Source: Candidatus Planktophila sp. (lineage in GTDB: Bacteria > Actinomycetota > Actinomycetes > Nanopelagicales > Nanopelagicaceae). From it: DNA of 64,000 nucleotides. The stretch covers positions 8,707-72,706 of the forward strand of contig JBDNJI010000028.1 of the NCBI GenBank assembly GCA_041687825.1, given 5' to 3'. The notes beneath the pieces are model-generated. The model saw only the letters and a program-made list of their open reading frames with translations, made no database searches and had not been told where the DNA came from. Positions within the stretch are counted from its first letter, which is position 1, and every line of letters begins with the position of its first letter. This document shows, in pieces, positions 1-64,000 of this stretch. Made by a program: the position numbers and the translations under genes.

Positions 1-42
1 TTGAAAATATCGCGCTCGCACTGCAAGTTCCATCGCAGACAT
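1..42 (-). CDS. Possible 5' end of an unidentified CDS running off the left edge (MSAMELAVRARYFQ...)
   Basis: ATG at 42 on the minus strand, open to position 1, same orientation as nusB. Too short to identify. Confidence 0.35.
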   Translation of the reverse strand, partial: MSAMELAVRARYFQ

Positions 43-93
43 TTATAAGCTGGGTGGAAGAGGTGAAAATTTCGCTCGTAAAAAATTACTAGA

Positions 94-516
94 TTAGAGC
101 GAGAGTGAACTCTTAATTGAAGCAATTCGTCCAAGAACACCGTGGATATATCCAGCCGAATTGTCGGTGCTTAAATCTTTTGCAAGAGTCAGCGCCTCGT
201 CAATCACAATCCCATCAGCGAGATCATCCACCCAAAGAATTTCATAAATGGCCAGCCTTAGAATATTGCGATCCACGGCCGGCAAACGATCCATATCCCA
301 ACCTTGGGCATAGGTGGCAATCAGTTCGTCAATCTTTCGACTGTGTTCGGAAATTCCCGCTACGAGCTTTCGGGTGTATTCGCGAATCGGCCTTGCATCT
401 GGGCCTTCATCGGGAAGATCTCGAGAGGCCAAAGTTGCAACGAGATCTGTACTACGAATATCAGACTCATAGAGTAAATCAAGGGTCTGTTTGCGAGCTT
501 TACTTCGAGCTGACAC
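94..516 (-). CDS. nusB: Transcription antitermination factor NusB
   Basis: N-terminal MSARSKARK motif, W-x2-DRLPAVDRNILR and IHGVLG; directly downstream of efp. Confidence 0.97.
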   Translation of the reverse strand: MSARSKARKQTLDLLYESDIRSTDLVATLASRDLPDEGPDARPIREYTRKLVAGISEHSRKIDELIATYAQGWDMDRLPAVDRNILRLAIYEILWVDDLADGIVIDEALTLAKDLSTDNSAGYIHGVLGRIASIKSSLSL

Positions 517-1076
517 TAGTTGGCGCGGCCCAAATATGAACCATCTCGAGTATCCACCAAGATCTTCTCATCCTGTTTAATAAAGAGCGGAACTTGAACT
601 TCAATCCCAGTTTCAACTGTCGCCGGTTTGGTTCCACCTGAAGAGCGATCGCCTTGAAGTCCAGGTTCTGTATATGTCACAACAAGTTCAACAGATGCCG
701 CGAGTTCGATATAGAGCGGATTGTTCTCATGGATAGCAACAATTGCGACTGTGTTTTCAAGCATGTAATTAATTGCTTCGCCAACAACATCAGCTGAAAT
801 AGTCATCTGATCGAAGTTTTCATTATCCATAAAGACGAAATCGTCGCCTTCTTTGTAGAGGAAGTTCATCTCTCGTTTTTCAAGGATGGCAATTTCAACT
901 TTAACGCCAGCGTTAAAAGTCTTATCAACAACTTTCCCGGTCATTACCTGCTTTAACTTGGTACGAACAAATGCTGGTCCCTTACCTGGCTTCACATGTT
1001 GGAATTCGACCACGGTCCAAAGTGAACCTTCAATATCTAAGGTCATACCGTTTTTAAGATCATTTGTTGTTGCCAC
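516..1076 (-). CDS. efp: Elongation factor P
   Basis: [14 protein letters not shown] loop (actinobacterial PGKGP type), [22 protein letters not shown]. Start moved to GTG 1076 (GGAG SD upstream, gives 186 aa). Confidence 0.98.
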
Positions 1077-1174
1077 GATAACGCTCCAGTTCACTTCGAA
1101 GATCAACGAACTTTTCGCATCTTCGCGGCCAGCTAGGGCCATTTACTCAGAGCGGCAGTTTACCTCAGGAAAAA

Positions 1175-1606
1175 TTATGAAATGAGCGTCTTAAGCGCTG
1201 CCATAGCGAGAGAGTAAGAATTAGGGCCAAAACCCGAGATAGTCCCAGTTGCTACCCCAGAAATTACCGAGGTATGACGAAACTCTTCCCGCGCAAGAGG
1301 GTTAGAAAGGTGTACCTCAATCAGCGGACTTTTTAGCAACTCGGCCGCATCACGGATTGCGTAGGAGTAATGGGTAAATGCAGCCGGATTAATTATCACC
1401 GCCACCTTGGTATCTGCCGCTTCATGGAGCCATGAAATAATTGTTGCTTCGTCGTCACTCTGACGTACATCGGCTTCAAAACCGTTACTTTCAGCAGCAC
1501 TTTCAATATGTGCAACAAGTTGCGGGTAAGTCATATCTCCATAAATCGAAGAATCTCTAATATCTAGTCGAGCCAAATTTGGTCCGTTAAGTACAAGAAC
1601 TTTCAT
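1175..1606 (-). CDS. aroQ: Type II 3-dehydroquinate dehydratase
   Basis: LNGPNL, INPAAFTHYS, EVHLSN-x3-REEFRH. ATGA overlap with the aroB stop. Confidence 0.96.
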   Translation of the reverse strand: MKVLVLNGPNLARLDIRDSSIYGDMTYPQLVAHIESAAESNGFEADVRQSDDEATIISWLHEAADTKVAVIINPAAFTHYSYAIRDAAELLKSPLIEVHLSNPLAREEFRHTSVISGVATGTISGFGPNSYSLAMAALKTLIS

Positions 1607-2661
1607 TGACATACCTTCTCATACGCTCGCAACATCGCTGGCTCAGATGGATTTTCTAACCGATGTGTCTTGCCTATCTCGCTGATCGTGACAAATCGAA
1701 GGGTCGAGCCACGGGACTTCTTATCGAGTTTCATGGCTGGTAACAGTTCAAGCCAACTCCCTCGAGAATAGGTAGTGGGAAGTTGAAATTGAGTAAGTAG
1801 CTTGAGATGCAGATCGCAAGTATCGCCCGAAATTAAGCCAAGTTCTAACTGCAAATGAGCAATGAATACCATACCGATTGCGACACATTCTCCATGGCGA
1901 AGTTTATAGAGTGAATGTTTTTCGACCGCATGCCCAAATGTGTGACCGTAATTAAGAATTTCACGATCGAAACTCTCCTTGAAATCAGTTGAAACTACCT
2001 TGGCTTTCACCTGCACAGCGCGATAAACAATTTCTTCCTGCATTGTTTTATTCTCGCGAAGTGAGGCAAGGGATTGCGTCGCTAATAGATCCAGAATTAC
2101 GGGATCGCTGATAAACCCACACTTGATTACCTCGGCTAACCCGGCTGAAAAATCTCGATCTGAGAGAGTTTCAAACCAAGAAATATCGGTAATCACTTGG
2201 ATAGGTGAATAAAAAGCTCCGATTAAGTTCTTCCCATAATCACTATTTATGCCCGTTTTCCCGCCAACAGCGGCATCTACGGCACCTGCAACTGTTGTCG
2301 GGATCGCAACCCATTCGACTCCGCGCAGGTAGGACGAAGCGGCAAATCCGGCAACATCGGTGACCGCTCCCCCACCAATTGCAACAATCAAGTCGCTGCG
2401 TGTAAATCCAGCGGCAGCAAGCCAGTCCCACAATTTTATAAGCGTTGTGAAACCCTTTCCATCCTCGCCCTCTGGAATAACGAAATAGAAAAATTCACAA
2501 TCACCGCTGTCAAGATTGCCAATTCTATCTTTCAAAAATTGCGTGGTTACTACTGCGCAACGAGAGCGCAAAGCCGTAAGAGTCTGCAGTTCATCTCGCC
2601 AATGATCAGTCAAGTGAACGCTGTAAGAAATCTCGGCAGTGATATCGATCTTACGACTCAT
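1603..2661 (-). CDS. aroB: 3-dehydroquinate synthase
   Basis: GGGAVTDVAGF, DAAVGGKTG, LNYGHTFGHAVE, HGECVAIG. Confidence 0.97.
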   Translation of the reverse strand: MSRKIDITAEISYSVHLTDHWRDELQTLTALRSRCAVVTTQFLKDRIGNLDSGDCEFFYFVIPEGEDGKGFTTLIKLWDWLAAAGFTRSDLIVAIGGGAVTDVAGFAASSYLRGVEWVAIPTTVAGAVDAAVGGKTGINSDYGKNLIGAFYSPIQVITDISWFETLSDRDFSAGLAEVIKCGFISDPVILDLLATQSLASLRENKTMQEEIVYRAVQVKAKVVSTDFKESFDREILNYGHTFGHAVEKHSLYKLRHGECVAIGMVFIAHLQLELGLISGDTCDLHLKLLTQFQLPTTYSRGSWLELLPAMKLDKKSRGSTLRFVTISEIGKTHRLENPSEPAMLRAYEKVCQ

Positions 2662-3218
2662 AAGGAAACCTCTTCCAATTCGAACAGTCTGCGCGAAATC
2701 TTCTGGGAAATCTGAGAAGGAGATCCTTCGTCGGTTGAAATCGTAAAGGTTGCTAATTTTTCATAGATTGGGCGGCGAATATTCATCAATTCCTGCCACT
2801 TACTTCGTGGATTGCCCACCAATAGTGGTCGATCGCGATTAAAGCCCACTCGGGGAGCGGCGCTGGATAATGAGACATCAAGAAAGACAATCGGTGAACT
2901 GCACTTCTCTAACTCATCTCGAGTAGTCGCATCCATGACTGAACCACCACCAAGAGAGAGCACACCAGCAAAGGTCTTCAACTCATCAGTGACAACTTCA
3001 GATTCTAAAGCGCGAAAAAACGGTTCGCCTTCTATCAAAAAAATCTCCGATACCGACATCTTGGCGCGTTCTTCGATAATCGCATCAGTGTCATGAAATG
3101 GCGTCTCTAACCGAGTTCCAAGTGAACGACCGATAGAAGATTTACCAGATCCTGGGGGTCCGATCAGAATAACCCGGGGGCCCACTTGGCCTGCTACTGA
3201 TGCTTGCGACATGGTCAC
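2658..3218 (-). CDS. aroK: Shikimate kinase
   Basis: P-loop [26 protein letters not shown]. Confidence 0.96.
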
Positions 3219-4396
3219 TTATAACGAAGATGAGCCATATAAGAGTCAAAATTTCGTTTCGTCTCGCCCACGCTATCTCCACCAAATTTTTCAAGAACGG
3301 CCTGCGCCAATACCAGCGCCGCCATCGCTTCCCCAACGATGCCAGCAGCTGGAACCGCACAGACATCAGATCGCTGATTAATAGCTTTTGCCGGTTCTCC
3401 AGTTGCAACATCAATTGTGTCAAGTGCCTTTGGAACCGTCGAGATTGGCTTCATTGCAATACTTACTCGCAAGACTTCACCGTTAGACATTCCGCCCTCA
3501 GTACCACCAGCTCGATCTGTGCGACGTACGATCTCTCCAGCGGAATTCCTCTCAATTTCATCGTGAGCAATAGACCCTTTTCGAGTTGCAGTAGTGAATC
3601 CGTCACCAACTTCAACACCTTTAATCGCTTGGATTCCCATTAACGCTCCTGCTAGTTGCGCATCGAGTCGTCGATCCCAATGAACGTGTGAACCTAAACC
3701 TGGTGGCATGTTAAATGCCAGAATCTCACAGACACCACCAAGAGTGTCTCCATCAGAATGTGCGGCTTCAATTTCAGCAACCATCTTGGCACTTGTCGCA
3801 GGATCCGCGCAGCGCACCGGATCACTATCGATGCGCTCAAGATCGCCACTCTTTGGAAGCGAGGTTCCCTCTGGAATTCTTACCGAACCAATTGAGACAA
3901 CGTGGCTAAGAATCGTGATTCCTACGCTCTGTTCGAGAAATGCTCGGGCAACTGCACCAAGTGCGACTCGTGCCGCAGTCTCTCTTGCACTCGCTCGTTC
4001 TAGGATGGGACGAGCGTCATCAAAATCGTACTTCTGCATTCCGACTAAATCTGCATGGCCTGGACGAGGACGAGTTAAAGGTGCATTACGTGCCAAGTTT
4101 GCAATCTCACTTTCATCAAGTGGATCAGCAGACATCACCTTCTCCCACTTGGGCCATTCTGAATTGCCCACCTGGATTGATATTGGGCCACCTTGTGTTA
4201 CTCCTAAGCGGATTCCACCAAGGATTGAAATTTTATCGGCCTCGAAATTTTGCCGCGCACCTCGACCAAAACCTAACCGTCGACGCGCTAAATGAAAATC
4301 AATGAATGAAGAATCAATCGTGACGTGAGCCGGTACTCCTTCAACAATTGCCGAAAGGGCCTGACCGTGAGATTCGCCTGCTGTTAACCAACGCAT
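3215..4396 (-). CDS. aroC: Chorismate synthase
   Basis: [42 protein letters not shown]. Confidence 0.98.
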
Positions 4397-4437
4397 AGGC
4401 GTATTCTGGCAGAAATAGCGGGGTAATGTCGCACAAT

Positions 4438-4848
4438 TTAAGTCAAAAGTGTCAGCAAGGCCGCGCTTGATATCGCAGGGGCTAACGGCAGAGACGACAC
4501 CAGCATCCGAGTCCCAATAGCAACGATTGCTAGATGAAGCAGTAAAAATGCCGATAGTGCAAGTGTGAAAGATTCGATCGTCTCAAGATCTGGCAAAAGA
4601 ACGAAAGCGAAGATAACGATAAGAAATTTCACATCGCCCATACCAAGACCTGCCCAACGCCATAGGAAGATCAACACAAGTAGCAGCGGCAAAAGTGCGA
4701 TCGGAGAGTTGATTGACTTGAACTCGTTTAAGGTGCGAAAGATAGCGGTCGATCCAGCGAGAGTTACCAGCGCATAGTTCGGAATTCGGTGCTCCTTGAG
4801 ATCAATTACTGAGATAAAAAGTGCAAATGGAAGAAATAGGTAAATCAC
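4438..4848 (-). CDS. Minimal A24-family prepilin peptidase
   Basis: Hydrophobic 136 aa with both aspartate motifs ([15 protein letters not shown]). Sits between aroE and aroC as in other actinomycetes. Confidence 0.8.
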
Positions 4849-4907
4849 AACCGAAGCCTAGGAGCTAGCTTTAGCTCAGAATTTATTTTTAAGTCAGGGT
4901 GTGGGTA

Positions 4908-5711
4908 TCAACCTTGAGCAAGTAGCGGACGGAGGTACTGGGAAAGACCCTCACGATCGAGTTCTTTATCAAGTACCAGCGCAAATTGATCAATACCCTG
5001 CCAGAGAAGGAGTTCTTTTCCATTGATTACTTGGCCACCATGATCAGACCAACGTGAAGCCAGGATCGTGGGCCACGGTTTATAAATCACATCGAAGAGA
5101 ACTGCGTCAATCACATCCGGAAGGTAATCGGCTAACAAATCTGCCGCCCCAGCAGGAGTAGTGTTAATGACGCAATCAAATGAAGCCAAATCAAAGTCAT
5201 CTTCCCAACGAAGATACTCAAAATCTGAATCGACTACGCAGTGTTGCAACGCATCGCGGCGAGTCGAGGTCCGCCCCAGTACAGCAATCGAATCGGCAAA
5301 GCCATCGAGTGCACCAGCAACCGCGCGGGCAGTCCCGCCCGCCCCAAGAATGAGAGCGCGGGAGCAAGAAGCTACATTCGAATACTCAAGGGCCGCACGA
5401 AATCCAGATCCATCGGTGGATTCACCGCACCATCTGCCATCGCGCTTAAATAACGTATTAACAGATCCGATACGAAGCGCGAGATCGGAGAATTTAACAT
5501 CGAGTGACAACGCCTCTTCCTTTAGTGGCATCGTTAATGAGAGATAGTCAAAATCATCTGACCTATCCGCGATGAAATCTTGCAACGTTCCGCTGGCCAC
5601 CTCAATGGCTTGATACTCCGCCGGCAGATTAAGAAATGTGAATGCCGCATTATGAAGAGTTGGTGAGAGCGAATGAGAAATTGGAAATCCAAGAACTGCG
5701 CCACGTAACAT
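4908..5711 (-). CDS. aroE: Shikimate dehydrogenase
   Basis: HSLSPTLH, SLTMPLKE, SVNT, GAGGTAR, DVIYKP. Confidence 0.95.
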   Translation of the reverse strand: MLRGAVLGFPISHSLSPTLHNAAFTFLNLPAEYQAIEVASGTLQDFIADRSDDFDYLSLTMPLKEEALSLDVKFSDLALRIGSVNTLFKRDGRWCGESTDGSGFRAALEYSNVASCSRALILGAGGTARAVAGALDGFADSIAVLGRTSTRRDALQHCVVDSDFEYLRWEDDFDLASFDCVINTTPAGAADLLADYLPDVIDAVLFDVIYKPWPTILASRWSDHGGQVINGKELLLWQGIDQFALVLDKELDREGLSQYLRPLLAQG

Positions 5712-6745
5712 CAATTATCTCCAAACTTGCCGGATCGAAGATTGGCCTTATAGATCAACTTCCATCCATTGAATTCATCAAAACTATCAGTAAAACGAGT
5801 GTCCCCCGGAGCGACCGTAATGAAATAGAGCCACTTGCCAGCAGCAGGATTGAGCGCCGCACTGAGGGCTAATTTTCCCGGATTACCGATTGGCGAAGGT
5901 GGTAAACCACGAGAACGATATGTGTTGTAAGGCGAATTGATCAGCGTCGATTTCGTACTCAGAAAAATCTGACCTCTTCGTTTTTCAATGTAATTAACAG
6001 TCGAATCCATCTGAAGCGGCATACCGATTCTAAGTCGATTATAAATAACCTGTGACACCTTATCGAAATCTTTCACATCACCCTCTGCTTGAATGATTGA
6101 TGCGATTGTGAGCAGTTCAGGTGCTGAGTAATTGCGTACAGGCGTAAAGTAGCCAAGCGAGCTGAGTTCGGTAATTGCTCGAGCGAGAATTTGTTCTAGC
6201 GCGATCAAGGCCGGAGTTCCGTTTGCGAAACTATATTGTGCTGGGAATAAGAGCCCCTCAAGTGTGAGAAAAGGAGCGGGTATCTCAACTTTGGCAAATG
6301 CTTGCTTAACCTCGGCGATTGGATAGCCAGCCTCGACAAAAAGCTTCTCAATTTCAACCTCCCACGCACCTTCGATAATCGGAATCAGACCACCGATGCG
6401 TTCTGAGTCGAGCAACTGCGTCAGCGCTAACTCGGCACAGATTTTTTTATCAATTGAGTGCAGCCCCGGTGCGATCCCCTCAGAACTAGGATCACTCACC
6501 GCGACCCTAAAAAATGAATCGATCGACTTTGTCACGCCCTTCTCAAAGAGTTCTCTCGCAATTTGCGAACCGGACTCCCCTGCAGCTATATCTATTGACA
6601 CTCTCGCAGCTCCATCAATTACATCGCAGGCATAGTCGGGTGGCGCCTTAGGGCCACGATCAATCACGCTGAGCGAAAAAATAATCAAAACCGTTGCAAG
6701 GAGAGCGGCGATCACTCTTGCAAGGGCGCCTTTATTGACGATCAC
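5711..6745 (-). CDS. mltG: Endolytic transglycosylase MltG
   Basis: N-terminal TM anchor, LEGLLFP, ASIIQAE (catalytic Glu), VIYNRL, SPYNTY-x3-GLPPSPIGNPG. Confidence 0.93.
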   Translation of the reverse strand: MIVNKGALARVIAALLATVLIIFSLSVIDRGPKAPPDYACDVIDGAARVSIDIAAGESGSQIARELFEKGVTKSIDSFFRVAVSDPSSEGIAPGLHSIDKKICAELALTQLLDSERIGGLIPIIEGAWEVEIEKLFVEAGYPIAEVKQAFAKVEIPAPFLTLEGLLFPAQYSFANGTPALIALEQILARAITELSSLGYFTPVRNYSAPELLTIASIIQAEGDVKDFDKVSQVIYNRLRIGMPLQMDSTVNYIEKRRGQIFLSTKSTLINSPYNTYRSRGLPPSPIGNPGKLALSAALNPAAGKWLYFITVAPGDTRFTDSFDEFNGWKLIYKANLRSGKFGDN

Positions 6746-7151
6746 GTTTGAGTCCGAATTCTAATATTGCAACTGCCGCCATTGAATCTATAAGGGTTTT
6801 TGCTCTCTTTGCATCGATGCCAACCTCTTTCAGCGTCTTAAGTGCATTGACAGTGCTGAGTCGTTCGTCGATCAGTTCGGTAGGAATGTTCGTAAGCGCA
6901 TTCATTCGAACTTCAAACGCTCTCGCCTTAGTCGAGGACTCAGACTCTTGCCCGGAAAGGTTCAACGGCAATCCAATATAAATTTTTGTTGGCTCATATT
7001 CATCGATAAGTACTTTAATCTGTTGATTTAGCGATGGATCCTTTGCTAATAAGAAATCGAGCGGGGAAGAGAGAATCCCATCACTATCGCAGACCGCAAC
7101 ACCGATTCGAACGTCACCAAAATCGAAGGCTAAACGTCGACCGATTCGCAC
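6732..7151 (-). CDS. ruvX: YqgF/RuvX family nuclease (pre-16S rRNA processing)
   Basis: DFGDVRIGVA, GLPL, DERLST, IDSMAAVAIL; follows alaS. Confidence 0.94.
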   Translation of the reverse strand: MRIGRRLAFDFGDVRIGVAVCDSDGILSSPLDFLLAKDPSLNQQIKVLIDEYEPTKIYIGLPLNLSGQESESSTKARAFEVRMNALTNIPTELIDERLSTVNALKTLKEVGIDAKRAKTLIDSMAAVAILEFGLKRDRQ

Positions 7152-7153
7152 AA

Positions 7154-9829
7154 TTAGTCGCCTGCGATGGATCGTTCAATAGCGCTAAGGGCCTCTGGAA
7201 TCTTCGAGCCATCATTGCCGCCACCCTGGGCGAAATCATCTTTACCGCCACCGCCACCGCCAAGAATCGCACTACCAAGTTTAACGAGTCCACCAGATTT
7301 AATACCTTTAGCACGCGCACGATCGCTAGCGGCAACAACTAAGACAACTTTTCCATCTACGATGCTAGTAAGAGCTACTACGGAATCCGCATTTCTTGCA
7401 CGCAGGTCTAGCGCGACTTGTCGCAGATCATCTGCTGCCAAACCATCACTAAGTGCGGAACCAATAAATGAAATTCCGTTTATCTCTTTTGCAGAGGCCA
7501 GCAACAAGGAAGCGCTAGCAAGGGCTTGCGCAGTTCTCAGCGTGGCGAGCTCTTTCTCAATATCTTTCATCTTGCTGACTAGCTCATTAATCCGGACCGG
7601 AAGTTCATCCACCCGGGCGCCTTTAATAATTTGGGTCAATGAGTTAAGCAACATATGTTCACGGGCCAAGAAATGATATGCATCGGCTCCAACGATCGCT
7701 TCGACTCGTCGCACTCCCGCACCGATCGAAGATTCCGAGAGCAACTTGATGATTCCGAGTTGCCCAGAGCGAAGCACGTGGGTACCACCGCAAAGTTCGC
7801 GCGCCCAATCCCCGACACTGACCACTCGGACACGATCACCATATTTCTCACCGAATAGCGCCATAGCGCCTAATTTCTTCGCCTCATCCTGAGACATAAC
7901 CTCTGCACTGACCGCAAGATCATCAAGCAATAGCGTGTTCACTCGAGCTTCCACATCATTGAGGACGCTAACTGAGACGGCGCCGGTCGATGGAAAATCA
8001 AATCTGAATCGTCCTGGTGAATTTTCGGAGCCTGCCTGAGTTGCAGTCTCTCCTAGAATTTCGCGGAATGCTTTGTGAACCATATGTGTCGCTGTATGTG
8101 CACGAGAAATAGCGTTACGACGCTCGCTATCAATTTCTGCGAGTGAAAGTGAACCTATTGATATTTCACCTGATAGAACTCGGCCACGGTGGACAGAAAG
8201 TCCCGGTACTAGTGACTGCACGTCATCGATTTCAACCACGGTGCCATTTGCAAGAGTGATGCGCCCACCATCTGCTAACTGTCCGCCACCTTCTGCATAG
8301 AAAGGTGTTCGATCTAAAACTATTTCAACTTCGCTGCCAGCACTTGCCGCTTGCGACAAGAGGCCATCAACCAGGATGCCGGTAACGGTGGATTCAGATT
8401 GGGTTGCGGTGTAACCAACAAACTCTGAGAGTCCCTTTGCGTCGACGATCTTCTTATACTCACTGACATCGGTGTGACCGCTCTTCTTTGCCCGCGAATC
8501 AGCCTTGGCCCGATCACGCTGCTCTTCCATAAGTCGGGTGAATCCAACTTCATCGATCTCTAAACCTTCTTCGCGCGCCATCTCGAGTGTGAGGTCGAAG
8601 GGAAAACCATAAGTGTCGTGTAACTTGAAAACATCCTCACCGCTCATCAGCGTCGATTTCGTGCTCTTCAGTGATGATGCCGCAACATCAAAGATTGTGG
8701 TACCGCTCTTAAGAGTTTGCATGAAACTCTCTTCTTCAGAAGCACTCACGGAGAGAATACGAGTTGAATCTGTAATCAATTCCGGATACTGAGGCCCCAT
8801 CGCCAAAATCGCGCTCTTGGTGAGCTCTGCCATGCTGGCATCATTTGTACCAAGAAGGCGCATATTGCGAATCGTTCGACGCATCATGCGACGTAGAACA
8901 TAACCACGCCCCTCATTACCCGGGGTGACTCCATCACCAATTAACATCGCAGAGGTGCGTGCATGATCGGCGATTACTCGGAGCGAAATATCAGATTTCT
9001 CATTCTCCCCATAGCGAACTCCTGAAAGTTCGCTTGCACGAGTAAGAATTTGCATAGTGGTATCAATTTCATAAATATTTTCAACACCCTGCAACAGCGC
9101 TGCCATTCGTTCTAGACCTAAACCAGTATCAATACTCTTTGCTGGAAGCTCACCTAAGATCGGATAACTATCTTTGCCACCACCAGCACCACGTTCATTT
9201 TGCATGAAGACAAGGTTCCACACTTCAAGATAGCGATTCTCATCAGCAACTGGACCACCGTCGATGCCGTAAACAGGTCCGCGATCGTAATAAATTTCTG
9301 AGCAAGGCCCGCACGGTCCTGGCACTCCCATTGACCAGAAATTATCCGCCATGTCACGACGTTGGATGCGTTCCTTAGGAACACCAATCTTCTTATGCCA
9401 AATATCTGCTGCTTCGTCATCATCGAGATAGACAGTTACCCAGAGTTTCTCTTCTGGAAAACCATACCCACCCTGCGCGATTGGCTTAGTGAGCAGCTCC
9501 CACGCGAGAGTAATTGCACCTTCTTTGAAGTAGTCGCCAAATGAGAAGTTGCCACACATTTGGAAAAATGATGCATGGCGGGTTGTCTTACCTACTTCAT
9601 CAATATCTAAAGTGCGAACACACTTTTGTACTGAGGTTGCCCGTTTGTAGGGAGGAGTCACTTCACCTAGAAAGAAAGGCTTAAACGGAACCATGCCGGC
9701 ATTAACCAAAAGTAAGTTTGGATCGTCGGCAATCAAGGATGCTGAGGGTACGACTGTGTGGGTGAGGCCTAGCGAGTTGCCAGATTCAAAAAAGCGCAGC
9801 CAACGTGCGCGGATCTCTGCCGATTCCAC
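7154..9829 (-). CDS. alaS: Alanine--tRNA ligase
   Basis: [26 protein letters not shown], editing motifs HTATH and ELCGGTH, C-terminal GGGGGK. Confidence 0.99.
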
Positions 9830-9838
9830 GAATTAAAT

Positions 9839-10204
9839 TCACTCAGCCTTCTTCTTCTTTTTTCCGCGACCTTTATTACTTGCGGTGGCAGAAATAATGG
9901 CGCTTGCGACTTTGAGCACCGGGCCACCTTTATCCATGAAATCGGTAGCCACTTCGCTTGCCTTAGTTGTTACTTCTTCTACATTCTTCGTAATTCGAGC
10001 AAATGACTCAAGCGGGCTATTAATCAATTCCAGAGTGCGAGTTGACTCGTTAATGAGGGGCGTTGTCTCGACTGTAAGAACTTTCAGCGAGGCACTTGCT
10101 TCATCAATAAAGCGACCGACACGAATTAACGCGTAGGCGAGTGCGATAGCGATAAAGAGCAAAGCAACGGCGCCCATGATTGTGGCAATTCCACCTGGTC
10201 CCAT
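9839..10204 (-). CDS. DUF948-like membrane-anchored protein
   Basis: N-terminal TM plus helical region and basic tail; usual position upstream of alaS in actinomycetes. Confidence 0.7.
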   Translation of the reverse strand: MGPGGIATIMGAVALLFIAIALAYALIRVGRFIDEASASLKVLTVETTPLINESTRTLELINSPLESFARITKNVEEVTTKASEVATDFMDKGGPVLKVASAIISATASNKGRGKKKKKAE

Positions 10205-10265
10205 GCTCTTCTCCCTCGCTCTTATTCACACATTGTCGGTCTAATTCTAAGCCTACCTGATCACT

Positions 10266-12011
10266 TTACGTTGCGGGCGTATCTGGCTTGAAATCGATCG
10301 CACTCTCACGCCGCTGGGCCGCGGTGATCGGAGTAGGTGCACCCGTGAGTGGATCGCCACCACTTGCGGTCTTCGGAAATGCAATCACTTCTCGGATTGA
10401 GTCACTGCCAGTAAGCAGTGCACACACTCGGTCTAAGCCAAGCGCAATTCCGCCATGCGGAGGTGGACCGTAATTAAAAGCTTCAAGTAAGAAACCAAAT
10501 TTACTATTTGTCTCTTCATCACTAAGTCCAATTACCCGGAAAACTTCGCGCTGAATATTCTTGTCATGGATTCGGATCGATCCTCCGCCTAATTCAGTTC
10601 CATTAAGAACGATGTCATAGGCGTAAGCCAACGCTGAAGCAGGATCAGTTGCAAAAGTTGAAACAAACTCTGGCTTAGGACCAGTAAATGGATGATGAAC
10701 CGCAGTCCAACCACCGTTATCGGTTGGTTCAAACATAGGCGCATCCACTACCCAGACGAACTTCCATGCGCCTTCTTCTATGAGATTGCAGCGTTTTCCG
10801 ATTTCGATTCGGACCGCACCTAGCAATTGTTGCGATGAAGATCGATCTCCTGCGGCAAAGAAAATAGCATCACCATTCTTTGCACCAACAGCGGCAGCAA
10901 TGTTTTTCTGCTCATCCTCAGTAATGTTCTTTGACACCGGGCCACCCAGCGTTCCATCATCACCAACGAGAATGTAAGCCAGACCTTTTGCACCTCGTGC
11001 TTTGGCCCAGTCCTGCCAGGCATCTAGCTCGCGACGTGGGGAGTTAGCGCCCCCTGGCATCACCACTGCGCCAACGTACGGTGCTTGGAAAACACGGAAT
11101 GGAGTCTCTTTAAAGAAATCTGTTACTTCTCTTAATTCATTATCAAAGCGAAGATCAGGCTTGTCAGATCCAAAGCGATTCATCGCATCGGCATAAGTCA
11201 TGTGAGCGATCGGAGTTGGGATTGTGTATCCAACACTTTCACGCCAAATATCGACCAATATTTTCTCTGCCACGGCGATGATGTCGGCTTGATCTACGAA
11301 AGACATTTCCAGATCTAATTGCGTAAATTCTGGTTGACGGTCTGCCCGGAAATCCTCATCACGGAAACAGCGGGCAATTTGGTAGTAACGCTCCATTCCT
11401 GCCACCATCAATAACTGCTTAAACAATTGTGGCGACTGAGGAAGGGCATACCAACTACCTGGTTGCAATCGAACTGGAACTAGGAAATCTCGCGCACCTT
11501 CTGGTGTCGATCGAGTGAGATACGGAGTTTCAATCTCTAGAAAGTCCAAGTCATCCATCGCACGACGAATAGTTGAAGTTACCTTCGAACGAAGACGAAG
11601 GTTGGCTGCCGGACCCTCACGGCGTAAATCTAAATAGCGATAGCGCAGACGTACTTCTTCTGAAATATCTGCTTCAACTCCAGTATCAACCGGAAATGGC
11701 AATGGAGCGGATTCACTGAGGACTGTAACTTGATCAGCACGCACTTCGATCGCACCAGTGGGTATGCCAGAGTTTTCGTTTCCAGCAGGGCGCGCAATGA
11801 CTTCGCCAGTGATGGCCAAGCACCATTCAGCACGAAGTGATCCGGCTAGCTCTTCATCCCCAATGACAACTTGAACCGCGCCAGTTGCATCTCGGAGATC
11901 GATAAATGCAACTCCCCCGTGATCGCGCCTTCTGGCAACCCAACCTGCGAGCGTGACAGTCTGACCAATATGGAAAGCACGCAGTGAGCCTGCATCATTG
12001 CTACGAATCAT
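10266..12011 (-). CDS. aspS: Aspartate--tRNA ligase, probably non-discriminating Asp/Asn type
   Basis: RRRDHGG (His typical of ND-AspRS), [15 protein letters not shown]-x-RADRQPEF, [12 protein letters not shown]. Confidence 0.98.
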
Positions 12012-12052
12012 GAACGTCGCTACTTTCTATTCTCTGCAAAGCTCTCTCGCCA

Positions 12053-13333
12053 TCATTTAATGGCTTCGAGTAACTCGCCAATCTTAACGGAGGAAACTTC
12101 ACCATCCGACATTCGTTTAAGTTCAACGCTCCCACTGGCTATTTCACTGTCACCAATAACAAGGGCATAAGCACTGCCTGATTTATCGGCAGCCTTCATC
12201 GCACCCTTCAGAGCGCGATCTCCGAATGCGATCTCAATTCGCAGACCGTTTTGGCGAAGATGTTCGGCAACTTCAAGGGCCAATTGCTTGGCCCCACTTC
12301 CCAGCGGAATAATAAAGAGATCGCTAGCGAATTGATTTGCTTTCAATACACCTTCGGCCTCTGCCGCCAGCAAAACACGATCGACACCCAAGCCAAAGCC
12401 GATGCCAGAAAGATCCGAACCACCCAAAGTCTTCATGAGTGAGTCATATCGACCACCTCCGCCAATACCCGATTGTGCACCGAGATCATCGTGGATGAAC
12501 TCGAAAGTTGTGCCGGTGTAGTAATCAAGGCCTCGAACCATGCGAGGGTTAATTGTGTATGTAATGCTGAGTGCGTCTAAATATTCTCTCACTTCTTGGA
12601 AATTCTCTTGTGAGGTCGGAGATAGATAATCCAGTAGCAATGGAGCGCTAGCCATCTTTGATTTAATCTCTTCTCGCTTATCATCGAAGAGACGCAAAGG
12701 ATTGATAAAAGCACGGGCTGACGTCGCTTCATCGAGATTAAGTGTTTCGATAAATTTAACGAGATCTACTCGGTGCGCGGCGCGAGATTGGGCATCTCCG
12801 AGCGAGGTAATCTCAAGACGGTAACGCGATAATCCAATCGATTTAAATGCGCGATCAGCAAGTGCAATAACTTCTGCGTCAATTGCCGCATCATCGAGTC
12901 CAATTGATTCAATACCCACTTGATAGAACTGGCGATAGCGACCAGCCTGTGGACGCTCGGCACGAAAGAATGCACCCGAATAAAACACCTTCACTGGTAA
13001 TTGACCTCGATCAAGTGAATGTTCAATCACTGCTCGCATCACGCCAGCTGTTCCTTCTGGGCGGAGCGTGAGCGATCTTCCACCTCGATCTTCGAAGGTG
13101 TACATCTCTTTACTGACTACATCAGTTGATTCACCAACACCACGGGAAAATAGATTGGTATCTTCAAAGACTGGCAACTCCATTAATTGATAACCAGCGC
13201 TCTTGGCCGGTGCGATCAATTGATCTCGTACCCACTCAAAAGCGGCAGAGCGTGGAGGAACATACTCACTGACACCCTTAGGTGCCTGAATTTTTTCGAG
13301 CTTAACCGCTTTTGCTTCTTTCTCGACACTCAT
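12053..13333 (-). CDS. hisS: Histidine--tRNA ligase
   Basis: [33 protein letters not shown]. Confidence 0.99.
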
Positions 13334-13986
13334 GCACGCAATCCTTTCAGATAAGGATTGGTCTTGCGTTCAAAGGCCATTGTCGTGTCCGGTCCATGTC
13401 CTGGTAAGACTCGAAGATGATCGGGCAAAGGTAAAACTTTGTTGGTCAGCGTGCGAGTCATCGCTTCTGCACTTCCACTTGGTAAGTCCGTTCTACCAAT
13501 TGCACCGGCAAAGAGAACATCTCCACTGATCAACAATTCATCATTAATGGTGAACATCAGTGACCCCGCTGTATGGCCAGGTGCGTGAATTGCGGTGATA
13601 TTCATGCCAACGGCTTCAAAGGTGGCGTTGTTTTTAAATTCTTCAACCCGCTTAGGTTCACTCCACGTGATCCCTTTTAAAGTTTCAGTAAACTCGCGGC
13701 CGTGCATAGTTTCAGGATGTAATAACGCTTTGCGATCCTCGCGATGAATGTATGCCGGAATGTCATACCCATCGGCCAACGGAACTACTGAAAATATGTG
13801 ATCTAAATGCCCATGTGTAAGCAGCATCGCTACTGGCTTGAGATTTTCTTCCTCGATAATCATCTCGATCTCAGCGCTAATGTCAGGCATTCCTGGATCG
13901 ATGATGATGCACTCTGATCCGGCGCGCTCGGCGATCACCCAACAATTCGTGGCGTACATGGGTGCAGGGTGGACTCTGATCAGCAT
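13330..13986 (-). CDS. MBL-fold metallo-hydrolase (glyoxalase II-like)
   Basis: THGHLDH, PGHTAGS, SGDVLF, PGHG; usual neighbour of hisS. Confidence 0.9.
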
Positions 13987-14128
13987 CACCCCTCCAATCT
14001 CACAGATTCATCTCATGATCTCTCACCGTGAGCACGTTTTTGCTTGGCTAGTGAGACAGGGTACCTTTGAGCCCTACACAAGAGTTGCATTAACGAAGGC
14101 ACACCGCCGACGCGCTGAAAGGGCACCC

Positions 14129-15469
14129 ATGAGCATCGACAATACCCAGAATCCACTTCCGAATCAGAGCCCAGTTCCGGCCCAGATTATTCCCGTTATG
14201 AGTGCTGCATCAGCGCTGATCGGTGATCCAACTAAATTCGGCCGGGTAGCAGAAGATGGAACAGTATTTGTTCGAACATCATCTGGTGAGAAGGCAGTCG
14301 GTTCATATCCTGGAAAAACTGCCGATGAAGCGCTCGCATACTTTGTAAGAAAATTTGAAGCTCTCGCCTCCGATGTCGCACTCACCGCAGCGCGCATCAC
14401 ATCTGGTGCCATGGTCCCCGATGATGCTTATGAAGCGGTGAAAAAACTGCGTCAGCAAGTTCGTGAACTTAATGGTGTTGGAGATCTTGATGCTCTTGCT
14501 GCCTCGGTCGAACAGATTGAGCCACTTATCGAGGGCCATCGTGAAAAGTTCGAAGCTAAGAAAGCTGCCGAAAGTGCAGCAAAGGTTGCTCGACTAGCGC
14601 AGGTTCTTGTTGAAAAAGAAAAAATTGTGGCAGAAGCCGAATCCCTCTCACTTTCCGAAAGTTGGAAGACAACGGGTGAGCGCCTTAAGACTCTGCTGGA
14701 TGAGTGGAAGAGTGCGCCAAGACTAGATAAGAAGAGCGATGCCGATCTATGGAAGCGTTTCTCTGCCTCTCGAAACAAGTTCGACAAGCGCCGACGTACC
14801 CACTTCGCCTCCCTTGAGGCCTCGGCGTCCGTCGTGTCGACTGCCAAGATTGCAATCGTAGAAGAGGCCGAGAAGTTGGCGACATCGACTGATTGGGTTG
14901 CAACTGCACGTCGCTATAAAGCGTTGATGGACTCTTGGAAGGCTGCCGGTCGCGGAAAGCCAAAAGATGAAGCGAAGCTGTGGGCGCGATTTAAGACGGC
15001 GCAAGATTCTTTCTTCACTGCTAAAAATGCTGATCTGGAGCGGCGTGAAGTTTCTATGAGTGCAAATCTTGAAAAGCGTGAAGTCCTGATCGTTGCGATT
15101 GAAGCGCTTATTCCATTTACTGATGCCAAGAAGGCGAAGAATGATCTGCGTGATCTTATGCGCGACTGGGAAAAAATCGGTATCACTGCCAGAGATAAGC
15201 GCGCTGCCATGGATGCTCGTGTACATGCAGTAGAGAGTGCGATCAAGGAAGCTGAGGCTGAACTCTGGCGTAAGACTGATCCTGCCGCAAAAGCTCGTGC
15301 CCAAGAAGTTATAGATCAACTTTCAACTGCTATTGCTAACTATGAAAGCGCAGCTGCTAAGGCGAAAGTAGCTGGCAATGAAAAGAAAGCAAAAGATTCG
15401 CTTGAATCAGCAGAGGCTAGAAAAGTTTGGCTTGCTGAGGCGCAGAAGAATCACGCTGAATTCAGTTAA
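14129..15469 (+). CDS. DUF349 repeat protein
   Basis: FGRVAEDGTVFV start, three LW-x-RF/EWK helical repeats; between hisS and rel. Start set at ATG 14129 (GAAAGG SD); the track's 13838 start overlaps the upstream gene. Confidence 0.85.
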   Translation: MSIDNTQNPLPNQSPVPAQIIPVMSAASALIGDPTKFGRVAEDGTVFVRTSSGEKAVGSYPGKTADEALAYFVRKFEALASDVALTAARITSGAMVPDDAYEAVKKLRQQVRELNGVGDLDALAASVEQIEPLIEGHREKFEAKKAAESAAKVARLAQVLVEKEKIVAEAESLSLSESWKTTGERLKTLLDEWKSAPRLDKKSDADLWKRFSASRNKFDKRRRTHFASLEASASVVSTAKIAIVEEAEKLATSTDWVATARRYKALMDSWKAAGRGKPKDEAKLWARFKTAQDSFFTAKNADLERREVSMSANLEKREVLIVAIEALIPFTDAKKAKNDLRDLMRDWEKIGITARDKRAAMDARVHAVESAIKEAEAELWRKTDPAAKARAQEVIDQLSTAIANYESAAAKAKVAGNEKKAKDSLESAEARKVWLAEAQKNHAEFS

Positions 15470-15484
15470 TTTCGTTTTTTTAAA

Positions 15485-17638
15485 TCAGTTGCGGTAAACG
15501 TCGTAGACGCCTTCAACGTTTCGTACGGCAGCTAGTACTGAATCTAGATGTGTGGCGTCGGCCATTTCAAAGGTAAATTTCGATATTGCCACTCGGTCTT
15601 TTGAAGTGGTTACCGATGCGCTCAAAATATTTACGTGCTGCTCCGAAAGAGCCCGAGTCACATCGGCGAGAAGTCTGGCACGATCCAGCGCCTCTACTTG
15701 AATATTAACTAGGAAGAGTGATCCTGCACCAGCCAACCATTTCACCTTTACGATCCGCTCTGATTGATGCTCACGCAAATCATCGCTGTTCACGCAATCA
15801 CTTCTATGAACCGAGACGCCACTACCTTTGGTAATAAATCCTAAAATTTTATCTCCAGGTACTGGTGTGCAGCATCGAGCAAGTTTTACAAGGACATCGT
15901 CGACGCCTTCAACTTCAACTGCGGTACTTGTTCGGCGAATTGTCGCAACACCAGTTGGAATCTTTTCGATTGTCTCTTCCGGATGGGAATCATCTCCCCC
16001 AAGTGCATGTTGCAACTTTTCGATAATCGATGCTGGCGAGACGTGTCCGTCGCCGACCGCGCTGTAAAGTGCATCGATATCTGGGTAGTGCAGTTCATGG
16101 GCAAGTTCAAGCAGAGAATGGCCAGCGAAAATTTTCTGTAGCGGCAAGCCAGCTTTTCGCATCTGGCGGGCTATTGATTCACGACCAGCATCGATTGCCT
16201 CTTCGCGTCGTTCTTTTGAAAACCATGCTTTTATCTTTGATCGAGCCCGTGGACTCTTTACAAAATTCAACCAATCTCTGCTTGGGCTGGCAGTCAGTGA
16301 TTTATTCGTGACTACTTCAACAACATCGCCATTAACCAGACGGGTCTCTAGCGGCACCAAACGACCATTTATCTTTGCGCCAGCGCATCGGTTTCCAACA
16401 TCAGTGTGTACTGAGTAGGCGAAGTCCACCGGCGTTGAACCACCTGGCAGCGCAATCACACTTCCTTTTGGTGTAAAAACAAATACCTCAGGACTCCCAA
16501 GATCAAAACGTAACGCCTCCAAAAATTCAGAAGGATCCTCAGTCTCCTTCTGCCACTCGTGCAACTGTTTCAGCCACATCATCTCGGGTGATGTCGAAGC
16601 CACATCAGCACCCTCTTTGTACTTCCAATGTGCCGCAATTCCGTACTCTGCTCGAGAATGCATTTCATAGGTTCGTATCTGAATCTCGACCGCTTTCCCG
16701 CTTGGTCCAATCACGGTCGTGTGCAGTGATTGATAGAGATTAAATTTAGGCATTGCGATGTAATCCTTGAATCGCCCGGGCACTGGACTCCATCTTGCGT
16801 GGATCGAGCCAAGAACTGCGTAACAATCACGAACATCATTGACTAGCACTCGAATCCCAACAAGATCGTAGATATCGTTGAACTCACGTCCGCGAACTAC
16901 CATCTTCTGATAAACGCTATAGAAATGCTTCTGCCGTCCAGTCACACTGGCTTCGATTGCATCGCTGGCTAAATCTGTCTTCACCACATCGATCACTTCA
17001 TCGGTAAGGGCTGCTCTTGCCGGTGAGCGTTCGGCGACTAATCGTGAGATTTCAGCGAATTTCTTAGGCTCTAAGACTTCAAAACTTAGATCCTCGAGCT
17101 CCCACTTAAGAGCGTTCATACCTAGTCGGTGTGCAAGGGGTGCGTAAATATCTAACGTTTCGCGTGCTTTTCGCTCTGCATTCTCCCCCGAAACAAATTT
17201 CCAAGTACGAGCGTTATGCAACCTGTCGGCGAGCTTGATCACTAGTACTCGAATATCGCGTGACATCGCGATCACCATTTTGCGGACCGTCTCAGCCTCA
17301 GCGGTGGGACCGTAGGTAAGTTTGTCGAGCTTAGTTACACCGTCAACCAGCGACGCAATCTGAGTTCCAAAGTCAGTGCGCAGTTGATCTAAGGAGTACG
17401 GGGTATCTTCCACCGTGTCATGTAAAAGTGAGGCAATGATTGTTTCTTCATCTAGCCCAAGTTCGGCGAGGATAAGCGAAACCGCAACTGGGTGAGTGAT
17501 GTAATCCTCACCTGATTTACGCAACTGACCGGTGTGAGCCCCAAAAGCAACTTGGTATGCCCGTTCGATTTCAGCAACGTTTGCAGAGGGGTGGTGGCCC
17601 AGCAACGCTGTAGTCAGCGGCGCTAGTAGATCATCCAT
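15485..17638 (-). CDS. rel: Bifunctional (p)ppGpp synthetase/hydrolase Rel
   Basis: Intact HD motif (LLHDTVED), RFKD synthetase motif, TGS domain (TPVDFAY), C-terminal ACT domain. Confidence 0.98.
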   Translation of the reverse strand: MDDLLAPLTTALLGHHPSANVAEIERAYQVAFGAHTGQLRKSGEDYITHPVAVSLILAELGLDEETIIASLLHDTVEDTPYSLDQLRTDFGTQIASLVDGVTKLDKLTYGPTAEAETVRKMVIAMSRDIRVLVIKLADRLHNARTWKFVSGENAERKARETLDIYAPLAHRLGMNALKWELEDLSFEVLEPKKFAEISRLVAERSPARAALTDEVIDVVKTDLASDAIEASVTGRQKHFYSVYQKMVVRGREFNDIYDLVGIRVLVNDVRDCYAVLGSIHARWSPVPGRFKDYIAMPKFNLYQSLHTTVIGPSGKAVEIQIRTYEMHSRAEYGIAAHWKYKEGADVASTSPEMMWLKQLHEWQKETEDPSEFLEALRFDLGSPEVFVFTPKGSVIALPGGSTPVDFAYSVHTDVGNRCAGAKINGRLVPLETRLVNGDVVEVVTNKSLTASPSRDWLNFVKSPRARSKIKAWFSKERREEAIDAGRESIARQMRKAGLPLQKIFAGHSLLELAHELHYPDIDALYSAVGDGHVSPASIIEKLQHALGGDDSHPEETIEKIPTGVATIRRTSTAVEVEGVDDVLVKLARCCTPVPGDKILGFITKGSGVSVHRSDCVNSDDLREHQSERIVKVKWLAGAGSLFLVNIQVEALDRARLLADVTRALSEQHVNILSASVTTSKDRVAISKFTFEMADATHLDSVLAAVRNVEGVYDVYRN

Positions 17639-17649
17639 AGAACGAAGGG

Positions 17650-18717
17650 TTACTTGCGCCCTTTGCGCTTTGGTTGATTACGTGGACCGCGACGATTCTG
17701 CGTCGATGTTGGGGCTGGAATTTCATTAGCGGTTACGCCAAGTCCCGGCGCTACAACTGACCCACGGGCATTGACGCGCTTTGCGAGTGCAATCATTGCC
17801 GGCTCTTTTTCGCGCAGTTGAGCAAGCAGAACTGGTGCAATAAAGATCGAAGAAAAAGTACCTACGATCATTCCGATAAAGAGTGCGAGTGCAATGTCTT
17901 TGAGTGTTCCAGCACCTAGTAAACCGCCGCCTACGAAGAGAATCGATGCCACTGGAAGTAGCGCAATAATCGAAGTATTTGCAGAACGTACAAGCGTCTG
18001 ATTAACCGAAAGATTTGCGGCTTGAGTAAATGTCATCTTGCTGGTTGAAGTGATCGATCGAGTGTTTTCACGAACCTTGTCAAAAACAACAACTGTGTCA
18101 TACAACGAATACCCGAGAATCGTTAAGAATCCAATTATCGTGGCCGGCGTGACATCAAAGCCAACGAGAGCATAAATTCCAACTGTAATAAATACGTCAT
18201 GAAAGAGAGCAAAGATTGCGCTGATAGCCATCTTAGGTTCAAAGGTCATCGCCAAGAAGATCATAATCACAATCAAGAATGCGATAAGACCATAGATTGC
18301 CTTCTTGGTGATCTCAGCTCCCCACGATGGTCCAATAATCTGAGCATCAATCGAGTCAGCCGTCACACCAAATGTGGTAATAATTGTTGATTCAATCGCA
18401 TTCGATTGCTCGGTAGAGACCGACCCTGTCTGTACTCGTAACTTATTACCGTCAATGCTCTGGACGATGATCTCACCAGTGATGCCAGTCTTTTCAACGG
18501 CGGTACGCGCTTCTTCTACTGTTGCACTAGAGGTAAATGTGTAGGAGGTTCCGCCCTTGAATTCAATTCCCAAATGCAATCCTTGGAACACAAGTGCCCC
18601 CATGGAGAGCATGAACAGCACTGCGGATACTGAGTACCACTTCTTCGCGTTGCCTACGATGTTAAATGACTTCTCTCCAGTGTAGAGACGTCCACCAAAA
18701 CCTATAGCTGATTTCAT
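17650..18717 (-). CDS. secF: Protein translocase subunit SecF
   Basis: GIEFKGG, GYSLYDTVVVFDKVREN, QTLVRS. Confidence 0.97.
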   Translation of the reverse strand: MKSAIGFGGRLYTGEKSFNIVGNAKKWYSVSAVLFMLSMGALVFQGLHLGIEFKGGTSYTFTSSATVEEARTAVEKTGITGEIIVQSIDGNKLRVQTGSVSTEQSNAIESTIITTFGVTADSIDAQIIGPSWGAEITKKAIYGLIAFLIVIMIFLAMTFEPKMAISAIFALFHDVFITVGIYALVGFDVTPATIIGFLTILGYSLYDTVVVFDKVRENTRSITSTSKMTFTQAANLSVNQTLVRSANTSIIALLPVASILFVGGGLLGAGTLKDIALALFIGMIVGTFSSIFIAPVLLAQLREKEPAMIALAKRVNARGSVVAPGLGVTANEIPAPTSTQNRRGPRNQPKRKGRK

Positions 18718-18719
18718 CT

Positions 18720-20243
18720 TTAAGCCTCCACTGTTGAAGTTGAGCGAGATACACCAGAACTCTTATCGGAAAGACCAGAAAAACGATGTCCGGTGTTGAA
18801 GAATTTAACTCTAGCCAAGATAGTCATCAGTGGCTTTGTGAAAATATAAACGATGAGCAAATCGACCAACGTTGTGAGGCCAAGTGCGAATGCAAACCCA
18901 CGTACTCCACCGACGGCAAAGTAGTAGAGCAGAACTGCAGCGATGATCGAGACAGCATCCGCAACGAGAATCGTGTGACGCGCCTTTACCCAACCGCTTT
19001 CTACCGCTGAACGTAGTGAACGGCCTTCGCGAATTTCATCACGAATACGTTCAAAGTAGACAATAAAGGAGTCGGCGGTGATGCCGATCGCTACAATAAT
19101 TCCGGCGATACCAGCGAGGGTAAGAGTGAATCCAATGACCTCACCAAGCACAAGTGCTAGCAAGTAGATCACCAGAGCTGCCGCTGCCAAAGAACCTGCA
19201 ACGACAATACCGAGTCCTCGGTAGTAGAGGAATGAGTAGATAACAACAAGAATCAAACCAATGGCACCAGCGAGCAGACCTGCATTAAGTTGATCACCAC
19301 CAAGGGTTGCCGAGACTTGTTGTACTTCTCCACGATCAAATGCCAATGGCAATGCGCCGTACTTGAGTACGTTCGCTAAATCTTGCGCCTCTACTTGAGT
19401 AAATGAACCAGTGATCTGCGCAGTTCCTGATGGAATCGCCTCTGTAATTCGAGGGGATGATTGAACAATTCCATCGAGCACAATAGCGACTTGATTATTT
19501 GGTTCTGGCAGTGAAGTCACGCGAGCAGTGATTGCACCGAATGCTTTTGTACCTTCGTTATCAAATGTTAGCGAAACAGTCCATGCGCTACCGGCTTGGG
19601 TATCAAGCCCAGCTGAAGCTTCTGAAATTTGGCGACCAAGAACTTCAGCTGGTGCCAAAATGTATTTAGTCGACCCATCTTTCGAACACGCTGTAATTGG
19701 TGCATTTGGGTCATCACTTCCAGTTCCTTGCAAGCTGGCCGCGTTGCTGCAATCTAACTGCGCAAACGCTTGATTGAGCGCATCAGAGACGCCGCCCACT
19801 GGGGTCGCAGCCGTTGAGGTATCGGCAGAATTTGGAATGCCAAAACTTGTTGCTAAGACTTGTCGGAAACGTAATTCAGCCGTTTGTCCTACGAGTTCAA
19901 CTACTCGTCGACCATTTTCGCCAGGTACAGAGATCACAATCTGGCGATTGGTACCACTACCTTGTGCGGAGACTTCGCTCTCAGCTACACCGAGTGAGTT
20001 CACGCGCTGTCGAATAATCTCTACCGCCTGATTTATCGCCTCCGCCGTAACTGCTTCACCCGCAGCAGATGCTCGGGGTTGCAAAGTAACGCTGGTTCCG
20101 CCGCGAAGATCTAGGCCGAGGCGAATCGAGGTCGCATCGGTGATAAACGCGGTCGCACCCAACGAGACCAAGATCAGCGCGAGGATCGAGAGTGATCGTC
20201 CGGGACGGGTTGTCGTCTTAACAGGTTTAATAGGAGTGGACAT
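18720..20243 (-). CDS. secD: Protein translocase subunit SecD
   Basis: LGLDLRGG, RVNSLGVAE, IGITADSFIVYFERIRDE. Start set at ATG 20243 after a TAGACT -10 box. Confidence 0.97.
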   Translation of the reverse strand: MSTPIKPVKTTTRPGRSLSILALILVSLGATAFITDATSIRLGLDLRGGTSVTLQPRASAAGEAVTAEAINQAVEIIRQRVNSLGVAESEVSAQGSGTNRQIVISVPGENGRRVVELVGQTAELRFRQVLATSFGIPNSADTSTAATPVGGVSDALNQAFAQLDCSNAASLQGTGSDDPNAPITACSKDGSTKYILAPAEVLGRQISEASAGLDTQAGSAWTVSLTFDNEGTKAFGAITARVTSLPEPNNQVAIVLDGIVQSSPRITEAIPSGTAQITGSFTQVEAQDLANVLKYGALPLAFDRGEVQQVSATLGGDQLNAGLLAGAIGLILVVIYSFLYYRGLGIVVAGSLAAAALVIYLLALVLGEVIGFTLTLAGIAGIIVAIGITADSFIVYFERIRDEIREGRSLRSAVESGWVKARHTILVADAVSIIAAVLLYYFAVGGVRGFAFALGLTTLVDLLIVYIFTKPLMTILARVKFFNTGHRFSGLSDKSSGVSRSTSTVEA

Positions 20244-20311
20244 AAGAGCAGAGTCTAGGCCACCGCTTGCAGTGCTCCCACCTTTTCCATTGGGTGGCAA
20301 ACCGTGCGAAT

Positions 20312-21346
20312 TTACTCGGAATTCTCGTCAAACAAGGTGGCCATACCAGCCGGCGGTTTGATTCCGAGGTGGGCATATCCAAGATGGGTAGCAATTCGAC
20401 CCCGGGGCGTTCTTGCAATAAAACCATTACGGACCAGAAATGGCTCGGCAACTGCTTCTACGGTCTCGGTCTCTTCCCCGACAGCGATAGCCAAGGTTGA
20501 GAGCCCAACCGGGCCGCCACCAAATCTCTCAATCAGAGCAAGTAGGACTCCACGATCAAGGCGATCAAGGCCCAGCGCATCAACCTCGTACATCTCGAGC
20601 GCATCGAGGGCGTGCGTGTGTGTCAAAGCTGATGAGCCACGTACTTGCGCGAAATCGCGGACCCGACGAAGAAGTCGGTTTGCTATTCGCGGTGTGCCAC
20701 GAGATCGGCCAGCAATTTCAGTAACCGCTAATTTCTCGATCGTAAGTCCAAGCAGCGTTGCACTTCTAGCGATCACGCTTTCGAGTTCTGAGGCTTCGTA
20801 GAAATCGAGATGCGCAGTAAATCCAAAGCGATCACGGAGCGGACTTGGCAATAGTCCCGCACGTGTAGTCGCTCCTACCAATGTGAAGTGTGGAAGCTGC
20901 AATGGAATCGCAGTGGCCCCTGGGCCTTTACCGACAATGACATCGACTCGAAAATCTTCCATCGCTAAGTACAGCAATTCTTCCGCAGGTCTTGGCAGGC
21001 GATGTATCTCATCTAAAAACAAAATCTCACCTTCAACGAGTGAAGAGAGAATCGCTGCTAAGTCACCAGCATGTGTGATCGCTGGACCACTCGTAATTCG
21101 AATCGGTGTATTCATTTCAGCGGCCAAAATCATGGCAAGTGTGGTTTTGCCAAGACCAGGAGGTCCCGATAACAATATGTGGTCTGCGGCAGCACCACGA
21201 TTACGGGCTGCTGTCAGCAGCACATCTATCTGTTCACGAACTCGATGTTGACCAATAAATTCATTGAGCGATTTTGGACGAAGCGCATTCTCAGATGTCG
21301 ATTCCTCACCTATTGGGCGCGGGTTAACTACTCGGTCATCGCTCAT
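20312..21346 (-). CDS. ruvB: Holliday junction branch migration helicase RuvB
   Basis: LRP-x-SL-x-EFIGQ, [24 protein letters not shown]. Confidence 0.99.
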
Positions 21347-21954
21347 GAAGTACGTCCTCCAGATAGCGCAGCCTTAAGTAATTCAGAGAGATCTGCCGCG
21401 GCCGGATCAATCCCACGCTCTGCATAATCTAAGGCAACTACAGAAAGTGTTGCATCTGCATCCTTTGCTGAATATCCAAGCGAAGTCAGTGCACCCAAAA
21501 GTTGTTCGCGCCACAGCGCAATATGTGATGTCGAGTGCGACGAAGATGATCCCGTCGAAGTGAGCCTGCCCTTAAGTTCTAGCAAAATTCGTTGGGCGCC
21601 TTTCTTACCGATGCCTGGAACACTTGAAATAATCTCAACGGATTCTGCCGCTATCGCTTGACCAAGTTGCTCTGGCGCGAGGTGTGCCAAGATAGAAAGC
21701 GCTACCCGAGGACCGATTCCAGATACTGTCTGAACTAATTCGAAGGTCTCACGTGAAAGTAGATCAATAAATCCATAGAGTGTCATCGAATCTTCACGGA
21801 CCACTAACGAGGTGTGGATTGTGAGAGTCGAGCCTAAAAGAAGTGTTGCACTTGTCGCTGGCGTGACGTTGATTGAGTATCCAACTCCCCCAACATCAAG
21901 AATGATTTTCTCAGGTGTAATGCTACGTACATCTCCAGTGAGCATTGCAATCAT
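21343..21954 (-). CDS. ruvA: Holliday junction DNA-binding protein RuvA
   Basis: VGGVGY, VREDS-x2-LYGF, HhH motifs SGIGPR and PGIGKK. Confidence 0.97.
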
Positions 21955-22505
21955 CGTTTAACCAAGCCCGATATTCGGGCCTTTTCCTTTGCTAGGGCGA
22001 CCGCAATATTATTCGAGGCACGGCCACGCCAAATGTTGCAGATCGCAAGTGCAAGTGCGTCAGTGCTATCAACTGGCTTCGGTGCTTCGGCAAGTTGCAG
22101 AATTCGAACAACCATTTGCGCGACCTGTGATTTATTTGCACGACCATTTCCAGTCACCGCAGCTTTGACCTCACTCGGAGTATGCATGATCACTGGAATC
22201 TGACGCTTGGCTGCAAGTAAGAGTGTAACGCCAGCTGCCTGACCTGTGCCCATAACAGTTCGCACATTGTGTTGCGAAAACACTCGCTCGACCGCGATTA
22301 CATCAGGTTTATGTTTATCAATCCACTCAATCAATTCCCCTTCAAGTTCCAGCAATCGGATTTCAAGTGGTTGTGATGGCGCAGTCACGATGACTCCGAC
22401 ATCAATTAATCGCAGCGCAGACCCGGCAACTCCTTCAACGACACCGATACCACATCGGGTGAGTCCTGGGTCAACGCCAAGAACTCGAATTGAAGTCGCA
22501 CTCAT
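21951..22505 (-). CDS. ruvC: Crossover junction endodeoxyribonuclease RuvC
   Basis: [23 protein letters not shown]-x-GRA-x-K, DSTDALA. Confidence 0.97.
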
Positions 22506-22536
22506 AATCGTCAAGGGTAGACCCTCAGAAAATTAC

Positions 22537-23289
22537 TTAGGAAAGGCTCGCCATGACCTCATCAGAAACATCAAAATTACTATAGACATTCTGCACATCG
22601 TCGAGTTCCTCGATTGCATCGATGAGTAAGAAAACCTTCTGCGCACCTTCGACGTCAAGATCGATTTGCATGGATGGTAGAAATAATGAATCTGCTGAAT
22701 CGTAATCAATCCCGGCACTCTGCAAAGCAGTACGCACCTTTACTAAATCGGAGGCTTCAGAGACAACTTCGAAAGATTCACCAAGATCATTTACTTCTTC
22801 TGCGCCAGCTTCTAAAACCGCCTCTAAAATCGACTCTTCGGTTGATCCATCTTTCTTCGCAACGAGAATTACACCCTTGCGATTGAAGAGATAAGAAACC
22901 GATCCTGGATCTGCCATCGAACCACCATTGCGCGTGACTGCTACCCGCACTTCAGAGGCAGCGCGATTTCGATTATCGGATAAACACTCAATCATCAACG
23001 CAACACCATTTGGTCCATAGCCTTCATACATAATGGTCTGCCAGTCAGCACCACCAGATTCCAAGCCAGCGCCACGCTTCACGGCGCGCTCAATATTGTC
23101 AGCTGGCATCGAGTTCTTCTTAGCTTTTGCGATTGCATCAAAAAGTGTTGGGTTGCCTTCTAGATCTGGACCACCATTTCGGGAAGCAACTTCAATGGCT
23201 TTAATAAGCTTGGCAAAATTCTTTGCACGACGACCATCAATTACAGCCTTCTTATGTTTGGTCGTTGCCCACTTGGAATGGCCTGACAT
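22537..23289 (-). CDS. yebC: YebC/PmpR family protein
   Basis: [34 protein letters not shown]; GAGGAG SD before ATG 23289. Confidence 0.97.
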
Positions 23290-23333
23290 GGTGAATCTCC
23301 TCAATCATTTCAATCAAATCTAGTGGCCCTACT

Positions 23334-23921
23334 TTAGCGCGCCTGGCAGACCTCATCAAAGAAGTATCGATGTACCTGTAAATCTGACGTTAATTCTGGG
23401 TGAAAGGACGTTGCCAGTAAGGCTCCTTGGCGAACGGCGACCGGATGCGACTGCCCATCTTTGCCAACAACCTCCGAGAGCGTGATCACTTCTGCCCCAG
23501 TCTGCTCCACCCAAGGCGCACGGATGAAGATCGCCGGAAGTGGAGTTCCTAAAAAGTTCAATTCACTTTCGAAGGAATCAACCTGTAGCCCAAATGCATT
23601 TCTGCGAACGCTCATATTAATCCCGCCGAAAGTCTCTTGCCCAGGCGCGCCATCAAGAATTCGATCAGCCAGCAAGATCATTCCTGCACAAGATCCATAA
23701 ACCGGCATGCCGCCCGCAATTTCTTTCTGTATTGGCGCAAAGAGTTCAAATACTTTTGCTAATTTGGCAATCGTTGTTGATTCTCCGCCGGGCAAAATCA
23801 GCGCGTCGCAAGAAAGTAATTCAGAAGCGCGACGTACTTCAATCGGATCGTGACCGCACTGTGCAGCGGCCGCAAGGTGTTCTCTAAAATCACCTTGCAG
23901 TGCTAAAACTCCAACCTTCAC
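23334..23921 (-). CDS. pdxT: PLP synthase glutaminase subunit
   Basis: GVLALQG, PGGESTT, GSCAG, FIRAP, FHPE. Confidence 0.97.
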   Translation of the reverse strand: MKVGVLALQGDFREHLAAAAQCGHDPIEVRRASELLSCDALILPGGESTTIAKLAKVFELFAPIQKEIAGGMPVYGSCAGMILLADRILDGAPGQETFGGINMSVRRNAFGLQVDSFESELNFLGTPLPAIFIRAPWVEQTGAEVITLSEVVGKDGQSHPVAVRQGALLATSFHPELTSDLQVHRYFFDEVCQAR

Positions 23922-23962
23922 AAGTCTTTAGCTCACTGGCAGAGAACCCACGAAAAAGTGAG

Positions 23963-24850
23963 TTACCAACCGCGATCTGCAAGACGATGAGGTGCTGGGA
24001 TGTCGGCAACGTTAATGCCAACCATTGCTTCGCCCAGACCACGAGAAACATCGGCCAAGATTTTTGCATCTTGGTAGAAGGTTGTGGCCTTCACACAGGC
24101 AGCAGCGCGTTGCGCAGGATCGCCTGACTTGTAAATACCAGAACCGATAAAGACGCCATCGGCACCCATTTGCATCATCAAAGCAGCATCAGCTGGTGTT
24201 GCAATCCCGCCGGCAGTAAAAAGAACTACTGGAAGCTTTCCAGTCTGTGCAACTTCTTGAACGAGTGCAAAAGGTGCCTGCATCTCTTTCGCTGCTACGT
24301 AGAGTTCATCTTCGCGCATTGAGGTGAGGCGACGTATGTCACTGCCAATTTTTCTCATATGTGTCATTGCATTGGAAACATCACCGGTGCCGGCCTCGCC
24401 CTTTGAGCGAATCATGGCTGCACCCTCATTGATGCGACGGAGCGCCTCACCAAGATTTGTTGCACCGCAAACGAAAGGAATTTTAAATTTCCACTTATCA
24501 ATATGGTTTTCAAAATCCGCTGGTGTGAGTACTTCGGATTCGTCGATGTAGTCAACACCAAGGCTCTCCAAAATCTGCGCCTCAACGAAATGACCAATAC
24601 GTACCTTTGCCATCACCGGAATCGATACAACGGCACGAATGCCTTCGATCAAATCAGGATCAGACATGCGCGCAACACCACCTTGTGCGCGAATGTCAGC
24701 GGGAATGCGCTCGAGTGCCATCACCGCAACGGCGCCAGCATCTTGTGCGATTCTTGCTTGCTCTGCGTTGACGACATCCATGATGACGCCGCCCTTGAGC
24801 ATTTCGGCCATTCCGCGCTTAACGCGTGCGGTTCCGGTCTCTTGTGACAT
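23963..24850 (-). CDS. pdxS: PLP synthase lyase subunit
   Basis: [35 protein letters not shown]. Confidence 0.98.
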
Positions 24851-24876
24851 TTCTAGGCTCCTTATTTAAACGAATC

Positions 24877-25881
24877 TCAGGGTATGAATTCTAGCGTTAA
24901 TTGCGGATTCTTCTCGGTGAGAGCAATCCACACCTGTCCCCGCGCAAAAGTGATCTCTTCCCCCGATAGATCACTCCAACTCGTGCCGGAAAGTAAATCT
25001 GGCCGTGACCACCTGCCCTCAATATATTTGCCATCTCGCAGGATGTAGCCCACACCTGTTCCCACCGTCTCCGAAAGTGGGGTCACTCCACCAAATTTAT
25101 CGCCATAAATAGACGGGACGATTTTTACCAACTGGATGACAAAGGTCGAAGCGCCATGCTGGATTCCGGATGCCGACATATTTGCTATTCCGTCATTAAA
25201 AATTAGCCAACGTCTCTGGGCCGAAGACCAACGAACTTCATACTCAGCTGCTGGCCATGAAACCTTCGCCGATGAAAGAGCGGTACCGGTTTCGATATCG
25301 TCGCTAAAGGTCCAACCGACCGATGTGGATGTCGCAATCTCGCGACCGTCGGCCACCACTTTTTCCATCAGAAGGTCTGCTCGCAAAACCATATCTGTCG
25401 GACCTCGTCGTAATGGATCTCGGGTGTAGATGGTTGGAGATTGTCGCTGGGCTCCATAATCATTTAGATTTGCGGCCGAGATAACTGGATACATTTTCGA
25501 CTGCGCTCCGCTATACGCAAATACAACCCGTCCATATTGCACCAAAATATCGATATCAGAAATTCGCGCACTTCTCACTGGTCCGATCAGTGCAGGAATT
25601 TTTGTGGAAAAGATCGCGGCAAGTCTTGTAAGTCCACCTTCAACTTGTTCAATGTAAATGACATCGGCCTGGTCGAGTCCGATTTGCGGACGCGCTGATG
25701 TTGTATCGTCGATCTTCACCACTAATATCGGACCTTCTGTACCTTCCCGGCCTGAAAGTGAGTTGTAGATACGTTCATCCTCGATGACTTGCAAAATCAC
25801 ATCTTTGGAACCAGGTATAAATGCGATTACTACTACAGATAACGCAGCGATGGCGAAGAATGCTTTCCCAATTTTCTTCAT
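24877..25881 (-). CDS. DUF3048 (YerB-like) exported protein
   Basis: Signal-like N-terminus, VKIDD-x3-ARPQ-x-GL-x2-AD, VEGGLTR, GPVRSAR. Start set at ATG 25881, coupled to the pimA stop. Confidence 0.8.
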   Translation of the reverse strand: MKKIGKAFFAIAALSVVVIAFIPGSKDVILQVIEDERIYNSLSGREGTEGPILVVKIDDTTSARPQIGLDQADVIYIEQVEGGLTRLAAIFSTKIPALIGPVRSARISDIDILVQYGRVVFAYSGAQSKMYPVISAANLNDYGAQRQSPTIYTRDPLRRGPTDMVLRADLLMEKVVADGREIATSTSVGWTFSDDIETGTALSSAKVSWPAAEYEVRWSSAQRRWLIFNDGIANMSASGIQHGASTFVIQLVKIVPSIYGDKFGGVTPLSETVGTGVGYILRDGKYIEGRWSRPDLLSGTSWSDLSGEEITFARGQVWIALTEKNPQLTLEFIP

Positions 25882-27053
25882 TACTCGCCATCTCGAATCA
25901 GGAGCCAATCCCAGGCCCGGGATTCTGCCGTCACTCGCAGGGGCTCTCCAGTAGCGAGTGCCTTCAAATAAATGTCATAAATTTGATCAGCCACAATCGA
26001 CCAATCAAAACGCTGAGAATAATCTCTGCCAGCGATCGCTAATGCTCGTCTCTTCTCATCATCTCTAAGCAGATCTATCACCACCATGGCCAATGATTGT
26101 GCATCTTCTGATTCAAAGAGCGCGCCATACTCTCCGTCACCTAATAGATCGCTGAAGGCCGGGATATCACTGGCAACAACAGCTGCTCCCCCTGCCATCG
26201 CTTCGGCGAGAATTATCCCAAAAGATTCACCACCAGTGTTAGGCGCAATATATAAAGCAATGGACTTTAAGAAATTTGCCTTTTCGTCTTCAGAGATTCG
26301 CCCTAGAAATTGAAAACGATTTCGTAACTCCGACTTTATATCTTCAGAAATCTCAGATGGATCACCGGGTCCGGCTATGAGAACTCGAACATCTGGAACG
26401 AAGCGAGAGATTATTGGAATGGCATCAATCAAAACTTCTAAACCTTTTCGAGGTTCTTCAAAGCGCCCAATAAATCCCAGTGTCGGACCCGACCATTTCT
26501 GCTCAATTTGCCCGTCACGATAACGATCTGCAAATACACCGTTTGGGATTACAAATGCAGTGGTATCCATATGTTCTTGGAGTGTGTCGTATGCCGCCTG
26601 GCTCACCGCAATTTTTTCGGAAAGACGGGCTATCGCTGGTTCAACAATTGATGCAATTACCCGAGTGGTTGCGCCTTTCTTTGCTTGCGCATGAAATGTT
26701 CCAACGATCGGACCCTCGCTTGCCCATAGCGCTAAGAGAGAAATCGACGGTACCGCTGGTTCGTGTAAATGCAGGATGTCGAAATTATTATCGGTAATCC
26801 AATTACGCACTCGAGCAAAGGCTGCCGGATTAAAAAGAAGTCGAGCGACGGCGCCATTAAATGGGATCGCAATCGGTTTACCAGCATTGACTAGATAATC
26901 AGGAGGATCAAACTCATCTGTAGTTGGTGCAAGAACTGAAACAAAGTGACCTTGAGCGATAAAGAACTCTGCTAGATCGCGCACATGGTTTTGGACCCCG
27001 CCAGGTGTATCCCAACTGTAAGGACAGACCAAACCAATTCTCAACTTTTTCAT
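25881..27053 (-). CDS. pimA: GT4 phosphatidylinositol alpha-mannosyltransferase
   Basis: CPYSWDTPGGVQ, HLHEP, EPRKG, GGESFGIILAEAMA; pgsA-patA-pimA operon. Confidence 0.92.
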   Translation of the reverse strand: MKKLRIGLVCPYSWDTPGGVQNHVRDLAEFFIAQGHFVSVLAPTTDEFDPPDYLVNAGKPIAIPFNGAVARLLFNPAAFARVRNWITDNNFDILHLHEPAVPSISLLALWASEGPIVGTFHAQAKKGATTRVIASIVEPAIARLSEKIAVSQAAYDTLQEHMDTTAFVIPNGVFADRYRDGQIEQKWSGPTLGFIGRFEEPRKGLEVLIDAIPIISRFVPDVRVLIAGPGDPSEISEDIKSELRNRFQFLGRISEDEKANFLKSIALYIAPNTGGESFGIILAEAMAGGAAVVASDIPAFSDLLGDGEYGALFESEDAQSLAMVVIDLLRDDEKRRALAIAGRDYSQRFDWSIVADQIYDIYLKALATGEPLRVTAESRAWDWLLIRDGE

Positions 27054-27937
27054 CTGCGCTCCACAAAATCTCGATCAACCCAGATGCGTTGCAACATATG
27101 CCAATCTTCTGGGTGTTCTCGTATTCCACGGGCAAAACTATCGGCACACAACTGCACCGATGCTCGGACTCGTGATTCTTCATCACCTTGCTTTGGAATC
27201 AGAATCTCTTCCAACTGAACGTGAATACCTTTTTCTGTATACGAGACAAAAGCGCTCACCAATGGTGACTGAGTACGAATCGCGACTATGGATGGGCCGG
27301 CCGGCATACGGGCAACACCATCAAAGAATGTAACTTCTATCCCACTACTCGAAAGATCTCGATCGGCAACCAGTGCAATCAACTTCCCCGCCCGCGCACG
27401 ATTAATTAGAGTTGGAAAGGCGCGCGAGTCCAGTGGTAACACTTCCATTCCAATCGCCTCACGATATTTCAAGAAGCGTTCAAAGAGTTCGCGCGGCTTC
27501 AAGATCTCGGCGACAGTAACGAGTTGCGCGCCTTGAGTACAAAAATACGAACCAGCATGATCCCAATTCCCAGCATGAGGAAGGGTGACAACTACTGCTT
27601 CACCAGCTCTCACTCGATCCATGATCAAGTGTTCATTTTCAACTGTAACGCTCGATCTAATCCGAACCCGATCCCAATCTGGTGAGCGAAACGTCTCACG
27701 CCAATACCTCATATATGAGAGGACACCGAGATGAGTAAGTTGATCGAGCTCACTTGCACTCTTTTTTGGAAAGACTCGCCCCAGATTTGAACGAAGTCGT
27801 TGCACACTCTTTCCATTGCGGGCAAACATCCGCCCACCCATTGCCACGAATAGATTGGTTGCCATTGCCTCTGGCAATTTTCGAATCAACGACCACCCTA
27901 AGAAATAAACTCTTGCTGTGAAGAAATCTTTCACCAA
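27050..27937 (-). CDS. patA: Phosphatidylinositol mannoside acyltransferase
   Basis: SYMRYW-x-E-x-FR, LPHAGNWD (HxxxxD), LVADRDL, DWHMLQ. Confidence 0.9.
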   Translation of the reverse strand: MVKDFFTARVYFLGWSLIRKLPEAMATNLFVAMGGRMFARNGKSVQRLRSNLGRVFPKKSASELDQLTHLGVLSYMRYWRETFRSPDWDRVRIRSSVTVENEHLIMDRVRAGEAVVVTLPHAGNWDHAGSYFCTQGAQLVTVAEILKPRELFERFLKYREAIGMEVLPLDSRAFPTLINRARAGKLIALVADRDLSSSGIEVTFFDGVARMPAGPSIVAIRTQSPLVSAFVSYTEKGIHVQLEEILIPKQGDEESRVRASVQLCADSFARGIREHPEDWHMLQRIWVDRDFVERR

Positions 27938-28540
27938 TCACACCCTCTTGAGCGCGGAATAAACGGTGAACATCCGCTGAAATACAGTGATGACTCCAAA
28001 AATTGAGAGTAATCCGAAGCCGACTATCAAAGCAAAATCGATACCAAGTCCATAGAGCCCGATTGCGGTGAGAGCGATCACAACACGCTCGGTTCGCTCT
28101 GCAATCCCCACGCTACATTCAATCGACAAGCTTTCAGCCTTTGCTCGGATGTAAGGAATTAAGGTTCCAGTGATTAAAGAGATGAGTATCAAGATCGCAG
28201 ATAGATCATCGATATCAACAATATAAATCAACACCCCAACCAAGATTGCCGCATCCGTCGCACGATCTATCGTCGAATCCAAAAAGCCACCCCAGGTGGT
28301 TCCGATCCCATTGCTTCTCCGAGCAATCGCGCCATCAAAGAGATCACTCAGTGCAAAAAATGAGACCACTAGAGTTCCAAGAAAAAGATCGCCTCGTGGA
28401 TAGAAAAAGAGCGCAGATGCGATAGTTCCAATTGCGCCAACAACGGTGACACCATTTGCGGTAATACCAAGTCGAATAGCGAGAGTGACCACCGGTGTAA
28501 TTAAACGGGTGACCTGAGGCTTTAAACGTGCGCTAATCAT
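27938..28540 (-). CDS. pgsA: Phosphatidylinositol-phosphate synthase (CDP-alcohol phosphatidyltransferase)
   Basis: DLFDGAIAR...GGFLDSTIDR signature, YIRAKAE, ERTER. Start set at ATG 28540 (leaderless -10). Confidence 0.93.
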   Translation of the reverse strand: MISARLKPQVTRLITPVVTLAIRLGITANGVTVVGAIGTIASALFFYPRGDLFLGTLVVSFFALSDLFDGAIARRSNGIGTTWGGFLDSTIDRATDAAILVGVLIYIVDIDDLSAILILISLITGTLIPYIRAKAESLSIECSVGIAERTERVVIALTAIGLYGLGIDFALIVGFGLLSIFGVITVFQRMFTVYSALKRV

Positions 28541-28564
28541 CGTGCACATCGTAGGCTTTAACCC
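28541..28564. promoter_or_regulatory. Bidirectional promoter with two overlapping TANNNT -10 boxes
   Basis: ATCGTAGGCT at 28548-28557 reads TACGAT on minus and TAGGCT on plus, each 7 nt before an ATG. Confidence 0.7.
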
Positions 28565-29167
28565 ATGACAATCTCCACATCTGAGCCTGTGAAAATTGCA
28601 CTATATGGGCATGTCAGCGCTACCCCCGTTTCGCTTGCGAAGGCGCTCGAATCTCGCGGTATCCACGTTGAAATAAATCCATCCGATCTCGCTCGGGTGG
28701 ATTGTGCCATTTTTGCAGTCAATCCAGCAGCGGGAATTGATCAAGAGACAATTGCGCATTGGGAAAGTTTCAATGATTTTTTGACCCCAAGAATTTTCGT
28801 TGCACTGGCTCTACCCGGGAGCGATCTAGATTTTGACGATGCAGTACTCCTCGCAAATCGAGTTCTTGATCAGTTGGTTACACCATTCCTGGTACTGCAC
28901 GGAGATGATGGTGCTCCGGTTGCTTTGATCAATCTCACTGATCTGACTGTGCGGAACTACCAAGGCGACGTAGTTGTGCTCAATGAAAGCGATCCGGAGC
29001 ATAAGGAGTTAGTCGCTGAGTTCCGGGCTGAATATCTGGAGGCAGTTGATGCAATCGGTGAAGGAGCATTTAGCGCAGGCCTGCTCTTTCCAGCGATACC
29101 TATTAATTTAGATCTTGGAATCGGTCTTGATATTGTTGATGAATATCTCTCACTTTTAAATAAGTAG
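28565..29167 (+). CDS. Truncated EF-G2-like G-domain protein with degenerate GTPase motifs
   Basis: Collinear resemblance to the actinobacterial EF-G2 G-domain (IALYGH, DCAIFAV-x4-GID, PRIFV, DFDD, LHGDDG, FPAIP...GIG). Occupies the EF-G2 slot between pgsA and HIT. Confidence 0.7.
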   Translation: MTISTSEPVKIALYGHVSATPVSLAKALESRGIHVEINPSDLARVDCAIFAVNPAAGIDQETIAHWESFNDFLTPRIFVALALPGSDLDFDDAVLLANRVLDQLVTPFLVLHGDDGAPVALINLTDLTVRNYQGDVVVLNESDPEHKELVAEFRAEYLEAVDAIGEGAFSAGLLFPAIPINLDLGIGLDIVDEYLSLLNK

Positions 29168-29692
29168 CTACCACGCCGTCGCTATCTCAAGCCGCGTCTG
29201 AGTAAGTAGTTGTGGCAACACCTTAGTCTTCCCAATGATCGGCATAAAGTTTGCATCTCCCGACCATCGCGGAACAATATGTTGATGAATATGTGCTGCA
29301 ACCCCAGCGCCAGAGATTGCACCTTGATTCATTCCAAGATTAAACCCTTCTGGATTTGAAACTTTTCTAATGGTACGCATTGCATGAGCAGTGAGTTCGA
29401 ATATCTCTACTCGCTCGTCATCTCTGAGATCAGTCAGATCTGCTACATGGCGATGCGCGCAAATAAGTAGGTGACCTGGATTGTAAGGATAAAGATTCAT
29501 CACGACATACGCGCTGACTCCACGGTGAACAATCAAGCCATCTTCATCGCTCATGGCGGGAATCTCGCAGAAAGGACATGTCGCATCGTTGCCGACCAGT
29601 GGCCGATTCTCACCACGTAAGTAATCTAAGCGATGCGGTGCCCACAACCGCGCCCACGCATCTGGCATTCCAGTGGAGTCGATATAACTCAT
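29168..29692 (-). CDS. HIT family Ap4A phosphorylase/hydrolase
   Basis: RLWAPHR, CPFC, NLYPYNPGH, HIHQHIVPRW; follows thrS. Confidence 0.93.
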   Translation of the reverse strand: MSYIDSTGMPDAWARLWAPHRLDYLRGENRPLVGNDATCPFCEIPAMSDEDGLIVHRGVSAYVVMNLYPYNPGHLLICAHRHVADLTDLRDDERVEIFELTAHAMRTIRKVSNPEGFNLGMNQGAISGAGVAAHIHQHIVPRWSGDANFMPIIGKTKVLPQLLTQTRLEIATAW

Positions 29693-29701
29693 AGCTGATA
29701 T

Positions 29702-31690
29702 CTAAACCTGAGTGCGGGCGGCGACGGTGTCGCGAATCTCCGCAATCGCCTGCGCAAGTGGAATACCGTTTTTTTGTTCGCCATTGCGATATCTAAATGA
29801 AACCGCTCCTGCGACCTGATCTTCCTCGCCAGCAATAATCATGTATGGAATCTTTTGCATCTGTGCGTTACGCACTTTCTTCTGCATTCGATCATCAGAA
29901 GCATCTAGCTCAGCGCGAATCCCCGCAGCCTTAAGCTCCTTCACTACATCGGCCAAATAATCAGCGTAGATATCAGCAACCGGAATTGCCATAACTTGAA
30001 CAGGTGCAAGCCATGGTGGGAAAGCGCCTGCATAATGCTCGGTAAGTACGCCAAAGAATCGCTCAATCGAACCAAAGAGCGCTCGGTGAATCATTACTGG
30101 ACGCGCTCTCGTTCCATCTGAAGCCGCGTACTCAAGTTCAAATCGCTGAGGTAGTTGGAAGTCGACTTGAATCGTGGACATCTGCCAGGTGCGACCAATC
30201 GCATCTTTTGCCTGAACTGAAATTTTCGGACCGTAGAACGCGGCACCCTCTTCATCTAAAACTAATTCAAGATTCTGCGCCAACGCCGCTTGTCGCAGTG
30301 CATCTGTTGCCTGCGTCCAATCTTCATCCGAACCGACCGACTTCGCGGGGTTGCGAGTGGAGAGTTCTAGGTAGAAATCTTCTAGACCGTAGTCACGGAG
30401 TAAATTCAAAACGAATGTCAGCAGCGAGTCCAACTCCCCTGGCATCTGCTCTTTGGTGCAATAGATATGCGCATCATCTTGAGTAAATCCTCGTGCACGA
30501 GTGATTCCATGCAAAACACCAGATTTTTCATATCGGTAGACTGTTCCGAATTCAAAGAGGCGCAAAGGTAATTCGCGATAAGAGCGACCACGTGAGCGAT
30601 AAATCAAATTGTGAAAAGGACAATTCATTGGCTTCATGTAGTACCGCTGCCCCGCGCGTTTAATCGTTCCATCAGCATGATGTTCTTCATCAAGAATCAT
30701 CGGCGGATACATACTTTCTGCATACCATTCGAGGTGACCTGATGTTTCAAAGAGTGCAGCTTTAGTTAAATGAGGTGAGTAGACGAATTCATATCCTTCA
30801 TCTTCGTGACGCTTGCGCGAATAATCTTCCATCGCGCGTCGAACGATTCCACCCTTCGGATGAAAAACGGCAAGACCGGAACCGATCTCTTCTGGGAACG
30901 AGAAGAGATCTAACTCTTGTCCCAACCGGCGATGGTCACGCTTCTCAGCCTCTGCCAATAACTCGAGATATCCGTTGAGCTCGTCTTGCGAAGGCCAAGC
31001 CGTTCCGTAAATGCGCTGCAGCATCGGATTCTTCTCCGAGCCGCGCCAATAAGCACCAGCACTTCTCATCAATTTAAATGCCGGGATCTGCTTTGTTGAT
31101 GGAAGGTGCGGCCCGCGACAAAGATCAGACCACACTGGCTCGCCATCGCGACCTAAATTGTCATAGATCGTAAGTTCCGCGCCACCGACTTCAACACTCG
31201 TTTCATCATTTCCGCCAGATTTAATTCCGATCAATTCGCATTTATATGGTTCGTGGGCCAGTTCGGAAAGTGCGTCACTTTCCGTTGTTACTCGCCTACG
31301 GAAGCGTTGTCCCTCTTTCACGATCTTACGCATTGCCGATTCGATCTGCTCGAGATCACTCGGGGTGAATGGATTGGCTGGATCAAAATCATAATAAAAA
31401 CCATCACGAATCGGCGGACCGATTCCCAGCGCAGTCTTCGGGAACACTTGCTGAACTGCCTGCGCCATTACGTGTGCAGTTGAGTGTCTTAAAACATTGA
31501 GGCCATCTGGTGAATCGATCGCAACTGCCTCAACGACATCGCCGTCGGCTAGCGGACTCCAAAGATCTTTAAGTTCACCATTAATGCGACAGACCACAAT
31601 TGTCTTCTCATCTGCGAAGAGGTGAGTAGGGCGTTGGTCGTCTTCTACCGAACGCACTGCACCATCAACAGAAATCGAAATCAAAGCCAT
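29702..31690 (-). CDS. thrS: Threonine--tRNA ligase
   Basis: [51 protein letters not shown]. Confidence 0.99.
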
Positions 31691-31703
31691 GGGGACAGCC
31701 TAC

Positions 31704-32459
31704 CTAATGGCTAGACGCAATCTGATGCAATTTGTGGCAAATCACGCGATCATCCTCACCAATTGCTAATGGCCGGCCGTCAATACTTTCAATTACATTC
31801 GCAATCTTCAATGAACTCATGGCTACCGCCGCCTCAATCTGATCAACTTCTAGATCGAGAACTTCTCGGACCGCCACACCACATTGTTCAACCGCAATTG
31901 CGCGAATAACCCCTGCCAAGATTCCCTGAGAAATCGGAGCAGTTACCCATTGCCCTGTGATTCGAAATGCGTAATTTGAAACAGCCCCTTCGGTGAATCG
32001 ACCAGCGCCATCAATAATCAAAAACTCATCCACCCCTTGTGCCTTTGCTTTTGTTAGCAGTTCTAGATTCTGTGTGTACGGAAACTTTTTCAACACTGGA
32101 GATTCTCTAATAATTCCGGTGCGAAACGTTGCCACCGCTAAATCACGCCGATCATCGATGTACTCGTCGTGCGTCGCCAGAAAAGAACCATCAGAGAAAG
32201 AGAGCCGTAACCGACCGAACACATGAGGCTGGTTTTCGATCAACATATCGATCGCACTCGCAACATCTTCTTCAGCTGGCAACGAAAAGCCTAAGGTCCG
32301 TGCCCCAGAAAGTGCTCGTCGCATATGTCTGGTTAGGAACTGTGGCCTGCCGTTTTCGGTGCGAATAGTTTCGAATATTCCGACACCAATCGACCAACCA
32401 TCTTTGCCAATCAGTGACTCACTCGGATCGACCATAGATCCGTTATGCCAAACTTTCAT
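31704..32459 (-). CDS. Class IV aminotransferase, aminodeoxychorismate lyase-like (PabC-like)
   Basis: G-x-GIFETIR, H-x2-R, EGAVSN, GILAGVIR. ATG 32459 overlaps the upstream stop (ATGA). Confidence 0.8.
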   Translation of the reverse strand: MKVWHNGSMVDPSESLIGKDGWSIGVGIFETIRTENGRPQFLTRHMRRALSGARTLGFSLPAEEDVASAIDMLIENQPHVFGRLRLSFSDGSFLATHDEYIDDRRDLAVATFRTGIIRESPVLKKFPYTQNLELLTKAKAQGVDEFLIIDGAGRFTEGAVSNYAFRITGQWVTAPISQGILAGVIRAIAVEQCGVAVREVLDLEVDQIEAAVAMSSLKIANVIESIDGRPLAIGEDDRVICHKLHQIASSH

Positions 32460-33454
32460 AACTTGCCACCAGCAATCGAAATGAGGTTGCGCGCCTTCAA
32501 CTGCGTCTCTTCCCATTCCATCGCTGGATCACTCCCCCAAGTAATCCCAGCGCCTGTCCCATAGCGCAACCATTCATCGCCGGTGTTCCAAAATGTTCGT
32601 ATTGCAACCGATAGTTCGCAGCGATCGCCCTGGATCCAACCGATTGCACCGCAGTAAGGACCTCGAGGGTTCGGTTCGTGTTTTGAAATAATAGATAAAG
32701 CCGAACTCTTTGGTGCACCACTTACAGATCCGGGTGGGGTTGTTGCATCAAGAATCTGAGCCCAGGTAATCCCATCGCGAAGCTTGGCCTGTACATCCGA
32801 AACTAAATGCGTCAGCCCAGGGTGTTTCTCGCGCCGAAAAAGATCACTGACTTCCACGGTGCCATCTTTTGCAATCTGACTCAGATCATTTCTCATCAAA
32901 TCTACAATCATTAAATTCTCGGCTTCATCTTTTTCGCCAAAGTCATCTTCATTCCAACGAATAGTGCCTTTGATTGGCGAGGTAATTATTTGACCACCAC
33001 TTCTACTCAGAAATCTCTCCGGTGAAGCGCTAGCAATTTCAAATCCAGGAATTTTCATATAACTGGCAAAAGGAGCTGGATTGGCATAGAGAATCCGTGA
33101 AAAAAGGCCAGCAAGTTTGTTTTGTTTTGTATCGATGAGGTGTCGAAGCTCTCGACAGGCATTGACTTGATAGACCGAACCTAACCCAATCTCTTCTCTA
33201 ATTGCATGGACATAAGACATGTAATCGAGCTCAGGCAGTGAACTACTCCACGGTCGATCAAGTACATCCCAATTACTTTCTGGAAAGGCGCTCTCGGTAA
33301 CCGTTTTAAATTTTGCGAAATGACGTTGACCTTCAAAGGTCACAAGGACTGCCCAAAATCCTCCGTCCTCTAATACGGCTGGATCATTGCTGTACGTCAA
33401 CATCTTCGTTGCATGGCGATTGCCCATCCAGAATTGGTAATCGCGCCCGAACAT
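32456..33454 (-). CDS. Chorismate-binding protein (PabB/TrpE-like C-terminal domain)
   Basis: YQVN, SASPERF, PIKGT, AENLMIVDLMRND, PPGSVSGAPK, RGPYCG, GAGI. Confidence 0.88.
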   Translation of the reverse strand: MFGRDYQFWMGNRHATKMLTYSNDPAVLEDGGFWAVLVTFEGQRHFAKFKTVTESAFPESNWDVLDRPWSSSLPELDYMSYVHAIREEIGLGSVYQVNACRELRHLIDTKQNKLAGLFSRILYANPAPFASYMKIPGFEIASASPERFLSRSGGQIITSPIKGTIRWNEDDFGEKDEAENLMIVDLMRNDLSQIAKDGTVEVSDLFRREKHPGLTHLVSDVQAKLRDGITWAQILDATTPPGSVSGAPKSSALSIISKHEPNPRGPYCGAIGWIQGDRCELSVAIRTFWNTGDEWLRYGTGAGITWGSDPAMEWEETQLKARNLISIAGGKL

Positions 33455-33529
33455 GGTCACAGGCTACGCAGAATTCTTACGCTTTGGCGCATCGGCTCTC
33501 TCTGCGCTAGATTTGACCCCGCAGATCAT

Positions 33530-33602
33530 GCGGACGTAGCGCAGCTGGTAGCGCGGAACCTTGCCAAGGTTCAGGTCGCGGGTTCGAACCCCGTCGTCCG
33601 CT
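33530..33602 (+). tRNA. tRNA-Gly (GCC)
   Basis: Acceptor GCGGACG/CGTCCGC, anticodon arm GAACC-TTGCCAA-GGTTC, T-loop GGTTCGAAC. Confidence 0.97.
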
Positions 33603-33610
33603 CGGATAGA

Positions 33611-33642
33611 GCGTCGTTTGAGAATATCAAACGGCGTTTTTT
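33611..33642 (+). terminator. Intrinsic terminator-like hairpin after tRNA-Gly
   Basis: GCGTCGTTTGA-GAATA-TCAAACGGCGT stem followed by a T tract. Confidence 0.65.
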
Positions 33643-33689
33643 ATCTAATGAAGAAGGACTACGAGCAATCGGAAATCCCGAAATTTCGT

Positions 33690-33763
33690 GGTGGAATGGC
33701 CGAGAGGCGAGGCAAGGGACTGCAAATCCCTCTACACGGGTTCAAATCCCGTTTCCACCTCCA
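33690..33763 (+). tRNA. tRNA-Cys (GCA), CCA encoded
   Basis: Acceptor GGTGGAA/TTCCACC, anticodon arm AGGGA-CTGCAAA-TCCCT, GGTTCAAAT, ends TCCA. Confidence 0.97.
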
Positions 33764-33813
33764 CGAAGATATACATCTGAGTAATTGAAAGCGTTAAACG
33801 AAGGGGCAATCGC

Positions 33814-34161
33814 ATGACTGATTCACAATCAGAACGTCCTTGGGGTCGCTACGAAGTTCTCTCAACTACCGACACTTACCAAGTCAAAATAGTGATTGTG
33901 TTGCCAGGTAAGCGTCTTTCCTACCAACGTCATGCCAGGCGTGCAGAACACTGGTTCATCGTCGCGGGAGATGCAAAGATCACTCTCGATGGAGCTTCCT
34001 TCGAAATGGGCGCTGGGGACTCAATTGATATCGAGGTAGGCCTCGCTCACCGAATTGAAAATATTGGAACCATGGAACTTATATTTAACGAAGTGCAGAC
34101 TGGAACCTATTTTGGTGAAGACGATATCGAGCGACTTGAGGATGATTTCGGTCGGGTTTAA
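33814..34161 (+). CDS. Stand-alone cupin, mannose-6-phosphate isomerase type II C-terminal domain
   Basis: ERPWGRY, LSYQRH-x2-RAEHW, HRIEN, EVQTGTYFGEDDIERLEDDFGR. Confidence 0.9.
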   Translation: MTDSQSERPWGRYEVLSTTDTYQVKIVIVLPGKRLSYQRHARRAEHWFIVAGDAKITLDGASFEMGAGDSIDIEVGLAHRIENIGTMELIFNEVQTGTYFGEDDIERLEDDFGRV

Positions 34162-34243
34162 TCCAAGAATTCACAGCAATAATCAACTCCGCTATACTTT
34201 TCAAACAATCTAATATCGACCCGATAAAAGTTTTACACCGTAC

Positions 34244-34315
34244 GGACGATTGGCTCAGCGGTAGAGCACCACATTGACATTGTGGGGGTCACTGGTTCGA
34301 TCCCAGTATCGTCCA
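34244..34315 (+). tRNA. tRNA-Val (GAC)
   Basis: Acceptor GGACGAT/ATCGTCC, anticodon arm CCACA-TTGACAT-TGTGG, GGTTCGATC. Confidence 0.96.
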
Positions 34316-34335
34316 CTGTTGCTAGAGTTTGGCAC

Positions 34336-34938
34336 ATGATTGCTGTCATCCCGGGTCTGATTTCAGGGCTTGCTCACATCGTCGCCATCGGTGCCCAAAA
34401 TGCCTTTGTCATTCGACAAGGTCTCACCCGAAAACATGTCTTGTTTGTTGTCTTCATCTGTGCGCTTTCGGACGCCATGCTTATTGCAGCTGGTACGGCC
34501 GGGCTCGGTCAACTCATCAAGTCCTTCCCAACGCTGCTTGAAATCATTCGTTGGTTCGGCGTTCTCTATCTTTCATGGTTTGGCTTTAAAAGTCTGGCAA
34601 ATGCGCTAAAAAGTCAGTCCTTAACAATCGCCGACAAAGCAGAAGTTTCGAAAAAGAACGTTCTTATCGCTGCTCTCGGATTCACCTTTCTCAATCCTCA
34701 CGTCTATCTCGACACAGTAATTCTCTTAGGGTCGTTGGCAAACCAGTGGGCTTCAGATAAATGGTTCTTTGCTACTGGGGCAATGGTTGCGAGTATCGCT
34801 TGGTTCTCGTTTATTGGTTTTGCTTCGCGATTTGCCTCACGCTTTATGACAGCGGCGAAGTTCTGGAAGATTCTCGATACCGTCATCGCTTTGGTGATGT
34901 TTACGCTCGCGCTTACGTTGGCTCTCTACGATTTTTAG
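34336..34938 (+). CDS. LysE/ArgO family amino acid exporter
   Basis: AIGAQNAFVIRQG, TFLNPHVYLDTV. Start set at ATG 34336 because the track's start lies inside tRNA-Val. Confidence 0.92.
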   Translation: MIAVIPGLISGLAHIVAIGAQNAFVIRQGLTRKHVLFVVFICALSDAMLIAAGTAGLGQLIKSFPTLLEIIRWFGVLYLSWFGFKSLANALKSQSLTIADKAEVSKKNVLIAALGFTFLNPHVYLDTVILLGSLANQWASDKWFFATGAMVASIAWFSFIGFASRFASRFMTAAKFWKILDTVIALVMFTLALTLALYDF

Positions 34939-35560
34939 AATTTCGCTCTTTCAGAATCTCGATTGCCACAGGGATTAAACTCATACCTACAATCAAAACC
35001 ACCAATGGAAGTAGATACTTCTTAGCTGAGAGTTGTAGAGCATCGCCTAGTAAAAATCCAACCCCCATGAGCGATTGAGTCCAAATGACTCCACTCACCG
35101 CGTTCCAGAAACTAAATTGACGTCTACTCAATCCGATAATTCCGCATGTTGGGTTAATCAGAGTGCGAACCAACGGCACAAAACGCCCAAGGATTAACGC
35201 TTTTCCCGGACCGTATCTGCGTAACCACTTCTCGGTGGCAGCAACATTTGCCTTATTGAATACTCGCCCCTCCGGTCGATTGAAGAACTTGGCACCATAT
35301 TTATGTCCAGACCAATAACCAACTTCCCCACCAATAATTGCCATCACTGGAGCTAGTAAGAAAAGAAGTGGCGCTGATAATTGTGCACTGCCCAATATGG
35401 CAACGCCAGCACTGGAGGCAGCAAGACCAGCTAAAAATAGGAGCGTATCTCCACCTGGCAATACCAGCCCAACGAGTAGCCCCGTCTCAGCAAAAATCAT
35501 TGCAAGGACGCCAAGTAAGCCGAGGTTCGCAACTATCGAATTGGCATCAAAGATATTCAT
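34913..35560 (-). CDS. DedA family membrane protein
   Basis: FAETGLLVG-x2-LPGGDTLLF-x-AG, GRFVPLVRT. Confidence 0.92.
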   Translation of the reverse strand: MNIFDANSIVANLGLLGVLAMIFAETGLLVGLVLPGGDTLLFLAGLAASSAGVAILGSAQLSAPLLFLLAPVMAIIGGEVGYWSGHKYGAKFFNRPEGRVFNKANVAATEKWLRRYGPGKALILGRFVPLVRTLINPTCGIIGLSRRQFSFWNAVSGVIWTQSLMGVGFLLGDALQLSAKKYLLPLVVLIVGMSLIPVAIEILKERNSKNRREPT

Positions 35561-35589
35561 ATTGTGGCTTAACTACTCGTTCCTAATTA

Positions 35590-36348
35590 TTACTTCGTGG
35601 GTGAAATGACTGCCGTGCCTTTTTCATGAGCGAGAATTGTCAAAGTGTGACCGGGTAGAGCGCTTAAAAAAGATTCAGCAAGTTTGCGTTCTTCTGGACG
35701 ATCAACATCATCGAGAACGATTGTCGCCTGCGGTGAAAGTAGTGAGAGCAGATGCTCAATGGCAGGGTAACGAGCATCAGGATTGGTGGAGCTCGGTGGG
35801 CCGTCTATTACAAGTAAATCAATCTTTGCTAAACCCTTGAGGCTTTTCTTGGAATACCAGCGATATCCCGATGGATAACTCTCTAACTCCTCGATACGCA
35901 CATCGACGCCTCGGACGCCGTGCGCAGTAAGCATCTTTCGTGTCTGCTCACCGAATTCAATGGTGTGATCAAAACTAATAATTTTCTTTGCACCAGACTT
36001 TGCCAGCACCAGTGTAGAGACACCAGAACCAAGTTCGACGGTGAGTTTTGGCCGATTTATTTTTGCAATCTGGGAGAGAGTCAGAAGGAAATCTGGTGAT
36101 GCTGCCCACCCACGAGATGGCGGGATAGGAGCGGTGAGTTTAAGTCTCGGTAGAAGTTGTTCGATCGCTTCGATCTGACGATACATATCTGCCAGATCAC
36201 TTTTGATAACTTGAGTTTGTCCCTTAAGTTCTTTCGAGACCCGATCCGCATTTTTCCCAAGCCGGCGATGAACTGCCCGCAAACTCCTGATCTGATATCC
36301 AGAGAGAATTATCAGTGCGCTAAGGAGAAGGATGACCACTATTTCCAT
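35590..36348 (-). CDS. Membrane-anchored class I SAM-dependent methyltransferase (Methyltransf_24-like)
   Basis: N-terminal TM, VELGSGVST motif I, LVIDGPP, VLDD. Start set at ATG 36348 (TATGAT -10). Confidence 0.8.
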   Translation of the reverse strand: MEIVVILLLSALIILSGYQIRSLRAVHRRLGKNADRVSKELKGQTQVIKSDLADMYRQIEAIEQLLPRLKLTAPIPPSRGWAASPDFLLTLSQIAKINRPKLTVELGSGVSTLVLAKSGAKKIISFDHTIEFGEQTRKMLTAHGVRGVDVRIEELESYPSGYRWYSKKSLKGLAKIDLLVIDGPPSSTNPDARYPAIEHLLSLLSPQATIVLDDVDRPEERKLAESFLSALPGHTLTILAHEKGTAVISPTK

Positions 36349-36423
36349 GGCTAAATCATAAGGCGCACAGTCGTTGAAATGAGGAATCATCGCTCGCGCC
36401 CGCCGTGAGATTAGGATCAGACT

Positions 36424-36933
36424 ATGAAGACAATCACAGTTGCGATGGTCTGCTTGGGAAATATTTGTAGATCTCCTATGGCGGCTGCGGTTCTATCAAA
36501 TCGAAAGCAAGAGCTTGCAGCGATTGATCTCATTGTGACAAGTTCAGGTACCGGGCCGTGGCACATCGGAGAAGGTGCGCATCCAACTTCACGACTCGTG
36601 TGGGAGAAGGCTGGATATTCACACCAGCATACGGCTTCACAATTTCGCCCCAATGATTACTTCACACATGACTACATCCTTGTTATGGATTCGAGTAACC
36701 GAGCGAACGTGTTAGACCTTGCTACGAGCCAGCAAGACAGAGAAAAGGTTTTTTATCTTCGTTCTTTTGATCCTGAACTGCGAGCAATCGATCCTGAATC
36801 TGCTGACTTTGTAAAGCTTGAGATACCAGATCCATACAACCAATCAGAGGCCGCTTATCAATCTGTATTGGAGATGATTGAGCAATCTGTCGGTGGCCTC
36901 CTTGAGCACCTTAAAGCAGGCCACGTCGCTTAA
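36424..36933 (+). CDS. Low-molecular-weight protein tyrosine phosphatase
   Basis: VCLGNICRSP P-loop and IPDPY. Confidence 0.94.
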   Translation: MKTITVAMVCLGNICRSPMAAAVLSNRKQELAAIDLIVTSSGTGPWHIGEGAHPTSRLVWEKAGYSHQHTASQFRPNDYFTHDYILVMDSSNRANVLDLATSQQDREKVFYLRSFDPELRAIDPESADFVKLEIPDPYNQSEAAYQSVLEMIEQSVGGLLEHLKAGHVA

Positions 36934-38947
36934 GTAGCGGTGTGATTGTCGCTTCCCGACCACGAAAGTTCTTAAACATCTGCATTGAATCAATTGATCC
37001 GCCACGGCTGAGTAACTCGCTTCGGAAGTGGTCTCCATTTTTACGAGTGAGGCCGCCGTTATCTTTAAACCAATCCACTGATTCGGCGTCGAGAACTTCG
37101 CTCCAGATGTATCCGTAATAACCAGCTGAATATCCGCCACCGAAAATATGTGAGAAATAAGTACTGCGGTAGCGAGTTGGAACTGCGTCGTAATCCAGTC
37201 CGTAATCTTTTATTGCGGCGGCTTCAAATGCCTCAACATCCTCTACCTCTTTGCCAACCGGGAGCGAGTGCCAAGCAAGATCTAAAATTGCAGCGGCAAG
37301 ATAACTCGTAGTTGCGTGACCTTCGTTAAATGTTGACGCTTCTTGTAAACGATCAATAATCTCCTGCGGTAACACTTCACCGGTTTGATAATGCTTTGCA
37401 TAATTTGCAACAACCTCCGGCCACAAAATCCACATTTCATTTACCTGAGATGGGAACTCCACGAAATCGCGTTGGACACTTGTGCCTGAGACTCGAGGAT
37501 ACTTAACGCTGGAAAGTAGACCGTGCAGAGCATGACCGAATTCGTGAAAGAGGGTCACAATTTCATCGTAAGTAAGCAGCGTAGCTTCACCCTTGGATGG
37601 TTTTGGAATATTTAGATTATTAACTACAACTGGACGCTGACCAAAGAGGAAATTCTGATCTACCAAGTTGTTCATCCATGCGCCGCCTCGCTTCGAATCG
37701 CGAGTGTAGAAGTCACCAATAAATAGACCCAACGCACTGCCATCCTCGTTAAAGACTTCAAAGGCATGAGCCTCTGGATGGTATGTAACCAGATCGGGAC
37801 GTTCCTTAAAAGTGATTCCAAAGAGCTTCGTAGCAGCAAAGAAAACACCATCGAAGAGAACCCGTTTTAACTCAAAGTATGGTCGCATCGCAGCGGTATC
37901 GATGTTGTATTTATCGAGTCGCACTTTTTCGGTATAGATATCCCAATCCCAACTAGCTAGCGAAAAACTCTCCCCTGCTGAGTCGATCATTTTCTGGATA
38001 TCAGAACCCTCGATACGGGCGTTGCGGACCGCTGCGGGAGCGATCGTGCGAAGCATCGAATGAACATTTTCCACGCTGCCTGCTGTTTGCTCGGAGATAA
38101 TGTAATCAGCATGGGATTTCTTACCAAATATTTCTGCACGATCAGCGCGCAGGGAAGCCATCTGCGTGATAATCACTTTGGTATCTAAATCGTTATCACG
38201 ATTTCCGCGAACAAGAGATGCCCTCATGATCTTCTCTCGCGAAGTCCGATTGTCAAGGCGACCAAGTAGTGGGTTGCCACTGAAATTAACCATCGCTATT
38301 AAATACTTACCCTCGAGCCCTCTGGCTGTGGCGGCATCAGCGGCGGCCTTGATCTCGCCTTCGCTTAACCCAAGAAGCTCACCTGCCGAATCAAAAGCTA
38401 TCGCGCTCTCATTGGTATCTGTCAGCAGATTTTTTGAAAATTGAGTCTCAAGAAACGAGAGTCGTTCATTAATTTTTGACAGGGCCGAACGTTGTTCGCT
38501 GGTCAGTGCAGCACCGGCATATACGAAATCTCGATAGTAGCGATCGAGTAACCAAGCGTCGGCCGGCTCTAGATTCAAAGTTGATACGTTGTCGTGAAGT
38601 GTTTTGATTCGGAAAAAGAGCTCTGGATTCAACTTAATTGCATCTTGGTGCGCAGAAAGCTTCGGTGCAATCTCCTCTTCAATCGCATCGATTCGGTCAT
38701 TTGTGTCACTTGCAGACTTATTGTAGAAAACGAGAAGCATACGACTTAAGATCTGCCCGCTCTTCTCTAACTCAACAATTGTGTTATCAAACGTTGCTTC
38801 CCCAGATCTGATGATCTCTGCTACTTCTTCAAGTTGCACCCGCGTACCCTCGTAAAAGGCTGCTAGATAATGCTCCTCTTTTATGGAGGCAAAATCAGGT
38901 AACTCATAGGACAAGGCGCTTCGATCAAAAAAAGAGTTAATGGACAT
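36911..38947 (-). CDS. dcp: M3 family metallopeptidase (peptidyl-dipeptidase Dcp)
   Basis: KRGGAWM, FHEFGHALH, DFVEFPSQ, FSHIFGGGYSAGYY. Confidence 0.93.
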   Translation of the reverse strand: MSINSFFDRSALSYELPDFASIKEEHYLAAFYEGTRVQLEEVAEIIRSGEATFDNTIVELEKSGQILSRMLLVFYNKSASDTNDRIDAIEEEIAPKLSAHQDAIKLNPELFFRIKTLHDNVSTLNLEPADAWLLDRYYRDFVYAGAALTSEQRSALSKINERLSFLETQFSKNLLTDTNESAIAFDSAGELLGLSEGEIKAAADAATARGLEGKYLIAMVNFSGNPLLGRLDNRTSREKIMRASLVRGNRDNDLDTKVIITQMASLRADRAEIFGKKSHADYIISEQTAGSVENVHSMLRTIAPAAVRNARIEGSDIQKMIDSAGESFSLASWDWDIYTEKVRLDKYNIDTAAMRPYFELKRVLFDGVFFAATKLFGITFKERPDLVTYHPEAHAFEVFNEDGSALGLFIGDFYTRDSKRGGAWMNNLVDQNFLFGQRPVVVNNLNIPKPSKGEATLLTYDEIVTLFHEFGHALHGLLSSVKYPRVSGTSVQRDFVEFPSQVNEMWILWPEVVANYAKHYQTGEVLPQEIIDRLQEASTFNEGHATTSYLAAAILDLAWHSLPVGKEVEDVEAFEAAAIKDYGLDYDAVPTRYRSTYFSHIFGGGYSAGYYGYIWSEVLDAESVDWFKDNGGLTRKNGDHFRSELLSRGGSIDSMQMFKNFRGREATITPLLKRRGLL

Positions 38948-38959
38948 CGATATAACTTT

Positions 38960-39961
38960 CTAAGTGCGTGGGTTTGGACTTATATTTTGCTTAGGATCCA
39001 TCTCTGGAAGTTTTCCAAGCGCTTTATCTATGGCCGCCATTACGCTCTGATCGAGTTTCACACCCGATGCCTTCACGTTCTCTCTCACCTGTGATGGCTT
39101 GGTCGCACCCATAATTGCCGAAGAAACATTGTCGTTCTGTAGTACCCATGCAATGGCAAGCTGTGACATTGAGAGATCTACTGATTCCGCAATCGGCTTT
39201 AACTTTTGAACCGCAGCTAAAACCTCATCCTTCATCCAGCGCGAAATCATTCCTGCGCCACTCTTCTTATCGGTGGCTCTAGAACCAGCTGGCGGTTTAG
39301 CGCCAGGAAGATACTTACCAGTGAGGACGCCCTGTGTAATCGGCGACCATACGATCTGACCAATTCCCTCTTTGCGCGATAGTGGGACAACTTCGGATTC
39401 GATTACACGCCAAAGCGCTGAATATTGTGGCTGACTCGACACAAATCGCGAGAACCCTCGGGCATCTTGGATTTTTAGCGCAGAATCGATCTGGCTGGCG
39501 TTCCATTCGGAGAAGCCGATGTAATTAACTTTTCCTTGACGAATGAGATCTTCAAACGCTTGCAATGATTCATCTAGCGGAGTTTCAAAGTCAAAACGGT
39601 GCATCTGATACAAATCGATGTGGTCAACGTTCAAACGTTTGAGCGAAGCATGAGCAGACTCCATGATGTGCTTACGGGACAACCCGCGATCATTTTTGCC
39701 AGTTCCAGTGGGCCAATACACCTTGGTGAAAAGTTCGTAGGACTCCCGGCGAACTCCCTTGAGCGCCTTACCCAAAACAGTCTCTGCTCGAGTACCGGCA
39801 TAAACGTCGGCGGTATCAAAGGTAGTGATTCCAACATCGAGTGCAGTCTTCACGCACTTAATTGCCGCTTCTTGCTCTACCTGTGAACCGTGTGTGATCC
39901 AGTTACCGTAGGCAATCTCTGAGACATACATTCCGGTACTTCCAAGGCGTCTATATTCCAT
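38960..39961 (-). CDS. Aldo/keto reductase (Kv-beta-like)
   Basis: MEYRRLG, FDTADVY, GLSRKHI, DLYQMHRFD, IGFSEW, QPQYS. Confidence 0.92.
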   Translation of the reverse strand: MEYRRLGSTGMYVSEIAYGNWITHGSQVEQEAAIKCVKTALDVGITTFDTADVYAGTRAETVLGKALKGVRRESYELFTKVYWPTGTGKNDRGLSRKHIMESAHASLKRLNVDHIDLYQMHRFDFETPLDESLQAFEDLIRQGKVNYIGFSEWNASQIDSALKIQDARGFSRFVSSQPQYSALWRVIESEVVPLSRKEGIGQIVWSPITQGVLTGKYLPGAKPPAGSRATDKKSGAGMISRWMKDEVLAAVQKLKPIAESVDLSMSQLAIAWVLQNDNVSSAIMGATKPSQVRENVKASGVKLDQSVMAAIDKALGKLPEMDPKQNISPNPRT

Positions 39962-40024
39962 AGCCATGACACTACGCCATTTCGAGTGTCAAATAAAGGT
40001 TCTCAGCGATATCCTAATCTGATC

Positions 40025-40294
40025 ATGTTCACGAATTTAAAACATAAGTTTGAGACAGTGTGGACCCATCTCCCTCACCCTATTCAATGGTTAATAGTCG
40101 CTCTCGTAGGTACATCGCTAGTGCTAGTTGGAATCGTCTTCCTCTTCATTCCTGGGCCAGGTATTCCACTTATCGTCATCGGGGTTGCGATTCTTGCAAC
40201 TGAATTTGCCTGGGCTGAAGTTGTTTATGCACGTATCAAAGCCCAAACCGACAAGATGACGGTAAAAGCAAAGAAGATTTTCAAGCGCAAATAA
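40025..40294 (+). CDS. PGPGW-domain small membrane protein
   Basis: TM hairpin with IPGPG and LATEFAWA. Confidence 0.8.
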   Translation: MFTNLKHKFETVWTHLPHPIQWLIVALVGTSLVLVGIVFLFIPGPGIPLIVIGVAILATEFAWAEVVYARIKAQTDKMTVKAKKIFKRK

Positions 40295-40327
40295 AACGAT
40301 GTCTCATCCACGCTTTATTATCCAAAC

Positions 40328-41008
40328 ATGACTGAACCGGCCGAAGATTTCGAAGCCTTCGATCTATCTCGGGTTACTTTTGTCGTTTTAGATCTTGAAA
40401 CCTCTGGCGCATCTGCAAAAACCGGTAGCTCCATCACTGAGATCGGTGCCGTCAAAGTACGAGCCGGCGAAATTCTTGGGACCTTTCAAACTTTTATAAA
40501 TCCTGGCACATCGCTGCCGTTCTTTATTTCCGAGTTGACTGGGATTACCGACGAGATGCTCAGTGACGCACCAGTAATCGAGAGCATACTCCCCCTTCTG
40601 TTTGAGTTCATCGGCTCAACCGAAACTGTTTTTGTTGCGCACAACGCCCCCTTTGACCTTTCCTTTCTAAAGGCCGCCTCAGATCTGCACGGATATATCT
40701 GGCCAAATTACCGAGTACTCGACACTGTAAAGGCTGCTCGCTATGTTCTCACCAAAGATGATGTGCCTAACTACCAACTTGGCACACTTGCGGCTTATTT
40801 CCGAACCACAACAACCCCCAGCCACCGAGCTCTCGACGATGCGCTGGCAACAGTTGACGTACTTCATGGAATTATCGAGCGAATGGCAACCTTCGAGATC
40901 AGCACAATCGATAAATTACTCGGTGCTAAAAGTAAGAAAGAGCGAAGCAGTAACGTTCGCAAGGTGGGGCCGCAAAGCAAATATTTTAAGAGGCCAACGA
41001 TTGGGTAA
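40328..41008 (+). CDS. DEDDh 3'-5' exonuclease (DnaQ-like), stand-alone
   Basis: DLETSG, EIGAVK, AHNAPFD, HRALDDA. Confidence 0.9.
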   Translation: MTEPAEDFEAFDLSRVTFVVLDLETSGASAKTGSSITEIGAVKVRAGEILGTFQTFINPGTSLPFFISELTGITDEMLSDAPVIESILPLLFEFIGSTETVFVAHNAPFDLSFLKAASDLHGYIWPNYRVLDTVKAARYVLTKDDVPNYQLGTLAAYFRTTTTPSHRALDDALATVDVLHGIIERMATFEISTIDKLLGAKSKKERSSNVRKVGPQSKYFKRPTIG

Positions 41009-42020
41009 GTTCGATCCAATTATCGAGAAGACGTGAAGTTGCGCCAGAGTCAACCGCTTCAGTAGCACGTATCAGAGCGGCTGCAATTCGCTCCTGAATT
41101 GATTGCGTGAGGTTCCCGTCATATGCCGCAATTGCAGCAGCAGCATTAAGCAATACCGCATCACGAGGGGCTCCTGATTCACCAGCAAAGATAGCTCGAG
41201 TAATTCGCGCATTTTCAATTGCATCTCCTCCGATCAAATCGGTCACAGGAGCGCGCTTTAATCCAAAGTCGCCCGGCTCGATTCGGTCGCTAGTGATTTC
41301 GCCATTTCCAATTGTGAGTACCGATGTTGATGTGGAGAGAGTAATTTCATCGAGTCCATCATCACCACGAAAAACAAATCCATCTACGCCTCTATTTGCT
41401 AATACTTGAGCCATTACCAAATGCATTCTGTCATCGGCCACGCCAATGGCCGCCGCCTGTGGCTTGGCTGGGTTTGCTAGTGGCCCCAATATATTAAAGA
41501 CCGTTGGAACTCCGAGTTCTTTCCGTGCAGGTGCGGCAAATCTCATCGCTGGATGAAAAATTGGTGCAAAACAAAAACCGATTCCGAGTTTGGCAACCGT
41601 CTTTTCGACCGCATCGCCTTGCAGTGAAATCGCTACACCGAGGGCTTCCAACAAATCACCCGATCCTGATTTAGATGATGCAGCGCGATTTCCATGTTTT
41701 ACAACTACCGCTCCGGCCGATGCCGCAATGATGGCCGCAGTAGTAGAGATGTTAATTGTGTGCGCACCATCTCCCCCGGTACCAACGGTATCGACTGCAC
41801 GGACACTAATTTCGATTGCTGCGCTATGACCAAACATCTGATCAACAAGTGCACTTACTTCCTCAGCGCTCTCCCCTTTTGCTTTCAAGGCGAGTAAAAA
41901 CTCTTTTATATCCTTTGTATCAGCTCGGCCCTCCAATATTTCGCCCATCACTTCTGAGATTTGCGCGGCCTCTAAGTCCAAACCATTGCCCAATTTTTCG
42001 ATATAGGCTCTCCACGTCAT
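40986..42020 (-). CDS. trpD: Anthranilate phosphoribosyltransferase
   Basis: DTVGTGGDG, NISTT, KHGNRAASSKSGS, FNILGPL, DGLDE. Confidence 0.98.
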   Translation of the reverse strand: MTWRAYIEKLGNGLDLEAAQISEVMGEILEGRADTKDIKEFLLALKAKGESAEEVSALVDQMFGHSAAIEISVRAVDTVGTGGDGAHTINISTTAAIIAASAGAVVVKHGNRAASSKSGSGDLLEALGVAISLQGDAVEKTVAKLGIGFCFAPIFHPAMRFAAPARKELGVPTVFNILGPLANPAKPQAAAIGVADDRMHLVMAQVLANRGVDGFVFRGDDGLDEITLSTSTSVLTIGNGEITSDRIEPGDFGLKRAPVTDLIGGDAIENARITRAIFAGESGAPRDAVLLNAAAAIAAYDGNLTQSIQERIAAALIRATEAVDSGATSRLLDNWIELTQSLAS

Positions 42021-42038
42021 GGATTAACCGAATTACGA

Positions 42039-42485
42039 CTAAGCCTGAGCGCGCAAAGTTGATGCGCGAAGAAGATTAGCCACAGTTGCCGCCAGCGTAA
42101 ACGGATCTATCGGATGCAGAACACTTGCTTCGGCGCGAGACCAAGTAGCCAACCAAGCATCTTCTTTTCTGGCAGTGATTACCAGCACTGGCGGTGAATT
42201 AAATACTTCATCCTTTAGCTGTCTGGCCACTCCAAGGCCGCCTTCGGGAGCGGCTTCGGCGTCGAGGATGAAAAGATCAATTCCAAGTTCATCAGTTTTG
42301 GCGCGGCCATCTACAAAAAGACGAAGTGCTGGGGCTGTCGCAAACTCTTTGATGACGTGTGGCGCAAACTCTGGTGCTATCCGAGTTCCTAGAGCAGAGG
42401 CGATCTGGGCTCGCACACTCATGTCATCTGAGTAAACCACGATGGTGGGTGGATGCTGAGATGGATTCTGAGATAGCGATGACAT
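42039..42485 (-). CDS. Atypical single-domain response regulator receiver
   Basis: VYSDD, ILDAEAAPEGG, DAWLATWSRA, HPIDP. Confidence 0.75.
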   Translation of the reverse strand: MSSLSQNPSQHPPTIVVYSDDMSVRAQIASALGTRIAPEFAPHVIKEFATAPALRLFVDGRAKTDELGIDLFILDAEAAPEGGLGVARQLKDEVFNSPPVLVITARKEDAWLATWSRAEASVLHPIDPFTLAATVANLLRASTLRAQA

Positions 42486-42532
42486 AAGAGAACTCTACCT
42501 TCCCAAATTGACCTCGCCGGCTGGAAAAATAT

Positions 42533-42548
42533 GGTGATCCGTTTCACC
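42533..42548. promoter_or_regulatory. Candidate CRP/GlxR-type operator
   Basis: GGTGA-TCCGTT-TCACC, matching the GTGA-N6-TCAC core, upstream of ctaE-qcrCAB. Confidence 0.4.
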
Positions 42549-42625
42549 TCAAAGTGGGGTAAATAAGTAGGTATTTCCGGCAATGGAAGAGGCGTAGCGG
42601 ACTCTTTTCGGGAATAATTAGCCTC

Positions 42626-43249
42626 ATGAGCAGCACTACAACATCCCATCAAATCTCAAAGCCCAACGTTGTCGCAGTTGGAACAATCGTCTGGCTATCC
42701 AGTGAGTTGATGTTCTTTGCCGCTCTCTTCGCGATGTACTTCACGACCCGCGCGGTGCAAGGTCCGGCCATCTGGTTGGAATCAACTGAGCTTCTCAATA
42801 TTCCTTTTGCAGCGATCAATACAACTGTTCTGGTTCTCTCTTCCGTGACTTGTCAGTTTGGCGTCTTCGCCGCAGAACGTATGCAGAACAAGCGCGAAGG
42901 TTCACTCTTTCAAATCAGCCGATGGGGTATGCGTGAATGGTTCGCGCTGACATTTCTCATGGGCGCTTTCTTTATAGCGGGTCAAGTTTATGAATATGCA
43001 GAACTTATCCATGAAGGCCTAACTTTATCTTCCAATGCTTACGGTTCGGTTTTCTACTTAGCTACCGGTTTCCACGGCTTGCACGTAACGGGTGGACTGA
43101 TCGCATTCTTAATCGTAATTATTCGCGTTTCAAAGGCACGCAGATTTACACATCAGCAGGCGACAACAACGATTGTTGTCTCTTACTACTGGCACTTCGT
43201 CGATGTTGTATGGATCGCACTTTTCTCTGCGGTCTATCTCATTAAGTAG
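42626..43249 (+). CDS. ctaE: Cytochrome aa3 oxidase subunit III
   Basis: [27 protein letters not shown]. Confidence 0.97.
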
Positions 43250-43260
43250 ATTGGAAAATA

Positions 43261-44052
43261 ATGAAGCATCTTTCGCGTTATCGCAGACACCGAGGAGTTG
43301 CACCTCTTATCCTCATCTTTGCTCTGCTAGGAATTGGCACTACCTTCCAAGTCGCTGGAGCAACAACTGCAGTGACGATGACCGCAGAAGAAAGAACTGT
43401 CCTGATCCAAGAGGGTCAATCAATTTTCTTACGCGGATGTTCCTCGTGTCATGGACTTAATGCTGAAGGTGGACAGGTTGCGCCATCGTTGATTGGTGTT
43501 GGCGCCGCTTCAGTAGATTTTCAAGTTTCTACTGGTCGTATGCCGATGGCTGATATGAGCCAACAGGCGATGAGAAAAGCACCCGTTTATACCCCAGAAG
43601 AAGTCACTGCACTGGCCGCCTATGTTTCATCGCTAGCCCCTGGCCCAGCTATTCCAGGAGATGAACTTTTGAACTACGAACGTGATGGTTCTATTGCTGA
43701 AGGTGGCGAACTCTTTCGTACCAACTGTGCGATGTGCCATAACTTCGCTGGACAAGGTGGCGCACTGACTCAAGGTAAGTATGCGCCTTCAGTAATGGGT
43801 GTGGAGCCAGTTCATATCTATGAAGCCATGATTACTGGCCCACAAGCTATGCCAGTTTTTTCTGATAAAACTTTAACGCCAGAAGAAAAACTTTCTGTGA
43901 TCAAGTGGATTAAGTCTGCTGAAAACGAACCTCAGCTCGGCGGTTTAGCTCTCGGTCGAGTCGGTCCAGTAACTGAAGGTCTACTTGTCTGGACTCTTGG
44001 TCTGGGTCTTCTTGTCGGAATCGCTGTCTGGCTCACGGCGAAATCAAGATAG
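43261..44052 (+). CDS. qcrC: Diheme cytochrome cc subunit of the bcc complex
   Basis: Two CxxCH motifs (CSSCH, CAMCH), TGRMP, GPVTEG. Confidence 0.97.
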   Translation: MKHLSRYRRHRGVAPLILIFALLGIGTTFQVAGATTAVTMTAEERTVLIQEGQSIFLRGCSSCHGLNAEGGQVAPSLIGVGAASVDFQVSTGRMPMADMSQQAMRKAPVYTPEEVTALAAYVSSLAPGPAIPGDELLNYERDGSIAEGGELFRTNCAMCHNFAGQGGALTQGKYAPSVMGVEPVHIYEAMITGPQAMPVFSDKTLTPEEKLSVIKWIKSAENEPQLGGLALGRVGPVTEGLLVWTLGLGLLVGIAVWLTAKSR

Positions 44053-44061
44053 GAATAAAAA

Positions 44062-45057
44062 ATGAGTAGCGAAATTGAAGCGATCCAAGATCCAGGTCTT
44101 CCAGAACATAAGTTGCGCCAGACCGATATTGATCCCAAGGCGGCTGACCGAGCCGAACGTCAGGTAGCGATTCTCTTTCTCTTATCAGCTGCGAGTACGG
44201 TGCTATTTATTTACTCGTATTTTTTTATCCCAACCGATACTTTTCTATTTATCCCACTTTTTGGCGATCATAATGCACACCAGTTATTTCTTGGGCTTGG
44301 TCTAGCGTTCTCACTGCTCTTCATTGGACTCGGTGCTGTGCATTGGGCAAAGACCTTGATGCCAGATCATGAAGTGATTGCACATCGACACGAATTTAGA
44401 TCCTCCGATTCCGATCGTGAAGAATTTGTTAAGACCGCTAAAGAAGGCGCCGCATCGGCAGGTTTAGGTCGTCGCTCACTGATCAAGCGATCACTCGGTC
44501 TCTCCATTGGTTTAGTTGGACTCTCACCAATTCTGCTGCTGCGCGATTTGGGGCCTACTCCGGGTGATGATTTGAAGACTACAAGTTGGAAAGCAGGAAC
44601 TCGTCTTGTGACAGATCCAGGCGATCGTCCGATCCGCCCAGAAGATCTTGAAGTCGGCGCTGTTGCCCAGACACTTCCAGAGCTAGCTCCTGGGAAAGAT
44701 CACCACACACTCAATGACATTGCTAAAGATGCAGTCCTTCTCATTCGCTTACGCCCAGAAGAGTTCAATCTTGATGCCGAACGGCTCTCCTGGACACATG
44801 AGGGGCTTATCGCTTTCTCGAAGATCTGTTCCCACATGGGATGTGCGGTCGCACTTTACGAACAGACCACTAAACATCTGCTCTGCCCTTGCCACCAATC
44901 GACATTCGATGTGACTCGTGCGGCCAAGGTGATCTTCGGACCATCGGCTAGATCTCTCCCCCAACTCGCTATTACGGTAGATTCTGAAGGGTATTTAATT
45001 GCACAACAACCGTTTACTGAACCAGTCGGACCGAGTTTTTGGGGGCGTAAAGCATGA
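44062..45057 (+). CDS. qcrA: Rieske iron-sulfur protein of the bcc complex
   Basis: CSHMGC and CPCHQS boxes, internal twin-arginine GRRSLI, PVGPSFW. Confidence 0.97.
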   Translation: MSSEIEAIQDPGLPEHKLRQTDIDPKAADRAERQVAILFLLSAASTVLFIYSYFFIPTDTFLFIPLFGDHNAHQLFLGLGLAFSLLFIGLGAVHWAKTLMPDHEVIAHRHEFRSSDSDREEFVKTAKEGAASAGLGRRSLIKRSLGLSIGLVGLSPILLLRDLGPTPGDDLKTTSWKAGTRLVTDPGDRPIRPEDLEVGAVAQTLPELAPGKDHHTLNDIAKDAVLLIRLRPEEFNLDAERLSWTHEGLIAFSKICSHMGCAVALYEQTTKHLLCPCHQSTFDVTRAAKVIFGPSARSLPQLAITVDSEGYLIAQQPFTEPVGPSFWGRKA

Positions 45058-46640
45058 GCGCACGTGAGCGAATCGCTGGAAATGTTGCCAGTTATGTAGA
45101 TGATCGAACTGGCGCTGCTGGTTGGATGAAGAAAAATCTGCAGAAGGTCTTTCCCGATCACTGGTCATTTATGCTCGGTGAAATTGCTCTCTACTCATTT
45201 GTCATCTTGTTGCTCTCAGGTACATTCCTTACATTCTGGTTCGACCCTTCCATGCGTGAAGTTATCTACGAGGGTTCATATGTTCCGCTACAGGGTGTCG
45301 AGATGTCAGCCGCTTACGCATCCGCACTCGATATCTCATTTGAGGTTCGCGGCGGATTATTAATGCGCCAAATTCACCACTGGTCAGCGCTGATCTTTAT
45401 GGCGGCAATTGTTGTCCACCTCATGCGCGTTTATTTCACCGGTGCCTTCCGCAAACCACGTGAATTTAACTGGATTCTCGGAATTGGTCTACTCACTCTA
45501 GGAATTGTTGAGGGATTTTTGGGTTACTCACTTCCTGATGACTTGCTCTCTGGCACAGGTATTCGTATTGCAGAAGCAATCATTCAAGCGATCCCAGTTA
45601 TAGGTTCGTATCTTTCTTACTTCGCATTTGGTGGCGGCTTCCCTGGAATCGCCTTTATTCCAAGAATTTATACGCTTCATATTCTCTTACTCCCTGGAAT
45701 CTTTCTTGCCCTCATCACCGTTCACTTGATGTTGGTCTGGTACCAGAAGCACACCCAATATCCTGGTCCTGGTCGCACAGAGAAGAATGTTGTTGGTTAT
45801 CCACTATTGCCAATGTATATGGCAAAGGCTGGCGGATTTTTCTTTATTGTCTTTGGTGTTACCGCGCTCTTAGGTGCAGTGGCCTCGATCAACCCAATCT
45901 GGCTCTACGGTCCATACACACCCGGACAGGTCTCTGCCGGTTCCCAACCCGATTGGTATATGGGTTGGCTTGATGGACTAGTTCGTATGGCACCCCCAAT
46001 AGAACCAGTAATTTTTGGCTATACGCTCTCACTCAATATCTTGTTACCTGGTCTGATTATTCCTGGAATTCTCTTTACTGGAATGGCTCTCTATCCATTC
46101 ATCGAGCAGTGGATTACTGGCGATAAACGTGAGCACCATCTCCTAGACCGTCCACGCAATGCACCAAATCGCACTGCACTTGGTGTCATGTCACTTACAT
46201 TTATGATCATTGCGCTCATTAATGGTGGTAATGACATTATTGCGACGAACTTTGATCTCTCGATCAATCAGATCATGTGGTTTAGTCGAATCGCCATCTT
46301 TGTTCTTCCACCTCTTGCATTCATCATTACTAAGCGCCTCTGCCTCTCATTGCAGCGCGCAGATCGAGATCTCGTTCTGCATGGCCGCGAGACTGGTCGC
46401 CTTGTAATGATGCCTTCCGGTGAATTTGTGGAAGTACACGAGCAGATTTCGCCGGAGAAGGCATGGCTGCTCACTCAGCACGAACAGAATCAGCCACTGG
46501 AGCTGGCCGAAAGCGATCTTCGTGGTGTTCGCCGTCCTGGATTATTAAAATCCAAGCTACGTAAGCGATTAGCTGTGGCTCATGCTGTGCAGGTGCCAAA
46601 ACCAAACCTCAGTGATCTGAAAGAGTTAGACCACCACTAA
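45054..46640 (+). CDS. qcrB: Cytochrome b subunit of the bcc complex
   Basis: FPDHWSFMLGE, RQIHHW, GYSLPDD, menaquinol-type PDWY motif. Confidence 0.98.
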   Translation: MSARERIAGNVASYVDDRTGAAGWMKKNLQKVFPDHWSFMLGEIALYSFVILLLSGTFLTFWFDPSMREVIYEGSYVPLQGVEMSAAYASALDISFEVRGGLLMRQIHHWSALIFMAAIVVHLMRVYFTGAFRKPREFNWILGIGLLTLGIVEGFLGYSLPDDLLSGTGIRIAEAIIQAIPVIGSYLSYFAFGGGFPGIAFIPRIYTLHILLLPGIFLALITVHLMLVWYQKHTQYPGPGRTEKNVVGYPLLPMYMAKAGGFFFIVFGVTALLGAVASINPIWLYGPYTPGQVSAGSQPDWYMGWLDGLVRMAPPIEPVIFGYTLSLNILLPGLIIPGILFTGMALYPFIEQWITGDKREHHLLDRPRNAPNRTALGVMSLTFMIIALINGGNDIIATNFDLSINQIMWFSRIAIFVLPPLAFIITKRLCLSLQRADRDLVLHGRETGRLVMMPSGEFVEVHEQISPEKAWLLTQHEQNQPLELAESDLRGVRRPGLLKSKLRKRLAVAHAVQVPKPNLSDLKELDHH

Positions 46641-46671
46641 TCTCCACGGACGTTCATAAACAATTTATTGT

Positions 46672-47577
46672 TTATGTGGCCTCAATAGTGAGTGTCTTCG
46701 TTTTCCGCACGACTAGCGCAACGCCTGCGATGGTAATAAGAGTTCCAACGCCGCTTACCAATGTAAATTTTTCTTGAAAGAGAAAATATGCCTCGATCGC
46801 CGTTACGCCAGGTACTAAGTAATAGAGTGATGAAACCGAAGCAGCACTCTGCTTTGCCAATAAATAGTAAAGAATTAATATTGCACCAATCGATAAGACC
46901 ACGATCAACCACATCAGTGAAGCAATAAAAGAGAAACTCCAGATCACCTGTTCTCCCTTTTCAAAGGCGAGAGCAAGCATCAGCATCACAAGCCCAGTGG
47001 CAAGGTATTGCCAGGCCGTCCCAGATAAGACCTCTATCCCCGAACCAAATCTCTTCTGCAGAAGGGTTCCAGTGGTTGATCCCAGCAGCGCAATAATGAC
47101 AGCGACTACACCGACTAGCGGAAGTGACTGCGCACTTGATGTAAGTAACTTTGGCAGAATTACCAAGACTAGGCCGACTAAACCCAATGTGAGTCCGGCG
47201 GTCTTTGTCAGCGTTAATTTCTCGCCGAAAAATAGCGACGAGAGCACAGATACCAAGACTGGCTGAAGTGACACAATCAAGGCAGTAATTCCTGCTGGCA
47301 TTCCGTGCTTCACACCATAGAAACATCCACCCAGGTAAGCGCCATGGATTGCTAGACCAACAAGAGAGCTCTTTCCAATCGTTGGCCAATCGTGAATAAA
47401 CTTCTTGGTAATAAGTAGAGCCAAAATAATTAAGAGCAACGATGCGATAGCCATCCTGATCGCAATAAAAGTAAATGGTGGCGCGTAAGGGATTCCGTAT
47501 TTTATTCCAATGAATCCAGTACTCCAGAGGAGCACAAATAAAACTGGTGCAGATCTTTCTGAGATTAAGCCTCGCAT
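46672..47577 (-). CDS. EamA/DMT family transporter
   Basis: LWSTGF, two 5-TM repeats, SLQP, YLVPG. Confidence 0.9.
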   Translation of the reverse strand: MRGLISERSAPVLFVLLWSTGFIGIKYGIPYAPPFTFIAIRMAIASLLLIILALLITKKFIHDWPTIGKSSLVGLAIHGAYLGGCFYGVKHGMPAGITALIVSLQPVLVSVLSSLFFGEKLTLTKTAGLTLGLVGLVLVILPKLLTSSAQSLPLVGVVAVIIALLGSTTGTLLQKRFGSGIEVLSGTAWQYLATGLVMLMLALAFEKGEQVIWSFSFIASLMWLIVVLSIGAILILYYLLAKQSAASVSSLYYLVPGVTAIEAYFLFQEKFTLVSGVGTLITIAGVALVVRKTKTLTIEAT

Positions 47578-48038
47578 AAAGTCTTTAATTTAACCAACGA
47601 TTTAGCCATCCATTTAGGATTGCGCTGCAGTGAAGCAGTCTTTCCCAACCACCACACCTGAGCCCGATTACATGGATTGGCATCAAAGAGCTCAGTGACT
47701 CGGGTACGCCCATTGCCAAGATCTTCTAACTGATAGATCCATCTCCACTTCATCAGATGACGCCAGGCAATTCGTTCATTCTCTACAAACTCAACAACCT
47801 CATTCGATATCCAGTAAGGAACCTTAATCTTCATCGCCATCCCAAATCGGGCACCCAAGTAGAGTCGACCTGGCCCAGAGGTAGCACGAGTCAGGGTTCC
47901 TGAACCGTCGAAGCTGGCATGCCGCGCTGGGGTTGCTAACACTTCAAAGATCTTTGTAGCTAGAGCATCTATCTCGATTCGCGCGCCAACAATAAGGCGA
48001 TCATCAAGATTTAAAATCTCTGCGCCAGGAGTACCCAT
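47565..48038 (-). CDS. SRPBCC family protein
   Basis: IFEVLATP-x-RH-x2-FDGSG, VVEFVENERIAWRH, GRTRVTE. Confidence 0.8.
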   Translation of the reverse strand: MGTPGAEILNLDDRLIVGARIEIDALATKIFEVLATPARHASFDGSGTLTRATSGPGRLYLGARFGMAMKIKVPYWISNEVVEFVENERIAWRHLMKWRWIYQLEDLGNGRTRVTELFDANPCNRAQVWWLGKTASLQRNPKWMAKSLVKLKTLCEA

Positions 48039-48049
48039 ATGTAACCTAC

Positions 48050-48466
48050 TTAGTGACTGGCTCCGCTAGTTGGAGAATCAAGTGGCTTTTCATATTCGGT
48101 TACCCAACCAATAACGCTGACGACAAGTGCGACGAGTGCAATTACTGTCAACCACCAACCGATGATCAAACCCAGACCCATTGCAATTGCGCTGAGTGCA
48201 ACCGGAAGTGGCCACCACGAATGCGGACTATAAAACCCAAGTTCGCCTGCCCCATCTTCAATTTCACCCAATTCATTATCGAAGGGCATGATGACGCCGA
48301 TTCGCTTTTGGGTGAACCAGACATAGAACCCGACCATTCCTGAAAGACAAGCAGCCAAAGTCATTCCGGTGATACCAACTGCTTCACCACCGACATACCA
48401 ATATGCCACTGCAAGGAAGGCGTAGAAAACGCCAAGACCTGAAAATAACTGCCAATTGGCCTTCAC
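48050..48466 (-). CDS. ctaF: Actinobacterial cytochrome oxidase subunit IV
   Basis: GEIEDGAGELGFYSPHSWWP; follows ctaD. Confidence 0.93.
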   Translation of the reverse strand: MKANWQLFSGLGVFYAFLAVAYWYVGGEAVGITGMTLAACLSGMVGFYVWFTQKRIGVIMPFDNELGEIEDGAGELGFYSPHSWWPLPVALSAIAMGLGLIIGWWLTVIALVALVVSVIGWVTEYEKPLDSPTSGASH

Positions 48467-48468
48467 GG

Positions 48469-50136
48469 CTAGTGACCCTCGGTCTTAATGTGAGGATGGT
48501 GCAGGTCAAAAGCTGGACGCTCGGATCGAATACGAGGAATAGATAGGAAATTATGTCGCGGTGGTGGACACGATGTTGCCCATTCCAGGGAAGAGCCGTA
48601 ACCCCAAGGATCATCAACTTCAACCTTTGGACTCTTGCGAGTAATCCACACATTGATAAAGAATGGAATCATCGAGAGTGCGAGTAAAAAGGAACCTACT
48701 GTGGAGATCATATTCATTCCAGTAAATCCATCTGTTGCCAAGTAGTCAGCGTAGCGACGAGGAAAGCCTTTAATACCGAGCCAGTGCTGGATCAGAAATG
48801 TTGTATGGAAGCCAACAAAGAGTGTCCAGAAATGAATCTTGCCGAGACGTTCGTTGAGCATGCGCCCGGTCATCTTTGGCCACCAGAAATAGAAACCGGC
48901 AAACATCGCAAAGACCACGGTGCCAAAGAGAACATAGTGGAAGTGTGCGACGACGAAATATGACGCTGAGACGGCAAAGTCCAACGGTGGTGATGCCAAG
49001 ATAATTCCGGTTAAACCACCGAAGAGGAATGTCACTAAGAATCCCATGACCCAGAGCATTGGAGTCTCGAAGGTGACGTGGCCGCGCCACATCGTTCCAA
49101 TCCAGTTGAAGAATTTGACACCTGTCGGAACACCAATCAAAAATGTCATAAAGGAGAAAAACGGTAAGAGAACTTGACCGCTAGTGAACATATGGTGAGC
49201 CCAGACCGCTACGGATAGCGCAGCGATTGCGATCGTTGCCGCAATTAAGCCCTTGTATCCAAAGATGGGCTTGCGACTAAAGACCGGGAGAATTTCAGTG
49301 GCGATACCAAAAAATGGCAACGCCAAAATATAAACCTCGGGGTGACCAAAGAACCAGAAGAGATGCTGCCAGAGCATGGCTCCGCCGTTAGCCGGATCAA
49401 AGATATGCGATCCATACAGTCGATCAGACTCAAGGGCTAACAGCGCCGCAGCTAGCGGAGGAAAGGCAAGCAGTACCAAGATTGATGTTAGTAATACGTT
49501 CCAGGAAAAGATCGACATACGAAACATCGTCATACCAGGTGCGCGCATTGTAAAAATTGTGGTGATGAAGTTAACGCCACCAAGAATTGTTCCCAACCCA
49601 CTTATGGCAAGACCAACCACCCAAAGATCGCCTCCGATACCTGGCGAGTACGAGGCATTCGATAACGGTGCATATGCGGTCCACCCAAAGGACGCTGCTC
49701 CACCAGGTGCTAAAAATCCGCCAAAAACCATAATGCCGCCGAACAGGTACAACCAATACGAGAGCATGTTAAGTCTTGGGAAGGCAACATCTGCGGCGCC
49801 AATTTGCAGCGGCATCATGACATTAGCAAATCCAACAAAAAGAGGAGTTGCAAATAACAAAAGCATAATTGTTCCATGCATAGTAAAAATTTGGTTGTAC
49901 TGCTCATTCGAGATAAATTGCATTCCTGGCCGAGCAAGTTCTGTGCGAAGAATCAATGCAAGAACGCCAGCTATAAGAAACCAGGCAAAAGAGGTAATCA
50001 GGTAGAGATAGCCGATAGTTTTGTGGTCAGTTGAGGTAAACCACTTTACGAAATTTTTACCCCTAGCCGCTGGGGCCACGCCAGGCTGGACCCCAAGATC
50101 AGCGGTAATCATTGGACGATCTGCATATGTTGTCAT
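48469..50136 (-). CDS. ctaD: Cytochrome aa3 oxidase subunit I (type A1)
   Basis: TMHG, AFPRLN, GHPEVY, WAHH, PTGVK, VAHFHY, PRRY. Confidence 0.99.
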
Positions 50137-50891
50137 GCGGTACTCGCTCTCAGCGTTTCTAGATAACTTTGATAATCAGCCGGGCTTACAACCTTAAGTT
50201 TAAATCGCATCTGTGAGTGATTGCGGCCGCACAGGATGTTACAGAAGCCAGAGAATTCACCAATTTTATTTGCAGTAAATTCGAGCTGATTGGTTACTCC
50301 AGGCAAATTTTGCATCTGAATCATGAAAGCAGGAACCCAGAAACTGTGTACAACATCGCTTGCGGTGAGCGTATAACGCACCCGCTCTCCTAGTGGTACG
50401 ACCAACGTGGGTGGCTTGTCTGGCGATCCTGTGACGATAGCCTTTTCGCCAGCCTCTGGATATCCGAATTGCCAAGACCATTGAAAACCATTTACAGATA
50501 TTTCGTGCGCAACAACCGAAGACTTTTGGGTAATTTCGTCTTGCTTAATTGCTGTGAAATAAAATAGAACCGCGATGATAACAAAAGGTATTACTGTGTA
50601 AAAAACTTCTACTGGAATGTTGTACTGCGTCTGCTTCGGAAACTCACCCTTTGATGCTTTTGCACGATGAAAAACTGCCGGCCAAAGAATCAAAATAAGT
50701 GTAAAAACTCCGACAACCCCTGCTGCTATCCAGGCACCCTGCCATAATGAAAGTGAAATATCGTTAACGCTTGACGCACCCTCTGGGAAACCCAAAGTTG
50801 CAACGTTAGAACAACCAGTCAGGGTCAAGAATGCAGGAACTAATAACAGGCCAGATCGACGGTTCCAAGACTTCTTTGAAGACGCAAACAT
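50133..50891 (-). CDS. ctaC: Cytochrome aa3 oxidase subunit II (lipoprotein, CuA)
   Basis: Lipobox LTGC, QWSW, DVVHSFW, C-x3-C-x3-H-x2-M. Confidence 0.96.
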
Positions 50892-50949
50892 AGGTTAAGG
50901 ATAGTGGCGCGGAGAGAACTTCTCTCTCGGTGCTAGTAGCCTTCATCAG

Positions 50950-51996
50950 GTGGTTCGTGTCACAGGAAACTTCTCATCAGAGGCGCCTCTCTCCGAGGTG
51001 GTCACCTCCACGATTCTCGCCGCACTAGAGGCGGGTTGGGGAGATCCCAAGAAGATTTCTCAGGCCGCCACCAGGGCGAAAATTCTGGAAACCCAGGCCA
51101 GAGAATCGATCGCTGAGAAATTAAATATCAGGGTTGATGAGATCGAGGTTGTGGGCGAAAGCGAGTTACTTCCGTTCCTCTCGATCGCTGGATTCTTACA
51201 TCCGGATCGATCACTGGCAATAGGTGCAATTGATCGAGGCAAGATTCGCGCTCTGGCTCGCTGGCATCAGCCGAGTGCGATTATTCCGGTTTCTGCATCG
51301 GGACATATGGATCCGACAAAAATTGATCCAACATCACTGCTCAGCCTGCAAGTAGGCAATGGTGAAACTGGAATAGTGCAGGATCTGCCACGACTTTCGA
51401 AAATCGCCGAACTGGTTGTACTTGATGCAACTACATCAGGATCTCGGGTTGCTTTGGGTGATCGATGGGATGGTGCAATTTTTGATTCCCAATCTTGGAA
51501 TGGCCCCAGCGGAATCGGAATCATGGCAATTAGAAATAGTGCGCAGTGGACCTACCCACTTCCCCACATCGCACCGATTCGCACTCCTGGGAGTTATTCA
51601 CTGCCGCTGTTACTGGCATCATCGGTGGCACTTGAGAACTTCTTCGAGAATACATCACATCTTTCTTCGCTCAACGTCCACATTAGAAATCGAATTGCGC
51701 AAGAACTCCCTGGTGCGAAGGCGGTTGGCGATCAGAGTTCATCGCTGGCACATTTACTCACATTAGTAATACCTGATGTAGTAAACGAAATGATCGTTCG
51801 TGAATTGGAAGCGCTCGGAATATCTATTGATGCTGGATCAGCTTGTGCGCCAGGTGATTTGGCGCCAAGTCATGTGTTGGATGCGATGGGTATCGCTACG
51901 ACAGGTTCGCTTCGTTTAACACTGCGAAATGAACATACTCTCGCTGAAGTGGATCAGATGATAAACGCGATAGTTCAGACGGTCACGCAAGGATAA
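50950..51996 (+). CDS. IscS/NifS-fold protein lacking the PLP lysine
   Basis: NGETGIVQ, VLDA, GP-x-GIG, R-x-PG, AGSAC, SHVL-x-AMG, SLRL. SQSW stands where S-x-HK is expected. Confidence 0.8.
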   Translation: MVRVTGNFSSEAPLSEVVTSTILAALEAGWGDPKKISQAATRAKILETQARESIAEKLNIRVDEIEVVGESELLPFLSIAGFLHPDRSLAIGAIDRGKIRALARWHQPSAIIPVSASGHMDPTKIDPTSLLSLQVGNGETGIVQDLPRLSKIAELVVLDATTSGSRVALGDRWDGAIFDSQSWNGPSGIGIMAIRNSAQWTYPLPHIAPIRTPGSYSLPLLLASSVALENFFENTSHLSSLNVHIRNRIAQELPGAKAVGDQSSSLAHLLTLVIPDVVNEMIVRELEALGISIDAGSACAPGDLAPSHVLDAMGIATTGSLRLTLRNEHTLAEVDQMINAIVQTVTQG

Positions 51997-52005
51997 CTCT
52001 CTTCC

Positions 52006-52980
52006 TTAAACTAAATGCAGTGCAATCTCTGATCTAGCATCCGCACCATAGGCAAGTTCAAACCGATCTAGAAACTCGGTGGATGTGAATGAATATTCTT
52101 GAGTCCCCATCGTTTCGATCACATAGGTTGCTAGCAGTGATCCAATCTCGGCACACCGTTGGTGGTTTAAGCCCCATGCAAGACCGGCAACGAAGCCACT
52201 TCTAAATGAATCTCCGACTCCGGTCGGATCAACTTTCCCACGTTCTTGCGGACAACCAACAACAATCGTTTCGATACCTCGCCCTTCAACACGCGAGCCT
52301 TCTGAACCGAGCGTGACAATTCGATACTTCACTCGATCAAGAATCTCGTCATCGCTCCAACCAGTTTTTTGAATCGCTAACGCGAGTTCGTATTCATTGA
52401 GAAAAAGATAGGTCGCTCCATCAATAAGTGACTTAATCTGTTCGCCCTCTAGTCGAGCCAACTGTTGTGACGGATCTGCCAGAATTGGAATTCCTTTTGA
52501 TTTAGCGACTTCAGTATGGCGCAACATGGCATCGGGATCATCTGGCGAAACGATCAGTAGATCAAGAGTTCCCTCTTTATCTATGATCGGCTGTAATTCT
52601 ATGTTTCGTGCCTCCGACATTGCACCCGGGAAGAAAGATGCAAACTGATTAAGTTCGCTATCGGTGGTGACAGTAAAGAGTGAAGTGAATTGAGTGGTTG
52701 AGACGAGGGCGTGTGAAGTATCAACACCATGTCGGCTCAGCCATGCGTTGTAATCGGGCCAATCTTTTCCGACCGCAGCGATAAGTACTGGTTTATGTCC
52801 TAGAACTGCCAGACCAAAAGAGATGTTCGCCGCACATCCCCCGCGACGGACTTCAAGACCGTCGACTAAAAAGGAGAGCGAAATGTTTTCTAGTGAACCG
52901 GCAACAATGGAATCAGAGAACTTTCCAGAGAAAGTCATTATGTGGTCGCGCCCAACAGAGCCTGCTACACCAATTTTCAT
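52006..52980 (-). CDS. adoK: PfkB-family kinase, adenosine kinase-like
   Basis: ISLSFLV, RRGGCAANI, FFPGAM, ADPSQQ, NEYE, DPTGVGDSFR. Confidence 0.88.
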   Translation of the reverse strand: MKIGVAGSVGRDHIMTFSGKFSDSIVAGSLENISLSFLVDGLEVRRGGCAANISFGLAVLGHKPVLIAAVGKDWPDYNAWLSRHGVDTSHALVSTTQFTSLFTVTTDSELNQFASFFPGAMSEARNIELQPIIDKEGTLDLLIVSPDDPDAMLRHTEVAKSKGIPILADPSQQLARLEGEQIKSLIDGATYLFLNEYELALAIQKTGWSDDEILDRVKYRIVTLGSEGSRVEGRGIETIVVGCPQERGKVDPTGVGDSFRSGFVAGLAWGLNHQRCAEIGSLLATYVIETMGTQEYSFTSTEFLDRFELAYGADARSEIALHLV

Positions 52981-53011
52981 ATTTAATGGTTCAAATTAAA
53001 AAACCAAGTGG

Positions 53012-53368
53012 CTAGTTGAATGAATCACCGCAGGCACATGAACCCTGCGCATTTGGATTATCGATAGTGAAGCCTTGCTTCTCAATCGTGTCCACGAAGT
53101 CAATTGTTGCGCCCATAAGATACGGATCGCTGAGCTTTCCGGTAATGACTTTTACATCACCAAACATACGAACAACATCTCCTTCAAGTTCACGATTGTC
53201 GAAGAAGAGTTGGTACTTAAGACCGGAGCAACCACCTGGTTGTACTTCTACGCGAAGGTAAAGATCGTCGCTGCCCTCTTGGGCAAGAAGTGCTGCCACC
53301 TTTGCGGCGGCCTCATCTGAAAGTGCAATGCTCTTGGTTGTTGTTTCTGAAGTCTCTTGTGTCGTCAT
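53012..53368 (-). CDS. A-type Fe-S carrier (IscA/ErpA/HesB)
   Basis: PGGCSG and NPNAQGSCACGDSF. Confidence 0.96.
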   Translation of the reverse strand: MTTQETSETTTKSIALSDEAAAKVAALLAQEGSDDLYLRVEVQPGGCSGLKYQLFFDNRELEGDVVRMFGDVKVITGKLSDPYLMGATIDFVDTIEKQGFTIDNPNAQGSCACGDSFN

Positions 53369-53426
53369 GGTCCAAGACTACTCGCTTCACTTAGCGAATG
53401 CGACTTTTATGAGCAAGAATAGGGAC

Positions 53427-54575
53427 ATGTCATCTAAGAGCCTGACCAACCTGCTATTGCTGGGATCTGGGGCCGACCCGCTCTCAGAACGTGGCGTCAC
53501 GTGTGCAGGTGAGATTCCGGCAGCGAGTGACCCAGAGCTTCGCGAGCGAGCACGCAATGCACGGGCAAGTCTTGGTAGTCGGGCAATAATTCTCGGTCAT
53601 CACTATCAGCGTGATGAGGTAATCGAGTTTGCAGATATCACGGGCGATTCTTTTAAATTGGCACAAGCCGCCCAAGCCGAAAGTAGCGCGGAGTTCGTAA
53701 TCTTCTGTGGCGTTCACTTTATGGCAGAGAGTGCTGACATTCTTACCAGTGATTTTCAAAAAGTAATTCTGCCTGATCTTGCCGCTGGGTGTTCGATGGC
53801 TGATATGGCTACTGCCTCGCAGGTTGCTAATTGTTGGAATGATTTGAAATCACTGGGAATCACCGAGGCAACTATCCCAGTCACATATATGAATTCTTCG
53901 GCCGCAATTAAATCTTTTACCGGTGAAAATGGCGGAACCATCTGTACTTCTTCCAATGCGAAGGCAGCGATGGAGTGGGCCTTTACGCAAGGCGAGAAAA
54001 TTCTTTTTCTTCCTGATCAACACCTCGGGCGAAATACTGCAGTCACCCAACTCGGACTTTCACTTAGTGATTGCGTTTTATGGAATCCGTGGAAGCCGAT
54101 GGGCGGATTAACCGCCGCAGAAATTTTGGCAGCTAAGGTGATTTTGTGGCGGGGACATTGTTCGGTTCATGGTCGCTTCACGAAAGAGTCAATCGATGAA
54201 CTTCGTGAACGCGTCGAGGGCATACAAATTCTGGTTCACCCAGAATGCACCCATGAAGTCGCGACCAACGCTGACTTTGTCGGAAGTACTGAATTTATTA
54301 TCCAAACAATTGAGGCAGCCCCTGCTGGAAGTAAATGGGCGATCGGCACCGAATTTAATCTCGTCTCTCGACTTGCCAAGACTCACCCAGATAAAGAAAT
54401 CGTCTACCTAGATAAGACTCTTTGTTACTGCTCAACCATGAATCGGATTGATCTCCCCCACCTTGTCTGGGTGATGGAATCCCTCGTGGCCGGCCACGTT
54501 GTAAACCAAATTAAGGTAGCGCCAGCGATTTCTCATTACTCCCAACTGGCATTGCAGCGGATGCTAGATCTATAG
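53427..54575 (+). CDS. nadA: Quinolinate synthase
   Basis: LGHHYQ, GDS, FCGVHFMAE, AGCSMA, YMNS, CTSSN, HPEC, GSTE, CSTM. Start set at ATG 53427. Confidence 0.97.
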   Translation: MSSKSLTNLLLLGSGADPLSERGVTCAGEIPAASDPELRERARNARASLGSRAIILGHHYQRDEVIEFADITGDSFKLAQAAQAESSAEFVIFCGVHFMAESADILTSDFQKVILPDLAAGCSMADMATASQVANCWNDLKSLGITEATIPVTYMNSSAAIKSFTGENGGTICTSSNAKAAMEWAFTQGEKILFLPDQHLGRNTAVTQLGLSLSDCVLWNPWKPMGGLTAAEILAAKVILWRGHCSVHGRFTKESIDELRERVEGIQILVHPECTHEVATNADFVGSTEFIIQTIEAAPAGSKWAIGTEFNLVSRLAKTHPDKEIVYLDKTLCYCSTMNRIDLPHLVWVMESLVAGHVVNQIKVAPAISHYSQLALQRMLDL

Positions 54576-54582
54576 TTCGTCC

Positions 54583-55116
54583 ATGACTTCTGATTCATCG
54601 CCACAGAAAAAAGGCCGTCCAACCCCTAAACGTAAAGATGTAGAGAGCGCCCGCAAGGTTTCAGCGCTTGCGCCAGCGCATACCAAAGATGAAAAGAAGC
54701 GCCAGCGCGAAGCAACACGTGCCGCCAGAATTACCCAGCGTGCCGCCTATATGCGCGGAGATGAGAATGCGCTACCTGCACGTGATCGCGGGCCGCTAAA
54801 GAAATTTGTTCGCAACTATGTGGATTCAAGACGATCCATCGGTGAATACTTCTTACCCATTATTGGAGTGGTTCTGGTGGTGTCAATTGTTCCAGTTGCA
54901 GCTGCAGCAGTCGTCGGAGTTATCTTGATGTACACGGTGCTGCTTGCATCCGTTCTTGATGGAATTATTTTACGAAGAAAAATTAAGCGTGAAATTGAGA
55001 TTCGTTTTCCTGGCCAATCACCAAAGGGTCTTGGAATGTACGGATGGTTACGCTCAACTCAGATGCGACGCATGCGTGCGCCTAAACCTCGCGTGGCCTT
55101 TGGTGAGAAGTTCTAA
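54583..55116 (+). CDS. DUF3043 membrane protein
   Basis: KGRPTPKR, LPARDRGP, YVDSRR, RRMRAPKP. Confidence 0.88.
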   Translation: MTSDSSPQKKGRPTPKRKDVESARKVSALAPAHTKDEKKRQREATRAARITQRAAYMRGDENALPARDRGPLKKFVRNYVDSRRSIGEYFLPIIGVVLVVSIVPVAAAAVVGVILMYTVLLASVLDGIILRRKIKREIEIRFPGQSPKGLGMYGWLRSTQMRRMRAPKPRVAFGEKF

Positions 55117-55146
55117 ATCAGGTCTATTGTTCAAACACAACTAAAT

Positions 55147-55290
55147 AAAACGCTCCTTTACAGGGGAAGTTCGGTGAAACTCCGACGCTGACCCGCAACC
55201 GTAATGGTTAACTCATATTTTATGGGTTCTCCTCAGTCGGATTACCTGTCTAGGAGTTTTGACCAACACCCGCCGAGGTTTGCGGGGTGT
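55147..55290 (+). ncRNA. Cobalamin riboswitch
   Basis: GGGAAG-TTCGG-TGAAACT-CCGA-CGCTGACCCGCAACCGTAA core, B12-box-like AGTCGGATTACCTG, enclosing CTCCT/AGGAG stem, downstream hairpin ACACCCGC-CGAGGTTT-GCGGGGTGT; upstream of an ECF transporter. Confidence 0.9.
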
Positions 55291-55363
55291 AGTCCAAAGT
55301 GAAGCGTTAATTCGCATTTCGATGAGCTACCCCTGTGTGACCCTTTTCTGAAGGAGCTCCACA

Positions 55364-55942
55364 ATGTTTCATAACAAGTTAAATAGCAAGTTTCAAATCA
55401 ATCGTAAAATCACAAAACAACTTCTGGCAGCTTCTTTGCTAGTGGTACTCGTCTCGCCTTTCGTAGCCACTCCAGCGCCGGCTGCTGAAAAGGGTTACCG
55501 CTACTGGGGTTATTTTCAAGCAGCTCCAAAAGCTACAACTTGGACAACAGCAATGACCAGCGCCGCCGTGAACGTCAAAGATGGAGCGGTAGAAGGATGG
55601 GCATTTACTTTTTCTAGCGAAGCAATCCCTGATGCTTCCACTCCAAGTGTGTTGCCAGATTTCGAATCCCTCTGCGCGAAAACACCTGCAGTAAAAGGAA
55701 AAAAGCGCATCGGAGTGGTTATTGATTTCGGCCCAAGTTACTTAGTTCCATCGGGTGAACGCCGTCTCAAGACGGTGAAAAGATGTGTAATTATTTCACC
55801 TAAAGCGCAGGGAATAGATGTCCTTGGAAAAGTCGCTCGAGTGCGCGCAGATAAATCGGGCCTCATCTGCGGACTTGCCGGCTATCCACGTCAGGAGTGT
55901 GGCGTTGAAATCACAACTCCAACCGAACTGCTCACCAAGTAA
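55364..55942 (+). CDS. SCO2322-family secreted protein (putative cobalamin-capture accessory)
   Basis: Signal peptide, GYRYWGYFQ, DGAVEGW, KRIGVVIDFG, GLICGLAGYP-x2-EC; GAAGGAG SD. Confidence 0.75.
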   Translation: MFHNKLNSKFQINRKITKQLLAASLLVVLVSPFVATPAPAAEKGYRYWGYFQAAPKATTWTTAMTSAAVNVKDGAVEGWAFTFSSEAIPDASTPSVLPDFESLCAKTPAVKGKKRIGVVIDFGPSYLVPSGERRLKTVKRCVIISPKAQGIDVLGKVARVRADKSGLICGLAGYPRQECGVEITTPTELLTK

Positions 55943-55965
55943 ATTCCAGAGTACTTATTAGCGAA

Positions 55966-56721
55966 ATGAAATTCCATCCAATGACATGGTGGATTGCGGC
56001 ACTGATCGTTTCGGTGGCAGTTTCCATATCTAACAACTCGACCTTAAATCTCATTGTCTTGGGTGGAATTTCGCTGCTCGTCTATCTATACAATCACAAT
56101 GCATCTGAAAAAACCCCTTGGTCTGGTGGTCTCTGGTTCGCCCTCAAACTAAGCGCTTTTATCATCGTCATCAGAACTCTAATTGGGATTCTGATCGGTG
56201 TACCAGTTCCAGGAAATACACTTTTTGAAATCCCAATTCTTTACCTTCCGGAATGGATGGCTGGCATTCGCATCGGCGGTGCAATTACCCAAGAGCGACT
56301 CAGTTTTGCCATCGCTGAGGGTTTAAAAATTTCGACTCTTATCTGCCTCTTTGCTGCGGCCACCTCACTCACATCTCCGCACCGACTACTCCGTCAGGCA
56401 CCAATCTTTATCTACCAGTTCGGAATAGCACTTGTCATTGCCACATCTGTCTTTCCGCAACTGATTGCAAGTGCTACTCGCATAAAGAGTGCCCAACAAA
56501 TGCGTGGCTTAGAAAATAAAGGATGGGCGAGAGTTGTTCTTCCGTTGCTGGAGGAGTCGCTGGCTCGATCGCTCAATTTAGCCGCTGCTATGGATTCTCG
56601 CGGATATGGATTCAGTCGTACGCGTTCGCAGTACCGAAAGGATAGCTGGGCAAGTGCAGATTCATCAGTCCTGCTCAGCGCTCTTGTGCTGCTCGGCGCA
56701 TCATTGGTGGTTATTAAATGA
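55966..56721 (+). CDS. ECF transporter T component (CbiQ-like)
   Basis: HPMTWW start, multi-TM, QQMRG and AAAMDSRG coupling motifs. Confidence 0.88.
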   Translation: MKFHPMTWWIAALIVSVAVSISNNSTLNLIVLGGISLLVYLYNHNASEKTPWSGGLWFALKLSAFIIVIRTLIGILIGVPVPGNTLFEIPILYLPEWMAGIRIGGAITQERLSFAIAEGLKISTLICLFAAATSLTSPHRLLRQAPIFIYQFGIALVIATSVFPQLIASATRIKSAQQMRGLENKGWARVVLPLLEESLARSLNLAAAMDSRGYGFSRTRSQYRKDSWASADSSVLLSALVLLGASLVVIK

Positions 56722-58340
56722 TTTCTTTCACCAGCGTCTCACTTATTTACCCTCACTCAACTCAAACCGTCTTTGAAGATCTCACATTCACCATCGAAGA
56801 AGGCGAAATGGTCCTCGTCATGGGGCCGACCGGTGTTGGGAAATCATCGCTCTTACGTTTGATAAACGGTCTTGTGCCCCACCACACTGGCGGAATTCTC
56901 GCCGGTGATGTTTCAATCGATGGCCACTCAACATCGCTTGTAACGCCGGGTGGCTTGGCCCATCTGATCGGAATTGTTGGACAAAATCCTACCGACGGTT
57001 TTGTGACCGACACCGTCGAAGACGAATTAGTCTTTGGAATGGAAGCGTTAAATTTTGCACCAGATGTAATGCGAAAAAGGGTAGAAGAAGTTCTCGATTT
57101 ACTCTCACTTTCTCACCTGCGAACCCGATCAATTGCCACGCTTAGTGGTGGTGAGCAACAACGAGTAGCCATTGGCGCAGCTCTTGTAATGCATCCAAAA
57201 GTTCTAGTCTTAGATGAACCAACCTCAGCACTTGATCCGATCGCCGCCGAAGAAGTGCTCTCTATCTTGCACCGACTTGTCCACGACCTCGGACTCACGG
57301 TCGTAATTTCTGAGCATCGCTTAGAAAGAGTCATTGGTTTTGCAGATCGCATCATCTCCATCTCCGAAGATGGTCGCGCCGAAATTGATATCCCAGAGGA
57401 AATCCTTCGCACTTCTAAGATTGCGCCCCCGATAGTTCACCTAGCCCGAGCGCTCAACTTAGATTCTGTTGGCACCAGTGTCAGAGAAGTACGCCGAATG
57501 ACTGCGCATCTTCGCGATTTTACTCCGCTTGAAAGAACCCCTTCACATCGCTCTTCACAATCTGTCATTGATGTAGCCGGTCTTTCCCTCTCCTATGGAA
57601 AGAAGGAAGCGCTCCGAAATATCTCGCTCACATTCCAGGCAGGTGAAATTGTTGCGCTTATGGGACGAAATGGAGCTGGCAAGAGTTCGCTCTTCAAGGC
57701 AATTGTGGGGCTGTTGCCACCTCATGCTGGGGTTGTTCGTGTGCTCGAAAAAGATCCAATGAAATTGAAGGGTTCAGATCGCAGAACAACGATTGGTTAC
57801 ATCCCACAAGAACCTAGTGATTTACTGATTCATTCAACAGTCGATCGTGAATGCCTCGAGTCCGATCTGCTCAACTCACTAGTTCAAGGATCTACGCTGG
57901 CATTCTTGCACCGCCTCATTCCTTCGATTAACCCCGCAATGCACCCGCGTGATCTCTCAGAAGGTCAGCGACTTTCGCTCGTACTTGCACTCGTCCTCTG
58001 CACTTCTCCACCAATCTTGGTGATGGATGAACCGACGCGTGGATTGGATTATCAAGCCAAAGCAATTTTGATTGACACTCTTGTCTCGTACTCTCGAAAT
58101 CTCGGAAAAAGTGTTCTGATCGCTACCCACGATGTTGAACTAGTCGCCGAGGTTGCTGATCGGGTGATCTTTCTCGCTGATGGAGATGTCGTTGCAGATG
58201 GCCCGACACTTGACGTTCTGCTCTCTTCACCAGCTTTCGCACCACAGGTCGCAAAGGTGATGTCACCGGCTCCGTGGCTCACCGTGAAAGATGCGCTAGG
58301 CGCAATTAATAAAGATCAATCTTCAGAAGAGCTCGGCTGA
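56718..58340 (+). CDS. ECF transporter ATPase with two fused ABC domains
   Basis: GPTGVGKS/LSGGEQQR/DEPT and GRNGAGKS/LSEGQR/DEPT. Confidence 0.93.
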   Translation: MISFTSVSLIYPHSTQTVFEDLTFTIEEGEMVLVMGPTGVGKSSLLRLINGLVPHHTGGILAGDVSIDGHSTSLVTPGGLAHLIGIVGQNPTDGFVTDTVEDELVFGMEALNFAPDVMRKRVEEVLDLLSLSHLRTRSIATLSGGEQQRVAIGAALVMHPKVLVLDEPTSALDPIAAEEVLSILHRLVHDLGLTVVISEHRLERVIGFADRIISISEDGRAEIDIPEEILRTSKIAPPIVHLARALNLDSVGTSVREVRRMTAHLRDFTPLERTPSHRSSQSVIDVAGLSLSYGKKEALRNISLTFQAGEIVALMGRNGAGKSSLFKAIVGLLPPHAGVVRVLEKDPMKLKGSDRRTTIGYIPQEPSDLLIHSTVDRECLESDLLNSLVQGSTLAFLHRLIPSINPAMHPRDLSEGQRLSLVLALVLCTSPPILVMDEPTRGLDYQAKAILIDTLVSYSRNLGKSVLIATHDVELVAEVADRVIFLADGDVVADGPTLDVLLSSPAFAPQVAKVMSPAPWLTVKDALGAINKDQSSEELG

Positions 58341-59146
58341 TGTCGTTGAAAAAAACTGCTGATATTTATCGCATGAGTGCGAAGTCAAAATTGACACTTG
58401 GCTTCACCTCTGCGGCTGCACTCATGGGATTTTTATGGCCGTTTTTTCTCACGGGGCAGTATCAATGGATTTTCTGGATCGCCATCGGTGCCAGCGTCTT
58501 CCTGCTTGTCTCTGAAATCGGCATTGGCGCAATTGATGCGAAATCGATCGCACTCCTCGGTGTGATGAGCGCTTTTATTACTCTCTTGCGACCGCTCGGT
58601 GCTGGTGCCGCTGGAATTGAACCAATCTGGTTTGCACTCATTGTTGCCGCTCGAGTTTTTGGTTCATCATGGGGTTTCTTGTTGGGCGTTACATCAATGA
58701 CAACATCTGCAATGCTTACAGGTGGGCTAGGGCCGTGGCTGCCCTATCAAATATTTGCAGCGGGTTGGATCGGGCTGCTTGCCGGCGCACTTCCACAAAA
58801 AATTGCTGGACGTAAAATTCGTGGGCTTTCCGAAAAAATACTCTTGATCTGTTTTGGAGTTGTCGCCGCTCTCACCTTCGGACTACTAATGGATCTTCAA
58901 TTTTGGCCATTTGTGCTTGGTACCGGAACGCAACTTTCTTACATTCCAGGCGGTGCAATCAGTGAAAATCTTCCGCGTTTTCTCACTTTCCACTTCGCAT
59001 CGGCGATGGCGTGGGATATCCCGCGCGCGATTCTTACCGCGATCTTGATTACCTTTACCGCAACACCATTCTTGCGGGCGCTACGAAGAACTCACTTCAA
59101 GGCAGCTTTTCTCACACCCATCGAATTTAAAGCGCTGCAAAAATAG
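58340..59146 (+). CDS. ECF transporter S component (CbrT-like, probably cobalamin)
   Basis: LRPLGAG-x2-GIEP, GGLGPWLPYQ, WDIPRA; under a B12 riboswitch. Confidence 0.82.
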   Translation: MSLKKTADIYRMSAKSKLTLGFTSAAALMGFLWPFFLTGQYQWIFWIAIGASVFLLVSEIGIGAIDAKSIALLGVMSAFITLLRPLGAGAAGIEPIWFALIVAARVFGSSWGFLLGVTSMTTSAMLTGGLGPWLPYQIFAAGWIGLLAGALPQKIAGRKIRGLSEKILLICFGVVAALTFGLLMDLQFWPFVLGTGTQLSYIPGGAISENLPRFLTFHFASAMAWDIPRAILTAILITFTATPFLRALRRTHFKAAFLTPIEFKALQK

Positions 59147-59148
59147 CC

Positions 59149-60237
59149 TTACCTAACGTGAGAATCTACAAACGGCAACGAGACAATCGTGGCGCTGCTC
59201 TCTCGGCCGCGAATATCGATGGTGATTTGCGATCCGACTTCTAGCCAAGCATCAACTAGCGCTAATCCAATTCCTACTCGAAGGCTCGGTGAGAAGGTCC
59301 CACTCGTTGTCACTCCGACAATGTCACCTTGTGCATTCTTTAAATCCATTCCAGCTCGTGGAATCCCTCGGTCATTCGATCGAATCCCACGCATGCGACG
59401 AAGCGCACCAGCACTTTTCTCTTTCCGTAAAACATCGCTGCCTTGAAAACTTTCCTTACTCCAGCCAATAGCCCACGAAGCACTTGCTTGAACGGGCGAG
59501 ATTTCCAGCGAAAGTTCATGTCCGTGAAGTGGGTATCCCATCTCTGTTCGTAGCGTATCCCGCGCACCCAGACCACAGATCAATCCATTGCGCTGGGTAA
59601 CCTGAGCAGCAAGTGCATCCCAGACAGCGCCGACATCATTGCGCTTCGGTACTAATTCAAACCCATGTTCTCCGGTGTAACCAGTTCGACAGATAATTAC
59701 ATCTGCTCCCCCGATGACAACATGTGCAAAGGCCATGTACTCCATTGTTGCCTCAACGCCAAGGTCAGTAAGTACATCTTTAGCGCTAGGGCCTTGCAGC
59801 GCAATGACTCCATAATCTTCATGTAAATTTTTCACCACAATCCCAGCGGGAGCAAGTGAGAGAAGAACCGCGACTACATCCGATGTGTTCGAAGCGTTCG
59901 GAATTAAAAAAAAGTCATCCGCTCTATTGCGATAAACAATCAGGTCATCAACGACTCCACCCGTCTGGGTGCAGAGCAAGGTGTATTGGGCTTGTCCATC
60001 TGTAATGCGGTTCAGATCATTTGTAAAAACTGAGTTGAGAAACTCATTAGCGCCAATGCCTATGACGCTCGCTTTCCCAAGGTGGGAAACATCAAAGAGA
60101 CCCACTGCCTGCCGCACGGCAGTGTGCTCGGCTATGACTCCTCCACCTGGATATTCGATCGGCATCAACCAGCCACCAAAATCGGCCATCTTCGCCTCAA
60201 GTGCGAGATGGCGACTATGCAAAGGTGAATTTTTCAT
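59149..60237 (-). CDS. gcvT: Glycine cleavage system aminomethyltransferase
   Basis: FGGWLMPIEY, FDVSHLG, RTGYTGEHGFE, GLGARDTLRTEMGYPLHG, TSGTFSP. Confidence 0.97.
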   Translation of the reverse strand: MKNSPLHSRHLALEAKMADFGGWLMPIEYPGGGVIAEHTAVRQAVGLFDVSHLGKASVIGIGANEFLNSVFTNDLNRITDGQAQYTLLCTQTGGVVDDLIVYRNRADDFFLIPNASNTSDVVAVLLSLAPAGIVVKNLHEDYGVIALQGPSAKDVLTDLGVEATMEYMAFAHVVIGGADVIICRTGYTGEHGFELVPKRNDVGAVWDALAAQVTQRNGLICGLGARDTLRTEMGYPLHGHELSLEISPVQASASWAIGWSKESFQGSDVLRKEKSAGALRRMRGIRSNDRGIPRAGMDLKNAQGDIVGVTTSGTFSPSLRVGIGLALVDAWLEVGSQITIDIRGRESSATIVSLPFVDSHVR

Positions 60238-60303
60238 GCCACCAACCTACACTTACGGCGTGCATAAAAGGCAGAAGCACTCTCATAGATTCGAAAGGCA
60301 GAT

Positions 60304-61827
60304 GTGGCATCTCTCATGACATCAATCTCACTGACACCAACACTCAAGGATGAGATCCTCGTTGTTGGCTTGGCTCAAGGTTCCACCTCTGGCAAAAAAG
60401 GTGCTAAGTCATCGCTCGTTATTGAATCTGGCGATTTAGTACTCGATGTTGCGGGCCTCGAAGAGATTCTCACCGATCTTGGTGCCACTGGAAAAATTGA
60501 TGAAGTAATCAAAGTGCCTGGGTCATCTCTTCGGCTACTAGTTTTTACTGGCTTAGGTAAAGCCGCTCCGCGATATTCGCATGAGGGTCTCCGACGTGCT
60601 GCTGGCGCGGCCGCCCGATCACTTGCTGGACACAAGAGCGCAACATTTTCACTGCCTACTCATGATGTTGCGACAGTGAGCGCTGTCGCAGAAGGTGGCG
60701 CACTTGGTGCATATCTCTTTAACGAATTTCGAAGCGAAGCCGAAGTTCATGGAGCAAAACCACTTGCTGCAATTAAAGTACATACTCCGCATGCAACAAA
60801 AGATGCTTACTCAACAATTGCCTCCGATGCCGAGATCATTTCCCAATATACATTCCTCACTCGCGACTTGATTAATACACCTCCAAGTCATCTCACTCCA
60901 GCAACCTTTGCCGAAAAAATGGCTGCCGAGGTAAAGGCCGCAGGCGGTGCACGTGCTGGACTCACTCTCACGGTAATGACTGAAGATGTGCTTAAGCGAA
61001 AAGGTTTCGGTGGAATTACTGCCGTTGGTCAAGGATCAGCCAATCCACCACGTCTCGTACGGATCTCATACAAACCGACGGGCAAAGTTAAAGCCAAGAA
61101 ACATTATGCATTTGTAGGCAAGGGAATCACATTTGATAGTGGTGGTCTCGCCTTAAAGCCAGCACTTGGAATGGAGGCGATGAAATCTGATATGAGCGGA
61201 GCAGCTGCAGTCTGTAGCGCAGTCTTAGCTATCGCCGCTTTGAAATTACCAGTCGCTATCGATGCCTGGGCTCCATTAGCTGAAAATATGGTGAGTGATA
61301 CTGCGACTCGACCAAGTGACATCATCACGATCTACGGTGGTAAGACTGTTGAAGTTCTCAACCCTGATGCAGAAGGTCGCTTAGTTTTAGCTGATGCGCT
61401 GCAACGTGCGCAAGAAGAGAACGGGCTTGACTTAATCATTGATGTTGCAACTCTTACCGGCGCCCAAGTTGTTGCACTCGGTACTCGCACAAGTGCGGTC
61501 ATGACAAATAACGAAGCGACATCGGCGGCATTCCTTGAAGTAACTGATAAAACTGGAGAACAGTTCTGGCCAATGCCACTTCCGACAGAGTTGCGCGCTT
61601 CGCTTGACTCTCCCGTCGCTGATCTTGCAAACATTGGTGACCGAATGGGCGGCATGCTTGTTGCTGGAATTTTCCTCAAGGAATTTGTCTCCGATGATCT
61701 TCCTTGGCTTCATTTGGATATCGCAGGTCCGGCCTACAACGATCGCTCTCCCCATGGATACACACCAGTCGGTGGTACCGGAATAGCGGTCCGATCGCTG
61801 ATCGCTGCGGCTAAAGCGCAGATCTAG
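60304..61827 (+). CDS. pepA: M17 leucyl aminopeptidase
   Basis: VGKGITFDSGG, MKSDMSG, N-x-DAEGRL, ATLTGA, HLDIAG. Confidence 0.96.
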   Translation: MASLMTSISLTPTLKDEILVVGLAQGSTSGKKGAKSSLVIESGDLVLDVAGLEEILTDLGATGKIDEVIKVPGSSLRLLVFTGLGKAAPRYSHEGLRRAAGAAARSLAGHKSATFSLPTHDVATVSAVAEGGALGAYLFNEFRSEAEVHGAKPLAAIKVHTPHATKDAYSTIASDAEIISQYTFLTRDLINTPPSHLTPATFAEKMAAEVKAAGGARAGLTLTVMTEDVLKRKGFGGITAVGQGSANPPRLVRISYKPTGKVKAKKHYAFVGKGITFDSGGLALKPALGMEAMKSDMSGAAAVCSAVLAIAALKLPVAIDAWAPLAENMVSDTATRPSDIITIYGGKTVEVLNPDAEGRLVLADALQRAQEENGLDLIIDVATLTGAQVVALGTRTSAVMTNNEATSAAFLEVTDKTGEQFWPMPLPTELRASLDSPVADLANIGDRMGGMLVAGIFLKEFVSDDLPWLHLDIAGPAYNDRSPHGYTPVGGTGIAVRSLIAAAKAQI

Positions 61828-61951
61828 TTCATCTGCTCTCATGATGAGATCAGACTGCGAGCGGGTTAGTCATCTTGCGAGCAGGCTGGCAAGATATGGG
61901 AGTAGGCCGATCGCTCAGATGTAAATCTGAGCACTGAAGGGATATCAATTA

Positions 61952-63319
61952 ATGTCGAACGTTGATCTAGTAATCCTTGGTGGCGGAAGCGGCGGCTATG
62001 CAGCGGCTCTTCGCAGTGCTCAACTTGGTCTTTCGGTTGTGCTCATCGATTCAGATAAACTCGGCGGTACTTGCCTACACCGCGGTTGTATTCCAACTAA
62101 AGCCCTTCTTCATGCTGGCGAAGTTGCAGACACCGCCCGACACTCTTCTCAGTTTGGCGTAAGCACCACCCTTAACTCGATAGATATGAACGGCGTCAAT
62201 TCTTATAAAGATGGCGTCATTGCAAAGTTGTATAAAGGTTTACAAGGGCTCGTAAAATCTCGCGGAATCACTTTGGTTGAGGGTCACGGAACTCTTGTTG
62301 CAAAAGATACTGTTGAAGTCAACGGTGTTCGATATACCGGCAAGAATGTCATTCTTGCTACTGGCTCTTATGCCAAGACTCTGCCAGGTTTAGAAATTGA
62401 CGGCAAGCGAGTTATTACCTCTGACCACGGAACCAAATTAGATTACATTCCGAAGAGCGTCATTGTTCTTGGCGGCGGAGTAATTGGATGCGAGTTTGCA
62501 TCAGTCTGGAAATCTTTTGGGTCCGAAGTAACGATCATTGAAGGGCTGCCCCACTTAGTGGCCTTAGAGGATGAGTCCTCATCCAAACTTCTCGAGCGCG
62601 CATATCGAAAGCGTGGAATTAACTTTGAACTTGGTACGCGTTTTAAATCTAACACCGTGAACGCTGATGGTGTCACGGTCGAGCTAGAAGACGGTCGGAC
62701 ATTTAGCGCCGAATTACTTCTCGTCTCAGTGGGGCGCGGCCCGGTCTCGGCAAATCTTGGCTATGAGATACAAGGCATCACAATGGATCGCGGCTATGTT
62801 CTAGTCGATGACAAGTGCCGCACAAATATTCCAGGAATCTGGGCCGTTGGTGATTTGATCCCCACTCTTCAATTGGCTCACGTTGGATTCCAAGAAGGAA
62901 TTCTTGTTGCCGAAGAAATTGCTGGACTCAACCCACGTCCGATTAACTACGACGGAGTTCCACGCGTTACCTACTCAGAACCTGAAGTTGCCTCTGTCGG
63001 CCTCACAACTGCGCAAGCCAAAGAGCGCGGACATGATGTTGTAGAACTCAATTACGACTTAGCTGGAAACGGTAAGGCCCAGATTTTAGGCACGGCTGGG
63101 TCTATCAAACTTGTCGCAGCTAAGAACGGACCAGTACTTGGTATTCACATGGTGGGTTCGCGCGTCGGTGAATTACTCGCAGAGGCTCAGTTGATTTTCA
63201 ATTGGGAAGCAACTGCAGCAGATGTTGCTCCACTTCTACATGCACATCCAACTATGTCAGAGGCGCTCGGCGAAGCTCACATGGCACTGGCTGGCAAACC
63301 GCTTCACGCACACGGATAA
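61952..63319 (+). CDS. lpdA: Dihydrolipoamide dehydrogenase (E3)
   Basis: GGGSGGY, GGTCLHRGCIP, GGGVIG, HAHPTMSE. Confidence 0.98.
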   Translation: MSNVDLVILGGGSGGYAAALRSAQLGLSVVLIDSDKLGGTCLHRGCIPTKALLHAGEVADTARHSSQFGVSTTLNSIDMNGVNSYKDGVIAKLYKGLQGLVKSRGITLVEGHGTLVAKDTVEVNGVRYTGKNVILATGSYAKTLPGLEIDGKRVITSDHGTKLDYIPKSVIVLGGGVIGCEFASVWKSFGSEVTIIEGLPHLVALEDESSSKLLERAYRKRGINFELGTRFKSNTVNADGVTVELEDGRTFSAELLLVSVGRGPVSANLGYEIQGITMDRGYVLVDDKCRTNIPGIWAVGDLIPTLQLAHVGFQEGILVAEEIAGLNPRPINYDGVPRVTYSEPEVASVGLTTAQAKERGHDVVELNYDLAGNGKAQILGTAGSIKLVAAKNGPVLGIHMVGSRVGELLAEAQLIFNWEATAADVAPLLHAHPTMSEALGEAHMALAGKPLHAHG

Positions 63320-63331
63320 GGGAGATATAAA

Positions 63332-64000
63332 ATGACATTCTCTGTAAAGATGCCAGCTCTTGGTGAAAGTGTAAGTGAAGGAACTGTCACGCGTTGGCTT
63401 AAGGCTGAAGGCGATCACATCAATGTAGATGAACCACTTCTTGAAGTATCGACCGACAAAGTTGATACCGAGATCCCATCGCCAGTCTCTGGAACACTCT
63501 CTAAAATTCTTGTACAAGTAGATGCAACGGTGCCAGTTGGTGCCGACCTTGCAATCATTGAAGATGGCGCGGCAGCTCCAGTTGCAGCTCCAGTTGCACC
63601 ACCAGTTGCGGCACCAGTTGCAGCAACTCCCCCACCACCAGTTGCAGCACCAGTTGCCTCTGCTGCAACAGCGGGAACAGTTATTTCAATGCCTGCTCTT
63701 GGTGAAAGCGTGAGCGAAGGTACAGTCACTCGCTGGTTAAAAAACGTTGGTGACCATGTAGCCGTTGATGAACCTCTTCTTGAAGTATCAACTGACAAAG
63801 TAGATACCGAGATTCCATCACCTGTTGCAGGCACGCTACTTTCGATTGATGTCGCTGTTGATGCAACAGTTCCAGTGGGAGCCCGATTGGCTTTGATCGG
63901 TGTGAGTGGTGGCGCGCCAGTAGTTAGCGCGCCAGTAGTTAGCGCGCCATCGGATGCTTACATCACACCGATTGTGCGAAAGTTAGCCAATGAGCTTGGT
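63332..64000 (+). CDS. 2-oxoacid dehydrogenase E2 (DlaT/SucB), 5' partial
   Basis: ATG 63332 after GGGAG SD; two lipoyl domains ([11 protein letters not shown]...[12 protein letters not shown]), Ala/Pro linkers, start of the E3-binding domain ([10 protein letters not shown]). Absent from the ORF track because it has no stop in the window. Confidence 0.95.
63572..63655 (+). repeat. Degenerate 12-bp tandem repeat encoding the first Ala/Pro linker of E2
   Basis: GCAGCTCCAGTT x2 followed by five variants. Confidence 0.8.
63912..63949 (+). repeat. Perfect 15-bp tandem repeat (about 2.5 copies) in the second E2 linker
   Basis: GCGCGCCAGTAGTTA x2 plus GCGCGCCA; encodes APVVS repeats. Confidence 0.85.

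Follow-up and report, generated by a model that had tools for sequence, protein, structure and literature searches.

A predicted EF-G2 derivative reduced to a switch-less domain I is retained throughout the Nanopelagicaceae

Within a 64,000-nucleotide stretch of Candidatus Planktophila sp. DNA (hereafter the window, meaning the whole of the DNA analysed), we studied a small gene that we read, with a probability of roughly 0.6, as the positional orthologue of actinobacterial EF-G2, reduced to a switch-less domain I and serving as a nucleotide-free module. Judged by sequence and position, its product, here called mini EF-G2, descends from EF-G2; in structure prediction it folds like EF-G domain I, with a Rossmann-like G core and a G' subdomain; and in alignments it is devoid of every canonical nucleotide-binding element as well as of domains II–V. 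The gene is kept intact under purifying selection throughout the Nanopelagicaceae.

The Nanopelagicaceae rank with the most abundant bacteria of fresh water and have pared-down genomes of about 1.2–1.5 Mb. Having dropped 70% of EF-G2, they keep the remaining 200 residues under constraint as tight as that on neighbouring housekeeping genes. To our knowledge, what the spare factor EF-G2 (EFG II) does has been unsettled since 2009–2011 or earlier.

Results

The mini EF-G2 gene and its relatives

The gene is an uninterrupted frame running from ATG to TAG (Table 1), as the initial annotation of this DNA had described it, and encodes a protein of 21.5 kDa with a pI of 4.2 and a net charge of about −21. 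No overlapping open reading frame of at least 60 aa was found on the opposite strand across the gene, and the possibilities that it reflects an opposite-strand gene or an annotation artefact were rejected, given the lack of a competing frame and the strong selection described below.

A Pfam search with the mini EF-G2 frame returned no match even at E = 1, including to PF00009 (GTP_EFTU). The sole NCBIfam match was the EF-G2 model NF009377 (E 2.8e-11), with residues 44–161 aligned to profile positions 101–218 of 700, and its 42.6 bits fall short of the curated cut-off of 890 bits, which applies to the whole protein. A profile built from the orthologues found its best PDB sequence match in M. 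smegmatis EF-G2 (9k0z_7, E 7e-16) and its second-best in 1WDT. Searching a collection of 5.8 billion proteins, we obtained 964 clusters at E <= 1e-5, chiefly from freshwater metagenomes, whose source-given names were all 'hypothetical' or 'unannotated' and none of which carried a Pfam domain. The closest named relatives, 65–71% identical, come from metagenome-assembled genomes (MAGs) labelled Candidatus Planktophila sp. or Candidatus Nanopelagicaceae bacterium; the assembly containing the window measures 0.92 Mb and is 73.5% complete, and the genomes of its relatives span 1.0–2.2 Mb. A Planktophila-type mini gene with 65% identity also occurs on a 1.9-kb contig (CAIQHU010000029.1) of a MAG labelled 'uncultured beta proteobacterium', where it is probably a binning contaminant.

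Table 1. Coordinates in the window of the mini EF-G2 gene, its parts and its neighbours.
Feature	Position	Strand	Details
PIP synthase (phosphatidylinositol-phosphate synthase), divergent neighbour	27938..28540	-	NCBIfam NF045883, 199.6 bits
Spacer between divergent start codons	28541..28564	.	24 nt, PIP synthase start taken as the ATG ending at 28540
Mini EF-G2 gene	28565..29167	+	ATG to TAG, stop codon included; 200 aa
Beta1 and former P-loop	28595..28630	+	residues 11-22; alignment, conservation profile
Linker at switch deletion	28652..28702	+	residues 30-46; least conserved part, mean 0.29
ALAL in place of G4 motif TKLD/NKxD	28802..28813	+	residues 80-83; alignment
G' subdomain: four-stranded sheet and acidic helix A	28877..29056	+	residues 105-164; mean conservation 0.62-0.63
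Linker in place of lost G' helices B/C	29057..29089	+	residues 165-175; alignment
Beta6 and last helix of domain I	29090..29164	+	residues 176-200; alignment, model
HIT-family ATP adenylyltransferase, convergent neighbour	29168..29692	-	NF052622

Predicted fold and anatomy

AlphaFold2 prediction from a 29-sequence alignment yielded a model of mini EF-G2 with a pLDDT of 93.9 and a pTM of 0.90. When this model was compared with the PDB using Foldseek, the top ranks were all EF-G entries (E down to 7e-13, TM 0.77–0.81), among them T. thermophilus EF-G-2 (1wdt) and the 70S-bound EF-G2 of M. smegmatis (9k0z). VIA-align superposed model residues 4–200 on residues 5–283 of S. aureus EF-G with a Z of 21.7 and an rmsd of 2.4 Å over 195 residues, a span that on the predicted model corresponds exactly to domain I with G'. 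A G-domain fold is present by both measures (Foldseek E 7e-13 with TM 0.80; VIA-align Z 21.7), and strands 108–141 together with helix 144–164 superpose on the G' subdomain of EF-G. An EF-G or EF-G2 domain I had been anticipated as the top match, and profile search, Foldseek and VIA-align each returned one.

To read the motifs, we aligned mini EF-G2 with full-length EF-G2 from the same family, the Nanopelagicaceae. At its N-terminal end, G-H-V-S-A-T-P-V stands in place of the P-loop GxxGAGKT, with the Lys and Thr lost; this region is poorly conserved between genera, and G-H-x-S-A-x-P is fairly constant there within the genus. About 55–60 residues, comprising switch I, beta2, beta3, DxPG and switch II, have been deleted and replaced by a linker of about 15 residues, after which the beta4/helix/beta5 block is retained with Trp66 and Pro75-Arg76. 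Where mini EF-G2 has ALAL for the G4 motif, most orthologues have T-G-L-D/E or similar.

The following D-F-D-D segment, helix 4, the G' sheet (L-V-L-H-x-D-D-G-x-P-x-A-L-I-x-L) and the acidic helix A are all retained, and T106, P107, L109–H112, G116, I122, Y132, F153 and E156 are invariant in G'. About 24 residues of the G' helices, which full-length EF-G2 retains, are deleted. P-A-I-P replaces the SA motif of G5, and the chain ends at the boundary of domains I and II.

Taken motif by motif, none of the canonical G elements survives: G1 has lost its Lys and Thr, G2 and G3 fall within the deletion, and ALAL stands at G4 and P-A-I-P at G5. The five-domain architecture of EF-G2, about 700 aa long, is likewise absent, as the protein is 200 aa long and has no domains II–V. 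The initial annotation had proposed much of this anatomy, and the alignment agrees with it on each point: the replaced P-loop (GK lost), the deletion of switch I and DTPG, the retained W...PRIFV block, ALAL for G4, the retained G'-like segment, the missing domains II–V and the chain that stops after FPAIP...GIG, an end that the alignment places at the last helix of domain I. Its claim of collinearity with EF-G2 domain I also fits the NF009377 match.

A conserved genomic slot

The divergent PIP synthase gene (a CDP-alcohol phosphatidyltransferase) heads genes for a lipid-A-type acyltransferase and a PimA-like GT4 glycosyltransferase. Its frame contains two in-frame ATGs, M1 ending at 28549 and M4 ending at 28540. 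M4, which gives a 200-aa PIP synthase, is the better choice in view of the symmetric spacer and of the starts called on related contigs. On the other side, thrS lies beyond the HIT gene, both convergent with the mini EF-G2 gene. The stop codons abut, with the mini TAG at 29165–29167 and the HIT stop codon at 29168–29170 on the minus strand, leaving no spacer and no terminator-like site, and from this layout the mini and HIT transcripts would have to overlap at their 3' ends. At a related metagenomic locus (L106), the gene in the mini slot and the HIT gene overlap by 24 nt.

In all 60 loci examined, full-length EF-G2 loci included, the homologue has the PIP synthase-acyltransferase genes on one side and HIT-thrS on the other, both on the opposite strand. 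This one slot is occupied by three architectures, of 716–724 aa, about 325 aa (genus g23) and about 190–230 aa (the other genera sampled). The longest, full-length EF-G2, occurs in genus g31 of the Nanopelagicaceae (genomes of 1.8–2.1 Mb) and in one genome of another family; the full-length proteins of the slot score 1099 and 1167 bits on NF009377, against the cut-off of 890, and carry GxGKT, D-x-P-G-Y and TKxD, the Nanopelagicaceae protein reading D-A-P-G-Y at the catalytic-His position. Both the gene order (divergent pgsA, convergent HIT-thrS) and the location of EF-G2 in this slot, as put forward in the initial annotation, are thereby confirmed, and common descent of mini EF-G2 with EF-G2 is supported by the synteny in 60 loci together with the best family and PDB matches. 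Because full-length EF-G2 has the same synteny, the adjacency to phosphatidylinositol (PI)/PIM genes is inherited and carries no specific functional weight.

The spacer between the divergent start codons contains the 10-mer ATCGTAGGCT. On the plus strand, a −10 box, TAGGCT, is located at 28552–28557, 7 nt before the ATG, in keeping with the suggestion that the gene has a −10 box of its own, and on the minus strand a −10-like TACGAT at 28553–28548 overlaps it. ATCGTAGGCT is retained in 48 of 53 orthologous loci from many genera, and a TANNNT hexamer is found 6–8 nt before the start in 53 of 53, a count for which the choice of start partly used the motif. In genus g31, the full-length EF-G2 gene is preceded by a variant of the 10-mer, ATCGTATGCC. 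Simple scans of 28300–29400 for sigma-70 promoters and terminators found none, the sigma-70 scan being one that requires a −35 box; leaderless actinobacterial promoters often have no −35 box. The spacer looks like a minimal bidirectional leaderless promoter for the mini and PIP synthase genes, and the mini protein is probably made from a leaderless mRNA, with the 24-nt bidirectional promoter in common with PIP synthase.

Distribution and selection

Among 120 Nanopelagicaceae genomes, each at least 80% complete, a single-protein search gave a match in 119, covering all 17 genera, and nearly all matches were uninterrupted frames. With a profile, an order-level sample gave a match in 81 of 81 genomes, each of which also has a normal EF-G of about 701 aa. 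Four genomes without a match (G116, G019, G006 and G009) lack the adjacent HIT gene too, which points to an unassembled region and not to gene loss. The orthologues are of conserved length, about 190–230 aa, and show identities of 30–57%.

Compared with the nearest copy, a 91%-identical metagenomic one, the gene has a dN/dS of 0.11 (dS 0.44); four neighbouring genes give 0.04–0.09 in the same comparison, and other unsaturated pairs of the mini gene give 0.03–0.11, values that are limited to pairs with dS below 1.5, most pairs of species representatives being saturated at synonymous sites. The gene is thus retained under selection (dN/dS 0.03–0.11, 119 of 120 genomes), and a pseudogene reading was rejected in view of intact orthologues across the family and strong purifying selection. 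For a repurposed pseudo-GTPase, as opposed to a decaying pseudogene, the prediction had been syntenic orthologues that hold their length and show a dN/dS far below 1; such orthologues, the low dN/dS and the fold match support that proposal.

Conservation is unevenly spread along the protein. The lowest column scores (0.29–0.41) belong to the N-terminus, the one-time P-loop and the linker, and the highest (0.54–0.65; G' 0.59–0.65) to the stretch that starts with D-F-D-D, takes in G' and helix A and ends with the P-A-I-P strand, a distribution from which the old nucleotide pocket appears to be drifting and the G' half to be held. Helix A keeps its acidic residues E145, E152 and E156, the last of them invariant, and all 53 mini proteins compared are very acidic, with a median pI of 4.2 and a net charge of −21.

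Other reduced forms of EF-G2

Genus g23 of the Nanopelagicaceae (L052–L054) has an intermediate of about 325 aa that shows the same loss of P-loop and switches and keeps the full G' helices. Beyond the family, a form of about 336 aa without the P-loop is found in family f52 (L109, L110; genomes of 1.5–1.7 Mb, 48–49% GC), and forms of 302 aa and 339 aa, again with the P-loop lost, are found on metagenomic contigs (L106, L107). One genome of family f46 (L111) encodes a form of about 300 aa that keeps the P-loop, G-P-P-A-S-G-K-S, and T-K-L-D and has no switches. The f52, f46 and metagenomic forms all occupy the slot between PIP synthase and HIT, all are without annotation, and they differ in their motif losses, each having an extra C-terminal piece. 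The common element of all reduced forms is a switch-less G/G' core.

No Pfam match was found for the C-terminal tails of the g23, f52 and f46 forms. In BLAST comparisons with full-length EF-G2, the g23 tail of about 110 residues aligned to domain V with an E of 0.064, and the f52 and f46 tails gave E values of 2.8 and 1.2; a suggestion from these alignments is that the tails could be remnants of domains V/II. Prediction of the g23 protein (about 329 aa) from a 4-row alignment had a mean pLDDT of 48.6 and was unusable overall, with only residues ~260–329 reaching a pLDDT of about 70, as beta-alpha-beta-beta-alpha-beta.

In a class-level survey based on the mini profile, EF-G2 frames of at least 700 aa turned up in most actinobacterial families; the genomes in that group include G030, G208 and G214, which are flagged as unpublished and on which no claim is built. 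In a gene tree of domain I, all degenerate forms fall together on a long stem (SH-aLRT 99), a grouping likely caused by long-branch attraction, and a tree uniting the mini, intermediate and full-length forms of the family, as in vertical descent with separate reductions, was not rejected by an AU test (p 0.35). The trimming of EF-G2 was possibly serial and separate in several streamlined actinobacterial lineages. The ESM Atlas holds further clusters of short Actinomycetota proteins (about 250–320 aa) that carry only GTP_EFTU and are look-alikes at the level of features.

Discussion

A probable binding module with a conserved G' surface

Since the P-loop Lys and Thr, the switches and NKxD are absent and the pocket appears to be drifting, guanine-nucleotide binding by mini EF-G2 is very unlikely, and the protein probably serves as a binding module. 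Having no domains II–V, it can neither act as a tRNA mimic nor power translocation. The working surface would be the G' subdomain, the best-conserved part of the protein, with its acidic helix A.

In canonical EF-G, helix A of G' contacts the C-terminal domain of ribosomal protein bL12. By analogy, the ribosomal bL12 stalk or the GTPase-associated centre has about one chance in three of being the target, and the stalk ranks as the most likely one because G' is best conserved and carries the bL12-contacting helix A. At the stalk, mini EF-G2 might modulate factor recruitment in slow-growing oligotrophs, and it may carry forward the ribosome binding that is reported for EF-G2 of mycobacteria, which is linked to stress and independent of GTPase activity.

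The structural prerequisite for such binding, a G' sheet with an acidic helix A, is present, but several points count against the stalk. The missing domains III–V and the missing switch and SRL-contacting region make up most of the surface by which EF-G holds the ribosome; the lone contact between G' and bL12 is weak and transient in canonical EF-G; helix A has a packing role as well, and its conservation may be structural; and the mini forms are short of about 24 G'-helix residues. The net charge of −21 argues against rRNA binding. bL12 was not found in the genome of the window (73.5% complete), and a complete genome of the same genus supplied it for a complex prediction, in which the same-genus mini protein and the bL12 C-terminal domain (residues 56–126) scored 0.01, with the mark at 0.32, a result that carries no verdict.

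Alternative readings

A partner away from the ribosome is nearly as likely as the bL12 stalk target, and on the first alternative reading mini EF-G2 would be a nucleotide-free scaffold or regulator acting off the ribosome, for example on the PI/PIM lipid pathway encoded next door; the initial annotation had suggested both a stalk binder and a PI/PIM scaffold as candidate roles. The loss of every ribosome-anchoring domain, the strong acidity of the protein and the conserved divergent promoter common to the mini and PIP synthase genes all speak for this reading, and purifying selection with family-wide retention would fit any protein-level function. However, the synteny with PIP synthase is ancestral and the same for full-length EF-G2 of the ribosome type, and mycobacterial fusA2 lies elsewhere in the genome, away from the PIP synthase slot. 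Mini EF-G2 shows no membrane or lipid-binding feature, and its best-kept part is G', for which stalk contact is the only role we know of. We consider this reading somewhat unlikely.

Some pseudo-GTPases bind nucleotide without hydrolysing it, and mini EF-G2 could in the same way remain a switch that holds a nucleotide or another phosphate ligand in a non-canonical pocket. The near constancy of G-H-x-S-A-x-P within the genus would suit such a pocket, as would the reduced f46 form with its G-P-P-A-S-G-K-S and T-K-L-D; yet the P-loop Lys and Thr, switch I, DxxG, NKxD and SA are all missing, the old P-loop is not conserved between genera and Pfam GTP_EFTU gives no match, making this reading very unlikely. 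Least likely of all, with hardly any probability left to it, is a vestigial remnant devoid of protein function whose frame persists through constraint on neighbouring DNA (the PIP synthase promoter and the HIT 3' overlap): with start codons 24 nt apart and abutting convergent stops, regulatory sequence must fall within coding DNA, but dN/dS is low (0.04–0.11, at dS up to 1.5) over all 200 codons, frames are intact at 30–57% amino-acid identity in 17 genera, conservation peaks in mid-protein and not at the gene ends, and a co-varying alignment gives a confident fold prediction.

Implications

Returning to mini EF-G2 as a reduced, nucleotide-free EF-G2, the natural deletion series within one family, with lengths of about 720, about 325 and about 200 aa, together with the reduced forms found elsewhere, singles out the G/G' core as the selectable unit. 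A tentative and, in our estimate, unlikely extension is that the trimming of EF-G2 exposes its selected part, a switch-less G/G' core that works without GTP, tRNA mimicry or domain IV. If it is true that the bL12 stalk, or another hub, is capped or tuned by this core, the core would constitute a new class of minimal translation regulator in the freshwater bacteria of greatest abundance and would hint at what actinobacterial EF-G2 really does. As a small, soluble and easily expressed protein, mini EF-G2 lends itself to direct tests of the GTP-independent function of EF-G2.

Comparison with known systems

Nucleotide-free pseudo-GTPases, which use a GTPase fold without G motifs as a binding domain, are known mainly from eukaryotes, where they are Ras-like or septin-like domains, usually within larger proteins. 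Unlike these, mini EF-G2 stands alone, comes from bacteria and derives from a translational GTPase. In our literature search, no paper turned up on EF-G2 derivatives that are truncated or nucleotide-free, nor one combining 'pseudoGTPase', 'elongation factor G' and 'bacteria'.

The mycobacterial EF-G2 has been treated in a preprint that cites Baid & Sengupta 2025 (FEBS J). In M. smegmatis EF-G2 the catalytic His is replaced by Tyr, and the mycobacterial protein binds 70S and 50S without ribosome-dependent GTPase activity and has been assigned a stress-related regulatory role (bioRxiv 10.64898/2026.05.25.727771). Full-length EF-G2 in the slot has the same substitution, a Tyr after DxPG.

More widely, mini EF-G2 belongs with the EFG II subfamily (T. 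thermophilus EF-G-2, PDB 1WDT), from which it differs by its lost G motifs and its truncation. EFG II proteins are spare paralogues of EF-G that evolve fast, have relaxed G domains and bear many indels, some of them in G'; Margus, Remm & Tenson (2011) found G1, G3, G4 and G5 conserved across the subfamily and described no truncated members (PMC3150367). Against canonical EF-G domain I (S. aureus, PDB 2XEX/9GHC), the fold match runs end to end at 12–18% sequence identity, but mini EF-G2 is without the switches, the nucleotide site and domains II–V, and its G' is trimmed. The other reduced forms (g23, f52, f46 and metagenomic) resemble it in slot, in the deletion of switch I and G3 and in the G/G' core, whereas they keep extra C-terminal pieces, of weakly indicated origin, that mini EF-G2 does not have.

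The closest comparison is with actinobacterial EF-G2 itself (NF009377; M. smegmatis, PDB 9K0Z/9K10), by position and sequence the direct ancestor, whose Nanopelagicaceae full-length members have a G' sequence signature in common with mini EF-G2. That protein has about 700–720 aa in five domains, intact G1, G3, G4 and G5, binds guanine nucleotides and contacts the ribosome via domains I–V, whereas mini EF-G2 consists of domain I only, with two internal deletions, and evolves faster. Mini EF-G2 descends directly from the EF-G2 family and yet falls outside it in score, in architecture and in its G motifs.

What the first reader, a model, noticed from the sequence alone, without database searches (positions are those of the whole stretch)
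50950..51996. Cysteine-desulfurase fold without PLP chemistry but with the persulfide cysteine
Seen: the S-x-H-K motif reads D-S-Q-S (Ser182, codon 51493-51495, in place of the Schiff-base Lys). The PLP-stacking E-H reads D95-R96, D-A-x-Q reads DATT, and the N-terminal YLD-x-AATT motif is eroded. Yet AGSAC (Cys299), SHVL-x-AMG and the C-terminal Arg of SLRL are kept, and the ORF is intact with a -10 box. Established: IscS/NifS enzymes need that Lys. Inference: a pseudo-enzyme that may act as a persulfide or metal relay or as a scaffold. Its neighbours are the Cu-dependent oxidase, an A-type Fe-S carrier and the Fe-S enzyme NadA, so this could be an undescribed sulfur- or metal-handling branch.
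Basis: partly seen in the sequence, partly recalled or inferred. Interest (0 to 1): 0.7.

Follow-up and report, generated by a model that had tools for sequence, protein, structure and literature searches.

The report
Lysine-less cysteine desulfurase look-alike beside ctaC
A freshwater actinobacterium keeps, under purifying selection, a copy of the sulfur-mobilising enzyme NifS/IscS that has lost the lysine and other residues holding its vitamin-B6 cofactor but keeps its mobile sulfur-carrying cysteine, so it most likely acts as a non-catalytic sulfur or iron-sulfur handling partner.

Summary
ORF 50950-51996 (+) encodes a 348-aa type I (NifS/IscS-fold) protein. Ser182 stands at the Schiff-base Lys, and Arg96 at the PLP-stacking His. 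Glu70 and Asp179 stand at phosphate-binding positions. Cys299 in the mobile loop, PSHVL and Arg322 are kept.

It is not a one-off. It belongs to an Actinomycetes-wide family with no curated model, almost always divergent from ctaC and usually followed by a TusA sulfur carrier. Most sampled genomes keep SxHK. The Lys was lost repeatedly, at least 6 times by parsimony, while Cys stayed nearly invariant. In 121 cluster representatives 59-99% identical to the window's protein (nearly all 59-65%), Lys is never present and Cys299, Arg96, Lys98, Asp159 and Arg322 are invariant.

The gene evolves about 3-8 times faster than its neighbours but is still constrained (omega about 0.1). It survives in 1.4-Mb streamlined genomes that also hold SufS-SufU and IscS-MnmA. 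This genus has no TusA.

Best reading: a PLP-dead relay or adaptor that works through its Cys loop. The closest precedents are the archaeal Lys-less IscS of A. fulgidus and M. acetivorans IscS1. The partner and pathway are unknown. This scan found the same family earlier on other genomes.

The parts
50950..51996 (+). Lys-less NifS/IscS-like ORF (P0001, 348 aa, GTG start)
   Evidence: AF2 pLDDT 94.7; Foldseek TM 0.86-0.89 to NFS1, NifS, IscS and AfIscS
51493..51495 (+). Ser182 codon at the Schiff-base Lys column
   Evidence: alignment; this column is A, S or T in 121/121 close homologues
51235..51243 (+). Arg96-Gly97-Lys98. Arg96 replaces the PLP-stacking His. All three are invariant in the acI-type lineage, together with Asp95
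   Evidence: Lys98 is lineage-specific and not conserved in the wider Lys-less family
51157..51159 (+). Glu70 at the phosphate-binding S-G-T loop position (S in 98% of Lys-bearing relatives)
51424..51426 (+). Asp159, the counterpart of the pyridine-N-binding Asp, still invariant
51844..51846 (+). Cys299 in the G-S-A-C mobile loop (the persulfide cysteine of active relatives)
   Evidence: invariant; 110/112; pLDDT dips to 70-79 over residues 291-310
51913..51915 (+). Arg322, the counterpart of the substrate-carboxylate Arg
50937..50942 (+). TANNNT -10-like hexamer 7 nt upstream of the GTG, suggesting a leaderless mRNA
   Evidence: conserved in six genomes of the genus; not picked by the sigma-70 scan
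50133..50891 (-). ctaC (aa3 oxidase subunit II), divergent, 58-bp spacer
   Evidence: adjacency conserved in 54/60 sampled Actinomycetes loci
52006..52980 (-). pfkB-family kinase, convergent, 9-bp gap. It occupies the place where most relatives first carry tusA
53012..53368 (-). erpA-type A-type Fe-S carrier, part of the conserved block
53328..54575 (+). nadA (quinolinate synthase, a [4Fe-4S] enzyme), part of the conserved block

Best explanation
P0001 is a catalytically dead descendant of an Actinomycetes-specific type I (NifS/IscS-like) cysteine desulfurase. In most relatives that enzyme is encoded divergently from ctaC and is translationally coupled to a TusA-type sulfur carrier.

Shown: the PLP site is dismantled. 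Lys became Ser, the stacking His became Arg, and the phosphate-binding Ser/Thr positions became Asp179 and Glu70. The fold, the full-length mobile Cys loop (G-S-A-C299), the following PSHVL helix, Arg322, Asn137 and Asp159 are under strong constraint. The gene is retained in streamlined 1.4-Mb genomes that already have SufS-SufU and IscS-MnmA.

Inferred: it cannot make persulfide from free cysteine. What selection preserves is a function of the Cys loop. That function is either taking up and handing on sulfane sulfur made by SufS or IscS, or supplying a cysteine ligand or docking platform for a nascent Fe-S cluster, as proposed for A. fulgidus IscS. In other words it is an adaptor or relay rather than an enzyme.

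The recurrent loss of the Lys across the family suggests that the ancestral protein already had a role that does not depend on its own catalysis. Acceptor and pathway are unknown. In this genus the usual partner TusA is absent.
For: Motif substitutions. Fold.

Family and synteny: ctaC is divergent in 54/60 class-level loci, and tusA lies directly downstream on the same strand in 49/60. Metagenomic relatives at 27-45% identity have the same layout, with tusA overlapping the stop codon.

Lys and Cys: 10/60 sampled genomes are Lys-less and all of them keep Cys. Among named genomes 71/79 are Lys-less, 79/79 keep Cys, and 66 of the 71 still have tusA adjacent. The TusA proteins encoded beside Lys-less genes keep the C-P-x-P cysteine. 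Among 50%-identity representatives, 95/112 lack Lys, 110/112 keep Cys and 108/112 keep Arg322.

Tree: at least 6 Lys-state changes by parsimony. Lys-less tips are longer, 2.46 versus 1.58 substitutions per site.

The acI-type lineage: 121/121 lack Lys, with 84 invariant columns that include Cys299, Arg96, Lys98, Glu70, Asp159 and Arg322.

Selection: omega is 0.11 for the only close pair with usable dS.

Housekeeping desulfurases are present: SufS (TIGR01979, 565 bits) with SufU, and a Lys-bearing IscS-like gene upstream of mnmA. Five complete genomes of the genus keep the gene.

Precedent: Lys-less A. fulgidus IscS is inactive and provides a Cys ligand to the [2Fe-2S] cluster on IscU (PMC8918507, PMC7585200).
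Against: No biochemical data exist for any member. No partner has been identified in this genus, and TusA was not found in 5/5 complete genomes.

Asn137, Asp159 and Arg322 bind PLP or the substrate in active enzymes, yet they are still invariant. That could mean a ligand still occupies the pocket.

The gene is the fastest-evolving in its block: mean amino-acid identity is 0.51 against 0.71-0.92 for the six neighbouring genes compared. So much of the protein is under relaxed constraint.

The backbone of the tree is weakly supported, so the number of independent Lys losses is uncertain.
Confidence: 0.5

Rival explanations
1. It still holds a B6 vitamer (PLP or PMP) or another ligand non-covalently in the old pocket, as A. 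fulgidus IscS holds PMP. It then carries out residual or altered chemistry, or senses cysteine or B6.
For: Asp159, Asn137 and Arg322 are 98-100% conserved in all Lys-less groups. AfIscS, which has Asp in place of Lys, crystallised with PMP (PMC8918507).
Against: In this lineage the stacking His is Arg, the S-G-T phosphate loop reads E-S-E, and the Ser and His of S-x-H-K read Asp and Gln. The acidic residues at phosphate-binding positions should disfavour a phosphate group; this is an inference. AfIscS, by contrast, keeps E-H and the rest of the site.
Confidence: 0.15
2. The catalytic Lys has migrated. The lineage-invariant Lys98, two residues after the former His position, forms the Schiff base, so the protein is still a desulfurase.
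For: Lys98 is invariant in 121/121 close homologues within an invariant D-R-G-K motif.
Against: Lys98 is absent from most other Lys-less family members, which nevertheless keep Cys. The phosphate and ring contacts are lost. From recalled geometry of fold-type I enzymes, and not measured here, the +2/+3 positions lie near the ring-nitrogen Asp rather than C4'. That would suggest a salt bridge to Asp159 that compensates for the missing cofactor.
Confidence: 0.07
3. Its role concerns the aa3 oxidase: assembly of CtaC or its CuA site, thiol or copper handling, or protection of the oxidase from sulfide. This would explain the near-universal divergent pairing with ctaC.
For: ctaC is adjacent in 54/60 class-level loci and in nearly all named loci. 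The spacer is 50-61 bp with back-to-back -10-like elements in this genus.
Against: The protein is cytoplasmic by family, whereas CuA is assembled outside the membrane. That is established knowledge and was not tested here. In one family the NifS-like-TusA-pfkB unit persists without ctaC nearby (L081 and L092). The whole ctaDC...pfkB-erpA-nadA block is an old conserved gene order.
Confidence: 0.1
4. It is a decaying relic with no function, not yet deleted.
For: It has the highest dN in its block and long branches after Lys loss.
Against: The frame is intact in all genomes examined. Omega is about 0.1. There are 84 invariant columns among 121 representatives at about 60% identity. Cys is invariant over branch lengths above 2 substitutions per site. 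The gene is retained in highly streamlined genomes.
Confidence: 0.04

Closest known systems
Archaeoglobus fulgidus IscS (IscS2; PDB 4EB5, 4EB7, 4HVK; D199K mutant 4R5F) and Methanosarcina acetivorans IscS1
   Same: Type I desulfurase fold. The Schiff-base Lys is naturally replaced and the loop Cys is kept. AfIscS is experimentally inactive and is proposed to act as a scaffold or Cys ligand rather than a sulfur source. It is the best sequence match in the PDB (E 3e-14), and the fold match has TM 0.86-0.89. Literature: PMC8918507, PMC7585200.
   Different: The archaeal proteins keep the stacking His and the other PLP contacts, bind PMP, and are paired with IscU. P0001 has lost most PLP contacts and has no iscU neighbour; the only U-type protein in the genome is SufU, next to sufS. 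It belongs to a separate bacterial family whose Lys loss is independent.
   Same: Same position between ctaC and pfkB-erpA-nadA. Same family motifs (G-W-x-D-P, Q-x-x-N-x-E-x-G, W-G-G-P-x-G, G-S-x-C, P-S-H-V-L, G-N-x-R). These are the best non-self genomic matches to P0001 (E 1e-30 to 1e-38, against 7e-16 for the genome's own IscS).
   Different: They keep E-H, D-A-A-Q and S-A-H-K, so they are presumably active desulfurases. They usually have TusA. They evolve more slowly. No curated NCBIfam model covers either form.
E. coli IscS-TusA sulfur relay (PDB 3LVJ)
   Same: A type I desulfurase fold with a long mobile Cys loop, partnered with a TusA C-P-x-P carrier. This is the gene pairing seen in most family members, including Lys-less ones.
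   Different: IscS makes the persulfide itself, which Lys-less members cannot. The window's genus lacks TusA altogether.
NifS-type desulfurases tied to NadA maturation (C. glutamicum NadS in ndnR-nadA-nadC-nadS)
   Same: A NifS-like gene encoded near nadA, whose product needs a [4Fe-4S] cluster (PMC11995493). nadA lies 1.3 kb from P0001 and within 5 kb in many relatives.
   Different: NadS is described as an active desulfurase in one operon with nadA. Here the genes are on different strands, separated by pfkB and erpA, and orthology to NadS was not tested.

Membership tests
Type I cysteine desulfurase (NifS/IscS, EC 2.8.1.7) | Fold-type I / class V aminotransferase fold | tested here: met
   PF00266 at 40.5 bits, above the 21.5 cutoff. 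AF2 pLDDT 94.7. Foldseek TM 0.86-0.89 to NFS1, NifS and IscS.
Type I cysteine desulfurase (NifS/IscS, EC 2.8.1.7) | Schiff-base Lys in S-x-H-K | tested here: not met
   Ser182 stands at that column. The column is A, S or T in 121/121 close homologues.
Type I cysteine desulfurase (NifS/IscS, EC 2.8.1.7) | Remaining PLP contacts: stacking His, the phosphate-binding S-G-T loop, Ser and His of S-x-H-K, and Gln of D-A-x-Q | tested here: not met
   These positions read Arg96, Glu70-Ser71-Glu72, Asp179, Gln181 and Thr162. Only Asp159 and Asn137 are kept.
Type I cysteine desulfurase (NifS/IscS, EC 2.8.1.7) | Catalytic Cys on a long mobile loop, and the substrate Arg | tested here: met
   G-S-A-C299 with a loop length typical of type I. 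Arg322 is present.
Type I cysteine desulfurase (NifS/IscS, EC 2.8.1.7) | Score above a curated NCBIfam cutoff (NifS, IscS, DndA, CsdA or SufS) | tested here: not met
   The best is TIGR03402 at 91 bits, against a cutoff of 530.75.
Type I cysteine desulfurase (NifS/IscS, EC 2.8.1.7) | PLP binding and cysteine desulfuration activity | not testable with these tools
   Needs purified protein.
Archaeal Lys-less IscS paralogues (AfIscS, MaIscS1) | Lys replaced, loop Cys kept | tested here: met
   4eb5 reads S-S-N-D where P0001 reads D-S-Q-S, and both keep G-S-A-C.
Archaeal Lys-less IscS paralogues (AfIscS, MaIscS1) | The rest of the B6 site is kept (PMP bound) and the protein is paired with IscU | tested here: not met
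   AfIscS keeps E-H whereas P0001 does not. There is no iscU beside P0001, and the only U-type scaffold is SufU next to sufS.
Actinomycetes ctaC-linked NifS-like/TusA family (no curated model; defined here and in earlier reports of this scan) | Closest relatives are the ctaC-adjacent genes, not the genome's own IscS | tested here: met
   E 1e-30 to 1e-38 to ctaC-adjacent genes of other families, against 6.6e-16 to the own IscS. Groups with them in the tree.
Actinomycetes ctaC-linked NifS-like/TusA family (no curated model; defined here and in earlier reports of this scan) | Position: divergent from ctaC, upstream of pfkB-erpA-nadA | tested here: met
Actinomycetes ctaC-linked NifS-like/TusA family (no curated model; defined here and in earlier reports of this scan) | tusA immediately downstream | tested here: not met
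   There is a 9-bp gap to the convergent pfkB. PF01206 was not found in G000 (73.5% complete) or in 5 complete genomes of the genus.

The most novel reading that the evidence does not exclude
The ctaC-linked NifS-like/TusA module of Actinomycetes is at heart a sulfur-relay or Fe-S adaptor whose essential function never needed its own desulfurase chemistry. That would explain why the PLP lysine has been discarded at least half a dozen times independently while the Cys loop stays invariant. The acI version, with no TusA and a rebuilt pocket carrying an invariant D-R-G-K motif and Glu70, would be the end point: a PLP-free persulfide or cluster-ligand protein serving a still unknown acceptor, possibly tied to respiration or NadA maturation.
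Probability: 0.3. Interest if true: 0.75.

Novelty: new variant of a known kind. Interest (0 to 1): 0.6.

Why it matters
Databases name these proteins 'cysteine desulfurase' (JGI names), although a large share cannot be one. If it is a relay, it would be a bacterial, widely distributed counterpart of the single archaeal example (AfIscS). It would also be a natural experiment, with many independent losses of the catalytic Lys, on what a desulfurase scaffold does besides catalysis.

It touches open questions in actinobacterial sulfur trafficking: who serves TusA, how Fe-S enzymes such as NadA are matured beside the SUF system, and why the gene is locked to the oxidase operon. Cultured Lys-less carriers (Terrabacter, Pedococcus, Janibacter, Isoptericola, Promicromonospora) and Lys-bearing relatives (Nocardioides) make the question testable at the bench.

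Tried and rejected
(1) Complex prediction of P0001 with the genome's SufU: no verdict (score 0.00, controls not run). This counts neither for nor against binding.

(2) The search for related loci with family alignments A1, A2 and A3 failed because no stretch was conserved enough. A single Lys-less protein (L088) was used instead.

(4) The AF2 coordinates are not exposed, so the distance from Lys98 to the old C4' site and the filling of the pocket could not be measured.

(5) Literature searches for a description of the actinobacterial family found nothing in the held library. The terms included ctaC with desulfurase and TusA, SCO2157, pseudoenzyme, and inactive desulfurase (one search was a malformed query).

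(6) The palindrome in the ctaC spacer was considered as an operator and rejected as a conserved element, because it is absent from five sister genomes.

(7) The relic or pseudogene reading was rejected on the conservation and omega results.

(8) The first MAFFT run timed out and was repeated with faster settings.

Full report
**What is there**

The window is a contig of a streamlined freshwater actinobacterium: G000, 0.92 Mb, 73.5% complete, about 48% G+C. The only organism names attached to relatives, which are about 60% identical, are Candidatus Planktophila sp. and an unclassified Actinomycetota MAG. Another report on this same window also placed it in the Candidatus Planktophila group.

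ORF 50950-51996 (+) starts with GTG and encodes a 348-aa protein, P0001. It matches Pfam Aminotran_5 only weakly (40.5 bits). It matches NCBIfam NifS, DndA and IscS models far below their cutoffs: NifS scores 91 bits against 530.75.

Its neighbours are as follows:
- ctaF, ctaD and ctaC on the minus strand, with ctaC divergent across a 58-bp spacer.
- A convergent pfkB-family kinase.
- An ErpA-type A-type carrier.
- nadA.
- A DUF3043 gene.

**Checking the observation**

I aligned P0001 with HMMER to solved desulfurases.
- S-x-H-K reads D179-S-Q-S182.
- E-H reads D95-R96.
- D-A-x-Q reads D159-A-T-T.
- The N-terminal YLD-x-AATT motif is gone.
- G-S-A-C299, P-S-H-V-L-x-A-M-G and Arg322 are kept.

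The best PDB sequence match is A. fulgidus IscS, itself a natural Lys-less protein. 4EB5 has Asp at that column, and 4R5F is the D199K mutant.

AlphaFold2 with a 93-sequence alignment gives pLDDT 94.7 and pTM 0.92. Confidence is lower only at the N-terminus and over residues 291-310, which is the Cys loop. Foldseek finds NFS1, NifS, IscS and AfIscS at TM 0.86-0.89.

**Canonical enzymes elsewhere in the genome**

The genome has SufS (TIGR01979, 565 bits, above cutoff) directly followed by SufU. It also has an IscS-like gene with S-G-H-K and the Cys, directly upstream of mnmA. Five complete genomes of the same genus (1.4-1.5 Mb) each have the same three genes.

**The family**

Word-indexed and exhaustive HMMER searches find thousands of relatives.

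Among 112 full-length representatives of 50%-identity clusters:
- 95 lack Lys at the Schiff-base column. The replacements are S, A, D, T, N, L, G, M, Q or E.
- 110 keep the Cys.
- 108 keep Arg322.
- P-S-H-V-L is almost invariant.
- In the 93 Lys-less ones, only Glu139 and Cys299 are invariant. No Lys column is conserved.

Within 121 cluster representatives 59-99% identical to P0001 (nearly all 59-65%), the Lys column is always A, S or T. There are 84 invariant columns. They include Cys299, His308, Arg322, Asp159, Asn137, Trp183, Glu70 and a D95-R96-G97-K98 motif.

**Synteny**

Metagenomic relatives at 27-45% identity sit in the same place, divergent from ctaC. Two of them have a 70-aa TusA gene overlapping the stop codon.

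A profile search of 141 genomes of the class separates family members (at least 299 bits) cleanly from canonical IscS (at most about 280 bits). It finds the family in about 80 genomes.

For 60 of these I fetched 10 kb and located the neighbours with tblastn. The order is:

ctaD< ctaC< >NifS-like >tusA <pfkB <erpA >nadA

- ctaC is adjacent in 54/60.
- tusA is directly downstream on the same strand in 49/60.
- One of the 60 loci (L058, G333) comes from an unpublished genome. No conclusion depends on it.

The window's genus lacks tusA at this position. A Pfam TusA search finds none in G000 or in five complete genomes.

**Who has the Lys**

In that evenly drawn sample, 50/60 keep E-H, D-A-A-Q and S-A-H-K, and so are presumably active. 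The other 10/60 are Lys-less. These are the window's genus plus eight other genomes; seven of the eight still have tusA with its C-P-x-P cysteine.

A scan of named genomes with one Lys-less protein returned 79 loci.
- Lys-less: Pedococcus, Phycicoccus, Knoellia, Intrasporangium, Terrabacter, Janibacter, Nostocoides, Candidatus Phosphoribacter, Isoptericola, Promicromonospora, Actinotalea and others. That is 71/79, and 66 of the 71 have tusA.
- Lys-bearing (S-A-H-K): most Nocardioides and a Nonomuraea.
- Two exceptions among the Nocardioides relatives: Nocardioides sp. AX2bis reads S-S-H-H and a Nocardioidaceae MAG reads S-A-R-T.
- Cys is present in 79/79.

A FastTree phylogeny of 165 sequences, rooted on canonical IscS, needs at least 6 Lys-state changes with Lys at the root. 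Several Lys-less tips are nested in well-supported Lys-bearing clades. The deep backbone is weakly supported. Lys-less tips are longer, at 2.46 versus 1.58 substitutions per site. P0001 lies in a 49-tip clade that is entirely Lys-less.

Column statistics show stepwise erosion after Lys loss. The S-G-T phosphate loop, the His, and the Ser and His of S-x-H-K decay. In contrast G-W-x-D-P, Q134, N137, E139, D159, W-G-G-P-x-G, the Cys loop, P-S-H-V-L and Arg322 stay.

**Selection**

Among six genomes of the genus, the gene is the fastest-evolving of its block. Mean amino-acid identity is 0.51, against 0.71-0.92 for the six neighbouring genes compared. Mean dN is 0.50, against 0.06-0.26.

Where dS is usable (G336 versus G362), omega is 0.11, against 0.00-0.10 for the neighbours in the same pair. 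dS is near saturation in most pairs, so this rests on few comparisons. The conservation pattern over long branches is the stronger argument for constraint.

A TANNNT hexamer 7 nt upstream of the GTG is conserved in all six genomes. This fits a leaderless transcript. The generic sigma-70 scan found nothing there.

**Interpretation**

Shown:
- The protein has the type I desulfurase fold.
- It lacks the Lys and most PLP contacts.
- It keeps the mobile Cys loop.
- It is conserved and intact.
- It derives from a family whose other members look active and are paired with TusA.

Inferred:
- It cannot generate persulfide from cysteine. The need for the Lys is established knowledge (reviewed in PMC8918507).
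- Its retained function therefore runs through Cys299, either as a relay of sulfane sulfur made by SufS or IscS, or as a Cys ligand or platform for cluster assembly. The latter has been proposed for AfIscS and suggested for M. acetivorans IscS1 (PMC8918507, PMC7585200).

The persistent conservation of Asp159, Asn137 and Arg322 leaves room for a non-covalently bound ligand. The acidic residues at phosphate-binding positions argue against PLP or PMP in this lineage.

Lys98 is invariant only in the acI-type lineage. From recalled fold-type I geometry it is more likely a salt-bridge partner of Asp159 than a new Schiff-base Lys. I could not measure this, because model coordinates are not exposed.

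The tie to ctaC is striking but may simply be an ancient gene order. The unit NifS-like-tusA-pfkB persists where ctaC is not nearby (L081 and L092). A link to NadA and ErpA (compare NadS of C. glutamicum, PMC11995493) is plausible but untested.

**Novelty**

No paper in the held library describes this actinobacterial family. No NCBIfam model covers it, not even its Lys-bearing members. Source annotations call the Lys-less proteins 'cysteine desulfurase'.

The kind of thing, a Lys-less IscS paralogue, is known from archaea. I therefore rate it a new variant of a known kind.

This scan had already reported the same family on other genomes: e1-2170329, e1-3553753, e1-3860167 and e1-4768110. My results were obtained independently before reading those notes, and they agree.

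What this window adds:
- The TusA-free, most eroded end-state, in a streamlined genome.
- The lineage-invariant D-R-G-K and Glu70 residues.
- The rate and omega figures.
- A list of cultured Lys-less carriers for bench work.

Noticed in passing
L041:3184-3396 and L042:3659-3874; also 49 of 60 loci L046-L105: A 70-aa TusA-type C-P-x-P sulfur carrier gene overlaps or directly follows the NifS-like gene in most relatives, including Lys-less ones. It is missing from the window (9-bp gap to pfkB) and was not found anywhere in five complete genomes of the genus.
   Followed up: yes
window 50911-50927: A near-perfect palindrome, GAGAGAA-c-TTCTCTC, lies in the 58-bp ctaC/NifS-like spacer. It is not conserved in five sister genomes, so it is probably not a shared operator.
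   Followed up: partly
window 50895-50910: The element TAAGGATAGTGGCG next to the ctaC start is conserved in all six genomes of the genus. Read on the minus strand it contains TATCCT, a TANNNT -10-like hexamer for ctaC. The spacer may therefore hold two back-to-back promoters for leaderless or short-leader mRNAs.
   Followed up: partly
window 53328-53368: The longest ORFs of erpA (-) and nadA (+) overlap by 41 bp at their 5' ends. The family matches begin at residue 8-14 of ErpA and 63-84 of NadA, so one or both real starts are probably further in.
   Followed up: no
L186 (Nocardioides sp. AX2bis) and L180 (Nocardioidaceae MAG): Among Nocardioides-type relatives that otherwise keep S-A-H-K, these two read S-S-H-H and S-A-R-T at the Lys motif, with His, Cys, ctaC and tusA intact. 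They look like recent independent Lys losses and could serve as matched pairs for experiments.
   Followed up: partly
L161 (MAG labelled Proteobacteria bacterium) and L183 (MAG labelled Polyangia bacterium): These contigs carry the actinobacterial-type Lys-less gene, with tusA beside it in both and ctaC detected in L161. They are probably mis-binned actinobacterial contigs.
   Followed up: no
L095 and L097 (family f77, genomes of 1.4-1.7 Mb): Another small-genome lineage keeps the Lys (S-A-H-K) but, like the window's genus, has no tusA at the locus. Loss of tusA and loss of Lys are therefore not strictly linked.
   Followed up: no
L002 (G000 contig C11): The genome's Lys-bearing IscS-like gene lies directly upstream of mnmA, and an electron-transfer flavoprotein alpha subunit gene lies upstream of it. 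The iscS-mnmA pairing matches what I recall from other actinobacteria such as M. tuberculosis; that comparison was not checked here.
   Followed up: partly
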